A stretch of DNA of 64,000 nt from Pristiophorus japonicus (Eukaryota). The notes beneath the pieces are model-generated. The model did no database searches. It was not told the DNA's origin and saw nothing but the letters and a program-made list of their open reading frames with translations. The DNA is taken from assembly GCF_044704955.1 (NCBI RefSeq), contig NC_091987.1:26164001-26228000 (forward strand), given 5' to 3'. A program made the position numbers and the translations under genes. Positions 1 through 64,000 of the stretch are shown here, piece after piece; the stretch's first letter is position 1, and every line of letters begins with the position of its first letter.

Positions 1-1
1 C

Positions 2-128
2 CCCAAAATTGTTGCGGATGGAATTGAAGTGAAATGCACTGTGGAGGTAGCAGGTATCCCTCACATGTTCTGGTACAGACAATACCAGTGGAAGGAGCCG
101 CAGTTGATGTTTTACTCCCCAACTGTAA

Positions 129-130
<2 letters not shown>
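2..130 (+). pseudogene. TRBV: TCR beta-type V segment, 5' half only (FR1-CDR1-FR2), truncated by a (TCTA)n microsatellite
   Basis: Frame 2 reads PKIVADGIEVKCTVEVAGIPHMFWYRQYQWKEPQLMFYSPTVI: first Ig Cys, WYRQ motif and PQLMFYS. It runs directly into (TCTA)n with no YxC or RSS. The leader lies outside the window. Confidence 0.8.
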
Positions 131-191
<61 letters not shown>

Positions 192-365
192 TCTGTCTCT
201 CTATTCTTCTTTCTATCTTTCTGTGTATCTATATCTATGTCGCTCTGTCTCTCTGCTCAACTGCAATGTATATATCTATCTGTCTCCATCTTTCACTGTA
301 TCTCGATTTTCTACCTCCATATCTATCTATCTACCATCTATCTAGCTTTCGTTTTATCATCTATA
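129..365. repeat. (TCTA)n microsatellite decaying into TC/TA-rich low complexity
   Basis: Perfect TATC repeats at ~129-190, then degenerate. Confidence 0.95.
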
Positions 366-522
366 TTTGTGTTCTTTAATCGTACTTCTTAAATAAATGA
401 TATAGCATGGATTGCATTTTTATATATATTTTTTCATCTACTTACTCTCTTTCACTTCAAATGATTACATAGATTATTAATTATTAGAAATGCTGTATTA
501 ATGTCTTTGAATGTCCTTTAAT

Positions 523-1905
523 TATAAGAACATAAGAACATAAGAATTAGCAACAGGAGTAGGCCATCAAGCCCCTCGAACCTGCTCCACCATTCAAAAA
601 GATCATGGCTGATCTGGCTGTGGACTCAGCTCCACTTACCCGCCCACTCCCCATAACCCTTAATTCCCTTATTGGTTAAAAATCTATCTATCTGTGACTT
701 GAATACATTCAATGAGCTAGCCTCAACTGCTTCCTTGGGCAGAAAATTCCACAGATTCATAACCCTCTGGGAGAAGAAATTAATTCTCAACTCGGTTTTA
801 AATTGGCTCCCCCATATTTTGAGGCTATGCCCCCTAGTTCTAGTCTCTCCGACCAGTGGAAACAACCTCTCTGCCTCTATCTTGTCTATCCCTTTCATTA
901 TTTTAAATGTTTCTATAAGATCACCCTTCATCCTTCTGAACTCCAACGAGTAAAGACCCAGTCTACTCAATCTATCATCATGAGGAATCATAAGGAATCA
1001 TCACTAGGCTGATTCCGGATATAACAAGCATGGTGGATTCCTCATCTCCGGAATCAGCCTAGTGCATCGTCTCTGTACCCCCTCCAAAGCCAGTATATCC
1101 TTCCTTAAGTAAGGCGACCAAAACTGCACGCAGTACTCCAGGTGCGGCCTCACCAATACCCTATACAGTTGCAGAAGGACCTCCCTGCTTTTGTACGCCA
1201 CCTGCAAACTAACTTTTTGGGATTCATGCACAAGGACCCCCAGGTCCCTCTGCACCGCAGCATGTTGTAATTTCTCCCCATTCGATTAGTATTCCCTTTT
1301 TTTGTTTTTTTTCCCAAGGTGGATGACCTCACACTTTCCGACATTGTATTCCATTTGCCAAACCTTCGTCCATTCGCTTAACCTATCTAAATCTCTTTGC
1401 AGCCTCTCTGTGTCCTCGACATAACCCGTTTTCCCACTCATCTTTGTGTCATCTGCAAATTTTGTTACACTACACTCTGTCCCCTCTTCCAGGTCATCTA
1501 TGTATATTGTAAACAGTTGTGGTCCCAGCACCGATTCCTGTGGCACACCACTAACCACCGATTTCCAACCTGAAAAGGACCCATTTATCCCGACTCTCTG
1601 CTTTCTGTTCAGCAGCCAATTCTCTTTCCATGCTAATACATTTCCACTGACCCCGCGTACCTTTATCTTCTGCAGTAACCTTTTGTCTGCCACCTTATCG
1701 AATGCCTTTTGAAAATCTAAATACACCACATCCATCGGTACACCTCTATCCACCATGCTCGTTATATCCTCAAAGAATTCCAGTAAATTAGTTAAACATG
1801 ATTTCCCCTTCATGAATCCATGTTGCATCTGCTTGATTGCAATATTCCTATCTAGATGTCCCGCTATTTCTTCCTTCATGATAGTTTAAAGCATTTTCCC
1901 CACTA
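523..1905 (-). mobile_element. 5'-truncated CR1 (HER1-like) LINE, RT region to 3' tail
   Basis: Minus-strand ORFs contain QHGFMKGKSCLTNLLEFFE, YLDFQKAFDKV, KFADDTK and RPHLEYCVQFWSP; (TTCTTATG)n-type tail at 523-548. Confidence 0.9.
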
Positions 1906-2239
1906 TATGGGATTCTCTACATTTTAACAGCAGAAAATGAAGTGGGGTGAATGGGTGCTTGTTCGTGTTGAAAGCACGGGGCAGGCATATGGGAAGGAAT
2001 AACGCAGAGATCCCAATTATACCAGCGAATAGTTCGCAGGCTCATACCTCAAAGATGTTGCTTATCCCTCCTGTTATTTGCGCTATCACAAAAGCGGAAA
2101 GCGATGTGCTAATTATAATCAAATCATAGAATGACATAGCACAGAAGGAGGCCATTCGGACCATCATTTCTGTGTTATCCAATTAGACCCAATTCCCTGA
2201 CCCATTCCCATAACATTGAATGAATGCCATTTTGAGTGA

Positions 2240-2377
2240 AGCGTTATGGGGATCAGGCAGGCAAATGGAGCTGAGCCCAAGATCAGATCAGCCATGATGT
2301 TATTAAATGGCGATTCAGGCTTGGGAGGACAAATGGCCTACCCCTACTCCAACTGCTTATGTTCTTATATTCTTATG
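2240..2377 (+). mobile_element. CR1 3' terminal fragment that replaces the 5' part of the second V segment
   Basis: gatcagccatga...aatggcctac...cttatgttcttat tail, matching other CR1 3' ends in the window. Confidence 0.75.
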
Positions 2378-2379
2378 TA

Positions 2380-2590
2380 GAATGGAACAGGCTCTGGTAT
2401 TGGCAATACACCGGAAAAATTTTCATCTCCATCGGGTGTACTTATAGCTGCAGCAAATCTGAATATGGAGAGGGCTTCAAAATTGGATTTGAACTTACAC
2501 GAACCATGAGCAGTAAGATGTCAATTCCGAAGATCTGCGACATAAACCCGACAGACAGGATGGAGTATTTCTGTGCAGCCAATGATGCCG
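2380..2590 (+). pseudogene. TRBV: TCR beta-type V segment, 3' part (FR2-FR3-start of CDR3); FR1 missing
   Basis: EWNRLWYWQYTGKIFISIGCTYSCSKSEYGEGFKIGFELTRTMSSKMSIPKICDINPTDRMEYFCAAND: WYxQ motif and D-x-x-x-YFCAA motif (Cys codon 2572-2574), followed by a 23-RSS; first Cys absent. Confidence 0.88.
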
Positions 2591-2629
2591 AACAGCAGCG
2601 TAGATTCATCCGGCGCCCTGACAAAAACT
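2591..2629 (+). other. V 23-spacer recombination signal sequence with defective heptamer
   Basis: aacagca (CAC changed to AAC) + exactly 23 bp (2598-2620) + acaaaaact. Confidence 0.85.
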
Positions 2630-2714
2630 GTCCCAGAGAAACGTGCGGTACACTTGCCGCCTCAATCCCCTTATTATAGTTAATGCTCCGCTCGCTGCCC
2701 TTTGAATATAAATT

Positions 2715-2769
2715 AAGAAAGAAACGAGAATGAATTATTTGCAGGGAAACATAAGTGGAACAAAGGAAA

Positions 2770-2826
<57 letters not shown>

Positions 2827-3040
2827 ATGAAAAAAAGAAAGGAAGTAAAAAAGAAAGAAAGAGGGAACGAAAGACAGAATGAAAGAAAGAGTGTAGGAAA
2901 GAAGGAATTAAGTCAAGAAAGAAAGAAGTTAGGAAAAAAAGACAGAAAGAAAGAAAGAAAGAATGGTAAGGGGGAAGCAGACGATGAAAGCATAGATCGA
3001 ATAAATACACAAAAACTGAAAGGAAGAGAGAAACAAACCA
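2715..3040. repeat. (GAAA)n microsatellite / purine-rich low complexity
   Basis: Direct reading. Confidence 0.95.
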
Positions 3041-3078
3041 GCTGGGCAAGCTAAAGCTCGGCACAGAGGCATTTGGCA

Positions 3079-3091
3079 TGACGTAACTTCC
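3079..3091 (-). promoter_or_regulatory. Putative overlapping ETS-CRE composite site
   Basis: tgacgtaacttcc (reverse complement GGAAGTTACGTCA, one mismatch to GGAAGTGACGTCA) in a non-repeat island. Confidence 0.35.
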
Positions 3092-3224
3092 AGTTATGAC
3101 ATTTTATTTTGTCTGTATTTATTCAGCATCTCACCCTTAAGTCCATAACAACCAGCGGAAAATGTCTTAGATCCTCCGCAAAGGTGAGCTCCCCTTATAT
3201 CCTCATTGGTAGTAGAGAATGATG

Positions 3225-4290
3225 AGAACATATGATCATAAGAAAAAGAGCAGGAGTCGGCCTTCTGGCCCCTCGTGCCTCCTTTGCCATTCAATAAGAT
3301 AATGGCTGATCTTATTCTGGCCTCAACTCCACATCCCCGCCCGCTCCCCATTACTCTTGACTCCCTTATCATTCAAAAATCTGACTATCTCCACGTTAAA
3401 TATATTGAAGGACCCATCCTCCACAGCTCTCTGGGACAGAGAATTCCAATGATTCATGACGCTCTGAGAGAAGAAATGCCTCCTCATTTCTGTTTTAAAA
3501 GGGTGGACCCTTATTCTGAATCTATGTCCCTAGTTCCATATTACCCCATGAGGGAAAGCATTCTCTCTGCCTCTACCATGTCAAGCACCCTCATTATCTT
3601 ATATATGTCGATAATATTATCTCTCATTCTTCTAAATTCCAATGATTAGAGGGCCAACCCGCTCAACCTTTCTTCATATGACAACCCTTCATTTCAGGAA
3701 TCAATCTCGTGAACCTTCTCGAAACTGCCTAGAATGCAAGTATATCCTTCCTTAAATATGGAGACCAAAACTGCATGCAGTACTCCAGGCGTGGTCTTAC
3801 CAACGCCCTGTACATTTGTAGCAGGACTTCTCTATTTTTATATTCTATCCCATTGGCAAAAAAGGCAATCATTCCACTTGACTTTCTGATTACTTGCTCT
3901 ACCTGCATGCTAACTTTTACTGTTTCATATACAATAAGCCCCAGATTTCTCTGTAATGCAGCACTTTGTAATCTCTTCCCATTTAAATAATAATTTTATT
4001 TTTTATATTTCCTACCAAAGTGGATAACCTCACATTTTCTCACATTATAGTCCATCTGGCAAATGCTTGCCCACTCACTTTGCCTGTCTATATCCCTTTG
4101 CAGATTATTTGCGTCCTCCTCACAACTTGATTTCCAATCTATCTTTGTATCATCAGCAAATTTGGCTACTTTGCACTCGATCCTTTCATCCATTAAAATA
4201 AGTTGTAAATAGTTGAGGCACCAACACAGATCCCTGTGGCACCCCACTAGTTACAATTTGTCCACCTGAAAATGACCCATTTATCACCTT
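3225..4290 (-). mobile_element. CR1 LINE 3' fragment
   Basis: KFADDTK and KCEVIHFG remnants plus CR1 3' tail. Confidence 0.85.
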
Positions 4291-4344
4291 CAATCTTGAA
4301 ACATGCACAGAGCATATCATAGTATTATTCGCTTCACAGATATA

Positions 4345-4650
4345 TTGTCAAACAGAATTTGCCACCGAGTGACAGAAGGAGATATTGGAGAGAGTTGACC
4401 AAAAGCTCAGTGAAAGAAATAGGTTTTAAGGAGCGTCTTAAAGCAGCATAGTGAGCTAGAGAGGCGGAGAGGTTTAGGGAGCGAACTCTGCAGCTTAGGG
4501 GCGCAGGCAGCTGAAGGCACGGCATCCAATGGTGGAGCGATGGAAATCCAGGACGCTCGACAGGCCAGAATTAGATCAACGCAGATATCACCGAGTGTGG
4601 TGAGGCTTGAAGTAATTGCAGAGATATTGAACGGCGCGGCCTTGGAGGGA
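4345..4650 (-). mobile_element. L2-clade LINE 3' fragment
   Basis: SLPKPLRLSSSLCCFKTLLKTYFF-type C-terminal remnant; similar sequence on + at ~30615-31050. Confidence 0.6.
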
Positions 4651-4659
4651 TTTGGAAAT

Positions 4660-5500
4660 ATAATAAAATAGCAACAGGAGTAGGCCATTGATCTATGACC
4701 TAACTCCTTATACCCAGCTTTGGCCCATATCTCTTAATCCCTTTGGTTAACAAAAATCTATCAATTTCCGATTTAAAATGAACAATTAATCTAGCAACAA
4801 CTACCGTTTGTGGAAGGGAGATCCAAACTTCTACCACCCGTTGTGTGTAGTAGTGTTTCCTAATTTCACTCCTGAAAGGTCTGGCTCTAATATTTAGACT
4901 ATGCTCTGTCGTCCTAGAATCCACAACCAGCGGATATAGTTGCTCTCTATCTACCTTATCTGTTGCACTGAAAAGCATGAAAATTTCGTTTAGATCACCC
5001 CTTGAACTTCTAATTTCCAGGGAGTACGACCCTAATTTGTGCCATCTCTCCTTGGCACTGAACCCTTAGGTTCCAGGTATCTTTCTGGTAAACCTACGCG
5101 TCATGCCCTCCAAGGACAATATATATTTCCTAAGGTCTGGTGACCAGAACTGCCACAATACTCCAGGTCTGGTCTATCCAGGGATTTGTACAGCTACAGC
5201 ATAACTTCGACCCGATTGTATTCTAGTCCTCTAGATATAAATGCCAACATCCCGTTAGCCTTTTTAATTATTTTCTCTATCTGATCATGATATTTTAATG
5301 ATCTATGTACCTGGACCCCCAAGTCTCTTTGGATCTCCATTGTATTTAGCGTGTTGCTGTTTAGAAAGTTCCCTATTCCATCCTTAGTAGGTGCAAAGAG
5401 GATGGCTTCGCTTTTGCCTAGATTGAAATCCATTTGGCACAGTTTTCCCCGTTCACTTAATCTGTCAATATCCCTTTGTAATTTTATGCTTTCATCTACA
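4660..5500 (-). mobile_element. CR1 LINE 3' fragment
   Basis: QRDLGVQVHRSLK, KKANGMLAFI and TQRVVEVW remnants. Confidence 0.85.
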
Positions 5501-5838
5501 CTACCATTATCCTTACTGTCTGTCTTCTGCGCTCTGTCAATTTCATAATTGGGTCAATAATTTAGTTGAGTGTTCGATACAGATATAGTTTGCGCAAACT
5601 CTCTGCATAATTTAACAGTTTTAGTGAATCTGAGGTGCACCCACTCCGAACCGAATTTAACTATACCTCACTCCTTAACACTCTTTGTCCAAGCTTTCCT
5701 ACTCTTCTGTGCTTCTGTGTCATTTTTTCTCTCATTTCCTCTCCTGTGAAAAGCATTGAGATGTTGCAATAATTAAGGGCGCCATCTAAATCCAATATAT
5801 TTTGTTTCATTCGACAACACTGACATCCCTTCACCGCG

Positions 5839-5853
5839 CCACGAGAGGGCGCC
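5839..5853 (+). promoter_or_regulatory. Putative CTCF site between V and D
   Basis: CCACGAGAGGGCGCC, near-consensus CTCF core, in a unique CpG-containing island. Confidence 0.6.
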
Positions 5854-6034
5854 GTTGCCCGACAACTAACAGCCCTTTGATCCTGGGTCTCCATATCGGC
5901 ACGTGTCACCGTGAGAGCTCTTCCTCAGGCAACGTTGTCCATTCACATTGCAGTTTATCTTTTTGCATATGCGGGAGGGAACCAGGACTGCACTGGTGAG
6001 ACTTAATGCAGAAAGGACAATATATCCACTAAAG

Positions 6035-6950
6035 AGGAGCGAGAGATAGGGAGATAGAGAGTGAGATAGAGAGAAAGAGATAGTGAGACAAAGAGACACA
6101 AGGTGAGAAAAACAGAGAGAGATAAACGGAGCGAGATAAAGTGACATTGACAGACAGAGAGAGAGATAGGGAAACACGCAGAGAGAAATGCAGGTAGAGA
6201 GATATAGAAATAGGGAGATACAGAGAGAGACAGAGATATAGATAGGGAGATACAGAGAAAGACAGAGATAGAGACAGAGATTGAAATAGGGAGATACAAA
6301 GACAGAGATAGAGACAGATAGAGATAGGGAGATGCAGAGAAAGACAGAGATAGAGCTTGGGAGAGACTGAGATAGAGGCATAGATAGAGAGAGAGATAGA
6401 GGTAGGGAGTTACAGAGAGAGATAGAGATAGAGATAAGAGTTCATTGAGAGACTGAGAGAGAGACAGAGATTGAGACAGACATAGAGATAGGGAGATACA
6501 GGAAGAGACTAAGATAAGCATGGAGACAGAGAGAATGGAATAGATAGGGAGATATGTATAGAGGTATGGCAGACCAGACGGAGCGAGAGAGAGAGAGAGA
6601 GAGAGAGGGATCGGCTGACCGAAAGCAAGTTATAGGACGACAGAGACATAGAAAGATCCAGAGAGAATTGTGGAGACAGAGAGAGGGAGCGAGAAAGTTA
6701 GAAAGAGAAAAAGAGACTGAGCAGCAGATTTAGAAAAAGAGAGGGAGAGAGATAGAAGGGGGAGAAAGACCGAGAGATATAGAAAGAGAAAGGAGACAGG
6801 AAGACAGGGACAGTAAGAAAGAGAAAAACAGACTGATAGACAGAGAAACAGAAAGAATGATACAAAGAGTGAAAGACCAAGAGAGGTAGAGGGGGAGATT
6901 TGTGAAGAAAGAGCAAGAAAGACTGAGCGAGAGTGAGTGAGGTCAGGACA
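6035..6950. repeat. GA/GAGACA-rich low complexity
   Basis: Direct reading; source of spurious S/L-rich ORFs. Confidence 0.9.
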
Positions 6951-7010
6951 AGGAGTAAAATGCAGTAAGATGAAAAGCTGCTTGAAGAGACTATCTCTTT
7001 TCCCGTCTGG

Positions 7011-7038
7011 TGTTATGGAGCCGAGGTGTATCACCGTG
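7011..7038 (+). other. 5' D 12-spacer RSS
   Basis: Nonamer tgttatgga (5/9 match to GGTTTTTGT) + 12 bp + heptamer caccgtg. Confidence 0.75.
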
Positions 7039-7052
7039 GGGACAACAGCTTC
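7039..7052 (+). CDS. TRBD: TCR beta diversity segment GGGACAACAGCTTC (14 nt)
   Basis: Begins with the GGGACA D-beta core; flanked by a 12-RSS and a 23-RSS; open in all three frames (GTTA, GQQL, DNSF). Confidence 0.93.
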
Positions 7053-7091
7053 CACGGTGCTTGAATTGCCGTCCCCGCTGCCACAAGAACC
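7053..7091 (+). other. 3' D 23-spacer RSS
   Basis: cacggtg + 23 bp (7060-7082) + acaagaacc (8/9). Confidence 0.92.
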
Positions 7092-7279
7092 TCCTGCCAC
7101 TGAGCCGCTGTTGTAGCAGCCATGCGAGCGATCTCGAGACGCTGGGCCTTACACACTGTCTCCCCACCGGTGGTTTTCTTGTGAACGGACGCAATGCTCG
7201 AAGCACCGAACACAATGAGAAGTACCGAGCTCCCCCTGGGAACATGTCCCATCTCTTGGAGTGCTCGCTGCCAGCCAAC

Positions 7280-7307
7280 AGTTCTTGTCGGGGGCTGCAC
7301 CACTGTG
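7280..7307 (+). other. J 12-spacer RSS
   Basis: agttcttgt + 12 bp + consensus heptamer cactgtg. Confidence 0.93.
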
Positions 7308-7353
7308 AATGCTGAGCAGCACTTCGGAGACGGGACCCGGCTGACAGTTTTAG
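7308..7353 (+). CDS. TRBJ: TCR beta joining segment, apparently functional (NAEQHFGDGTRLTVL)
   Basis: FGxG motif, 12-RSS, phase-1 donor G|GTGAGT at 7354, in frame with C exon 1. Confidence 0.95.
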
Positions 7354-7424
7354 GTGAGTCTCGCCAAATTACCTTTAAATTGAACCTGAGTGTTTTAGTG
7401 GCGATGGACGCTTCTTCTGTCTAG

Positions 7425-8485
7425 TATCGATTCCACAAATGATGGTTGATGAATATTTTGGCGACTGGAAGGCTGTTTCCAGTGGGGTTCCAGTGGGACT
7501 CCGTACTAGGTCCATTATTTGTTGTAGTATATATCAATGATCTAGATTTGAAGGTTGGGGATATGATTAAGAAGTTTGCAGTTGATACTACCGTCGGCTG
7601 TGTGGTTGATAATGAAGAAGAAAGCTGTGGACTGCAGGAAGATATCAGTGAACTGGTCGGGCTGGCAGAACAGTGGCACATGGAATTCATTCCAGAGAAG
7701 AGTGAGGTAATACATCGGGGGACGACTAAGAAGGCAAGGGACTACACATTAAATGGTAGGATACTGAGAAGGGTAGAGGAACAAATTGACCTTGGAGTGC
7801 ATGTCCGCAGATCACTGAATGTAGCAGGACAGGTACATAAGATGGTTAAGAAGGCATACGGAATACTTGCCTTTGTTTGTCGATGCTTGAATATAGGAGC
7901 AGCGAGGTTATCCTTGAACTGTACACAACAGTAATTAGGCCACAGCTGGAGTACTGGATGCAGTTCTGATCACCACATTACAGGAAAGATATGATTACAC
8001 GAAAGAAGGTACAGAGGAGATTTACGAGGATTTTGCGTGGGCTGAAGATTTTGGCTATGAGGAAAGATTGGATAGGCTGGGATTATTTTCTTTGGAACAG
8101 AGGAGGCAGAGTGGAGAACTATTTGAAATGTTAAAATTATGAGGGGCCTAGACAGAGTGGATAGGAAGGACCTATTTCCCTCAGCAGCGTGGTCAGCCAG
8201 GGGGCATAGATTTAAAGTAATTGGTATGTGGTTTCGAGGGGATTTGAGGGGAATTATTTTCACCCAGAGAGTGGCGGGGTCTGAAACTCACTGCCTGAAA
8301 GGATGGTAGAGGCAGAAATCCTCACCATGTTTAAATAATACTTGGCTATGCATTTGAAATGCCATAACCTACAAGGCAACTAATCAAGTGCTGGAAAGTG
8401 GGATTATCTGGATAGCTCTTTGTAGGCTGGCACGGAAACGATGGGCCGAATGGCCTCCTTGATGCTGTAAATTTCTATGATTCTA
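7425..8485 (+). mobile_element. CR1 LINE 3' fragment
   Basis: SVLGPLFVVVYINDLD and KKFAVDT remnants; gatgggccgaatggcctcct...ttctatgattcta tail. Confidence 0.85.
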
Positions 8486-8514
8486 TCACCCGAGATTGGG
8501 ATGTACAGCGAGTG

Positions 8515-9310
8515 ATGGGAGAAAGTGAGAGAGGGATAGAGAAAAAGAGAGAAAGGGAGAGTGGCAGAGGGAGAGAGCGAGAAATGGAGGGAGTGACTAT
8601 GACTGAGATAAAAAAGATGCAGGGGCATGGAGAAAGAATGAATGATGAGGGAAATAGAAACAGTGATAGATAGACAGGGTGAGATACATAGACAACGAGA
8701 GAGAGCAACTGATATATGAAGTGTGAGAGTGAGAGAGAGAGAGAGAGAGAAAGAGAGAAACTGAAAGAGAGAGTGGCAATGTTAAAAAGAGAGGGGACAG
8801 AGAGACATGGGAAAAGAGGGAGAGACAGAAAGTTGGCTAGATAGAGATGAAGACAGGCAGAAACACACAAAGACAAAGCAGTGGGAAAGCAAAACAACAG
8901 ATACATATATATAGAGAGAGACAGACAAAAGCAGAGATAAACGGAACAAGAAAATGAGGGACAAAGAGAGAGATTGAGAGCTCGAGTAACAATAAGAGAC
9001 AGACAGTGACAGAGACAAACAGAGGAAAATGGATAGAGGGAAAATAATAGAAAGAGAGAGAGATACGGGCCCTGTTAGAGAGCCAGACAGAGTGAGAGGA
9101 CGAGAGAGACAGAGAGGCAGAGAGAGAGGCAGACATACAGGGGAGACAGACAGAGAAAGAGAGAGAGAGGGACATAAAGGAAGAGAGAGACAAAGGCCGA
9201 GACTGGACATGAAACGGAGACGAGTAAAAGAGACATTTAACATTGAGGAGGGGGACACGATGGAGGGGTGGCGGTGGGGGGGTGGTGTGGAGGGAGAGAG
9301 GAGAGAAATG
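8515..9310. repeat. GA-rich low complexity
   Basis: Direct reading. Confidence 0.9.
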
Positions 9311-9399
9311 TAAAAAGGATTGTGGATTCTGGTCTACACTGGGCGTGGGCCTAAATTGGCCAGAATGTATGGAGTGAGAGAGAGAAAGAAAGAAATACA

Positions 9400-9695
9400 T
9401 ACATTTACAAAGACACTCTCACGAACACCGGCCATCCCAAAGCGCTTTACATCCAATGAAGAACTTTTGGAGTGTAGTCACTATTGTAATGTAGGAAACA
9501 CGGCAGTCAATTTGTGCACAGCACCCTCCCAAAGACAGCAACGTGACATTGACCAGATCATCAGTTTTTGTTAAGTTGATTGAGGGATAAATATTGACCT
9601 GGACAAGTGAGAGATCTCCCCTGTTGTTTTTCGAAATAGTAGCCGTGGGATCTTTTACATCCACCAGAGAAAGTAGACGGGGTCCTCGGTTTAAA
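9400..9695 (-). mobile_element. tRNA-derived Deu-domain SINE (SacSINE1-like), partial
   Basis: Same sequence as the reverse complement of the full-length copy at 53422-53880. Confidence 0.7.
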
Positions 9696-10034
9696 TTTTT
9701 TTAAGTTCATTCAAGGGATGTGGACGTCACATCCTCTGTATCCTCTGTTGCTACTTGTCCCTCATCCCAGATACTATTCTGGTAAATCTCCCCTTCAACT
9801 TCTCTGCTCTAAGGAGAACAGTCCCAGCTTCTCCTGTCTCTCCATGTAAATGAGATCCTTACCCTTGGTACGATTCTGGTAAATCTCCCCTTAACCTTCT
9901 CTGCTCTAAGGAGCTTCTCCAATCTCTCGACGTTACTGCAATCCCCCATCCCTGGTACTATTTTGGTAAATCGCCCCTTATCCTTCACAGCTGTAACGAG
10001 AACAATCTCAGCTTCTGATTGAGACACATTTAGT

Positions 10035-12760
10035 GTGTAGGGTATAGAGGGTGCGGAATTCTTGAAAAGCATTCAAGAGAAATGTTTTAATCAGTATGCA
10101 GCAAGCCCAACACAAGAGGGGGCGGTCTTGGATTTAATTTTGGGGATTGAAGCTGGGCAGGTTGAAGGGATATTAGTGGGAGAGCACTTGGGTGCCAGTG
10201 ACCATAATTCAGTCAGATTCAAGTTGGTTAGGGATAAGGAAAAGGATAGGCCTGGAATAAAATTTCCGAATTGGGGGAAAGCTAATTTTGCTAAGCTAAG
10301 GAGTGATTTGGCCATAGTGGACTGGAAACAGCTACTTGTGGGTAAATCGGTTTCTGAACAGTGTGAGCCATTCAAGGAGGAGATCCGGAAGGCTCAGGCC
10401 AAACATGTGCCCTGAAAGAAAAAGGCTGCGAAAAATAATTCTAGAGCCCCCTGGATGTTTACACGGGAGGATTAAGAAAAAAAGGGACCCTTATGTCATA
10501 TACCAATGGCTAAACACTATAGAATCTTTAGAGCAATATAGAAAGTTAAGAGGCAAAATTAAAACTATATTAGGAATGCTAACAGAGGTCACGAGAAATT
10601 CTTGGCCAATAAAATTAAGGAAAACCCTATGATACTCTATAAATATATTAAGATTGAGAGTAACTAAAGAAAAGGTACGGCCTATTAGAGACCACAAGGG
10701 TAATCGTTTTGTGGAGGTGGAAGATGTTGATAGGGTTCTTAACGAATACTTTGCATCTCTTTTCACAAAGTAAAGGTGCAATGCAGATATTGCTATCGAG
10801 GAGGAGTGGGATATTCTGGATGAATTAAATATAGTGAGAGAGGAAGTATTAAGGGGTTTAGCAGCTTTGAAAGTAGATAAGTCCCCAGACCCGGATGAAA
10901 TGCATCCCAGGCTGTTGAGTGAAGTAAAAGAGGCAATAGCAGAGGCCTTGACCATCATTTTTCAGTCCTCTTTGGATCTGGCATTTGGTGCCGGAGAATT
11001 GGAGGACTGCTAATGTAGTACCCTTGTTTATGAAGGGACAAAGGAATAGGCCGAGTAAGTAAAGGCCTGTCAGCCTAACCTCAGTGGTGGGAAACTTATT
11101 GGAAAAAATCCTGAAAGACAGTATAAATCTACATTTGGAAAGGCTGGGATTAATTAGGGATAGTCAGCACACATTTGTTAAGGGAATATCATGTTTGACG
11201 AACCTGATTGAATCTTTTGAGGAGGTAACCAAGAGGGGTGATGATAGTAGTGCATACGATGTAGTATATATGGACTTTAGCAAGGTTTTTGATAAGGTCC
11301 CACATGGTAGACTGGTTAGGAACGTTAAAGCCCATGGGATACAAGGCAAAGTGGCAAGTTGGATCCAAAACTGGCTTGGAGGTTGGAAGCAAAGGGTAAT
11401 GATTGATGGATGCTTTTGTGACTGGAAGGATGTTTCCAGTGAGGATTCACAGGGCTCAGTATGAGTGCCCTGCTTTTTGTGGTATAAAATCAACGATTTA
11501 GATTTCAAAAAAGGGAGTATGATTAAGAAGTTTACAGACGACACTAAAAATGGCTGTGTGGTTGATCATGAAGAAGAAAGTCATGGGCTGCAGAGGATAT
11601 CAATCTACTGGTCAGGAGGGAAGAGCAGTGGCAGATGGAATTTAATTCAGAGAAGTGTGAGGTGATGCACTTTGGGTGGGCTAATAAGGAAAGGGTATGC
11701 ACATTAAGCGGTAGGCGACTTAATAGTGTAGATGAACAAAGGGACCTCGGAGTGCTTGTCCACAGATCCCTGAAAGTAGCAGCCAGGGAGATAAGGTGGT
11801 TAAGAAGGCATACGGAATGCTTGCCCTTATTGACCGAGGCATAGAAGAGCAGGGAGTTTATGCTTAATTTCTATAATACTTTGGTTAGGCCATAGCTGGA
11901 GTACTACGTGCAGTTCACATCACCGTATTATAGGAAGGACGTGATTGCACGCTTGAGAGGGTGCAGAGGTGATTTACTAAGAATGGAATGGAGAATTATG
12001 AGGACAGATTGGATAGGTTGGGTTTGTTCTCGTTGGAACAGGAGGTTGAGAGGAGACCTTATTGAGGTGTACAAAATATTGAGGGACCTGGACATAGTGG
12101 ATAGTATGGGTCTATTTATTGGTGGAGGGGTCCATTACGGGGGGGCATATTTTTAAGTTGGTTGGTGAAAGGTTAAGAGGGGCTTTACGCAGAGGGTTGT
12201 GGAGATCTGGACCTCACTGCCTGGTAGAATGGTGGATGCAGAAACACTCACCACTTTTAAGAGATGGTTGGATGGGCACTTAAAGTGCCGTAACCTGCAG
12301 GGTTGTGGACCTAGAGCTGGTTATTGGGATTAGACTGGATGACCTTTTGTTGGATGGAGCAGATATAATGGTAAGTACTGCAGGGAATAGAATATGGCCA
12401 GGGTGACCTCCTGGACTAGTTTCGATCGCCTGGTGGGTCGGAGAGGAATTGTCCAGGATTTTTTTCTTCCTACATTGGCCTGGCCTGGGTATTTATCTGG
12501 TTTTTCCTCTCCCAGGAGATCAGATGTCTCCGGTTGTGTTGGAGTGTAAAATGTTTCAGTATAAGGGGTGTCGCAGTTGTGTGAGGCAGACTGGTTGGGC
12601 TGGGTGCTCTTTGCCTTTCCGTCATTGTTCATAGGTTTATATGTAACCTTTAGGGCTGCTAACTGAGGGGCTTGTTGCTCTTTTTCGGCTGACGCGGTCA
12701 CAATGGGCCGAAATGCCCTCCTTCTGCGTTGTAAAGTTCTATGTTTCTATGTGTCTATGT
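10035..12760 (+). mobile_element. Degenerate CR1 LINE (end of EN domain, RT, 3' UTR)
   Basis: PTQEGAVLDLIL, SDHNSVRF, YMDFSKVFDKVPH and KKFTDDTK; (TTCTATGT)n tail. Confidence 0.9.
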
Positions 12761-13525
12761 TCTCCAGTCCCTCCACTTAACTGAAGTCCTTCATCCATGG
12801 TACCATTCTGCTAAATCTCCCAATACACGTCTATGCTCTAAGGAGAACAACCCCAGCTTCTCCAGTCTCTCCACTGAAGGTCTTCAGCCTTGCTACCATC
12901 ATGTGAGAACTCACTTTATCTCTGCTTATTTGCCGTCCTCTGAATCTAAATTTCTTATTCTCTATGCTCCTTATCCATATCAGTCTCTGAGTGTGTCCCA
13001 TTTTTGTCTCTTCTTTCTCTACCCTTTCCTACCTTGTTTTTGTCTGTTCCCATCTTTCTCCCCTTTTTACCCACGTCCCTTCCCAATTCTGTCTCTCATT
13101 ATGTACAATTTGTATCGCCTCTTTCTCCACAAAACTTTCCAATCTTTGTCACACACTCTGTCCCCAACTTCTTCCTTTTTCTACGTTTCCTATTCTCATT
13201 CACTCTGCTTCCCCTCTCTCTTTGTCTCCCTCTCACTCTATGTCTCTATATTTCCTTCTACCCCTGTCTCCGTTTCCTTCTTCTATCGCTCCAGGTCCCT
13301 TTTCTCTCAGTCCTGGAACTGGGAGTGATGGCCTGTTTTTTTTTAAGCTCATTCATGGGATGTGGACATCAGTCACAAGGCAGCATTTATTGGCCATCCA
13401 AAAATGATCAGTCCCTGGAGTGGGACACTGCCTTGAGTCTGTAGAGCGAGACAAAGGCTGTAAGCCTCGCAATTGGTTTGGGTCTCGCGTGCCGTTTCAA
13501 ACTGCTGGATAGATTATTCAAAAGT

Positions 13526-13613
13526 CATTTTTGCTACGTAGTATAATGCAGTGCGCATACAGGGAGTTATGACCCTTTGCATTTTGGGGCTGGTAGCAGA
13601 TTAACAGTTCAAG
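13526..13613 (+). pseudogene. TRBJ: J segment with RSS but mutated splice donor (HTGSYDPLHFGAGSRLTVQ)
   Basis: catttttgc + 12 bp + tgcagtg; coding 13554-13613 with FGAG; donor reads G|ATGAGT instead of G|GTGAGT. Confidence 0.85.
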
Positions 13614-14291
13614 ATGAGTCAAGATATGCCCACCACAATTAATCTTTATTTTGTGTTATATATATGTTTTGTCGTCTGTCGTGCCTGATCACTGGTACCA
13701 TTCTGGTCAATCTCCCCTTCACCTTCTCTGCTCTAAGGAGAACAATCTCAGCTTCTCCAATCTCTCCACATGGCTGAAGTTACTCCTCCCTGATTCCATT
13801 TTAGTAAATCTCCCCTATCCTTCTCTGCTCTACAGAGAACAACCCCAGCTTCTCCAGTCTCTCCACATAACTGAAGCCACTCACATCTGGGGCCATTCTG
13901 GTTAATCTCTACTGCAACCTTGTCATGGCCTTGGCATCCTTCTGCAAGTGTGGTGCCCGGAATTGGACCTGACACTCTGGCTGGGGCACAACTAGTGATT
14001 TAGAAATGTTTCGCATAATGAGCATTTTTAGTCTCAACAGTAATGCACTGCCAAAAAGGCCGGTGGAAGCAGATTCAATGTTAACTTTCAAAAGGGAATT
14101 GCATAAATGCTTGAAATGTACAGGGGCTGTAGGGAAAGAGTGAGCGAGTAGAACTAATTAGATATCTATTTCAAAAAGCCGGTACAGGACTATTGAGCTA
14201 AATGGCTTCCTTCTTGCTTTTGATTCTATGAACTTTTATTAAAAGATGGGAGGTGTCCCCTTCTGGGCACGGTGTAGATATGATGGTGCTT

Positions 14292-14371
14292 CGTTTTTGC
14301 AATGAGGCATTATAATGTGCACAATAACGATGAATCTTACTTTGATGATGGGAACAGATTAACAATGCTCA
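14292..14371 (+). pseudogene. TRBJ: Decayed J segment (HNNDESYFDDGNRLTML)
   Basis: cgtttttgc + 12 bp + taatgtg; coding 14320-14371; FGxG changed to FDDG; donor A|GCAAGT. Confidence 0.8.
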
Positions 14372-14624
14372 GCAAGTGAGGTTCCCACCTAGAAACAGTT
14401 ATTGTAACGGTATAATCAAAGCTGAGGTGGATTGTGGCAAAATATGCGAAACTCCAAAGCAATTTTGTCTTGAAATTGTCAAATCAATTGCAATATAGAT
14501 GGGCTTGATTTGATGTATCTTGCTAGAAGGAATAAGCTGGTTAAAATACTTTGGAAAATAAGGTCTACATGTGGTAGAGGAGCAAAAAGGATCTAAGGGT
14601 ACAAATACATAGTAAAGAACAAAT

Positions 14625-17600
14625 AAAGAAAAACTTGCATTTATATAGCACCTTCGGCGACCACCGCACATCTCGAAGCACTTTACAGCCAGTAAATACT
14701 TTTGGAGTGTAGTCGCTGTTGTATTGTGGGAAACGCGGCAGCCAATTTGCGCACAAGCCAGCTCCCACAAATAACAATGTGATAATGACCAGATAATCTG
14801 TTTTTGTAATGTTGATTGAGGGATAAATTGGCCAAGACACCGGAATAACTCCCCTGCTCTTCTTCGAAATAGTGCCGTGGGATATTTTACGTGCACCTGA
14901 GAAGGCAGACGGGGCCTCAGTTTAAAGTCTGATTCGAAGGACTGCGCCTGCGACAGTGCAGCGCTCCTTCATAGAATGATAGAAGCTTACAGCATGGAAG
15001 AAGACCATTTTGGCCCATGAAATGTCCTTGCCCGCCAAAAAGAGGCTATCTAGCCTAATCCCAGTTCTAGGTCTGAAACCCTGCAGGTTACGGCACCTCA
15101 AGTGCACATTCAGGTTTTTTTTTAATGTGGTGAGGGTTTCTGCCTCCAGCACCCTTTCAGGCAGTGAGTTCCAGAACCCCACATCCCTCTGCATGAATAC
15201 ATTTCCCCTCAAATCCCCTCTAAACCTTCTACCAATTACTTTAAATGTATGCCCCATGATTGTTTCCCTCTGCTAAGGGAAATTGGCGTTTTCCATGCAC
15301 TATATCCAGGCCCCTCATAATGCTATACACCTCAGTGAGATCTCCCCTCAGGCTCCTCTGTTCCAACGAAAACAAATCCAGCCTATATAATCTGTTCTCA
15401 TAGCTTAGATTCTGGACTCCTGGCAACATCCTCGTAAATCTCCTCTAGACCCTCTCCAGTGCATTCACATCGTTCCTGTAATGCGGTGACCAGAACTGCA
15501 TGCAGTACTCCAGCTATGGCCGAACCAGTGTTTTATACAGTTCAAGCATAACCCACCTGCTCATGTATTCTACGCCACGGCTAATAAAGGCAAGCATTTT
15601 GTATCAGGCTTTGCGGTATGGGACACTAACAATATTCCGACAGTGGCTAGACAAGGGGCTATAAGTGAGAGGGGCGGGGGGGCGGAACTTAACACAATCA
15701 CAATCACTAAGGAGGTGGTACTCAGTAAGATAATGGGACTAAATTTGGATAAATCCCCTGGACCTGATGGCTTGCATCCTCGGGTCTTAAGAGAAGTAGC
15801 GGGGCCGGGATTGTGACTGTCTTGTTTCTAAGTTACCAACATTCCCTGGATTCTGGGGATGTCCCAGCAGATTGGAAAACTGCAAATGTATGGCCCTGTT
15901 TAAAAAAGGAGGCAGAAAAAAGGCAGGAAACTATAGGCCAATTCGGCTAACATCTGTGGGTGGGAAAATGTTGGACTCAATTATTAAAGAAGCAGTAGCA
16001 GGATATTTGGAAAAACAAAATTCCATCAGGCAGATTCAGCATGGATTAACGAAGGGGAAGTCATGTTTGACAAATTTGCTGCAGTTCTTTGAGCATGTAA
16101 TGAACAGGGTGGATAAAGGGGAACCAGTGGATGTGGTATATTTGGACATCCAGAAGGCATTTGACAACGTGCCACATAAAAGGTTACTGCACAAGATAAA
16201 AGCTGACGGGGTTGGGGCTAATATACTAGCATGGGTAGAGGATTGGCTAACTAACAGATAATAGAGAGTCGGGATGAATGGTTCATTCTCTGGTTGGCAA
16301 CCAGTAACTAGTGGGTTGATGCAGGGATCAGTGCTGGGTACCAAACTATTTAAAATCTATATTAACGACTTGGAAGAAGCGACTGAGTGTAACATAGCCA
16401 AGTTTGCTGACGACACAAAGATGGGACGAAAAGCAACGTGTGAGGCAGACACAGAAAATTTGCAAATGGATTTAGACAGGCTAAGTGAGTGGACAAAAAT
16501 TTGGTAGATGGAATATAATGTTGGAAATTGAGAGCTCATGCACTTTGCCAGAAAAAAAAGCAAAGAGCAAATTATTATTTAAATAGAGAAAGTTTGCAAG
16601 GTGCCGCAGTACAGCGGGACCTGGGGGGTACTTGTGCATGAAACCAAAGTGACCAGGAAGTTCAATGGTATCTTGGCCCTTATTGCAAAGAGGATGGAGT
16701 ATAAAAGCAGGGAAACCTTCCAACATAAATATAAAGTATTGATGAGGCAACCCCAGGAACACTGCGTGCAGTTTTAGTTTCCATATTTACAAAAAGATAC
16801 AGTTGCTTTGGAGGCAGTTCAGAGAAGGTTCACTAGGTTGATTCTGGGGATGAGTGGGGTGACTTATGAGGAAAGGTTGAGTAGGTTGGGCGTCTACTCT
16901 TTGAATTCAGAGGAATGAGAGGTGATCTTAGCAAAACATATAAGATTATGAGGGGGCTTGACAAGGTGGACACAGAGAGGACGTTTCCACTGATGCGGGA
17001 GACTAGAACTGGAGGATATGATCTTAGAATAAGGGGCCGCCGGTTTAAAACAGAGATGAGGAGAAATTTCTTCTCTCAGCGGGTTGTAAATACATGGAAT
17101 TTGCAGCCTCAGAGATATGTGGAAGCTGGGAGATTGAATAAAGTTAAGACAGAAATAGACAGTTTCTTAAACGATAAGCGGATAAGTGGTTATGGGGAGC
17201 GGGCGGGAAAGTGGAGCTGAGTCCATGATCACATCAGGCATAAACTTATGGAATGGCAGAGCAGACTCGAGGGGTCGTATGGCCTACTCCTGCTCCTATA
17301 TCTTACGTTCTTATTATTCAGTTTTCCTTCTTAACCACCTTCCCTACCTGACCTGCCACTTTCACGGATATCTGGACATACAATCCAAGGTTCCTTTGTT
17401 TCGCTACACTTCTCAGTATCCTACCATTTAATGTGTATTCCCTTTCCTTGTTAGCCTTCCCAAAATGAATTACCTCGCTCTTCTCTGAAAAATTTCATTT
17501 GCCACTGTTCTGCGCACCTAACCAGTTGATTGATAAAGTATTGCACTCCGCAGCTTTCTTCATCATTATCTACCACAAATCCGATTTTAGTGTGATCTGC

Positions 17601-18135
17601 AAACTTCTTGTACATACCCCCTATATTCAAGTCTTGATCATTGATGTGTATCACAAAAAGCAATGGGCCTCTATTGAGCCCTGCGGAACCCCACTGCACA
17701 CATTTCTTCCCGTCGCAAAAACACCTATCAACCATTTGCCTTTGTTTCCTGCCTCCTAGCTAATTTTTGATCCAACTTGGCACTTTGCCCTGACTTCCAT
17801 GAGCTTTTTCTTTTGTGACCAGTCTGCCAAGTGAGAGTTTATCAAAAGCATTTCTAAAATCCAAATACACTGCATCACATGAAACTCCTGGTTACTGCCT
17901 CGAAAAATTTAATCGTTGTCAGGCACGACCTTCCCTTAAAAAATCCATGCTGACTCTCGTTGATTAATCCATGTCTTTCTAAATACCGCCCCTCTGACAG
18001 TGCAGCACTCACTCAGCATTCCACGGGAGTATCAGTTTAAATTTTTTGTGCTCGAGTCCCTGGACTGGGACTTGAACACGCAAACTTCTAGATTGAGAAG
18101 CGAGAGTGTGACCCACTGAGCCACAGCTGACACTA
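14625..18135. mobile_element. Nested insertion: Deu-SINE (-, 14625-14970 and 17985-18135) interrupted by CR1 (-, 14970-15605 and 17320-17985), itself interrupted by CR1 (+, ~15620-17315)
   Basis: Each host sequence continues across the inner element; RT motifs in the inner CR1 (GNYRPI, KFADDTK). Confidence 0.75.
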
Positions 18136-18834
18136 CAAGTTGCTAAAAATAGCTACACAGATTAATAAAGCAACAAAAACATTTCTAGAGCGATAGAATT
18201 CAGAAACAGAGATGTTATGTCAAACTTGTATTGATCCTAGCTTAGAACACAATTGAAGTACTTTGCACAGTTCGGGGCTTTATATTATAGGAAGCAGAGA
18301 GACACATTGGAGCCGGTGCAGCAAAGATTGATAAGGATGATACCAGAACTGAGAGTTGCAACCTGTCAGGAAACATTGAACAAGATGGGTCCTTTTCTCT
18401 AGAATCGAGAAGACTGAGAGATGAACTGATTTAGATCTGTAACATCATGGATGGTTTCAATGTAGATAGCTCCATTTGTTGGTAGTCCAAAAGGAGGAGG
18501 AATAAATAGAAGATAGTAAGCAATAAATCCAATAGGGAATTCATGAAAAATGTTTTTACCCTGGGAGGGGGAAGGATGTGGAACTCGCTACCACGGAGTA
18601 GTTGAGGCGAATTGCATAGATGCATTTAAGGGGGAGCTGGATAAACAAATGATGAGGAGAGAGGAGGATAGTGATAGAATTCACGACGACATTGGAAGGC
18701 TGGCGAAATTGACAGACACGTGGCAGATGTCACTTAATGCAGGAAAGTGTGAAGTAATGCATTAGGTAGAAATAATGAGGAGAGAACACATAAACTAAAG
18801 CGTACAATGCTAAAAGTGGTGCACTGACAGAGAG

Positions 18835-20965
18835 ACATAAGAACATACGAAATAGAGCAAGAGTCCGCCATTCGGCCCCTCGAGCCTACTCCGCCATTCA
18901 ATAAGATCATGGCTGATCTGATCATGGACCCAGCTCCACTTCCCTACCCGCTCCCCATAACCCTTTACTCCATTATCACTCAAAATTTTGTCTATATCCA
19001 TCTTAAATATATTAAATGACCAAGCCTCTGGGGCAGAGAATGCCAAAAGAAATTAATCCTTATCTCAGTTTTAAATGGGTGGCCTCTTATTCTAAGACGA
19101 CGTCGCTTAGTTTTAGTTTCCCTATGTGGAAATATCCTCTCTGCATCCACTTGTTGACCCCACTCATTATCTTATAAGTTTCAATAAGATCATCTCTCAT
19201 TCATCTAAACTCCAATGAGTAAAGGCCCAACCTACTCAACCTATCTTCATAAGTCAACCCCCTCTTCTCCAGAATCAACCTAGTGAACCTTCTCTGAACA
19301 GCCTCCAATACAAATGTATCCTTCCTTAAATACGGAGACCAAAACTGTATGCAGTACTCCAGGTGTGGCCTCACCAATACTCTGTACAGTTGTAGCAGGA
19401 CTTCTCTGATTTTATACTCTATCCCCCTTGCAATAAAGGCCAACATTCCATTTGCCTTCCTGGTTATTTGCTGTACCTGCATACTAATTTGTTTTGTTTC
19501 AAGCACAAGGACCAACAGGTCTCTTTGTACTGCAGCACTTTGCAATTTTTCTCTATTTAAATTATAATTTGCTTTTCTATTATTTCTGCCAAAGTGGATA
19601 ATCTCACATTTTCCCACATTATACTCCATCTGAAAAATGTTTGCCCGTTCACTTAGCCTGTCTGTATCCCTTTGCAGATTTGTTGTGCCCTCCTCACAAT
19701 TTTCTTTCCCACCCATCTTTGTATCATCAGCAAATTTGGATACATTACACTTGGTCCCTTCATCCAAGTCATTAAACAGATTGTAAATAGTTAAGGACCC
19801 AGAACCGATCCCCGTGGCACCCCACTAGCCAACCGAAAAATGACCCATTCATCCTGATTCTCTGTTTTCCGTTAGTTAGCTAGTCCTCTATCCATGCTAA
19901 TCAATTACCCCCAACACCGTGAGCTTTTATCTTGTGCAGCAACCTTTTATCGAATGCCTTCTGGAAATTCAAATACACCACATCCACTGATTCCCCCTGA
20001 TCCACCCTGCTCGTTACATCCTCAAAAAACCCCAGCAAATTTGTGAAATATGATTTCTCATTCATAAAACCATGTTGCATCTGCTTGATTGAATCATGCT
20101 TTTACAAATGTCCCGCTACTGCTTCCTTAATAATGGGTTCCAGCATTTTTGCAACGACAGATGTTACGTTAACTGATCTATACTTTCCTGCTTTTTGTCT
20201 GCCTCCATTTTAAAATGGTGTGTTACATTTGCGGTTGTCCAATCAGCTGTGACCGTCACAGATTCCATGGAATTTTAGTAGATTACAACCAATGCATCCA
20301 CAATCTCTGCAGCCACTTCTCTTAAGTCTCTGGGATGTAAGCCATCAGGTCCAGGGAACTTGCCCGCCTTTAGTCCCAATATTTTACCTAGTACTCATCA
20401 TCATCTTCAGAATCGAGGAAGACTTGCTTCCAATCTTAAAATGAGTTCTTCGGTAGCTGAACAGTCCAATACGAGAACCACAGTCTCTGTCACAGGTGGG
20501 CCAGATAGTCGTTGAGGGAAAGGGCGGGTGGGACTGGTTTGCCGCACGCTCCTTCCGCTGCCTGCACTTGGTTTCTGCATGCACTCGGCATTGAGACTCG
20601 AGGTGCTCAGCACCCTTCCGGATGCACTTCCTGCACTTAGGGCAGTCTTTGGCCAGGGACTCCCAGGTATCGGTGGGGATGTTGCACTTTATCAGGGAGG
20701 CTTTGAGGGTGTCCTTGTAACGTTTCCGCTGCCCAGCTAGTACTACTTCATTAGTGATAGTGATAGTATTAAGTTCCTCCTTCCCTATAGCCCCCTGATT
20801 ATCCACTGTTTTTAGTGTCTCCTACTTTGAAGACAAAATATTTGTCAACGTCTCTGCCATTTCCCTGTTCTCCATTATTAATTCCCCAGTCCCATCGTCC
20901 AGGTGACCATTAGCCACTCTTTTCCTATTTTTTGTACTTGTAGAAATTCTTACTATCTGTTTTTA
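18835..20965 (-). mobile_element. CR1 LINE fragment (RT to 3' tail)
   Basis: 188-aa ORF with KFADDTK...RPHLEYCIQFWSP; 3' tail at ~18835. Confidence 0.9.
20396..20736 (-). mobile_element. RTE-clade LINE 3' fragment nested in CR1
   Basis: GQRKRYKDTLKASL...CDRDCGSRIGLFSY.RTH C-terminus, (GAT)n tail, 8-bp TSD ctagtact (20388-20395 and 20737-20744). Confidence 0.8.
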
Positions 20966-20974
20966 TAGTTCGTG

Positions 20975-23090
20975 CTGGAGGGTGTGTGTGCACAAATCGT
21001 TGAAGTTCACAGGACAGTTTGACAAAGTGGTTAAAAAGGGTTACGGGATCCTGGACTTCATAACGAGAGGTATAAAGTAAAAAAGCGTGAAAATTATGAT
21101 GAGCCTATATAAAACACTGCTTCGGCCCCAACTGAAGTATTGTGTCCAATTCTGGGCACCACTTTTTAGGAAGGGTGTGAAGGTCTTACAGAAGGTGCAG
21201 AAAAGTTTGACGAGGCAGATTCCAGGGATGAGGTTCTTCGGTTACTGGATAGACTGGATAAGCTGGGATTGTTCCCCTCAGAACAGAGATGGTTAAGAAC
21301 ATATTGAAGAGAATGGTACCAGGGATGAGAGACTTCAGTTTCGTGGAGAGAGTTGAGAAGCTGGGGTTGTTCTCCTTGGAGCAGAGCAGATTGAGCGGAG
21401 ATTTGCCAGAGGTGTTTAAAATAATGAGTAGTCTGGAGTAGGTAGAGAGAAACTGTTCCCATTGGTAGAAGAGTCAAGAACCAGAGGACACAGGATTAAG
21501 GTGATTGGCAAAATAAACAAAGGCGAATGAAGACTTTATTTTCATGCAGCGAGTGGTCAGGATCTGGAATACACAGCCTGAAAGGGTTGTGGAGGCACAT
21601 TCAATCGTGGCTTTCAAAAGGGAATAGGATAAGTATCTGAAGGGAAAATAATTGCAGGGCTACCGGGAAAGGATGGGGGAATGGGACTGGCTAAGTGTCC
21701 GCACGGCCTCGATGGACTGAATGCCTTCCTTCCTGTAACCATTCAATGATTTTATGCTAGCCAAAGGTGTCAAGGGATATGGAGTGAATGCTGGTAAATG
21801 GCTTTGGGATACAGACCAAAAATGATCTTCAGTAAAGGAACATGCTCGAGGGGCTGAATGGCCAATTACTCTTCCTATGTTTCCAATCTCCTAACGTTAA
21901 ATTTCAGCTACCTTTCTGATCGCTGTCTTTTGAATTTTTCTGGCATAAATTCAGGATTGGCGGACATTGTAAAATAGGGCAGGTGTGGGAAAATGTTTAT
22001 ATCACACACACATTTTTAAAGTGAATCCCAGAACCTATGAATTGAGACGTGTAGCCAAGCAACCAGTCACCTCGTTATCTTGAAGAGATTTTATTTCTTA
22101 CCTTGAAAATACATAGAATGATATTCGTCTCAAGAGGTCGATGCCGGAGTTTGTGCTCCACAGGTGCTTCCTCCCACCCTAATTCAGTTAAACATATCAG
22201 CATAGACATCTCTTTCTTTTACGCCCAGAATAATAGAATAGTTACGGCATGGAAGAAGACCATTTTGCACCTTCAAGCCGGTGCTGATTCGCAGCTAGTC
22301 ACATTCCCCTGTCTTTTCCCCTTAACCCTGCAAAGTTCTTTCCCTTCAGATATTTATCCAATGCTATTTTGAAAGATAAAATTTAGTCTGCCTCCACCAT
22401 CCTTTCAAGCAGTGCCTTCCAGATCCTAACCACTCGCTGCGTAAAACGTTTTTTCATACATCACCTTTGGTTCTTTTGGCAATCACCTTAAATCTGTGTC
22501 CTCTGGTTCTGGACCCTTCCGCCAATGGGAACAGTTTCTCTCTATCTACTCTGTCCAGACCCCTCATGATTTTGAACACCTCGATCAAATCTCCTCTCAA
22601 ACTTCTCTAGTCCAAGGAGAGCAACCCCAGCTCCTCCAATCTATTCATGTAACTGAAGTCGCTCATCTTTTGGAATCAGTCTCGTAAACCTTTTCTGCAC
22701 CTTCTCTAAGATCTTTCCACAGTGTGGTTCCCAGAATTGGACACAAAACTGCAGCTGAGACCGAACTAATGTTTTGTACTGGTTGATCATAACTTTCTTG
22801 GTTTTGTACACTATATCTCTATTTATGAAGCTCAGGCTCCTTTATGATTTTTAACTGCTTTCTCAACCTTCAACGATTTATGCACGTATATCCCCATATA
22901 TCTCTGTTCATGCACCCCCTTTAGGATTGCACCATTTATTTTAAATTTCCTCTCCTTTTTCTCAATACCAAAATGTGCCACCTTGCATTTTCATGGGTTA
23001 AGTTTCATCTGCCACGTGGCCACCCATTTCGCCATCTTGCCTATGTTCTCTTAAGGTCTATCGCTATCGTCCTCACTTTTCACTATCGAT
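20975..23090. mobile_element. CR1 fragments (+ 20975-21890; - 22230-23090)
   Basis: RPQLKYCVQFW remnants and CR1 tails. Confidence 0.75.
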
Positions 23091-23544
23091 CTCAGATTTA
23101 TAATTAGTTATTGAGCGACCATCTTCTGATTTCTGTGGGCGAGAGCTCCACACCTCTACCACCCTTTGTGTGAAGAAGTCTTTCCTAACTTCTCTTTTGG
23201 ATATCTGGACTCTGATTATAAGATTACCCTTTTTCTGGACATCTCCACACGGAAAATGTAGCCACCCTCTTAACCCCTTTGAAATTCATACAAGCTTCAA
23301 TCAAATCATCTATATTCTCGGGAATACAGAGTTAGTTGATGTCATCTCGCCACATAATCTAACACAATGCATTCATCGCTGGCCTCTCATGTTGTACCCT
23401 CCATAAACACAAGGTCATCCAAAACTCTGCTGTCCGTGTCCCGTGCCCCAAGTCCCATTTACCCATCACCCCTGTGCTTGCTGACCTATATTGGCTTCCA
23501 CTTAAGCAACATTTCAATTTTAAACTCGCATCCAAGTACAAGTA

Positions 23545-26445
23545 ACGAGGATCTAAATTAAAGAACAGGACCCCAAGGCTGATTATCTCTGGATTATTAA
23601 CTGAACCACGTGCAAATTGGAGTAGAGATAAGCTGATTAGGGTAGTGAACACTTGGCTAGAGGAGTGGCGTGTGAAAGAGCGTTTCCATTTCACAGGGCA
23701 CTGACAGCAGTACTGAAACAGGAAGGATCTGATCCGTTGTGACGAGCTCCACCTCAACTTGGCTGGGACCAGGCTCCTAGCAGAAAGGATAAACAGCACA
23801 GTCACAAGAACTTTAAGTGGGGCGGTGGCGGAGGGGGGTGGGGGGCAGGTGGAGGCCTCAGGTGGAAATTGCAGTACAAATAGTTCAAATACAAAGAATA
23901 GGGAAGAGAATAGAGTAACACTCGGAAATGTTGCTTTAGGCACGACAGATAAACGGATAAACTAAAAGATGTAAAATGCTTGAAGCAGGAGAGAGTAATA
24001 TGAAACAGGTGAGTAAAGCATTAGAGCTGAAGGACGGGCTGGAGTGTGGAGTCCAAATAACCATTCTTTACACAAACGCAATGACTATAAGGAATAAATT
24101 GAATGAACTGCAGGAACGCATTCAAATACAAAGAATAGGGAAGTGAATAGAGTAACACTCAGAAATGTTGCTTTAGGCACGACAGATAAACGGATAAACT
24201 AAAAGATGTAAAATGCTTGAAGCAGGAGAGAGTAATATGAAACAGGTGAGTAAACCAATTGGAGGGTATGGCATGATAGCCATTATTGAGACAAAGCTGC
24301 AAGATGGTCAGAACTAGTAACTAAGTATAAAAGGTTAAACAGTCTACAGGACAGATAGGAAAAATTGCAGTGGGGGTGGATAGCCTTAATCATTGAAATC
24401 ACAACAATAATGACAGAGTATATAACGAGAGGTAAGCAGGCAGTGAAGTCTTTATGTTAGAAATAAAAAATAGGAAAGGATTGAAAACTGTAGTGGGAAT
24501 CGTACATAGGCGCCCTGGTAGCAGCTGTGAAGTGCTGGATTGTATAAAGGCAGAGATTAGACAACTGTGTAGCAAAGGGAATTTAACTTTCATATAGATT
24601 GAATAAGCAGAACTAGCACATGTCAGAGAGGTAGTGAATTTCTTGAGTGTGTCTCGGATAGGTTTCTTCAAAAATATGTCCTAGAGGCAACAAGAGGGCA
24701 TGCCATATTAGATTTTGTAATGAGTAATGAGCCAGATTTATTTTACAGCCTAACTCTGCGTGAACATTTATCTAATAACGATCATTACATGATCGAGTTC
24801 AACATAGCGTTTGAAATGGAGCAACGTGAATCAGCTACTAAAATGCTAGATTTGATTAAGGCCGAATTCAACAGGATGAGATAGAGACTGTCCATAGTAA
24901 ACTGGGCAAATCTGTTAATGGGTAAAACTGCAGAACAGCAGTAGAATATTCTAAAATAAGTTAATGTGATAAACAATTAGTTGATACCCCTGAGGGGCAA
25001 GAGCTCTAATTGTCAAAAAAGCCCTGGACGATTAAAGAGGTAAAGGAAAGCATAAAACTATCAGAAAAAGCACAGATAAATGCAAAGATTCTGGCGAATG
25101 GGAAAGATAGAAAGAGCAGCAAAGGATCACGAAACATGTAGTAACAGCTACAAAAGGAAAAGGAAACTTATCAAATTCAATACAAATATTTTTTACAATT
25201 ACATGAGGAAAAAGAGGATAGACCACAGCAATGTTGGCCCCTTAAAACTGAAAGCAGTGATATTGTCTATGAAAATAAGGAAATATCGAACATGTTGAAT
25301 AATTACTTTGCATCAGTATTTACAGTAGAGGATGAGAATAGTATGCCGGAAATCCCAAGGAAACTAAATCAGGGTGAGGGACTCAATAAAATTAACGTAA
25401 GTAAAATAACATTAATGAAGAAAAAAATGGCACTAAAGAGTGACAGGTCCCCAGGACCAGATGGTTTCCATTCCAGGGTTTTAAAGGGAGTAGGTGAGAA
25501 CATTGCAAATGCCTTAACTATAATTTTCTGCTGTCTTCTCAATTCACGAACTGTTCTTTTAGATTGGAAAATTGAGCACAACACTCTGCTGTTGAAAAAT
25601 GGCGAGAGAGGGAAAACCAGCGAATTATAGACCAGTTAGCCTAACATTTGTTGTCTATAATGAAGATCGGGTGAATGAAAACCTCAAAAATCAAAGAGAT
25701 CCAACATGGATTTCTGAAAGGTTGTTCATGACTGCAAAACCTGCCTATTCAATGGCAATACCATCGCCATATCCCCCATCATCAACATCCTGCGGGTCAC
25801 CATTGACCAGAAGCATAACTGGACGCGCCACATAAATACTTTGTCAACAACAGCAGGCCAGAAGCTGGGTATCTGTGATGACTGTTTCACCTCCTGACTG
25901 CCCAAAGCCTTTCCATCAACTACAAGGCACAAGTCAGCAGTGTGATGGATTACTCTTAACTTGCTTGGATGAGTGCAGCTCCAACAAACACTCAAGAAAC
26001 TCGATGCCATCCAGGACAAAAACAGCACACATGATTGTCACCCCATCCACCACTTTAAACATTCATCCCCTTCAGCACCAGCGCACCATGGCTGCAGCAT
26101 GTACTGTAGCTTGTACTAGGCTTCTTCGGCAGCATCTCCCAAACCCGCGACCTCTAATCCCTAGAATATCAAGGGCAGCAGGCGTATGTGAACACCATCA
26201 CCTCCATGTTCTCCTCCAGGTCACACATCGTTCTGACTTGAAAATTATTCGCAGTTACTTCATCATCACTGAGCCAAAATCCTAGAACTCCCTCCCTAAC
26301 AGCACTGTGGGAGCACGTTCACCACACGGACTGCAGCGGCTCAAGAGGCAGCGGCTCACCACCACCTTCCCAAGGGCAATTAGGGATGGGCAATAAAGGC
26401 TGGCATTGCCAGCTATGCCCACATCGTATGAACAAATAAAAAAAA
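23545..26445 (+). mobile_element. Old CR1 (ORF1 end plus ORF2 remnant) followed by the 3' fragment of a second non-LTR element (25730-26445)
   Basis: MLNNYFASVFT and SPGPDGFH remnants; the second element ends in gggcaattagggatgggcaataaa...gcccacatc-poly(A), as at 33760-34415. Confidence 0.75.
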
Positions 26446-26789
26446 CCACATGCATTACCTAGGCCCGTTAGGATCCTTAACACAGCTCTCATAATAATTT
26501 GATCAATGAGCTGTGCTAGATAGGATGCCCATCCGGAAATCGAAAAATAGCAGCATCAAGGTTTGCGGTGAAGGAACACAAGGCCGAACAGTTGAATAAA
26601 CAAATATTCTTTCTCAGTCACGTATAACCTGGTGATTTTAGAGTCCCTAAACCAGCATTCAGAGCAATAAAAGGGCAGAATGTGATGCAACCCAAGGTCG
26701 AAGAGCTGAAACAACAAATGTTGTTTGTCCACCGAAATTCACTCCCCAAACTGATCGTAACACATGGTGTTGTTTTGTCCTCCACACAG

Positions 26790-27128
26790 AGAAAGACCAA
26801 GAGGTCACGCACCCAAATGTGACCATTTTCGACCCATCAGACGAAGAGATTAACACCCGGAAGAAAGCCACCATTGTGTGCCTGGCCAGTGACTTCTTTC
26901 CGGACTTCGTGAAGTTCTCCTGGATGGTGAACAAGGAGAAGATCGAAGACAAAGATGTCTTGACCGACAAGCCGGTTAAGGACGAGGCAGGCCGCTACTA
27001 CAGTGTGGCCAGCAGGGTAACTGTCCCCGTGGAAGAATGGGGCCGGAAGGAATATTCATGCCATGTGACACATTACAGCAAAGATGGGGAAGAGGTGCAT
27101 CGAGAGGCCAAGACCAGCAGTAAGAGGG
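26790..27128 (+). CDS. TRBC: TCR beta constant region exon 1 (Ig C1 domain)
   Basis: Acceptor tccacacag|; (E)KDQEVTHPNVTIFDPSDEEINTRKKATIVCLASDFFPDFVKFSW...YYSVASRVTVPVEEWGRKEYSCHVTHYSKDGEEVHREAKTSSKR; matches the C-beta motifs PS.EI...KAT.VCLA..F.PD and YS..SR; donor G|GTGAGT. Confidence 0.95.
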
Positions 27129-28028
27129 GTGAGTTTCTTCAGTTCCTGGAACTACCTGCGCCAAGGATCATTCAGGTGGGAGGGCGGGGAGGGGGGGGGG
27201 GGTGAGGTGTTGCGGGGTCATTCTCCCCGAACGCCACCCATGTTGAGTGCAAAGCTGGTTTCATCCCCTGCCCAATATTGACTCCAGTGGTGCATCTAAT
27301 CGGGTGGTAGTGTAAAAACATTGTTGCACCCGATCGCATCCGGTCCCCAACAAGCAGAATAGATTAAAGTTGCACACATAAGTTTGCCACTATCAGCGTA
27401 AGACTGTTAAAGTACCGAAAAATAATTAAAAAAATTAATTGAATCATTTAAAATCCTGTTAAATAAGCTAAGTTTATTTTTAGAACCTTTAAATATATGT
27501 AACTTTATTTTTCAAAATATTAAATTTTTGCTTTAAATAATTAATGAAATTCCATTTTATTAATTTGAAATATTTGATGTTTTTAATAGATATTTTTCGT
27601 GTTTCAGTGTTTCGGGGGATATTGCCATTCATACTTATGGTGGTTCCGTATATACAGAATTACCATAATTATTGGATGGGGATTGCCTCTACTCTGATAG
27701 GTTGGGGCAGGCCACGTGTTCCTTGTGAAGCATATGGTTCCTGAGCTACTTGGGCCTCTAAGAAGGCCTTGGCGTGGAGGCCCAGGACCGCAAGTCACCG
27801 AAATTCTGGGGCCACCAGCAACTTTCATGGTAATTTCCCGACCCCAAATTCTGAGCCATTATTACCCTCCTCACTATTACGAGGCTTACAACTGTTTTTG
27901 TCTTGTAGGTAAATGCACAACTCTATGTGTGAAGAAGTCGATTGTACCCTATGCTACTGGTATAAATTGAAAGTTGCATTTTATGCACAAATAATTAAAG
28001 TAATTTCTCTTTTTTTTATTGCTTACAG

Positions 28029-28046
28029 GCATCTGTGAAGGGACTG
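28029..28046 (+). CDS. TRBC: TRBC exon 2 (18-nt hinge with interchain Cys; GICEGT)
   Basis: Polypyrimidine tract + ttacag|, donor G|GTAAGC, phase 1-1; an 18-nt Cys mini-exon is typical of TRBC. Confidence 0.9.
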
Positions 28047-28169
28047 GTAAGCAGATCCAATATTGTATACGTTTGCACTAGGCTCTTTTTGTCTCTCGTT
28101 CTCTCTTATACACACTTGTCTTTTTAACTTGTCTTGAACAGGTACAAAAATTATCAAAAACGCTCATGG

Positions 28170-29110
28170 AATCATAGAATCACTTAAATTTACATCATGT
28201 TTTCAGCGGCTGACCAAGAGCTATCCAGCCCAATCCCACTTTCCAGCTCTTGGTCCGTAGACCTGTAGGTTACGGCACTTCAAGTGCATGCCAAGTACTT
28301 TTTAAATGTGGTGCGGGATTCTGCCTCTACCACTCTTTCAGGCAGTGAGTTCCAGACCCCCACAATGCTCTGGGTGAAAATAATTACCCTAAGTTTCCCT
28401 CTACACAACCTACCAATTCCTTTAAATCTTGGTTGTTGACCCTGCTAAGGGAAATAGGTCCTTCCTATCCACTCTAACTGTCATAATTTTATACACCTCA
28501 ATAAAGTCTCGCCTCATCTCATCTGCTCCAAAGTAAACAACCCCAGCCTATCCAAACTTTTCTCATAGCTATAATTCTCCAGTCCCGGCAACATTCTCGT
28601 AAATCTCCTTTGTACCCGCTCTAAAGCAATCACATATTTCCTATAATATGGTGACCGGAACTGCACACAGTACTCTAGCTGTGGCCTAACTAGTGTTTCA
28701 TACAGTTCAAACATAATCTCCATGCTCTTGTATTCCATGCCTCGGCTAATAAAGGCAAGCATTCCGTATGCCTTCTTAACCACCTTATCAACCTGGTCTG
28801 CTACTTTCAGCGTTCTATGGACATATACTCCAAGGTCCCTTTGTTCCTCTACACCTCTCAGTGTCCTACCAGTTATTGTGTATTCCCTTGCTTTGTTAGC
28901 CCTCATCAAATGCATTACATCACTCTTCTCTGGAGTGAATTCCATTTGCTACTGTTCTGCCCACCTGACTAATTCATTGATATCTTCCTGCATTCCGCAG
29001 CTTTCTTCATTATCTACCACACAGCCGCATTTAGTATCATCAGCAAACGTCTTAATCATACCCCTACGTTCAAGTCTAGATCATTAATGTAGACCACAAA
29101 AAGCAGTGGC
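28170..29110 (-). mobile_element. CR1 fragment in TRBC intron 2
   Basis: 143-aa ORF with RPQLEYCVQF. Confidence 0.85.
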
Positions 29111-31131
29111 CTAAAGAGTGTTGTAAGCAGTTCCAGAACTGCCTCCCTGCTCTTGTATTCGATGCCACCATGTGAACCTTTATATCTAAAGGACTAGAAT
29201 ACAAAGGGTTAGACACAATGATACAGCTCTACAAACGCAGGTTAGACTGCACCTGGAGCACTATGTTCATTTCTGGGTAACACACCTTGGGAAGGATACA
29301 TTGGCCTTGGAAGGAGTGCAGCGTAGATTTATTGGAATGGTATCTGGACTCCAAGGCTTAAATTACATGGAAATATTGGATCTGAAATTGTGGGCAAATG
29401 CCTCCGACCTGAAATATTTCTACGAAATTACCTGGTGGTCCTGGAGGAGCGTGGGATTCCAGTGGGGAGGCATTTTCTTCCCGCACTGCAGAGTGTGCTC
29501 CCGTCCTCCAGGTTCCCATGCAGAAGGCACAGTCACGTGTGACTGCTCAGCGAATCAGGTACAATATTCCACAGCTTTTGCATTAATAGCAATGAGAATT
29601 CCGTATCTACCTGTTCTCATTGCTATTAATGAGAGAAAAACCCAAACACACTAAACACATGTAATAATAAATAAAAAACACATCTTGCATAATTAAAATT
29701 AATTAAATTTAAAGTTAATAAATATCAGAGAATTCTTTTTACGAGTTTTTAAAAAGGTTTTTAATTATGGTTCAAAATAAATGTAACGTAGTGGGCAGTG
29801 TATTTCAAAATAATATGTTTTTTTAAAATTTAATTTTATTACATTTTTGTATGTTTTTAAAATCTTAAGCCTGTAAAATTGGGCTATACACCTGCTTTTA
29901 TCAGGCGCAAGGATTACACTTACTGGGGTTGTATTACCTGGAATTTAGAAGATTAAAGGGTGATTTGGTCGAATTTAAACGATATTCAAGGGATCTGATA
30001 GGATAGTTAGAGAGAAAATATTTCTGCTTCTTGGGGAGTCTAGGAGTATGGGGGGGGGCATAGTATAACAATTAGAGCCAGACCTTTCAGGAGTGAAGTT
30101 AAGAAACACGGCTGCATGCAAAGGGTGTTAGATGATTGGAACTGTATCAACATACAGCTGTCTTACATGAAATGACAGGCATTTGATAGAATCACAGGGG
30201 GATAAATTCATTACCTCCTCTTTTGGAACCGGTAACATTTGAGAGGCTGGACATTAGACTGTCCAGACCCTCATGATTCTGAACACATCTATCAAATCGC
30301 CTCGCAGCCTTCTCTGTGCCAAGGAAAAAATCGCAACTTCCCAGTCTATACATGTACGTGAAGTCCTTCATTACTGGATTCATTATCCTAAATCTTTTAT
30401 GTACCTTCTCTAAGGTCTTCACATCCTTCCTGAAATGCAATGCACTGAAATGGAGTCCCTACTTTAAAGATCTGAGTAGTGGAAAGCTGTTTCCAACCTA
30501 GACTTGCTTGGGGCTGGGGGGTGGGGGGGGGGGCTTTCTTTATTAGTACACTGCTTTTTTTAAAGACGAAAGAAGATTAAATCATATACTGTTAGTATTT
30601 ACCGTGCCCGTGACCTAACATGTAACAAGATTATCACACATCACTCCTGTGCTCGCTGACCTATTTTGGCCGCTGATTTGACAACAGCGCAGTTTCAAAA
30701 TTCTCATGCTCATCTTCGAAACTGTCCATGGCCTCATGCCCTCCCTATCTCTGTAACACTCTCCATTCCTACACTCCTCCAAGATCTCTGGGCCCCTCCA
30801 ATTTTTCCCGCATGCACCTCCCCGATTTTGATCGTTCCACAATTGGCGGCCGTGCCTTGAACTGCCTGGGCCCTGAGGTCTGGACTTCCCTCCCTGAACT
30901 TCTCCACCTCTGCCCCTCTGCCTTTCCTCCTTTACGACTGCCGAAAACCAACCAAACATTTGATCACCTGTCCCAGTATCTCCTCACGTGACTCGGTCTC
31001 AATTGTTGTTCGATATATGCTTCGGAGAAGTGCATGGAAAAGGTGAAACGCAAGTTATGTTTTACTGAGATTCGCTGCAGGAAATCGGATTTGGCGTCAA
31101 TAATTGTTTTCCTCTTTTCAATGCCTTCTAG

Positions 31132-31241
31132 CGGAGCGGGTTCAAAAGCAACAAGTTCTGGCGAAAACAACCTATTTTTTACTCATCTCCAAGAGCTTCC
31201 TTTACATGGCCATAGTCACCATCCTGGTGCTCAAGGTGAAG
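31132..31241 (+). CDS. TRBC: TRBC exon 3 (connecting peptide and transmembrane: AERVQKQQVLAKTTYFLLISKSFLYMAIVTILVLKVK)
   Basis: Acceptor tgccttctag|, phase 1 to 0, Y-x-LL-x-x-K-S-x-x-Y antigen-receptor TM motif with intramembrane Lys, donor AAG|GTATGA. Confidence 0.93.
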
Positions 31242-31499
31242 GTATGAAAAATATAGAGGCTAGACACTTTGCTCCACAGTAGAATAGTTCTCATTTCTTC
31301 TTTCCCAATGTTCAACCATCTCTTCGTTTTTAGACCGCATTAAGGGGCATTCCCCCAGGCAATGCTCTACCTACTGTCCCCGATCCAAGTCAGCCATGCA
31401 CGAGGAAAGTGAAATAGACAGGGCGATGGAGACCACTATTTGACTGCGATAAGTTTTGACACAATTGCACTACAGTTGATCTGGATCCCGCATCAAGGC

Positions 31500-32520
31500 G
31501 CTCACAATGTTGTCCCCTCCCCAATAAGGGAGAGACAGATTGAGGGAGAATGATAGCGGGGCACAGAGAGGGACAGCGAGAGACAGATAAAGAGTGAGTG
31601 AGACAGAGGGAGAGAAACCTACAGCTAGACAGAGAGAGGGAGAGAGTGACACAAATACACACGTATATATAAAGAGAGAGCGAGAGAGAGGGAGAGAAAG
31701 ACAGACAAATACAGAGATACAAACAGGCAGACAAAGAGATAAATATATATAGAGAGAGCGACAGATACAGAGAGTGTGAGGGAGGCAGAAAATGTTAGGG
31801 ATAGTGAGGAAGACACAAAGAGAGAGAGAGAGAAAGAAGGAAAGTGAAGCAGAGAGAGAGAGAGAGAGAGACAGAAAGACAGAGTTTAATAGACAAAGAA
31901 AGAGAGCCAGAAGAAGAGGGAGAGAGTGACATAAAGTCTGATATAGACAGAAAGAAAGAGGGGAAAGTGGGTGAGACAGAAAGAAAAGTGACATATACAG
32001 AAAGAGAGAGAGCTGGGGACAGTGAGAATGAGACAGCGAGAGACAGAGCCGGAAAGAGAGTGTTAGAGATAGAAAGAAAGAGATTCATAGAGAGAGAGAG
32101 ACATATAAGGAGAGATGGCGGGAGAAATACAAATAGATTTAGACAGGTAGATGAGAGAAAGTGGGAGACAGAGAGAGAGAGTGTGGAAGAAACAGAGAGA
32201 TATAGAGAGACATATACAGACAAATTGAAAATACAGAACGAGAAAGAAAGAAAGACAGAATGTAAGAAAGGCAGAAAGAAAGAGAGGTTTAAGAAAGAAA
32301 GTACGAAAGACCAAAAAAATGATATAGACAAGTAAATGAAAGGAAAGAAACAGGTAGACACAAAAAGTGGGAGAGACGGAGATAGGGAGAAAGAGGGTGA
32401 AGGAGATACAGTGATGGAGGGAAGGAGCGCCAGAGAGGGGCGATTATGTGTGAAAGAGAGACAGACAGAATAACAGAGAGTGTAGGGTGGGGGGGGGGGG
32501 AGGTGGGGATGGAGGGGAAA
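31500..32520. repeat. GA/GAAA-rich low complexity
   Basis: Direct reading. Confidence 0.9.
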
Positions 32521-35047
32521 TATAATAATTAATTTGATTTGCATTTGATTCCAGCGTTGTTCATCGCACCACCTACCCTTATAGAAACTTGATCAGTGCA
32601 AGGATAATGTCTACACTTGACCAATGTGAACTTGGCATCCGAGTAGAAGTTTAAGACCAGAGTTGAAATTATCAAGCTTTGGACATTAACTAGAAATAGC
32701 TTTGCCGGCACAGCACCTGTGTCTTCTACTTTTTTTATTTATCTGTTCAAGGGATGTGGGCGTCGCTGGCAAGCCTTTATTGTCCATCCCTAATTGCCCT
32801 TGACAAGGTGGTGGTGTGGCCCCTTAAACAACTGAGTGGCTTGCTGGGCAATTTCAGAATGCAGTTGCTGTGATTTTGGAGTTCATATATAAGCCAACGC
32901 GGGTAAGGATGATAGATTTCCTTCGCTAAAGGACATTCGTGAAGCAGATGGGTTTTGTACGACAACCCGGTAGTTTCATGGTCAAAATGATTAAATAGAC
33001 AGAGAGAGAGACAGAGATGGAGACAGCTATTTTTCCATGAAACGTTTTGATTCACTGCTGGGAGACAAAACCAACAATAATACACCAAAAGTGATCTGAA
33101 TCCCACGTCAAGTTTTTTTCAATTTTCTCCCCTCCCCAATAAGGGAGAAACAGATTGAGAGAGGAACAGATAAAGAGTGTTAATTCCAGATTCGTTAACG
33201 GAATTTAAGTTCCCCAGCTGTTTAGGTGGTATTTGAGTTAATGACCCCGGATCATTATTCCAGGCCTCGAAATTACTAGTCAGTAACATAACCACCATTC
33301 TACCGTAACTCATACTAAAATGCATCGGACCAAGTTTGTAGTTAATCCTCACATTGCTGTATGTTGGTGCTTCATTCGCCTACTTTCCATCTAGTTAACT
33401 GTGTGCTCCACGCTCCCACTTTAAACATCAATTGACTTCTACCTGAGATGGCATTGAATCATTGAGACTCATTTCAATGTATCCTTCAATCCCACAGCAC
33501 AGGAGGAGACCATTCGCTCCATCGCACATCTGCCAGCTTTTTGAAAGAGCTATCTGGTTAATCCCACGCTCCTGCTCTTTACCCATAGCCCAGCAAACTT
33601 TTCCCCTTTCAAGTATCTATACAAATCCCCTCTTAACATTTACTATTGAGTCTGTTTCCGCAGTCCTCATCTCTCCCTGTGTTTTTTTTAGCCAATTATC
33701 TCAACCCTATATCCACCCCGACTGTTCCTTCATAATGGGTGGGCGGGGCGGGGGTTGGGAATCAGAAACTTAACTGGACCAGCCACATAAATACTGTGGC
33801 AACAAGAGCACGTCAGAGGCTGGGTATTCTGCGGCGTGTGTCTCATCTCCTGACTCCCCAAAGCCTTTGCACCATCTACAAGGCACAAGTCAGGAGTGTG
33901 ATGGAATAGTCTCCACTTGCCTGGATGAGTGCAGCCATAACAACACGCAAAAAGCTCGCCAGCGTCCAGGGCAAAGCAGCCCGCTTGATTGGCACCCCGT
34001 GTTCCAACTTGAACATTCATTCCCCCACCACTGGCGCATCGTGGTTACAGTGTGTACCAACTACAAGATGCACTGCAGCATTTCGAACAATTCATATTTG
34101 GCAGCATCTCACAAACCCGTGACATCTACCGGCTAGAAGGATAAGGGCAGCAGGCGCATGGGAACATCATCGCCTGCAAGTTCCCCTCCAAGTTACAAAC
34201 TATTGTGACTTGGAAATATATCGCCATTCGTTCATCGTCGCTGAGTAAAAATCCTGGAACTCCCTCTCTAACAACACACTGGTAGCACCTTCTCAACACG
34301 GACTGCAGCGGTTCAAAAAGGCGGCTAACCCGCCTTCTCAAGGGCAATTAAAGATGGACAATAACTGCTGGCCTTGCCAGCAATGCCCACATCCCAGGAA
34401 CACATTTAAAAAAAATGCAATGCTCAATGAATTATTCCATTGAAAGTTGGCATCTAGGTACAGCAGGCGGTGAAAAAGGCAAATGGTATGTTGGCCTTCA
34501 TAGCTAGGAGATTTGAGTATAGGAGCAGGGAGATCTTACTGCAGTTGTACAGGGCCTCAGTGAGGCCTCACCTGGAATATTGTGTTCAGTTTTGGTCTCC
34601 AAATCTGAGGAAGGACGTTCTTGCTATTGAGGGATTGCAGCGAAGATTCACCAGACTGATTCCCGGGATGGCAGAACTGTCATATGAGGAGAGACTGCAT
34701 CGACTGGGCCTGAATTCACTGGAGTTTAGAAGGATGAGAGGGGATCTCATAGAAACATATAAGATGCTGACCGGGAGTGGATGCACGAAGAATGTTGCCG
34801 ATGTTAGGGAAGTCCAGAACCAGGGGACATAGTCTAAGGATCAGGGGTAAGCCATTTAGGACTGAGATGAGGAGAAATTTCTTCACTCAGAGAGTTGTTA
34901 ACCTGTGGAATTCCTTACCGCAGAGAGTTGTTGATGCCCGTTCATTGGATATATTCAATATATACAATATTGAATATATACAATATATTGGCTCTTACGG
35001 CTAAAGGGATCAAGGGATATGGAGAGAAAGCAAGAAAAGGGATACTG

Positions 35048-35340
35048 AGCGGCAGTTGGTGAGAGGCGGGAGCGGCCTATAAAGGCCCAGCGGGAGATCG
35101 AGAGCCAGCGGCAGTTGGTGAGAGGCGGGAGCGACCGATAAAGGCCCAGCGGGAGATCGAGAGCCAGCGGCAGTTGGTGAGAGGTGGGAGCGACCTATAA
35201 AGGCCCAGCGGGAGATCGAGAGCCAGCGGCAGTTGGTGATAGGCGGGAGCGACCTATACAGGCCCAGTGGGAGCTCGAGAGTCAGCAGCAGTTGGTGAGA
35301 GGTGGGAGCAGTGTCGGAGTGGCCTATAAAAGGCGTACCG
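35048..35340 (+). repeat. 59-bp tandem monomers in the LINE 5' UTR
   Basis: Units start at 35048, 35107, 35166, 35225, 35284 (agcggcagttggtgagaggcgggagcg.cctataaaggccc...). Confidence 0.9.
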
Positions 35341-38300
35341 GTGCAGCTACAGCGGGAGAGAAAGCAAAATAGAAGTAGAAAGGAATCAAAAGGTGACGTC
35401 ACAGCCAATGGGGTAAGTGATTGGCTGGTGATTGGTGAGTAGCTTTTCTTTTAATTTTTTATATCAGTAAGTGAACTGTAACATTGTTATTACCAATTTA
35501 AGGGTATCTAAGGGTTAAGGCATTGCAGGAGAGCTCGGTCACGTGATATGCTCCTCCTGTACCATGTGGGAACTCAGGGACACTTCCGGTGTCCCTGAGG
35601 ACTACGTGTGTGAGAAGTGTATCCGCCTCGAGCTCCTGATGGTCCGCATTGCGGAATTGGAGCTGAGGGTGGATTCACTCTGGAGCATCCACGATGCTGA
35701 GAATGACGTGAGTATCACGTGTAGTGAGTTGGTCTTACCGCAGAAGGGTCCACAGCCAGATAGGGAATGGAAGACCAGCAGGAAGAGCAGTGCAAGGAAG
35801 GTAGTGCAGGGGTCCCCTGCGGTCATCCCCCTGCAAAACAGATACACCGCTTTGAGTACTGTTGGGGGGGATGACTCATCAGGGGAGAGCAGCAGCAGCC
35901 AAGTTCATGGCACCATGTCTGGCTCTGCTGCACAGGAGGGCAGGGAAAAGAGTGGGAGCACGATAGTGATAGAGGATTCGATGGTGAGGGAAATAGATAG
36001 GCATTTCTGCGGCCGCAACCGAGACTCCAGGATGGTATGTTGCCTCCCTGGTGCAAGGGTCAAGGATGTCTCAGAGCGGGTGCAGGACATTCTGAAATGG
36101 GAGGGAGAACAGCCAGTTGTCGTGGTGCACATTGATACCAACGACATAGGTAAAAAAAGGAGATGAGGTCCTACGAAACAAATTTAAGGAGCTAGGAGCT
36201 AAATTAAAAAGTAGAACCTCAAAAGTAGTAATCTCGGGATTGCTACCAGTGCCACGTGCTAGTCAGAGTAGGAATCGCAGGATAGCGCAGATGAATACGT
36301 GGCTTGAGCAGTGGTGCAGCAGGGAGGGATTCAAATTCCTGGGGCATTGGAACCGGTTCTGGGGGAGGTGGGACCAGTACAAACCGGACGGTCTGCACCT
36401 GGGCAGGAGGGGAACCAATGTCCTAGGGGGAGTGTTTGCTAGTGCTGTTGGGGAGGAGTTAAACTAATATGGCAGGTGGATGGGAACTAATGCAGGGAGA
36501 CAGAGGGAGACAAAAAGGAGGCAAAAGCAAAAGACAGAAAGGAGATGAGGAAAAGTGGAGGGCAGAGAAAACCAAGGCAAAGAACAAAGAGGGCCATTGT
36601 ACAGCAAAATTCTAAAAGGACAAAGGGTGTAAAAAAAAACAAGCCTGAAGGCTTTGTGTCTTAATGCAAGGAGTATCCGCAATAAGGTGGATGAATTAAC
36701 TGTGCAAATAGATGTTAACAAATATGATGTGATTGGGATTACGGAGACGTGGCAACAGGATGATCAGGGCTGGGAACTCAACATCCAGGGGTATTCAACA
36801 TTCAGGAAGGATAGAATAAAAGGAAAAGGAGGTGGGGTAGCATTGCTGGTTAAAGAGGAGATTAATTAATGCAATAGTTAGGAAAGACATTAGCTTGGAT
36901 GATGTGGAATCTATATGGGTAGAGCTGCAGAACACCAAAGGGCAAAAAACGTTAGTGGGAGTTGTGTACAGACCTCCAAACAGTAGTAGTGATGTTGGGG
37001 AGGGCATCAAACAGCAAATTAGGGGTGCATGAAATAAAGGTGCAGCAGTTATAATGGGTGACTTTAATATGCACATAGATTGGGCTAGCCAAACTGGAAG
37101 CAATACGGTGGAGGAGGATTTCCTGGAGTGCATAAGGGATGGTTTTCTAGACCAATATGCCGAGGAACCAACTAGGGGGGAGGCCATCTTAGCCTGGGTG
37201 TTGTGTAATGAGAGAGGATTAATTAGCAATCTCATTGTGCGAGGCCCCTTGGGGAAGAGTGACCATAATATGGTGGAATTCTGCATTAGGATGGAGAATG
37301 AAACAGTTAATTCAGAGACCATGGTCCAGAACTTAAAGAAGGGTAACTTTGAAGGTATTAGGCGTAAATTGGCTAGGATAGATTGGCGAATGATACTTAA
37401 GGGGTTGACTGTGGATGGGCAATGGCAGACATTTAGAGACCGCATGGATGAATTACAACAATTGTACATTCCTGTCTGGTGTAAAAATAAAAAAGGGAAG
37501 GTGGCTCAACCGTGGCTATCTAGGGAAATCAGGGATAGTATTAAAGCCAAGGAAGTGGCATACAAATTGGCCAGACATAGCAGCGAACCTGGGGACTGGG
37601 AGAAATTTAGAACTCAGCAGAGGAGGACAAAGGGTTTGATTAGGGCAGGGAAAATGAAGTACGAGAAGAAGCTTGCAGGGAACATTAAGGCGGATTGCAA
37701 AAGTTTCTATAGGTATATGAAGAGAAAAAGGTTGGTGAAGACAAACGTAGGTCCCCTGCAGTCAGAATCAGGGGAAGTCATAACGGGGAACAAAGAAATG
37801 GCAGACCAATTGAACAAGTACTTTGGTTCAGAATTCACTAAGGAGGGCACAAACAACCTTCTGGATATAAAACGTGTCAGAGGGTCTAGTAAGGAGGAGG
37901 AACTGAGGGAAATCTTTATTAGTCGGGAAATTGTGTTGGGGAAATTGATGGGATTGAAGGCCGATAAATCCCCAGGGCCAGATGGACTGTATCCCAGAGT
38001 ACTTAAGGTGGTCGCCTTGGAAATAGCGGATGCATTGACAGTCATTTTCCAACATTCCATTGACTCTGGATCAGTTCCTATCGAGTGGAGGGTAGCCAAT
38101 GTAACCCCACTTTTTAAAAAAGGAGGGAGAGAGAAAGCAGGGAATTATAGACCGGTCAGCCTGACCCCAGTAGTGGGTAAAATGATGGAATCAATTATTA
38201 AGGATATCATAGCAGCGCATTTGGAAAATGGTGACATGATAGGTCCAAGTCAGCATGGATTTGTGAAAGGGAAATCATGCTTGACAAATCTTCTGGAATT

Positions 38301-39555
38301 TTTTGAGGATGTTTCCAGTAAAGTGGACAAAGGAGAACCAGTTGATGTGGTATATTTGGACTTTCAGAAGGCTTTCGACAAGGTCCCACACAAGAGATTA
38401 ATGTGCGAAGTTAAAGCACATGGGATTGGGGGTAGTGTGCTGACGTGGATTGAGAACTGGTTGGCAGACAGAAAGCAAAGAGTAGGAGTAAATGGGTACT
38501 TTTCAGAATGGCAGGCAGTGACTAGTGGGGTACCGCAAGGTTCTGTGCTGGGGCCCCAGCTGTTTACATTGTATATTAATGATTTAGACGAGGGGATTAA
38601 ATGTAGTATCTCCAAATTTGCGGATGACACTAAGTTGGGTGGCAGTGTGAGCTGCAAGGAGGATGCTATGAGGCTGCAGAGTGACTTGGATAGGTTAGGT
38701 GAGTGGGCAAATGCATGGCAGATGAAGTATAATGTGGATAAATGTGAGGTTATCCACTTTGGTGGTAAAAACAGAGAGACAGACTATTATCTGAATGGTG
38801 ACAGATTAGGAAAAGGGAAGGTGCAACGAGACCTGGATGTCATGGTACATCAGTCATTGAAGGTTGGCATGCAGGTACAGCGGGCGGTTAAGAAAGCAAA
38901 TGGCATGTTGGCCTTCATAGCGAGGGGATTTGAGTACAGGGGCAGGGAGGTGTTGCTACAGTTGTACAGGGCCTTGGTGAGGCCACACCTGGAGTATTGT
39001 GTACAGTTTTGGTCTCCTAACTTGAGGAAGGACATTCTTGCTATTGAGGGAGTGCAGCGAAGATTCACCAGACTGATTCCCGGGATGGTGGGACTGACCT
39101 ATCAAGAAAGACTCGATCAACTGGGCTTGTATTCACTGGAGTTCAGAAGAGTGAGAGAGGACCTCATAGAAACGTTTAAAGTTCTGATGGGTTTGGACAG
39201 GTTGGATGCAGGAAGAATGTTCCCAATGTTGGGGAAGCCCAGAACCAGGGGTCACAGTCTGAGGATAAGGGGTAAGCCATTTCGGACCGAGATGAGGAGA
39301 AACTTCTTCACCCAGAGAGTGGTGAACCTGTGGAATTCTCTACCACAGAAAGTAGTTGAGGCCAATTCACTAAATATATTCAAAAGGAAGTTAGATTAAG
39401 TTCTTCCTACTCGGGGGATCAAGGGGTATGGCGAGAAAGCAGGAAGGGGTACTGAAGTTTCATGTTCAGCCATGAACTCATTGAATGGCGGTGCAGGCTA
39501 GAAGGGCTGAATGGCCTGCTCCTGCACCTATTTTCTATGTTTCTATGTTTCTATG
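35048..39555 (+). mobile_element. Near full-length young CR1 LINE in TRBC intron 3, nested in an older CR1 3' end (34435-35047 and 39556-39648)
   Basis: Tandem 5' repeats; ORF1 remnant (CxxC...CxxC finger plus SGNH-esterase-like CLPGARV/VVVHIDTNDIG, 35543-36467, frameshifted); ORF2 EN (CLNARSIRNK, GDFN, SDH) with lesions; 781-aa open stretch 37054-39399 with RT motifs; (TTTCTATG)n tail. Confidence 0.95.
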
Positions 39556-39683
39556 AATGATCAGCCATGATCTTACTGAATGGTGGTGCAGGCTCGAAGG
39601 GCCAAATGGCCTACTCCTGCACCTATTTTCTATGTTTCTATATTTCTACATTATTGACACAATCTTTTTCCTTCCTGTTCCAG

Positions 39684-39716
39684 TTCTCGGGAAAGCTGGT
39701 GAAAGGATTTGATTGA
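39684..39716 (+). CDS. TRBC: TRBC exon 4 coding part (cytoplasmic tail FSGKLVKGFD*)
   Basis: Strong acceptor ctttttccttcctgttccag|, phase 0 continuing exon 3, short basic tail and TGA; unique sequence follows. Confidence 0.82.
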   Translation, partial: FSGKLVKGFD

Positions 39717-39974
39717 ACTCCTTGGGCCAGAGATGCAGCAAGAGAACATATCCTTAAAAAATAAGTGAAAGAAGGAGAAGTCGAGAGGAAAATAATTGTA
39801 TAATTGACATGTTGTCGTTTTTACTGGTTAGTAATAGTTTTTCCGCTTCCGAACCATGGAAGATGAATTATAATTGAAGATAATAGTTTTATTGGACACT
39901 TTGGATTGTAGCACGTTAGAATTTATGCCTATATCTCCTTTTTCACCATTTAACTACTAGGCTAGCTGAGCTGG

Positions 39975-40740
39975 TTTTACATAGGATTACACAGAATATA
40001 CGGCATAGAAACAGGTCATTCAGCTCAACCAGTCCATGCTGGAATTTATGCTCCAATCGAACCTCCTCCCGTCTTTCCTCATCTAAATCTATCAGCATGA
40101 CCCTGTATTCCCTTCTCCCTCATGTGCTTGTTTAGCGTCCCCTTGAATACATCTATACAATTCGCTGCAACCACTCCTTGTGGCAGCAAGTTCCACATTC
40201 TCACCACTCTTTTAGTAAAGAAGTTTGTTCTAACTTTCCTGTTGGATTTCTTGGTGAATATCTTATATTGATGGTCTCTAGTTATGCTCTTCCCCAGGAG
40301 TGGAAATATTCTCTCTGTATCCGCTCGATGAAAACCTTTCATAATTTTAAAGACCTCTATCAGGTCACCCCTTCTTATTACAAGAGAAAAGAGATCCAGC
40401 CTGTTCATCGTTTCCTGATACGTATACCCTCGCATTTCTGGTATCATCCTTGTAAATCTTCTTTGCAGTGTATCCAGTGCCTCAATATTAGTTTTTTTTT
40501 AATATGGGGTACAGAACTCTACGCAGTACTCCAAGTGTGGACTAAACAAGGTTAAATACAGGTTTAGCATAATTTCACTATACTATTCAAATATAATCCT
40601 TCAGAAATGAACCCTCATGTTTGGTTTGCTTTTTTGTGGCCTTGCTAACCTATGTCGCAACCTTTTGCAATTTTTATTTTTGAATTTCATTGTTCCTCTA
40701 CCTCCAAGTAATAAGTGATCTCGCCATTCTTCCTACCATA
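39975..40740 (-). mobile_element. CR1 3' fragment
   Basis: RGDLIEVFKIMKG remnant. Confidence 0.8.
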
Positions 40741-40884
40741 GCTTGGTTAAGATTGTTGAACTGGTTGAGCTGATTGTGAAGCCTTATTTATCTCTTTGAC
40801 GAGGCACATAACAATGTTTATTTCTTTAAGCTGCACCTCTAAGAAATGCACTTCTCTCTCTTGTAACTCATCATCAAAAATTTT

Positions 40885-40890
40885 AATAAA
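40885..40890 (+). terminator. Candidate TRBC polyadenylation signal
   Basis: First AATAAA I found downstream of the stop codon. Confidence 0.4.
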
Positions 40891-40984
40891 CTATCTGTTG
40901 AAACGATCATTTGTGAGAACTGTACATTCCATTCATGAAATAATCTTGTACCGAACTTTTCAGTCTGCCACTTTAATGCAGAGA

Positions 40985-41435
40985 ATACAGTGTCTACACA
41001 GGGACGAGTAATAGCAGAAACAGACAAGAGATACAGGGTTTAAAGAACACCAGTAATTGCAGGGAATCCACCAACACATATAGGGTCTAAACGAACATGA
41101 GTATTTGATGAAATATACAACAGTTAGAGGATCTAAAGGGACACCAGGAATTGAGGGAATAGCCAACAGATACAAGATCTAATGTGAGACAGATAATTGC
41201 AAGAAACATCAAAAGCTGTAGCTTCTATAGGGATAATGACTTTGCATGAGATACACAGCAGATATTGGCCTAGCGGGACACAGGAGATAGCAGAAATATA
41301 CAGCAAATACAGGGTCAGGACGCACAACGGAAATTCCAAAAAACAAAAACCAGATAGAGGGACTACAGGACTCCAGATTTTACAGAAACACACACCAGAT
41401 ACAGGGTCAAGAGGGAGAGCACACTCGGGGAGATG
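40985..41435. repeat. Degenerate ~45-bp minisatellite (further blocks at ~46405-46545, 46975-47190, 50045-50270)
   Basis: Recurring cagatacagggtctagagggacaccag...ttgcaggaaatacacaa-like unit. Confidence 0.7.
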
Positions 41436-41439
41436 ATAC

Positions 41440-44400
41440 CTGTACAAACTGGAATGGATTGCACCTCAACAGCGTCGGGACCAATATCCTCATGGGGAGT
41501 TTTGCTCGTGTTGTTGCGGAGAGTTTAAACTAGCTTGCCAGGGGAATGGGAACCTGAGAACAAATTCAATAGTGAAGGAAGTAAAGCAGAAATTGGATAG
41601 CAAGCCTTTAGATAGCGAATGGGTAAGACAGAGGAAACAAGAGTCAGTAAGTACTAATGAAGGAGGTCTTCCTGTGCTAATGGTATATTCTTCAATGCGA
41701 GGAGTATAGCGAATAAGGCCGATGAACTAAGAGCACAGGTAGATACTTGGGAGTATGAAATTATAGCCAATACAGAAACATGGATGAAAGAGGGGCAGGT
41801 TTGGCAGATTAATATTCCTGGTTACAGGATTTTTAGACAAGATAGAGAGTGGGGCAAAGGCGGGGTGGGGTTTCACGGTACTGATTAAAGTAACTATTAC
41901 AGCGGTGAGAAGTGATGATATGTTATCGGGATCATCAAATGAGACCAAATGGGGCGAATTGAAAAATAAAAAAGGGGTGATCACACTGCTGAGCATGTAT
42001 TATAGACCCCCAAATAGTGGGAGTGAGATGGAGGAGCAAATATATTGGCAAATTGCTGTGAAGTCCAAAAGCCATAGGGTAGTAATAGTTGGTGATTTTA
42101 ACTATCCAAATATTGATTGGTACAAATATAGTATGAAGGGTATAGAGCGTGCGGAATTCTTAAAATGCATTCAAGAGAATTTTTTTAGTCAGTATGTAAC
42201 AAGTCCAACAAGAGAGGGAGCGGTTTTGGATTTAGTTTTGGGGAATGAAGCTGGGCAGGTTGAAGGTGTATTTGAGGGAGAGCACCTGCGTGGCAGCGAC
42301 CATAATTCAGTCAGATTCAAGTTAATTATGGATAAGGACAAGGATAGGCCTGGAATAAAAGTCCCAAATTGGGGAAAAGCTAACTTTGTTAAGTTGAGGA
42401 GTGCATTGGCCACAGTCGAATGGAAACAGCAACTTGTGGTAAATCAGTGTCGGAAGGCTCAGGCCAAACGTGTGCCCTTAAAGAAAAAGGGCGTGAATAA
42501 CAATTCTAGAGTCCACTGGATGTCGAAGGACTTACAGGGAAGGATAAGAAAAAGGGAAGCTTATGTCATATAACAACGGCTGAATTCCATAGAATCTTTA
42601 AAGGAATATAGAAAGTTTAGAGGCAATATTAAAAAGGATAAGAGAGAGCACGAGAAATTCTTGGGCAGTAAAATTAAGGAAAACTCTAAGATGTTCTATA
42701 AATATATTAAGAGTAAGAAGGTAACTAAAGAAACGGTAGGTCCTATTATAGACCATGTGTTGAGCCAGAAGAAGTTGGTATGGTTCTTAACGAAAACTTT
42801 GCATCTGTTTTCACAAAGGAAGGAAGCAATGCAGATACTGCTATCAAGGAGGAGTGTGATATTCTGGATGAAATAAATGTAGTGAGAGAGGAAGTATTAC
42901 GGGGTTTGGCAGCTTTGAAAGTATAGACGTCCCCAGGCCCGGATGAAAAGCCTCCCAGACTATTGTGTAAAATAATGGAGGAAATAGTTGAGTGCTTGAC
43001 CATCATTTTCCAATCCTCTTTGGATTTGGATATGCTGTCGGTGGATTGGAGGACTGCTAATGTGGTCAGCCCACACTATGATATGTGGTGCACTCGGTCT
43101 GTGTAGCAGAGCAGGTCTCCAGTCGTGTTGGTTAACTGCCACTGGACTAAGACCTAGCTCTGTCAAGCCCGTGTGGTGGCTGGTGTGCAACGGTCACCCC
43201 ACGTTAAAAAAATCCACGCACATGCATCTTCCACCCTTGAAGTTGTAGTTCGGGTTCTTCATTCGAAACACCTGTGAACGTAACCGTTTTTGGCATAGAA
43301 GCAAGTCATCTTCCTTTTGAGGGACTGCCTATGATGATGATGAACCTTGTTTAAGAACGGAAAAGTTATAGGACAGTAATCACAGGCCTGTCAGCCTAAC
43401 CTCAGTGGTGGGAAAATTATTGGAAACAATCCTGAAAGATAGGATAAATCTACATTTGGAAAGCAAGGATTAATTAGGGACAGAGCACGGATTTGTAAAA
43501 GGAAGATCGTGTTTGAATAAACTGATTGAAATTTTTGAGGAAGTAACCAACAGGGTTGATGAGGGTAGTGCATACGATGTAGTATATATGGACTTTAGCA
43601 AAGCTTTTGATAAGGTCCCACATGGTAGACTGGTCATGAAGGTTAAAGCCCATGGAATACAGGGCAAAGTGGCAAGTTGGATCCAAAATTGGCTTGAAGG
43701 TAGGAAGCAAAGGGTATTGATTGATGGATGCTTTTTGACAGGAATTATGTTTCTAGTGGGGTTCCGCAGGGCGCAGTACTGTGACCCTTGCTTTTTGTGG
43801 TATATATCAACGATTTAGATTTGAATATAGGGAGTATGATTAAGAAGTTTGCAGATGACACTAAAATTGGATGTGTGATTGATAATGAAGAGGAAAGTCA
43901 TGGGCTGCAGGAGAATATCAATCTACTAGTCAGGTGGACAGTGCAATGGCAAATGGAATTTAATTCAGACAAATGTGAGGTAATTCCCTTTGGGAGGACT
44001 AATAAGGAAAGAGTATACACATTAAGCGTTTGGTCTTTTTAATGTGTAGACGAACAAATGGAGCTTGGAGTGTTTGTTCACAGATCCCTGAAAGTAGCAG
44101 GCCAGGCGGATAAGGTGCTTAAGAAGGCATACGGAATGTTTGCCTTTATTGGCCAAGGCTTAGAATATAAGAGCAGGGAGGTTATGCTTAAATTGAATAA
44201 AAATTTGATTAGGCTACAGCTGGAGTGCTGCATGCAGTTCTGGTCGGATGGCCGTAATTGCACTAGAGAGATTACAGAGGAGATTTACTAGGATGCTGCC
44301 TGGAATGGAGAATCTTAGTTATGAGGACAGATTGGATAGGCTGGATTTGTTCTCATTGGAACAGAGAAGATTGCGAGGAGACAGGCAGAGTCAGCATGGA

Positions 44401-46400
44401 TTTATGAAGTTGAAGTCATGTTTGACAAATTGCTGGAGTTCTTTGAGGATGTAATGAACAGGGTGGATAAAGGGGAACCAATGGATGAGGTATATTTGGA
44501 CTTCCAGAAGGCATTTGACCAAGTGCCACATAAAAGGTTATTGCTCAAGATAAATGTTCACGGGGTTGGGGGTAATATATAAGCATAGATAGAGGATTGG
44601 CTAATGAACATAGAACAGAGAGACGGGATAAATGGTTCATTCTCTGGTTGGCAACCAGTAACTAGTGGGGTGCCGCAGGGATCAGTGCTGGGACCCCAAA
44701 TATTTACAATCTCTATTGATGAGTTGTAAGAAGGGACTGTGTGAAACGTAGCCACGTTTGCTGACGATACATAGGTGGGAGGAAAAGCAATGAGTGAGGA
44801 GAAAACAAAAAATCTGCAACAGGGCATGGACAGGCTAAGTGAGTGGGCAAAAATTTGGCAGGTGAAGTATAATGTTGGAAAGTGTGAGGTTATGCATTTT
44901 GGTAGAAACAATCAAAGAGCAAGTTATTATCTAAATGCAGAAAGATTGTAAAGTGCCGCAGTACAGCGGGACCTGGGGGTCCTTGTGCATGAAACACAAA
45001 AGGATAGTATGAGGTACAGCAAGAAATCAGAAAGGCCAATATTGCAAAGGGGATGGAGTATAAAAGCAGGGAAGTCTTACTTCAGCTATATAAGGCATTG
45101 GTGAGGCCACACCTGGAATACTGCGTGCAGTTTTGGTTTCCATATTTACGAAAGGATATAATTGCTTTGGAGGCACTTCAGAGAAGATTCAATAGGTTGA
45201 TTCCGACGATGAGGGGGTTGACTTATGAGGAATGGTTGAGTAGGTTGGGCGTCTACTCATTGGCATTCAGAAGAATGAGAAGTGATCTTATCGAGATGTA
45301 TAAGATTATGAGAGGGATTGACAGGGTGGATGCAGTGAGGATGTTTCCACTGATAGGGGAGATGAGAACTAGAGGGCATAATCTTAGAATGAGGGACCGA
45401 CCATTTAAAACAGAGATGATGAGAAATTTCTTCTCTCAGAGGGTTAAGAATCTGTGGAATTCGCTGCCTCAGAGAGCTGTGGAAGCTGGGACATTGAATA
45501 AATTTAAGACAGCAATAGACGGTTTCTTAATTGATAAGGCGATAAGGGGTTATGGGGAGCGCGCAGTGAAGTGGAGCTGAGTCCATCCTCAGATCAGCCA
45601 TGATATTATTGAATGGCGGATCAGGCTCGAGGGGCCGTATGGCCTACTCCTGCACCAATTCTTATGCTCCAATGTTCTTATATTCTTATGGGACGTCATT
45701 GAGGTCTACAAAATATTGAGGGCCCTGGACATAGTGGATAGCAAGGGCCTACTTCCATTGGTGGAGTGGTCTATTATGAGGGAGCATAGTTTAAGTTGGT
45801 TGGTGGAAGGTTTAGAGGGGATTTGAGAGTTTCTGGTTGTGGGGTTCTGGGACTCACTGCCTGGAAGAGTGGTGGATGTAGAAACACTCACCACTTTTAA
45901 GAGATGGTTGGATGGCCACTTAAATTGCAGTAACCTGCAGGATTACGGAGCTAGAGCTGGTAATTGAAATTAGACTGGATGACCTTTTGTTGGACGGTGC
46001 AGATATAATGGTAAGTGCTGCAGGGAATAGAATACGGCCGACGTGATCTCCTGTACTAGTTTCTATCGCCTGGATGGGTTGGAGAGGAATTTTCACAGAT
46101 GTTTTCCCCCAAATTGGCCTGGGTTTTTATCTGGTTTTTTGCCTCTCCCAGGAAATCACATGGTTCTGTTTGGGGTGGAGTGCAGAATGTTTCAATATAA
46201 GGGCTGTCGCAGTGGTGTGGGGCAGACTGGTTGGGCTGAAAGCTCTTTGCCTTCCATCATTGTTCATTGTTCATAGATTTATATGTCACCTTCAGGGCTG
46301 CTGACAGAGGGCCATGCAGCTCTTTTTGGCCTGCGTGGACACGATGGGCCGAACTGGCCTCATTCTGTGCTGTAAATTTCTATGTTTCTTTATTTCTATG
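41440..46400 (+). mobile_element. Degenerate near-complete CR1 ORF2 with nested insertions (SINE-like element ~43065-43343; CR1 ~44380-45690)
   Basis: EN motifs (YRPPN, GDFNYP, SDH) and RT motifs; host sequence resumes after each insert. Confidence 0.85.
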
Positions 46401-46549
46401 ATTCTACCAGATATTGCAGAAAGCCAAACCATATGCAGGGTCTAGAGGGAGAAAAATATTAAACACACGCCAGATACAGGGAGTTACAGGAAACGCACAA
46501 CAGGTACAGAATCTAGAGGGATACCAAACATTGCAGAAGAAAACAGAAG

Positions 46550-49500
46550 AACATAAGAACATAAGAATTAGGAGCAGGAGTAGGCCATACAGCCCCTCAA
46601 TCCTGCTCCACCATTCAATATGATCATAGCTGATCATCGATCTCAATTCCATTTTATCGCCCGAATTCCATATTCCTTGATTCGTCTGATTCCAAAAAGC
46701 TATCTATCTCGACCTTGACTATATTCAGAAACAAAGCATCCACAGCCATCAAGGGCAGAGAATTACAACGATTCATGAACCTCTGTGAAGAAATTCCTCT
46801 TCATCTCTGTTTTAAATGGCTTACCCCTTATCCTGAGATTGTGCTCCTTAGTTCCAGACACAGCAGCCAGGCAAAATAATCTCTCGGAATCTAGCTTGTC
46901 AATCTCCTTCAGAAACTTGTAAGTTTCAATCAGATCACCTCTGATTCTTCTAAACGCTAGAGAGTATATGCCCATAGGATACATTTATAAAGGGACACCA
47001 ATATTTGCGGGAAGTACACAACAGATATAGGGACTAGAGAGTGACCAGGATTTGCAGAAACACAGCAGGTACAGGGACAAGATGGAGACCTTGAATTTCA
47101 GGAAAAGCACAACAAATAGAAGACCTGGAGGAAGACATTACATTGCAGAAACAAATAGCATCTTAAGGGACAAAAGGGAGACCATACATTAGAGAAGTTT
47201 AGAGGGGATTGGAGGGGAAATGTCTTCACCCAGATAGTTGTGGGGATCTGGAACTCACTGCCTGAAAGTGTGGTAGAGGCAGAAAGGCTCATCACATTTA
47301 AAACGTACTTGGATATGCACATGAAATGCCGTAACATGCAGGGTTATGGACCTAAAGTGGAAAGTGGGATTATACTGGATAACCTACTGTTGGCTGGCAC
47401 GGACACGATGGGCCAAAATGGCCTCCTTCCGTGCTGAAAGGAAAGGGAGGTGGGGTAGCTCTATTGATCAAGGATAGAATCAATGCAACAGTGAGAAACG
47501 ATATTGGTTCAAATGATCAGAATGTTGAAAAAGTTTGGGTGGAGATAAGGAATAATAAGTGGAAAAATTCACTGGTGGGCATAATCTATAGGCTCCCAAA
47601 CAATAGCAACTCTGTTGATCGGAGCATAAACCAGGAAATAGTGGGGGCTTTTAAAAAGGGAAGAGCAATAATCATGGGTGATTTGAACCTCCATATTGAT
47701 TGGATAAGTCAAATTGGTCAAGGTAGCCTTGAGTAGGGGTTCATAGAGTGCATAAGGGACAGGTTCCTTGAGCAGTGTGTAACGGAACCAACCAGTGGGC
47801 AGGCTTTGTTAGATCTGGTCCTGTGAAATGAGACAGGATTAATAAACAATCTACTCCTAAAGGATTCCCTTCGAATGAGTGATCATAGCATGATTGAATT
47901 TCAAATTCAGATGGAGGGTGAGAAAGTTGGATCTCTAACCAGCGTACTAAGCTTAAATAAAGGAGACTATGAAATTATGATGGCAGAGTTGGCTAAAGTA
48001 CACTGGTAAAATAGATTAAAGTATAGGACGGTTGATGAACAGTGGTGTATATTTAAGGATACATTTCACAACTCTCAAGAAAGATATATTCCAGTGAGGA
48101 GGAAAGGGCTGTATGAGAAAAGAGAGTCATCCGTGGCTAACTAAAGAAATAAAGGACAGTATCTAATTCAAAACAAGGGCATACAAAGTGGCCAAAACTA
48201 GTGGGAGGACAGAAGATTGGGAAACTTTTAAAAGCCAGCAAAGAATGACTAAAAAATGATTAAGAAAGGGAAGACAGACTATGAAAGTAAACTAGCACGA
48301 AATATATAAAAAAAAAACATATAGCAAGAGTTTCTATAGGTATATAAAAAGGAAAAGAGTGGCTAAAGGAAATGTTGGTCCCTTAGAGGACGAGATCAGG
48401 GGAATTAGTAATGGGGAACATGGAGATGGCAGAAACTCTGAACGAATCTTTTGTATCATTCTTTATGGTAGAGGACACTAACAATATCCCAACAGTGGAT
48501 AGTCAAGGGGCTATTTGGGGGGTAGATCTTAATACAACCACAATCATTAAGGAGGTGGTACTCAGTAAGATAATGGGACTAAAGACAGATAAATCCCCTG
48601 GACCTGATGGCTTGCATCCTAGGGTCTTAAGAGAAGTAGCGGCAGGGATTGTTGATGCATTGGTTGTAATTTACCAAATTTTCCTTGATTCTTTGGAGGT
48701 CCCAGCAGATTGGAAAACTGCAAATGTAACGGCCCCATTTAAAAAAGGAGGCAGACAAAAAACAGGAAACCATAGACCAGTTAGCCTAACATCTGTGGTT
48801 GGGAAAATGTTGGAGTCCATTATTAAAGAAGCAGTAGCAGGACCTTTGGAAAAGCAAAATTCGGTCAGGCAGAGTCAGCATGGACGTATGAAGCTGAGGT
48901 CATTTTTGACAAATTTGCTGGAATTCTTTGAGGATGTAATGAACAGGGTGGATAAAGGGAAACCAGTGGATGTGGTGAACTTGGACTTCCAGAAGGCATT
49001 TGACAAGGTGCCACATAAAAGGTTACTGTACAAGCTAAAATCCACGGGGTTAGGGGCAATATATTAGCATGGATAGAGGATTGGCTAACTAACAGAAAAC
49101 AGAGAGTCGGGATAAATGGGTCATTCTCTGGTTGGCAATCAGTAACTAGTGGTGTGCCGCTAGGATCATTGCTGGGATCTCAACTATTTACAATCTATAT
49201 TAATGACTTGGAAGAAGGTACCGAGTGTAACGTAGCCAAGTTTGCTGAAGATACAAAGATGGGAGGAAAAGCAGTGAGTGAGGAGGGAACAAAAAATCAG
49301 TGAAAGGACATAGACAGGCTAAGTGAGTGGGCAAAAATCTGGCAGATGGACTATAATGTTGGAAAGTATGAGGTCATGCATTTTGGTAGAAACAAAGAGC
49401 AAGTTATTATTTAAATGCAGAAAGATTGCAAAGTGCCACAGTACAGCGGGACCTGGGGGTACTTGTGTATGAAACACAAAAGGATAGTATGCAGGTACAT

Positions 49501-50040
49501 CAAGTGATCAGGAAGGCCAATGGTATCTTAGCCTTTATTGCAAAGGGGATGGAGTACAAAAGCAGGGAGATATTAATACAGCTATATAAGGCATTGGTGA
49601 GGCCAGACCTGGAATACTGCATGCAGTTTTGGTTAAGAATTAGGAGCAGGAATAGGCCACACGGCCCCTCGAGTCTACTCTGCCATTCAATAAGATCACG
49701 GCTGATCGTCGATCTCACCTGCACTTTATCCCGCGATCTCCATATTTCTTCAATCCCCTAGACTCCAAAAATCTATCTAGCTCGGCCTTGATTATATTCA
49801 GTGACACGGCATCCACAACCTTCTGGGGTAAAGAATTCCAAAGTTTCACAACTCTCTGACTGAAGAAATTCTTTCTCATCTCTGCCTCAAATGTCCTACC
49901 CTGATACTGAGAATCTAACCCCTAGTTCGAGACACTCCTGCCAGGGAAAATCACTCTCACCATCCATCCTATCGACTTCAGAATCTTTTATGTTTCAATG
50001 AGATCACATCTGATTGTCCTAAACGTCAGAGGGTAAAGAA
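46550..50040. mobile_element. CR1 fragments (- 46550-46970; + 47190-49630; - 49635-50040)
   Basis: KSPGPDGLHPRVL and DFQKAFDKVPH remnants; CR1 tails. Confidence 0.85.
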
Positions 50041-50269
50041 CCTTAGGATATCTTTCTAAAGCGACACCAATATTTGCAGGAAATACACAACAGATACAGG
50101 CACTGCAGGGAGACCAGAAATTGCAGAAGTACGTAATAGATACATTTCTAAAGGCATATCAGTATTTGCCGGAAATACGCAATAGATACTGTCCTAGAGG
50201 GACAGAACTTGCTGTAAAAAGTCAATATATACAAGGTCTGAAGGAACAGCAGAAATTGCAGGAAACACA

Positions 50270-50675
50270 GAAAGAAAGACTTGGATTTATATCGCGTCAT
50301 TCACGGCCACTGGACATCTCAAAGCACTTGAAGTACAGCCAATGAAGTACTTTGGTGTATAGTAACCGTTCTAATGTGGGAAACGCGGCAGCCAATCTAT
50401 GCACAAGCAAGCTCCCACTCACAGCAATGTGATAATGACCAGGTGATCTGTTTTGTTGTTATGTTGATTGAGGGATAAATACTGGCCAGTAATTCGGGGT
50501 AACCCCCCCTGATCTTCTTCGAAATAGTGGCCATGTAATTTTTCACATCCACCTAAGCGGGCAGAAGGGGCCGCGGTTTAACGTCTTATCTGAAATATTG
50601 CACCTTCGACTTTGCAGCACGCCCTCAGCATTGCACTGGAGTGCCAACTTAGGTTTGTTGTGCTCAAGTTCCTGA
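50270..50675 (-). mobile_element. Deu-domain SINE
   Basis: Reverse complement of the copy at 53422-53880. Confidence 0.7.
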
Positions 50676-50939
50676 GAGCATGCATTATCATTTTGTAAGA
50701 AGTTAGGCATGAGGCTGAATTCACAGATATTACATGCGGGACGCGGGGTGCTGAACTGTCTGCAAAGTCAGTGAATTACAGATATATCACTTGAATATGG
50801 GCTGAGATACAGAGCATTCGGGGAAACGATTGATACATAATAGTTAATCGGTCTTGTGGGTGGAGGGGGGCGAGGGGAGGGCAGGGCATGCAGTCTATAC
50901 TCTACCGATTAGAGGCCTGAAATGTACTTTTGTCCTCAG

Positions 50940-51220
50940 TCACCCTAATGGAAATTACAATGGGTTTGGGTTTCTGCAGGTGGTTCTGACTCGCTTGCCG
51001 TTCAACCCATTCACGTGGCCGTTGTTTCGTCTCCTTACATCTGTTGACCTACTTAAATGTTGACAGCTCCACTGTGGGTAACCGCACATCCTGGCCGTTG
51101 GCGTTCTGTCTCTGCATCTCTGTGCAATTTCATGAGATTGCTGTTTTATTTTTTGACAAAGTGTTTCCAGAGTTTGCATCGAAACAAAATATTGCAGAGA
51201 AATGATGCAGGTGGTTATAG
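50940..51220. promoter_or_regulatory. Candidate TCR beta 3' enhancer
   Basis: Unique island with RUNX/ETS composite aaccgcacatcctg (51080-51093) and E-boxes CAGGTG (50977, 51208), CACGTG (51012), CATCTG (51038). Confidence 0.5.
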
Positions 51221-51229
51221 AGCGAACAA

Positions 51230-52900
51230 GTGGGTGATCAACAAGCGAACCAAACGCAACAGGAGGACAAACTTTTTAACGCAGCGAGTGGTTAGTATCT
51301 GGAAAGCATTGCCTTAAAGCGGTTGAAGGCAGATTCAATCGCGGCTTTCAAAAGTGTTTTAGATACATATCATAGAATCATGGAATGGCCCCCTACTGTT
51401 CTGTAACCATTCTATGATTCCATGATCCTATGATGACCTTAAAATTAGGACCAGGCTGTTCTGGGGTGATGTCAGAAGGGCTTCAGCACACAAAGGGTAG
51501 TGGAAATTGGAAATCTGAAAAAAGCTGTTGTGGCTGGGGGTCAACTACATTCTCTAAACTGAGATAGATAGGTTTTTGCTATTAAAGGTATTAATACTTA
51601 CGGAAGAAGTGGAGTTTAGATGCAGATTCGTCATGATATATACCACAGCAACTGTCAGGATACTGAGAAGTGTAGACGAACAGAAGGACCTTGCAGTGCA
51701 TGTCCACAGATCCCTGAAGGTAACAGGACAGGTGGATAAGATGGTAAAAAAGATATACGGAGTACTTTCCCTATTAGTGGAGGCATAGATGGTAAAGGAG
51801 GGAGGTTATGCTTGAACTGTAAAGAACACCAGCTTGGCCACAGCTAGAATACTGAGTGCAGTTCTGGTCATCGCATTACAGGAAAGATGTGATTGCACTA
51901 GAGAGGGTACAGAGAAGATTTACGAGGATGTTGCATGGAGTGGAGAATTTTAGCGATGAGGAAAGATTGGATAGGCTGGGATTGTTTTCTTTGGAAGAAA
52001 GGAGGCTGAGGGAAGACCTTATTGAGGCGTGTAAAATTATGAGGGGCCTGGGTTGAATCGATAGGAAGGACCATAGAAACATAGAAACATAGAAAATAGG
52101 TGCAGGAGTAGGCCATTCGGCCCTTCAAGCCTGCACCGCCATTCAATGAGTTCATGGCTGAACATGCAACTTCAGTACCCCATTCCTGCTTTCTCACCGT
52201 ACCCCTTGATTTCCCCCTCGTAGTAAGGACTACATCTAACTCCTTTTTGAATATATTTAGTGAATTGGCCTCAACAACTTTCTGTGGTAGAGAATTCCAC
52301 AGATTCACCACTCTCTGGGTGAAGAAGTTTCTCCTCATCTCAGTCCTAAATGGCTTACACCTTATCCTTAGACTGTGACCCCTGGTTCTGGACTTCCCCA
52401 ACATTGGGAACATTCTTCCTGCATCTAACCTGTCTAAACCCGTCAGAATTTTAAACATTTCTATGAGATCCCCTCTCATTCTTCTGAACTTCAGTGAATA
52501 CAAACCCTATTTCCTTTAGCAGAGAGGTCAATAACCAGGGGATGCAGATTTTTGGTAATTGGTAGAAGAATTCGAGGGGAGTTGAGGAGCTCTTTTTCAC
52601 TCAGAGAGTAGTGTGGGTCTGGAACTCGATGCCTGAACGGATAGTTGAGGAAGAAACCCTAATCTAATTTTAAAAAGTACTTGGATGTGCACTTCAAGTG
52701 CTGTAACCTACAGGGCTATGGACCAAGAGCTGGAACGTGGGATTAGGCTGGATGGCTCTATTTCGACCGGCACATAGATGATGGGCTGAATAGTTTGCTT
52801 CTAGTGCCATAAATGTCTATGATTCTACATAATTTAATAGCAGAACAGGCTCGAGGGGCTGAATGGCCACCGCCTGCTCATGTGTGCCTATGAGTTCCGA
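51230..52900. mobile_element. CR1 fragments (+) with a nested young CR1 3' end (-, ~52072-52505)
   Basis: RT C-terminal remnants; the nested copy closely matches the 3' end of the 35048-39555 element. Confidence 0.8.
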
Positions 52901-53421
52901 TGACAGTTTTGCTGGGGTAATTTAATGAGAGATTGAAAGACACAGCAGCACATTAACAAAATTATCTTATATAATAGTTGTGCACCACCTGGACCATTTC
53001 ACATGTTTGCTCATTACCCAAGTTAATTGCCACAGGCTGCACAGACAGAAGAATTCAAGTTGCATTAGAAACTATCTATTTATTATATACTCATCGCAAA
53101 GGTTTTGTTGCACTTCATTATTTTTAAGTTGCCAACTTTAGTCATAGAATGGTCTCAGCAAAGAAGGAGGCCATTCGGCCCGTCGAGTCCACGCCGAGTC
53201 TCTGCAAGAGCATGTCAGCTAGTTCTACTCCCCGCCCTTTCCCCTTAGCCCTGATATTTTCTTTTCCTGCAGGTACTTATCCAATTCCCATTTTAAAACC
53301 ATGGCTGAATCTGCCTCCACCACCCTTTCAGGCAGTGCATTCCAGATCCTAATCACTCGCTGCATAAAAACGTTTTTTCTTGTGTCGCCTTTGGTTCTTC
53401 TGCCAATCACCTTAAATCCCA

Positions 53422-53880
53422 GTGTCAGCTGTACCGTTAGTAGCACACTCGCCTCTGAGTCAAAAGGTTGTGGGGTTAAATCCCACTGCAGTAACTTGAA
53501 CACATAATTCTAGGCTGACAGTCCAGTGCAGTGCTGAGGGAGTGCTGCACTGTTGGAGTTGCGCTCTTTCAGATGATATGTTAAAGCGACGCCCTGCCTG
53601 CCCCCTCTGGTGGACCTAAAAATCCCATGGCCACTATTTCGAAGAAGATTAGGGGTGTTATCCCTGTTGTCCTGGCCAATATTTATCTCTCAATCAACGT
53701 AACAAAAAACCAAAATATTTGGTCATTATCACATTGCTTTGTGCGGGAGCTTGCTGTGCACAATTTGCTACTGCCTTTCCCACGTTACAACAGTGACTAC
53801 ACTTGAAAAGTATTTCATTGTCTGTAAAGCGTCCGTTGGAGGTGAAAGGCGCTATATAAATGTGAGTCGTTCTTTCTTTC
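53422..53880 (+). mobile_element. Full-length tRNA-derived Deu-domain SINE (SacSINE1-like) inserted in a minus-strand CR1 (53140-54830); second copy at ~54855-55290
   Basis: tRNA-like head, conserved core atcccatggcactatttcgaagaag...cctggccaatatttat, tail gaaaggcgctatataaatg-(TTTC)n. Confidence 0.72.
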
Positions 53881-55729
53881 CTCAGATTTATTTGACCCTT
53901 CCGCCAATGTGAACATTTTCTCTTTATCTACTCTGCCCAGACCCACATGATGTTGAACAACTCTATCAAATATTCTGTCAATCTTCTCGGCTCCAAGGTG
54001 AACATACCCATCTTCTCCAGTTTCTCTGTGAGACTGAAATCCCTCAAACCAGGAATTATTCCCATTAATCTTTTCTGCACCCTCTCTAAGGCCGTCACAT
54101 CCTTTCTAAGGTTTGGTGCCCAGAATTAGATACATTATTACAGTTGAGGACGAAGCAGTGTTTTATAAAGCTTGATCATAACTTCCTTGTTTTTGTACTC
54201 TACACCATTATTCACGAAACTGAGAATCCCGTAAGCTTTTAAAACTGCTTTCTCACCCTACCCTGCCAACTTCAACGATTTGTGCATATATACCCCATGT
54301 CTCTTTGTTGCTGCACCCCCTTTATGATTGTAACCTATAGTTTTTATGTCGTCTCCTCATTCTCTCGACCAAAATGTATCAATTGACACTTTCCTGTGTT
54401 AAATTTCATCTGCCACATGTCGGCCCATTCCACCAAGCCTATCTATGTCTTTTTGAGTTTCATTACCATTCTTCAAACTTTTTATTATGCTTACAAATGT
54501 TGTGTCCTCTACAAATTTTGAAATAGCGTCTTGTACACCCACATCCAAGTCATTAATAGAAAATCAAGAAAAGCAGTGGGCCCAGTATTGACCCCTGGGG
54601 ATCACCACTGTATACCTGCCTCCAAACTGAAAGACAATCGTTCACCACTACTCCCTGTTTCCTGTCACTTTGCCAATTCGTATCAATGCTGGCCATGTAA
54701 TTGCTTGTCCTCAAGTCACTTCTGGTTCATTTGGCAAGGACCCTCTGTTCTACGACCTTTACACCAGTGGGAAAAGCTTGTCCCTATCCACTCTAGCAAG
54801 GCGCCTAATAATTTTGAACACCTCTAGCCAATATCTCCCTGTTTTTCTCTACAATTGTCAATTGTGGATCAGTGGGTAGCACAATTGCCTCTGAATCAGA
54901 ATGCTATGGGTTCAACTCCCAATCTAGGGTCTTGAGCACGTAAATTTAGGCTGACACCCCAGTGCACTGCTGAGCAATGAGACCTGAAACCGCGGCCCCT
55001 TCTGGCCTCTCAGGTGGACATAAAATATCTTAGGCACTATTTCAAAGAAAAGCGGGGGTGTTATCACCAGTTTTTGGCCAATAATCATTATCCCTCAATC
55101 AACATAACAAAAACAGATTATCTGACCATGATCATATTGCTGTTTGTGGAAGTTTGCTTTGCAAATTGGCTGCCACATTTCCCACATTACAACAGTGACC
55201 ACACCCCAAAAGTACCTAATTGGCTGGAAGGTGTTTTGAAACATCGTCGCAAAAGGTGCTCTCTAAATGCAAGTTGTTATTTTATTTTTACAGCATGGAG
55301 ATCAATTCCAGCCTCTCTTGTCTCTCCACATAACAAAGGTGCCTTATCACTCAACCATTCTGGTCAATCTCAACTTAACCTTCTCTGCTCTGAGAAGAAC
55401 AAACCCTGCTTCTCCAATCTCTCCACTCAACTGACGTCCCTCATCCTTGATCCCATTCTGGAAAATCTCCCGTTAATCTTCTCTGCTCTAAGCATAACAA
55501 TCCCACCTTCCCTGGTATCTCCATCAAGCTGAAGTGCTTGATCGGACGAAGCTAAATCAAGATTTCAGATTCAAAAGGTGTAGGGAACGTGTCAGTACAG
55601 ACGGCTAAATATACTATGTTGAGGAGAACGCATTGATTAATGTGCTCTGTCCTTTCATGTATACCTGAAACAGTCTTCACGCCATAAGCTCCATATATTT
55701 ATTTCAGCAATGCGTCCAGAATATAATTG

Positions 55730-58235
55730 AACCATAGAATCAGAGAATCAGAGAAAAACTACGACACAGATGGAGGCCATTCAGCCCATCGTGTCGGTGT
55801 GCATCGAAAAAGAGTTAACCAGCCTAAACCCACATTCCAGCGCTAGGTCCATAGCCCTGTAGGTTATGACGCTTTAAGTGCACATCCAAGTACCTTATAA
55901 ATGCGACAGGTTTGTGCCTCTACCAACCTTTCTGGCAATGAATTCCAGACCACGACGATGTAATTCACCAAAATTTCCTGGATTCTGGGAGGTCCCAGCA
56001 GATTGGAAAACTCCAAATGTAACGCTCCTATTTTAAAAAGGAGTCAGACAAAAAGCAGGAAACTATAGACCAGTCAGCCTAACATCTGTGGTTGCAAAGA
56101 TGTTGGAGTCCATTATTAAAGAAGCAGTAGCAGGACATTTGGAACAACAACATTCAGTCAGGCAGAGTCAGCATGGATTTATGAAGGGGAAGTCATGTTT
56201 GAAAAATTTGCTGGAGCTCTTTGAAGATGCAACACACAGTGTGGATAAAGGGGAACCAGTGGATGTGGTGTATTTGGACTTCCAGAAGGCATTTGACAAT
56301 GTGCCACATAAAAGGTTACTGCAATAGATAAAAGTTCACTGGGTTGGGGGTAATATATTAGCATGGATAGAGGATTGGCTAACTAACAGAAAACAGAGAG
56401 TCGGGATAAATGTTTCATTTTCTGGTTGGCAACCAGTAACTAGTGGGGTGCTTCAGGGATCAGCACTGGGACCCCAAATATTTACAATCTATATTAACCA
56501 CTTGGAAGAAGGGACTGAGTGTAACGTAGCCAAGGTTGCTGACGATACAAAGATGGCAGGAAAAGCAATGTGTGAGGAGGACACAAAAATTCTGGAAAAG
56601 GACATATATAGGCTAAGTGAGTGGGCAAAAATTTGGCAGATGGAGTATAATGTTGGGAACTGTGAAGTCATACACTTTGGCAGAAAAAAATCTAACAGCA
56701 AGTTATTATTTAAATGGAAAAAGATTGCAAAGTGCTGCAGTACAGCGGGACCTGGGGGTACTTGTGCATGAAACACAAAAGGATAGAATGCAGAGACAGC
56801 AAGTGATCAGGAAGGCCAATAGTATCTCGGCCTTTATTGCAACAGGGATGGAGTATAAAGGCAGAGAAGTTTTGCTACAGCTATGCAGGGTATTGGTGAG
56901 GCCACACCTGGAATACTGCGTTCCGTTTTGATTTCCATATTTACGAAAGGATATACTGGCTTTGGAGGCACTTTAGAGAAGTTTCACTCGGTTGATTCTG
57001 GCGATGATGGGGTTGACTTATGAGGAAAGGTTGAGTAGGTTGGGCCTCTATTCATTGGAGTTCAGAAGAATGAGAGGTGATCTTATCGAAACGTATAAGA
57101 TTATAAGGGGGCTTGACAAGGTGGGTGCAGAGAGGATGTTTCCATTGATGGGGGAGACTAGAACTAGAGGGCATGATCTCAATAATGGGCCGCCCATTTA
57201 AAACTGAGATGAGCAGAAATTTCTTCTCCGAGGGTTGTAAATGTGTAGAATTCGCTGCCTCAGAGAGCTGTGGAAGCTGGGTCATTGAATAAATTTAACA
57301 CAAAAATAGACAGTTTCTTAAATGATAGAGGAATAAGGGGTTAAAGGCTGCGGGCAGGGAAGTGGAGCTGATCCATGATCGGATCAGCCATGATCTTATT
57401 TAATGGCGGAGCAGGCTCGAGGGGCCGTATGGCCTACTCCCGCTCCTATTTCTTATGTTCTTATAAATCTTTGGGTGAAGAAATATGTCCTCATCTCCCC
57501 TCTAATGCTTCTACCAAATACTTTAAATCTATGCCTCTTTGTTATTGACCCCTCTGCAAAGGTAAATAGGTTCTTCCTCTCCCCTGTATCTTGGCTCTTC
57601 ATAATTGTATACGCCTCCCGTCAGCCTCCTCTGCTCTAAGGTAAATAACCCCAGCCTATCCAATCTGTCCTCATTACTAAAGATTTCTAATCATGGCAAC
57701 ATCCTTGTAAATCTGCTCTGCACCTTTCCGAGTGCAATTATATCCTTCCTGTAATGTGGTGACCAGAATTGCAAGCCCAACTAGTTTTGTATACAGTTCT
57801 ATGATAACTGCCCTGCTCTTCAATTCTATGCCTCGCTAATAAAGGACAGCATTCCGTATGACGATATAACTATCTTATTTACCTGTCCTGCTACATTTAA
57901 AGATCTGTGGACAAATAATCCAAGGGCCCTACGTTCACCCACACCTCTCAGTAGCCTCCCATTTATTGTCTATTTCCTTGCCTTGTTGTCCCTTCCCAAA
58001 TGCATTATCTGCAACTTTTCTGGATTGAATTCCATTTGCCTTCTTTCTGCCCAACTGATCAGTTCATTGATATCTTACTGCAATCTCGAGCTTTCCTCCT
58101 CAATGCCCACCACACGGCCAATCTTTGTATTATCTGCAAATGTCTTTATCATGTCGTCTACATTTAAGTCTAAATCATTAACATACACTGCAAAACGTAA
58201 TGGACCAAGTACTGCACCCTGTGGGACCCCACCGA
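55730..58235. mobile_element. Minus-strand CR1 split by a plus-strand CR1 (~55960-57465)
   Basis: RT motifs in both; host continuity across the insert. Confidence 0.85.
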
Positions 58236-58389
58236 AACTGGCACTCTCCCTTCGATCCAATAGTCCTTTAAGTAAAGAAAACGTGTAAATTCCGCACATA
58301 TTGCTGGCAGTGATTCGTTTGAACCAAAATATTATCCCTTTTTAAGACTGGCCGCTACACGAACGGACACACGGCTTAGGGCAAGGATT

Positions 58390-58591
58390 GCACGCCACCT
58401 GGCGTTATGGTCATTTTGTGCAGCGCTGCTCTTTGTCAGATTGTTTATCCATTTCCCTCACAACATGTCTTTCTTTCCGTTGATTTGTCTGTCTGTCTAT
58501 CTATCTATCTATCTGTCTATACACACGACCTGGAGTTTGCCACGCTCGTTGAGGGGACGAACATATAACATAACGGTCAACAGGTGGCAGC
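58390..58591. promoter_or_regulatory. Divergent pair of putative CTCF sites
   Basis: Reverse site ACGCCAGGTGGCGTGC (58390-58405) and forward site TCAACAGGTGGCAGC (58577-58591). Confidence 0.45.
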
Positions 58592-58639
58592 AGAGATCAC
58601 GTTTAATCACGTTTACTTATCTGGAGTCGGAAAGATAGA

Positions 58640-59660
58640 AATAAAGAATAAAAGTCAGATCGAAATAAAGAATAGTTTCATTGGATGAAAGAAAGATAAA
58701 AATTGAAGTAACGAAATAAAGAAGGAAAGGAAGAGAATGGAAATGCAAGGGATAGTATTAGAATAAAAAAGGATGAAGAAAGAAGAAAGTATCATAAGAT
58801 AGAGAAAGAGGAAGTTGAAGTGAGAGAAAGAAAAACATGGAGAGAAGGAATGAAAGCAAGAAAGAACTCGTCAACGTGCAAGGGAGGGAAAGAAAGATAA
58901 ACAATGAAAGGAAGACAGAGAGAAAGAGAGAAAGAAAGAAAGAAAGGAATCTAGAAATATTGAAAGTTTGAATCGAGGAAATGAAAAAGGATTTGGAGAA
59001 AGAATGGCAGAAATAAATTAATGAAAAAACGAAAGATAGAACGAAACACAAACAGAATGAAGGAAAAAAGAACTAAAGAAGGAAAGAAAGAGATAAATAA
59101 AGATGGAAAGAGCGAACGTTATGAAGAACGAGGGAAAGGAAGAATAGAAACTGAAAGCTGGAAAGAAAACTAGAAAGTGAGAAAGAGAGAAGGAAAGAAA
59201 GAAAGAAATAAAAGAAAGAAGGGAGAGGAAGGAAGGAAGAAGGGAAAAAGAGAATGTTAGAAAGAAAGTAGTAAGGAAAAAAGTGAAAATGAAATAAAAA
59301 AAGGGGAGAAAGAGAATGAAAGAGAGAAGGAAAGAATGAAGGAAGGAAATAATGTAGGTGAGAAAGAAAAGAAGAAGGAGAGGAAAAACTAATGTTACAA
59401 CAAAAGAAAGAAGCAACAAGAGCAGGCAATAAAGAAAGACAGAAAAAATGTTTTTTTTTAGATGAAAGACAGAAAAACATTGAAAGAATGAATGAAACTC
59501 AAAAATAAGCAGAAAGACTTAAAGAAACAAAGGATTGGAAAGAAGGGAAAAGGATGGAAAGGATGAAATAACGTATTAAAAAGACAGATGAAAACAAAGA
59601 TTAATAGAAAGAAAGGGACGAAGATCGAACGAAGGAAAGTTTGATTGGATGAAAGAAACA
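58640..59660. repeat. GAAA-rich low complexity
   Basis: Direct reading. Confidence 0.9.
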
Positions 59661-59689
59661 ACACTTATTAAAGCGAAGTTATCAGCAAC

Positions 59690-59950
59690 TTTGCTAACTG
59701 CACGCAGCTGCCACATTTCTGTGCAAGCAAGTCGCAGGTGCATATCAGGCAACAGGAAATGAGCCAAGCTACTGGCCTCCAAATCGAAGCCACGGCAACA
59801 ACAAGCGGAACATTCCGTTGAACCGCAGCATGAAACTCGGGTGCAATGACCTACTTTAGTAACCTTGTAGGGCGCGTTTCAGTCCACTGCACCAATCGAA
59901 AGTTCAGATCTCACCGCTTCTGAATGAAACCCTTCAGTGCAGCTGTGCAA
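59690..59950. promoter_or_regulatory. Second candidate lymphoid enhancer/promoter
   Basis: cagctgccacatttctg (E-box, RUNX, ETS-like), caggtg, caggaaat, agcggaac, aaccgca in a unique CpG-containing island. Confidence 0.35.
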
Positions 59951-60595
59951 TGTATTTCAGCTCGAGTCTTGGTTTGAGTCAATATTTTCCTGAGACGCTT
60001 GATCAACCCATGAAATTGACACTGGACCTGAATTCTAAAGTCAAAATAGTGTTTCACTCAAGCAGAGAATAGCTTTAACAAACAACATAACATTTTTTCC
60101 ACATTTAAATATTTAAGTAACTTTTCCTTCATCTCTGCCTTATTGGCAGCTTCCATTGTTACTGCTGATATTTTTGCACTTAGCATCCCCCTTGAACTAA
60201 AGAATCGGAAAGAGAGTAGGTAATTACTTGGAAAAAGGAAAGGGGTGATCCGAGAGCAGAGTAATCGTTACTGTGTTAGTGAGCACATGAGAGACAGCGG
60301 GAGAGACAGACAACAGGCAGACAGGGAAACGAAGAAAGAGGGAGGGACAAATCAAAATACTGCGGATTCTGGAAGATAAAATAGAAACAGAAAATGCTGC
60401 AAATCTCAGCAGGTCAGGTAGCATCTGTAGAGAGAGAAAGCAGAATTAACGTTTCAGGACGATGACCCTTCTTCATAACTGGAAGAGGCAGATAGATACA
60501 GAGAGACACAGATACAGAGACAGGGAGTGATACAGGGAAAGAGAGAGATAATGAGACACAGACAGAGAGAGAGTGGCAGAGAGAGAGAGAGTGAC

Positions 60596-60630
<35 letters not shown>

Positions 60631-60850
60631 TACAGAGCCAGAGCGAAAGACAGAGACAGAGAGACAGGCAGACAGGGAGACAGATAGCGACAGAGAGAGA
60701 GAGGCAGAGACAGAGAGAGAGCCAAAGCCAAAGACAGACAGACAGGTAGAGACACAGAGAGAGAAACAGACAGAAAGAATCAAAGACAGACACATAGAGT
60801 CAGACAGATAGAGACAGATGGTGAAACATGGTCAGAGAGAGTCAGAGAGA

Positions 60851-61047
60851 NNNNNNNNNNNNNNNNNNNNNNNNNNNNNNNNNNNNNNNNNNNNNNNNNN
60901 NNNNNNNNNNNNNNNNNNNNNNNNNNNNNNNNNNNNNNNNNNNNNNNNNNNNNNNNNNNNNNNNNNNNNNNNNNNNNNNNNNNNNNNNNNNNNNNNNNNN
61001 NNNNNNNNNNNNNNNNNNNNNNNNNNNNNNNNNNNNNNNNNNNNNNN
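60851..61047. other. Assembly gap (197 N)
   Basis: N run. Confidence 1.
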
Positions 61048-64000
61048 TACCAGAATGATTCCATCGATGAGGGGAGTGTCCTGTGAGGAGAGATTGAGTA
61101 GATTCTCTCGAGTTTAGAAGAAGGAGAGGGGAACTCATTGAAACATACACAATTATTAAAGCGCTTGACAGCGTCCATGCAGGGAGGATGTTTCCCTCGG
61201 GCTGGAGAGTCTGGAACCAGGGTCACAGTCTCAGAATAATGGGTCGGCCATTTAGGACTGAGATGAGAAGTTTCATCACTCAGAGGGTGGTGCATCTTTG
61301 GAATTGTCTACCCCAGCGGGCAGTGAATGCTCAGTGATTGAGCACATCCAAGACAGAAATCAATAGATATTTGGGTATTAATGGAATCAAAGGATATTGG
61401 GATAGTGCAGAAAGTGGAGTTGAGGTCGATCATCCATTATTTTTCTGAATGGCGGAGCAGGCTCGAGGGGCAGAACTCCAACTCCTGTTCCAATTTCTCA
61501 TGCTCTTATGTTCTTACTGACTGAGTGAGAAAAGGTGAAACACACAGAGAGGGAGGGGGAGAGAGCGATGCAGATAGACAGAGTGGGATGGAGGGAGAGA
61601 TTGTGAGAGAGAGGGGAGAAACATAGAGAGAGAGAGTCATAGACAGAAGGGACAGGATATGGAGGTTAAAAAAAAAGCGATATATCGAGAAACATAGAGA
61701 GAGTGGGGGATTTAAAGAGTCTGCGGATGGGAAGAGAGAGCAAGGAAATGGATAGGTATATGGAGAGATAGATGGAAAAAGAAAGGAAAATAAAGCAAGA
61801 GAGGCAGAGACAGAGAAATAAGCAGATGGACAGAAAGAGAGAGGGATAGAGGCAGCGATAGAAAGAGAGAGCAAGAAGGACTTCTAAGAACCAAAGAAAC
61901 AGGAGTGACAGAGACGAAAAACGGCGAGCTGGAGTGGCAAGGCGTTAGAAGCGAGAACAAATACATAGGACTACATAGGACACAGGGCACATAAACAGGC
62001 CATTCGGCCCAACAAGTCCATGCCGGCGTTTATGCTCCACTCGAGCCTCCTCCCGTCTTTCCTCATTTACATCTATCAGCATAACCCTCTATTCCCTTCT
62101 CCCTCATATGATTGTCTAGCCGCCCCTTAAATGCATCGATACTATTCGCCTCGACCACTCCCTGCGGTAGCAAGTTCCACATTCTCACCATCCTTTGGGT
62201 AAAAAAAAAATCCTTCTGATTTCCCTATTAATTATTTTGGTGACTATAAAGCCTAGTACAGATCCAAAAAGAGAGGGAAATTGCAATAGAAAGAGAAAAA
62301 GATTGACTATCTCTGATAATATATATTCTGAGTTAACTAAACACGGAGTACATGTAACCTTTTAAAACTGAGATAAAGATTGAATCGGAATATATCTGTG
62401 CATCAATCATTCTGATAATGAACGTCTCACTCTTTGATTATATCCAATGAGAATGCATTCATATTCTGGGGAGCCCAGACTGAACAGGCTGAGTCTCTTG
62501 TCTCTGGAAAAAGAGAGTGACTTGATGAAACTTTTTAAGATTATGAAGCGGGTTTGATAGGGTAGACTTAGAAATTATGTTTGCACGTGCATGCACGAAA
62601 AGAGCAAGGGGCCATATTTATAAGGTATTCACTAATAAGTACAATAGGAAATTCAGGAGAAGCATCTTTACCCAGAGAGTGGTGAGAACGTGGAACTCAT
62701 TACCACGGGCATTAGTTGAGGCAAGAGCATTTTTTAAATATTAACAGGCAAGGCCAGAATTGATTGCCCATCCCTAATTGGCCTTGAAAAGGTGTTGGTG
62801 AACCGCCTTCTTGAATGCAGCTGAGTGTCTTGCTGGCCATCTCAGATGGCACAGTAAAGAGTCAACCACATTGCCGTGGGTCTGGATTCACATACATTCC
62901 AAACCGAGTAGGGACCGCAGATTTTGATCCCTAAAGAACAATTGTGAAGCAGATGGGTTTTTAAGACAATCCGGTAGTTTCATGTTCAACAGAGTGACCT
63001 CGGTGTCCTTGTACATGAATCACTGAATGTTTACATGCAAGTACAGCAAGCAATTAAGAAAGCAAATTGTATGTTGGCCTTTATTACAAGAGGATTTGAG
63101 TAAATACATCTCATTGCAATTACACAGGGCCCTGGTGAGACCGCACCTGAAGTATTCTGTACAGTTTTGTTCTCATTACTTAAGGGCCGATAGACGTGCC
63201 ACAGAGGGAGTGCAATGAAGGTTCACTGGGCTGATTACTGGGAAAGTGGGATTGTCAGAATCAGTTGAATTTATAATGGGGAACAAAGAAATGGCAGACC
63301 AATTGAACAAGTACTTTGGTTCTGTCTTCACGAAGGAAGACACAAATAACCTTCCGGAAATACTAAGGGACCGAGGGTCCAGCGAGAAGGAGGAACTGAA
63401 GGAAATCCTCATTAGTCAGGAAATTGTGTTAGGGAAATTGATGGGATTGAAGGCCGAAAAATCCCTAGGGCCTGATAGTCTGCATCCCAGAGTACTTAAG
63501 GGAAGTGGCCCTAGAAATAGTGATTGCATTGGTGATCATTTTCCAATAGTCTATTGATTCTGGATCAGTTCCGGTGGACTGTAAGGTAGCTAATGTAACA
63601 TAACTTTTTTAAAAAGGAGGGAGGGAGAAATCGGGGAATTATAGATCAGTTAGCCTGACATCAGTAGTGGGGAAAACGTTGATATTAATTGTTAAAAATG
63701 AAATAGCAGCGCATTGGGAAAGCAATGACAGGATCAGTCCAAGTTGGTATGGATTTATGAAAGGGAAATCTTGCTTGACAAATCTTCTGGAATTTTTTGA
63801 TCATGTAGCTAGTAGAGTGGATAAGGGAGAACCAGTGGATGTGGTGTATTTGGACTTTCAGAAGGCTTTTGACAAGTTCCCACACAAGAGATTACTGTGC
63901 AAAATTAAAGCACGGGGTATTAGGGGTGATGTATTGACGTTGATATAGAACTGGTTGGCAGACAGGAAGCTGAGAGTTGGGATAAATGGGTACTTTTCAG
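61048..64000. mobile_element. CR1 and SINE fragments with GA-rich spacers; a plus-strand CR1 from ~63245 runs off the window end
   Basis: NKEMADQLNKYFGSVF, KGKSCLTNLLEFF and YLDFQKAFDK. Confidence 0.85.

Follow-up and report, generated by a model that had tools for sequence, protein, structure and literature searches.

The gene at the center of this locus looks like a shark T-cell receptor (TCR) beta constant region, yet much of its length is unlike the published horn shark C-beta. Is it simply the beta chain of this animal, or does it represent a separate chain? The window, meaning the whole 64,000-nucleotide stretch of the sawshark (Pristiophorus japonicus) genome that was analysed (G000:C11:26164001-26228000), contains the complete constant (C) gene, and positions given below without a contig name are counted from its first letter. 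We consider it probable that this gene, hereafter type A, is a second, deeply diverged beta-type C, intact and spliced, that faces the ordinary beta gene (type B) tail to tail and occurs in several shark orders. Its product probably arises by V-D-J1 rearrangement, pairs with TCR-alpha, and marks a subset of T cells with a fixed J.

An intact and spliced beta-type constant gene

All parts of the type A gene lie on the forward strand. Exon 1 (26790-27128, 339 nt) encodes an Ig C1-set domain (Pfam PF07654, E 5e-19) and includes the motif KATIVCL at 26864-26884. Exon 2 (28029-28046) is an 18-nt hinge carrying the interchain cysteine. Exon 3 (31132-31241, 110 nt) specifies the connecting peptide and a membrane span with one lysine (YxLLISKSxLY), seen here as YFLLISKSFLY at 31173-31205. 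Finally, exon 4 (39684-39716, 33 nt) encodes the cytoplasmic tail, whose terminal GFD and stop codon occupy 39705-39716, and is followed by a 3´ UTR that is 77% conserved in a second copy on contig C1166. This is the four-exon plan of a TCR C gene (C1 domain, short cysteine hinge, membrane span and tail), and a sequence-only reading of this DNA had described it as beta-type on the strength of the 18-nt hinge exon, KATIVCL, the membrane motif and the GFD tail. Each of these was found in place. Every acceptor has AG, the donors read GTGAGT, GTAAGC and GTATGA, and the spliced frame is open over 166 residues. The membrane span contains the one lysine and no arginine, whereas TRA and TRD of the same genome carry both.

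Exons 1 through 3 are spliced. A 915-nt contig from a public run (depth 33.7; one run, kind unrecorded) is identical to exons 1 and 3 and joins them via the hinge exon. It extends 42 letters 5´ of exon 1, approximately the length of J1, and 404 letters past exon 3, and these extensions probably correspond to J1 and exon 4, respectively. The contig may represent a germline J-C transcript, and no rearranged V-D-J1-C transcript was seen. An alternative exon 1 donor at 27120 is ruled out, as the contig splices at 27129. Within the hinge exon (28029-28046) the contig differs from the genome by a single letter (Ile to Val), reflecting an allele or another individual.

A search for homologs of near-equal length to type A gave no match, and a PDB search with its C domain yielded a listing swamped by antibodies. 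A search for Pfam PF09291 was likewise empty, with an equally blank control, and in the Atlas the type A C falls in generic TCR C clusters only. By visual inspection, long copies of LINE-type retrotransposons, in which endonuclease and reverse-transcriptase frames can be recognised, take up 34440-39540 and much of 40000-64000, filling intron 3 of type A and the space that separates the type A and type B genes.

Comparison with canonical shark C-beta

A search with the type B exon finds the horn shark protein AAA61563.1, named 'T-cell receptor homolog', at 59% identity, along with sevengill and white shark genes (11 matches among 147 candidates). In addition, a published C-beta primer for the nurse shark (PMC2435157) encodes CKSILY, which is the type B motif, where type A has SKS. 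Together, these matches identify type B as the published shark C-beta type.

Measured against this reference, type A proves to be as divergent as the sequence-only reading had suggested. It is 35% identical to AAA61563.1 (a horn shark cDNA protein) and 36-39% identical to the two type B genes of the sawshark (39% for that on C11), and type B is no nearer to it than are the mammalian TRBC sequences (34-35%). Divergence peaks in the latter half of the Ig domain and in the connecting peptide: identities to AAA61563.1 number 22/45 in the N-terminal half of the domain, 13/68 in its C-terminal half, 4/19 in the hinge and connecting peptide, 8/22 in the membrane span, and 5/12 in the tail. Twelve positions are fixed differently in the two types, and 32 are fixed alike in both.

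The plan of the chain is nevertheless shared with canonical shark TCR-beta, including the four C exons, the hinge cysteine, a YxxLIxKSxxY span with one lysine, an FD tail end, a D segment starting GGGACA with 12/23 signals, common V families, and residence in the same locus. What distinguishes type A, besides an identity of 33-39%, is its 18-nt hinge exon (21 nt in type B), the absence of a membrane cysteine, 0-1 N-glycan sites (0-4 in type B), a D without a G run, a single usable J versus at least 11-13, and its position on the opposite strand.

Two facing arms, present twice

Searching with type A exon 1 returned one close paralog, on C1166 at 79%, and two further matches at 39-40%, on the minus strand of C11 at 26.244 Mb and on C1166 (best 150 of 604 candidates scored). 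The reverse search from type B returned the same four C exons (150 of 580 candidates scored). The C exons among the scored candidates are thus two of type A and two of type B, forming tail-to-tail pairs on C11 and C1166. The type B gene is read from the opposite strand, with its stop codon ~28 kb from type A, and on both contigs the layout is V-D-J-C(A) facing C(B)-J-D-V. The type B arms hold at least 13 (C11) and at least 11 (C1166) J motifs, plus a D with a G run, a conserved TRBD feature according to PMC11754216. V segments number 36 on the A arm and 23 on the B arm of C11, and 43 and 88, respectively, on C1166. One family, whose members end in CAW (family 0), supplies 55 of the 79 A-arm V segments and 45 of the 111 B-arm V segments, where its members are distal. 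Two B-proximal families (43 V segments) are found on B arms only and are missing from both A arms.

On C1166, type A is intact as well; it shares 81% identity with the copy in the window and is likewise served by one J. Both the A pair and the B pair differ by a dS of 0.29-0.33, as expected for a single block duplication, and dN/dS between the two type A copies is 0.34. These values point to one duplication of the entire block and to purifying selection on type A afterwards. A dS of ~0.3 for both C pairs also rules out C1166 as a haplotype artefact.

Genuine TRG and TRA plus TRD loci reside elsewhere in this genome, on C1 and C23, respectively, so type A is not a mis-identified TRG or TRA/D gene. 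A gamma locus would have V and J but no D segments and sit at the TRG site, and here a D is present. An alpha or delta chain would have both arginine and lysine in its span and lie at the TRA/D site, and type A has neither property.

As for the genes that flank mammalian TRB, the DBH/MOXD family had no match on C11 and the nearest Eph exon is ~30 Mb off. Aldehyde dehydrogenase exons (L117 and L118) border the A-side end of the shark locus at G000:C11:25960500-25969900, where the amniote flank is DBH-like/Eph. Roughly a dozen scattered and mostly broken copies of a family-0 TRBV segment were noted far from the TRB loci, on C9 at ~203-224 Mb and on C3678 and C3827. A lone divergent C1 domain with a TCR or light-chain look and a long branch (L086) is located at G000:C22:9727380.

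A single usable J

The type A segments in the window, all on the forward strand, begin with the 5´ part of a broken V at 1..142 (C11:26163975-26164142), which starts 26 bases before the window and is cut off by a microsatellite. The last V before D is another broken remnant (2362..2639) that ends YFCAAN and has a decayed 23-spacer signal. The D segment (7011..7091, coding 7039-7052) comprises 14 nt with a GGGACA core, is open in all three frames, and carries a 12-spacer signal 5´ and a 23-spacer signal 3´. J1, NAEQHFGDGTRLTVL, follows at 7280..7359 (coding 7308-7353) with a 12-spacer signal and a GT donor, and is the sole usable J. Pseudo-J2 (13526..13619), ending in YDPLHFGAGSRLTVQ, has the donor AT rather than GT but still aligns with type B J segments over 54-59 nt at 75-76% DNA identity. 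In pseudo-J3 (14292..14378), which ends YFDDGNRLTML, the FGxG motif, heptamer and donor have all decayed. With 23-spacer signals on the V segments, this is the beta-type signal pattern.

A nearly identical J1 lies upstream of the type A C on C1166 and in both catsharks, whose type A gene models contain the J NAEQYFGEGTRLTVL, almost the same as J1 of the window. The 36 V segments of the C11 A arm are spread across ~165 kb, with 12 having an open frame and a good signal and the other 24 being broken or without a good signal. Another V family, distinguished by YWWNWY and a CVA end, is unusual; its members have good 23-spacer signals and occur on both C11 arms, at C11:26001989, 26084295 and 26390049. 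The D core GGGACAAC is reportedly a published horn shark sequence, although our literature search found no such paper.

Distribution and phylogeny of type A

Type A orthologs were identified in Scyliorhinus torazame and S. canicula (3 matches among 67 candidates, 65-67%; 68% identity to catshark over the whole C), in the whale shark (59%) and in the horn shark (69% over 67 residues). The horn shark model departs from the domain after those 67 residues, and no hinge is included in that of the whale shark, so both copies may be dead or incorrectly modelled. In the databases, the catshark and horn shark proteins bear generic names only. Neighboring accessions of the horn shark A and B gene models, together with contigs of equal length, suggest the same linkage as in the sawshark. 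The species with type A (sawshark, catsharks, whale shark and horn shark) span the galeomorph and squalomorph sharks. No ray or chimaera ortholog was present among the best 150 representatives, a list that does not by itself establish absence.

Phylogenies were built from 29 rows, in which the bony vertebrates are two mammals and five teleosts only; a second tree added TRA and TRD and omitted both a long-branched C1 domain and the horn shark row, which is partial. Type A forms a clade (6 rows, 5 species) with support of 100/99, or 100/100 in the second tree, on a stem of ~1.27, beside a type B clade (5 rows, 4 species) at 98/97, or 90/82. None of the teleost TRBC sequences groups with type A in these trees. 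Grouping the four C genes of the sawshark genome together is rejected (p-AU 8e-59). Type A does not nest with AAA61563.1 along the species tree, nor is it the only TRBC of its genome, and it has orthologs in four further sharks. The proposal of an anciently duplicated TRB lineage, first raised in the sequence-only reading, therefore holds back to at least the common ancestor of the sawshark and the galeomorph sharks.

Deeper relationships are less sharply drawn. A sister relationship of A and B is the best placement (83/90), whereas placing A outside B plus bony TRB (p 0.17), with bony TRB (0.09), with TRG (0.36) or with mammal TRB (0.11) is not rejected, and the base of the tree collapses when TRA and TRD are added. 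As the C tree alone leaves beta versus gamma undecided, type A is filed as beta-type from its D, its recombination signals, its J and V types, its exon plan and its linkage.

A proposed second beta chain

If type A operates as its segments imply, RAG would first join D to J1 and next add a V to the DJ1 product, in each case by deletion given the 23-12/23-12 spacers, and J1 would be spliced onto C exon 1. The hinge cysteine would link the chain to TCR-alpha, and the single membrane lysine would recruit CD3 as in any beta chain, consistent with the single-lysine rule for beta and gamma spans given in PMC11754216. Diversity would come from the choice of V and from the junctions, with the end of CDR3 held constant.

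The lysine, together with a complex prediction, hints at TCR-alpha as the partner. Type A C modeled with the sawshark TCR-alpha C domain scores 0.53 versus 0.01 for the best control, which is weak support: of 78 solved complexes, 5 scored 0.60 or less, as did all 4 passing mismatches, and likeness to solved C-alpha/C-beta pairs can itself yield such a pass. The runs agree in at least 92% of contacts, with partner pLDDT of at least 75. A single lysine is equally compatible with pairing to TCR-delta, and the complex prediction does not choose alpha over delta.

The arrangement probably originated when a TRB V-D-J-J-J-C block was duplicated in inverted orientation, before the divergence of galeomorph and squalomorph sharks. 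Thereafter, all J segments but one would have been lost and the second half of the C domain remodelled, over the stem of 1.27. This remodelled half points to an altered signalling or partner surface and, combined with a CDR3 end fixed by one conserved J, suggests a distinct T-cell subset.

The main rival to a distinct subset is that type A is a functionally redundant second C-beta isotype, comparable to catfish C-beta1 and C-beta2, which offers a second chance at beta rearrangement and has diverged by drift. We regard this as a serious though clearly less likely explanation. In its favor, catfish TRBC genes are 36% identical and newts retain a divergent TRBC (PMC10464911 and PMC12698447), V family 0 is common to both arms, and 32 positions are fixed alike in the two types. 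Redundancy accounts poorly, however, for a single J that is nearly unchanged across sharks when the B arm has at least 11-13, for a long type A stem followed by slower change, and for the two B-proximal V families that are missing from both A arms.

A grander reading, which we rate as improbable, holds that type A is a TCR chain class as old as the jawed vertebrates, in which two facing V-D-J-C arms are ancestral and both persist in sharks, bony vertebrates lost D, J and C of the second arm but kept the inverted TRBV30/TRBV31 as a relic (TRE possibly being a survivor), and the chain defines a semi-invariant T-cell lineage of sharks. Seen from type B, the A-arm V genes are downstream and inverted, just as human TRBV30 and mouse TRBV31 lie inverted behind the canonical C (PMC2275272). 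The shark genes differ in having their own D, J and C, and in belonging to a V family also present on the B arm. For one of four single A-arm V queries, the best single-domain PDB match is the MEL5 beta chain (71 bits; 60 rows listed), which uses TRBV30 according to PMC5887915. With the three other A-arm V segments, a B-arm family-0 V, a V of a B-only family and a profile, the lists consisted mostly of multi-domain scFv entries with cut-offs of 45-84 bits. The connection of A-arm V genes to TRBV30 is a lead only; a TRBV30-like V exclusive to the A arm is ruled out by the occurrence of family 0 on the B arm.

Still more doubtful is the idea that type A replaces TCR-gamma and pairs with TCR-delta (or the NAR-TCR delta chain), or that it descends from a gamma-like ancestor inserted in the beta locus. 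The single-lysine span common to beta and gamma chains and the unrejected union with TRG are compatible with it, and the stretch singled out in the sequence-only reading matches TRG at 13/34 positions and type B at 9/34. Against this stand the D with its 12/23 signals, the beta-type J and V, the TRB position, a hinge, membrane span and FD tail in common with type B, an overall identity of 31% to TRG versus 35-39% to type B, and the presence of a real TRG on C1. We give similarly little credence to a transcribed relic whose C stays intact but which rearranges rarely, the arm mainly supplying inverted V genes to the ordinary beta locus. Decay has reached two of the three J and the majority of A-arm V segments, rearrangement by inversion is known for inverted V genes of other vertebrates (PMC10464911) and rearranged reads did not appear, yet the dN/dS of 0.34, the D, J1, signals and splice sites intact in both copies, the identity to catshark over the whole C, and the spliced contig all speak against such a relic.

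Relation to other TCR systems

The proposed second beta chain resembles the squamate TCR-epsilon (TRE), described in PMC11754216 as an additional V-D-J-C unit derived from TRB, with one D, one J, a single membrane lysine and predicted alpha pairing; the inverted TRBV clade is the sister group of its V genes. TRE is unlinked to TRB, has few V genes, and occurs in hosts without gamma-delta T cells, whereas the type A unit faces TRB, has 36-43 V genes, and its host keeps TRG and TRD. This comparison is with TRE as described; TRE is defined by C orthology and an RTN4RL2/SLC43A neighborhood, and beside the shark locus only the aldehyde dehydrogenase exon was recognised.

Two complete and opposite V-D-J-C units, with the pair present twice in a genome, are also reported for salmonids and pike (PMC10464911 and PMC9247247). 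Those units are arranged head to head with near-identical C genes within a pair, in contrast to the tail-to-tail shark units, whose C genes share 36-39% identity. The divergent TRBC of urodeles and catfish C-beta1/C-beta2 (PMC10464911 and PMC12698447) likewise provide two deeply diverged TRBC types per locus, 36% identical in catfish, but there as tandem D-J-C units on one common V array. Divergent TRBC, opposite-facing TRB pairs and TRE are thus already known, and to these an intact, spliced second TRB-type C lineage of sharks is added here. We found no second shark C-beta in the open literature covered, which included portions of PMC10322711, PMC5931798 and PMC12227049 and one elephant shark supplement; key shark papers and most supplements fall outside that scope.

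The shark T-cell work cited here relies on one C-beta, and its probes and primers would likely miss cells that express type A. As a second beta chain that is conserved and limited to a single J, type A nominates a directly testable candidate subset of unconventional T cells within the most ancient lineage to possess T cells, and would add a beta-side counterpart to NAR-TCR, TCR-mu and TRE. The two-armed shark locus also provides a concrete model of the ancestor from which the inverted V genes behind C-beta could derive. In the horn shark, near-identical type B C regions occur on at least four contigs (P0013-P0017), which suggests a multiplied TRB locus in that species.
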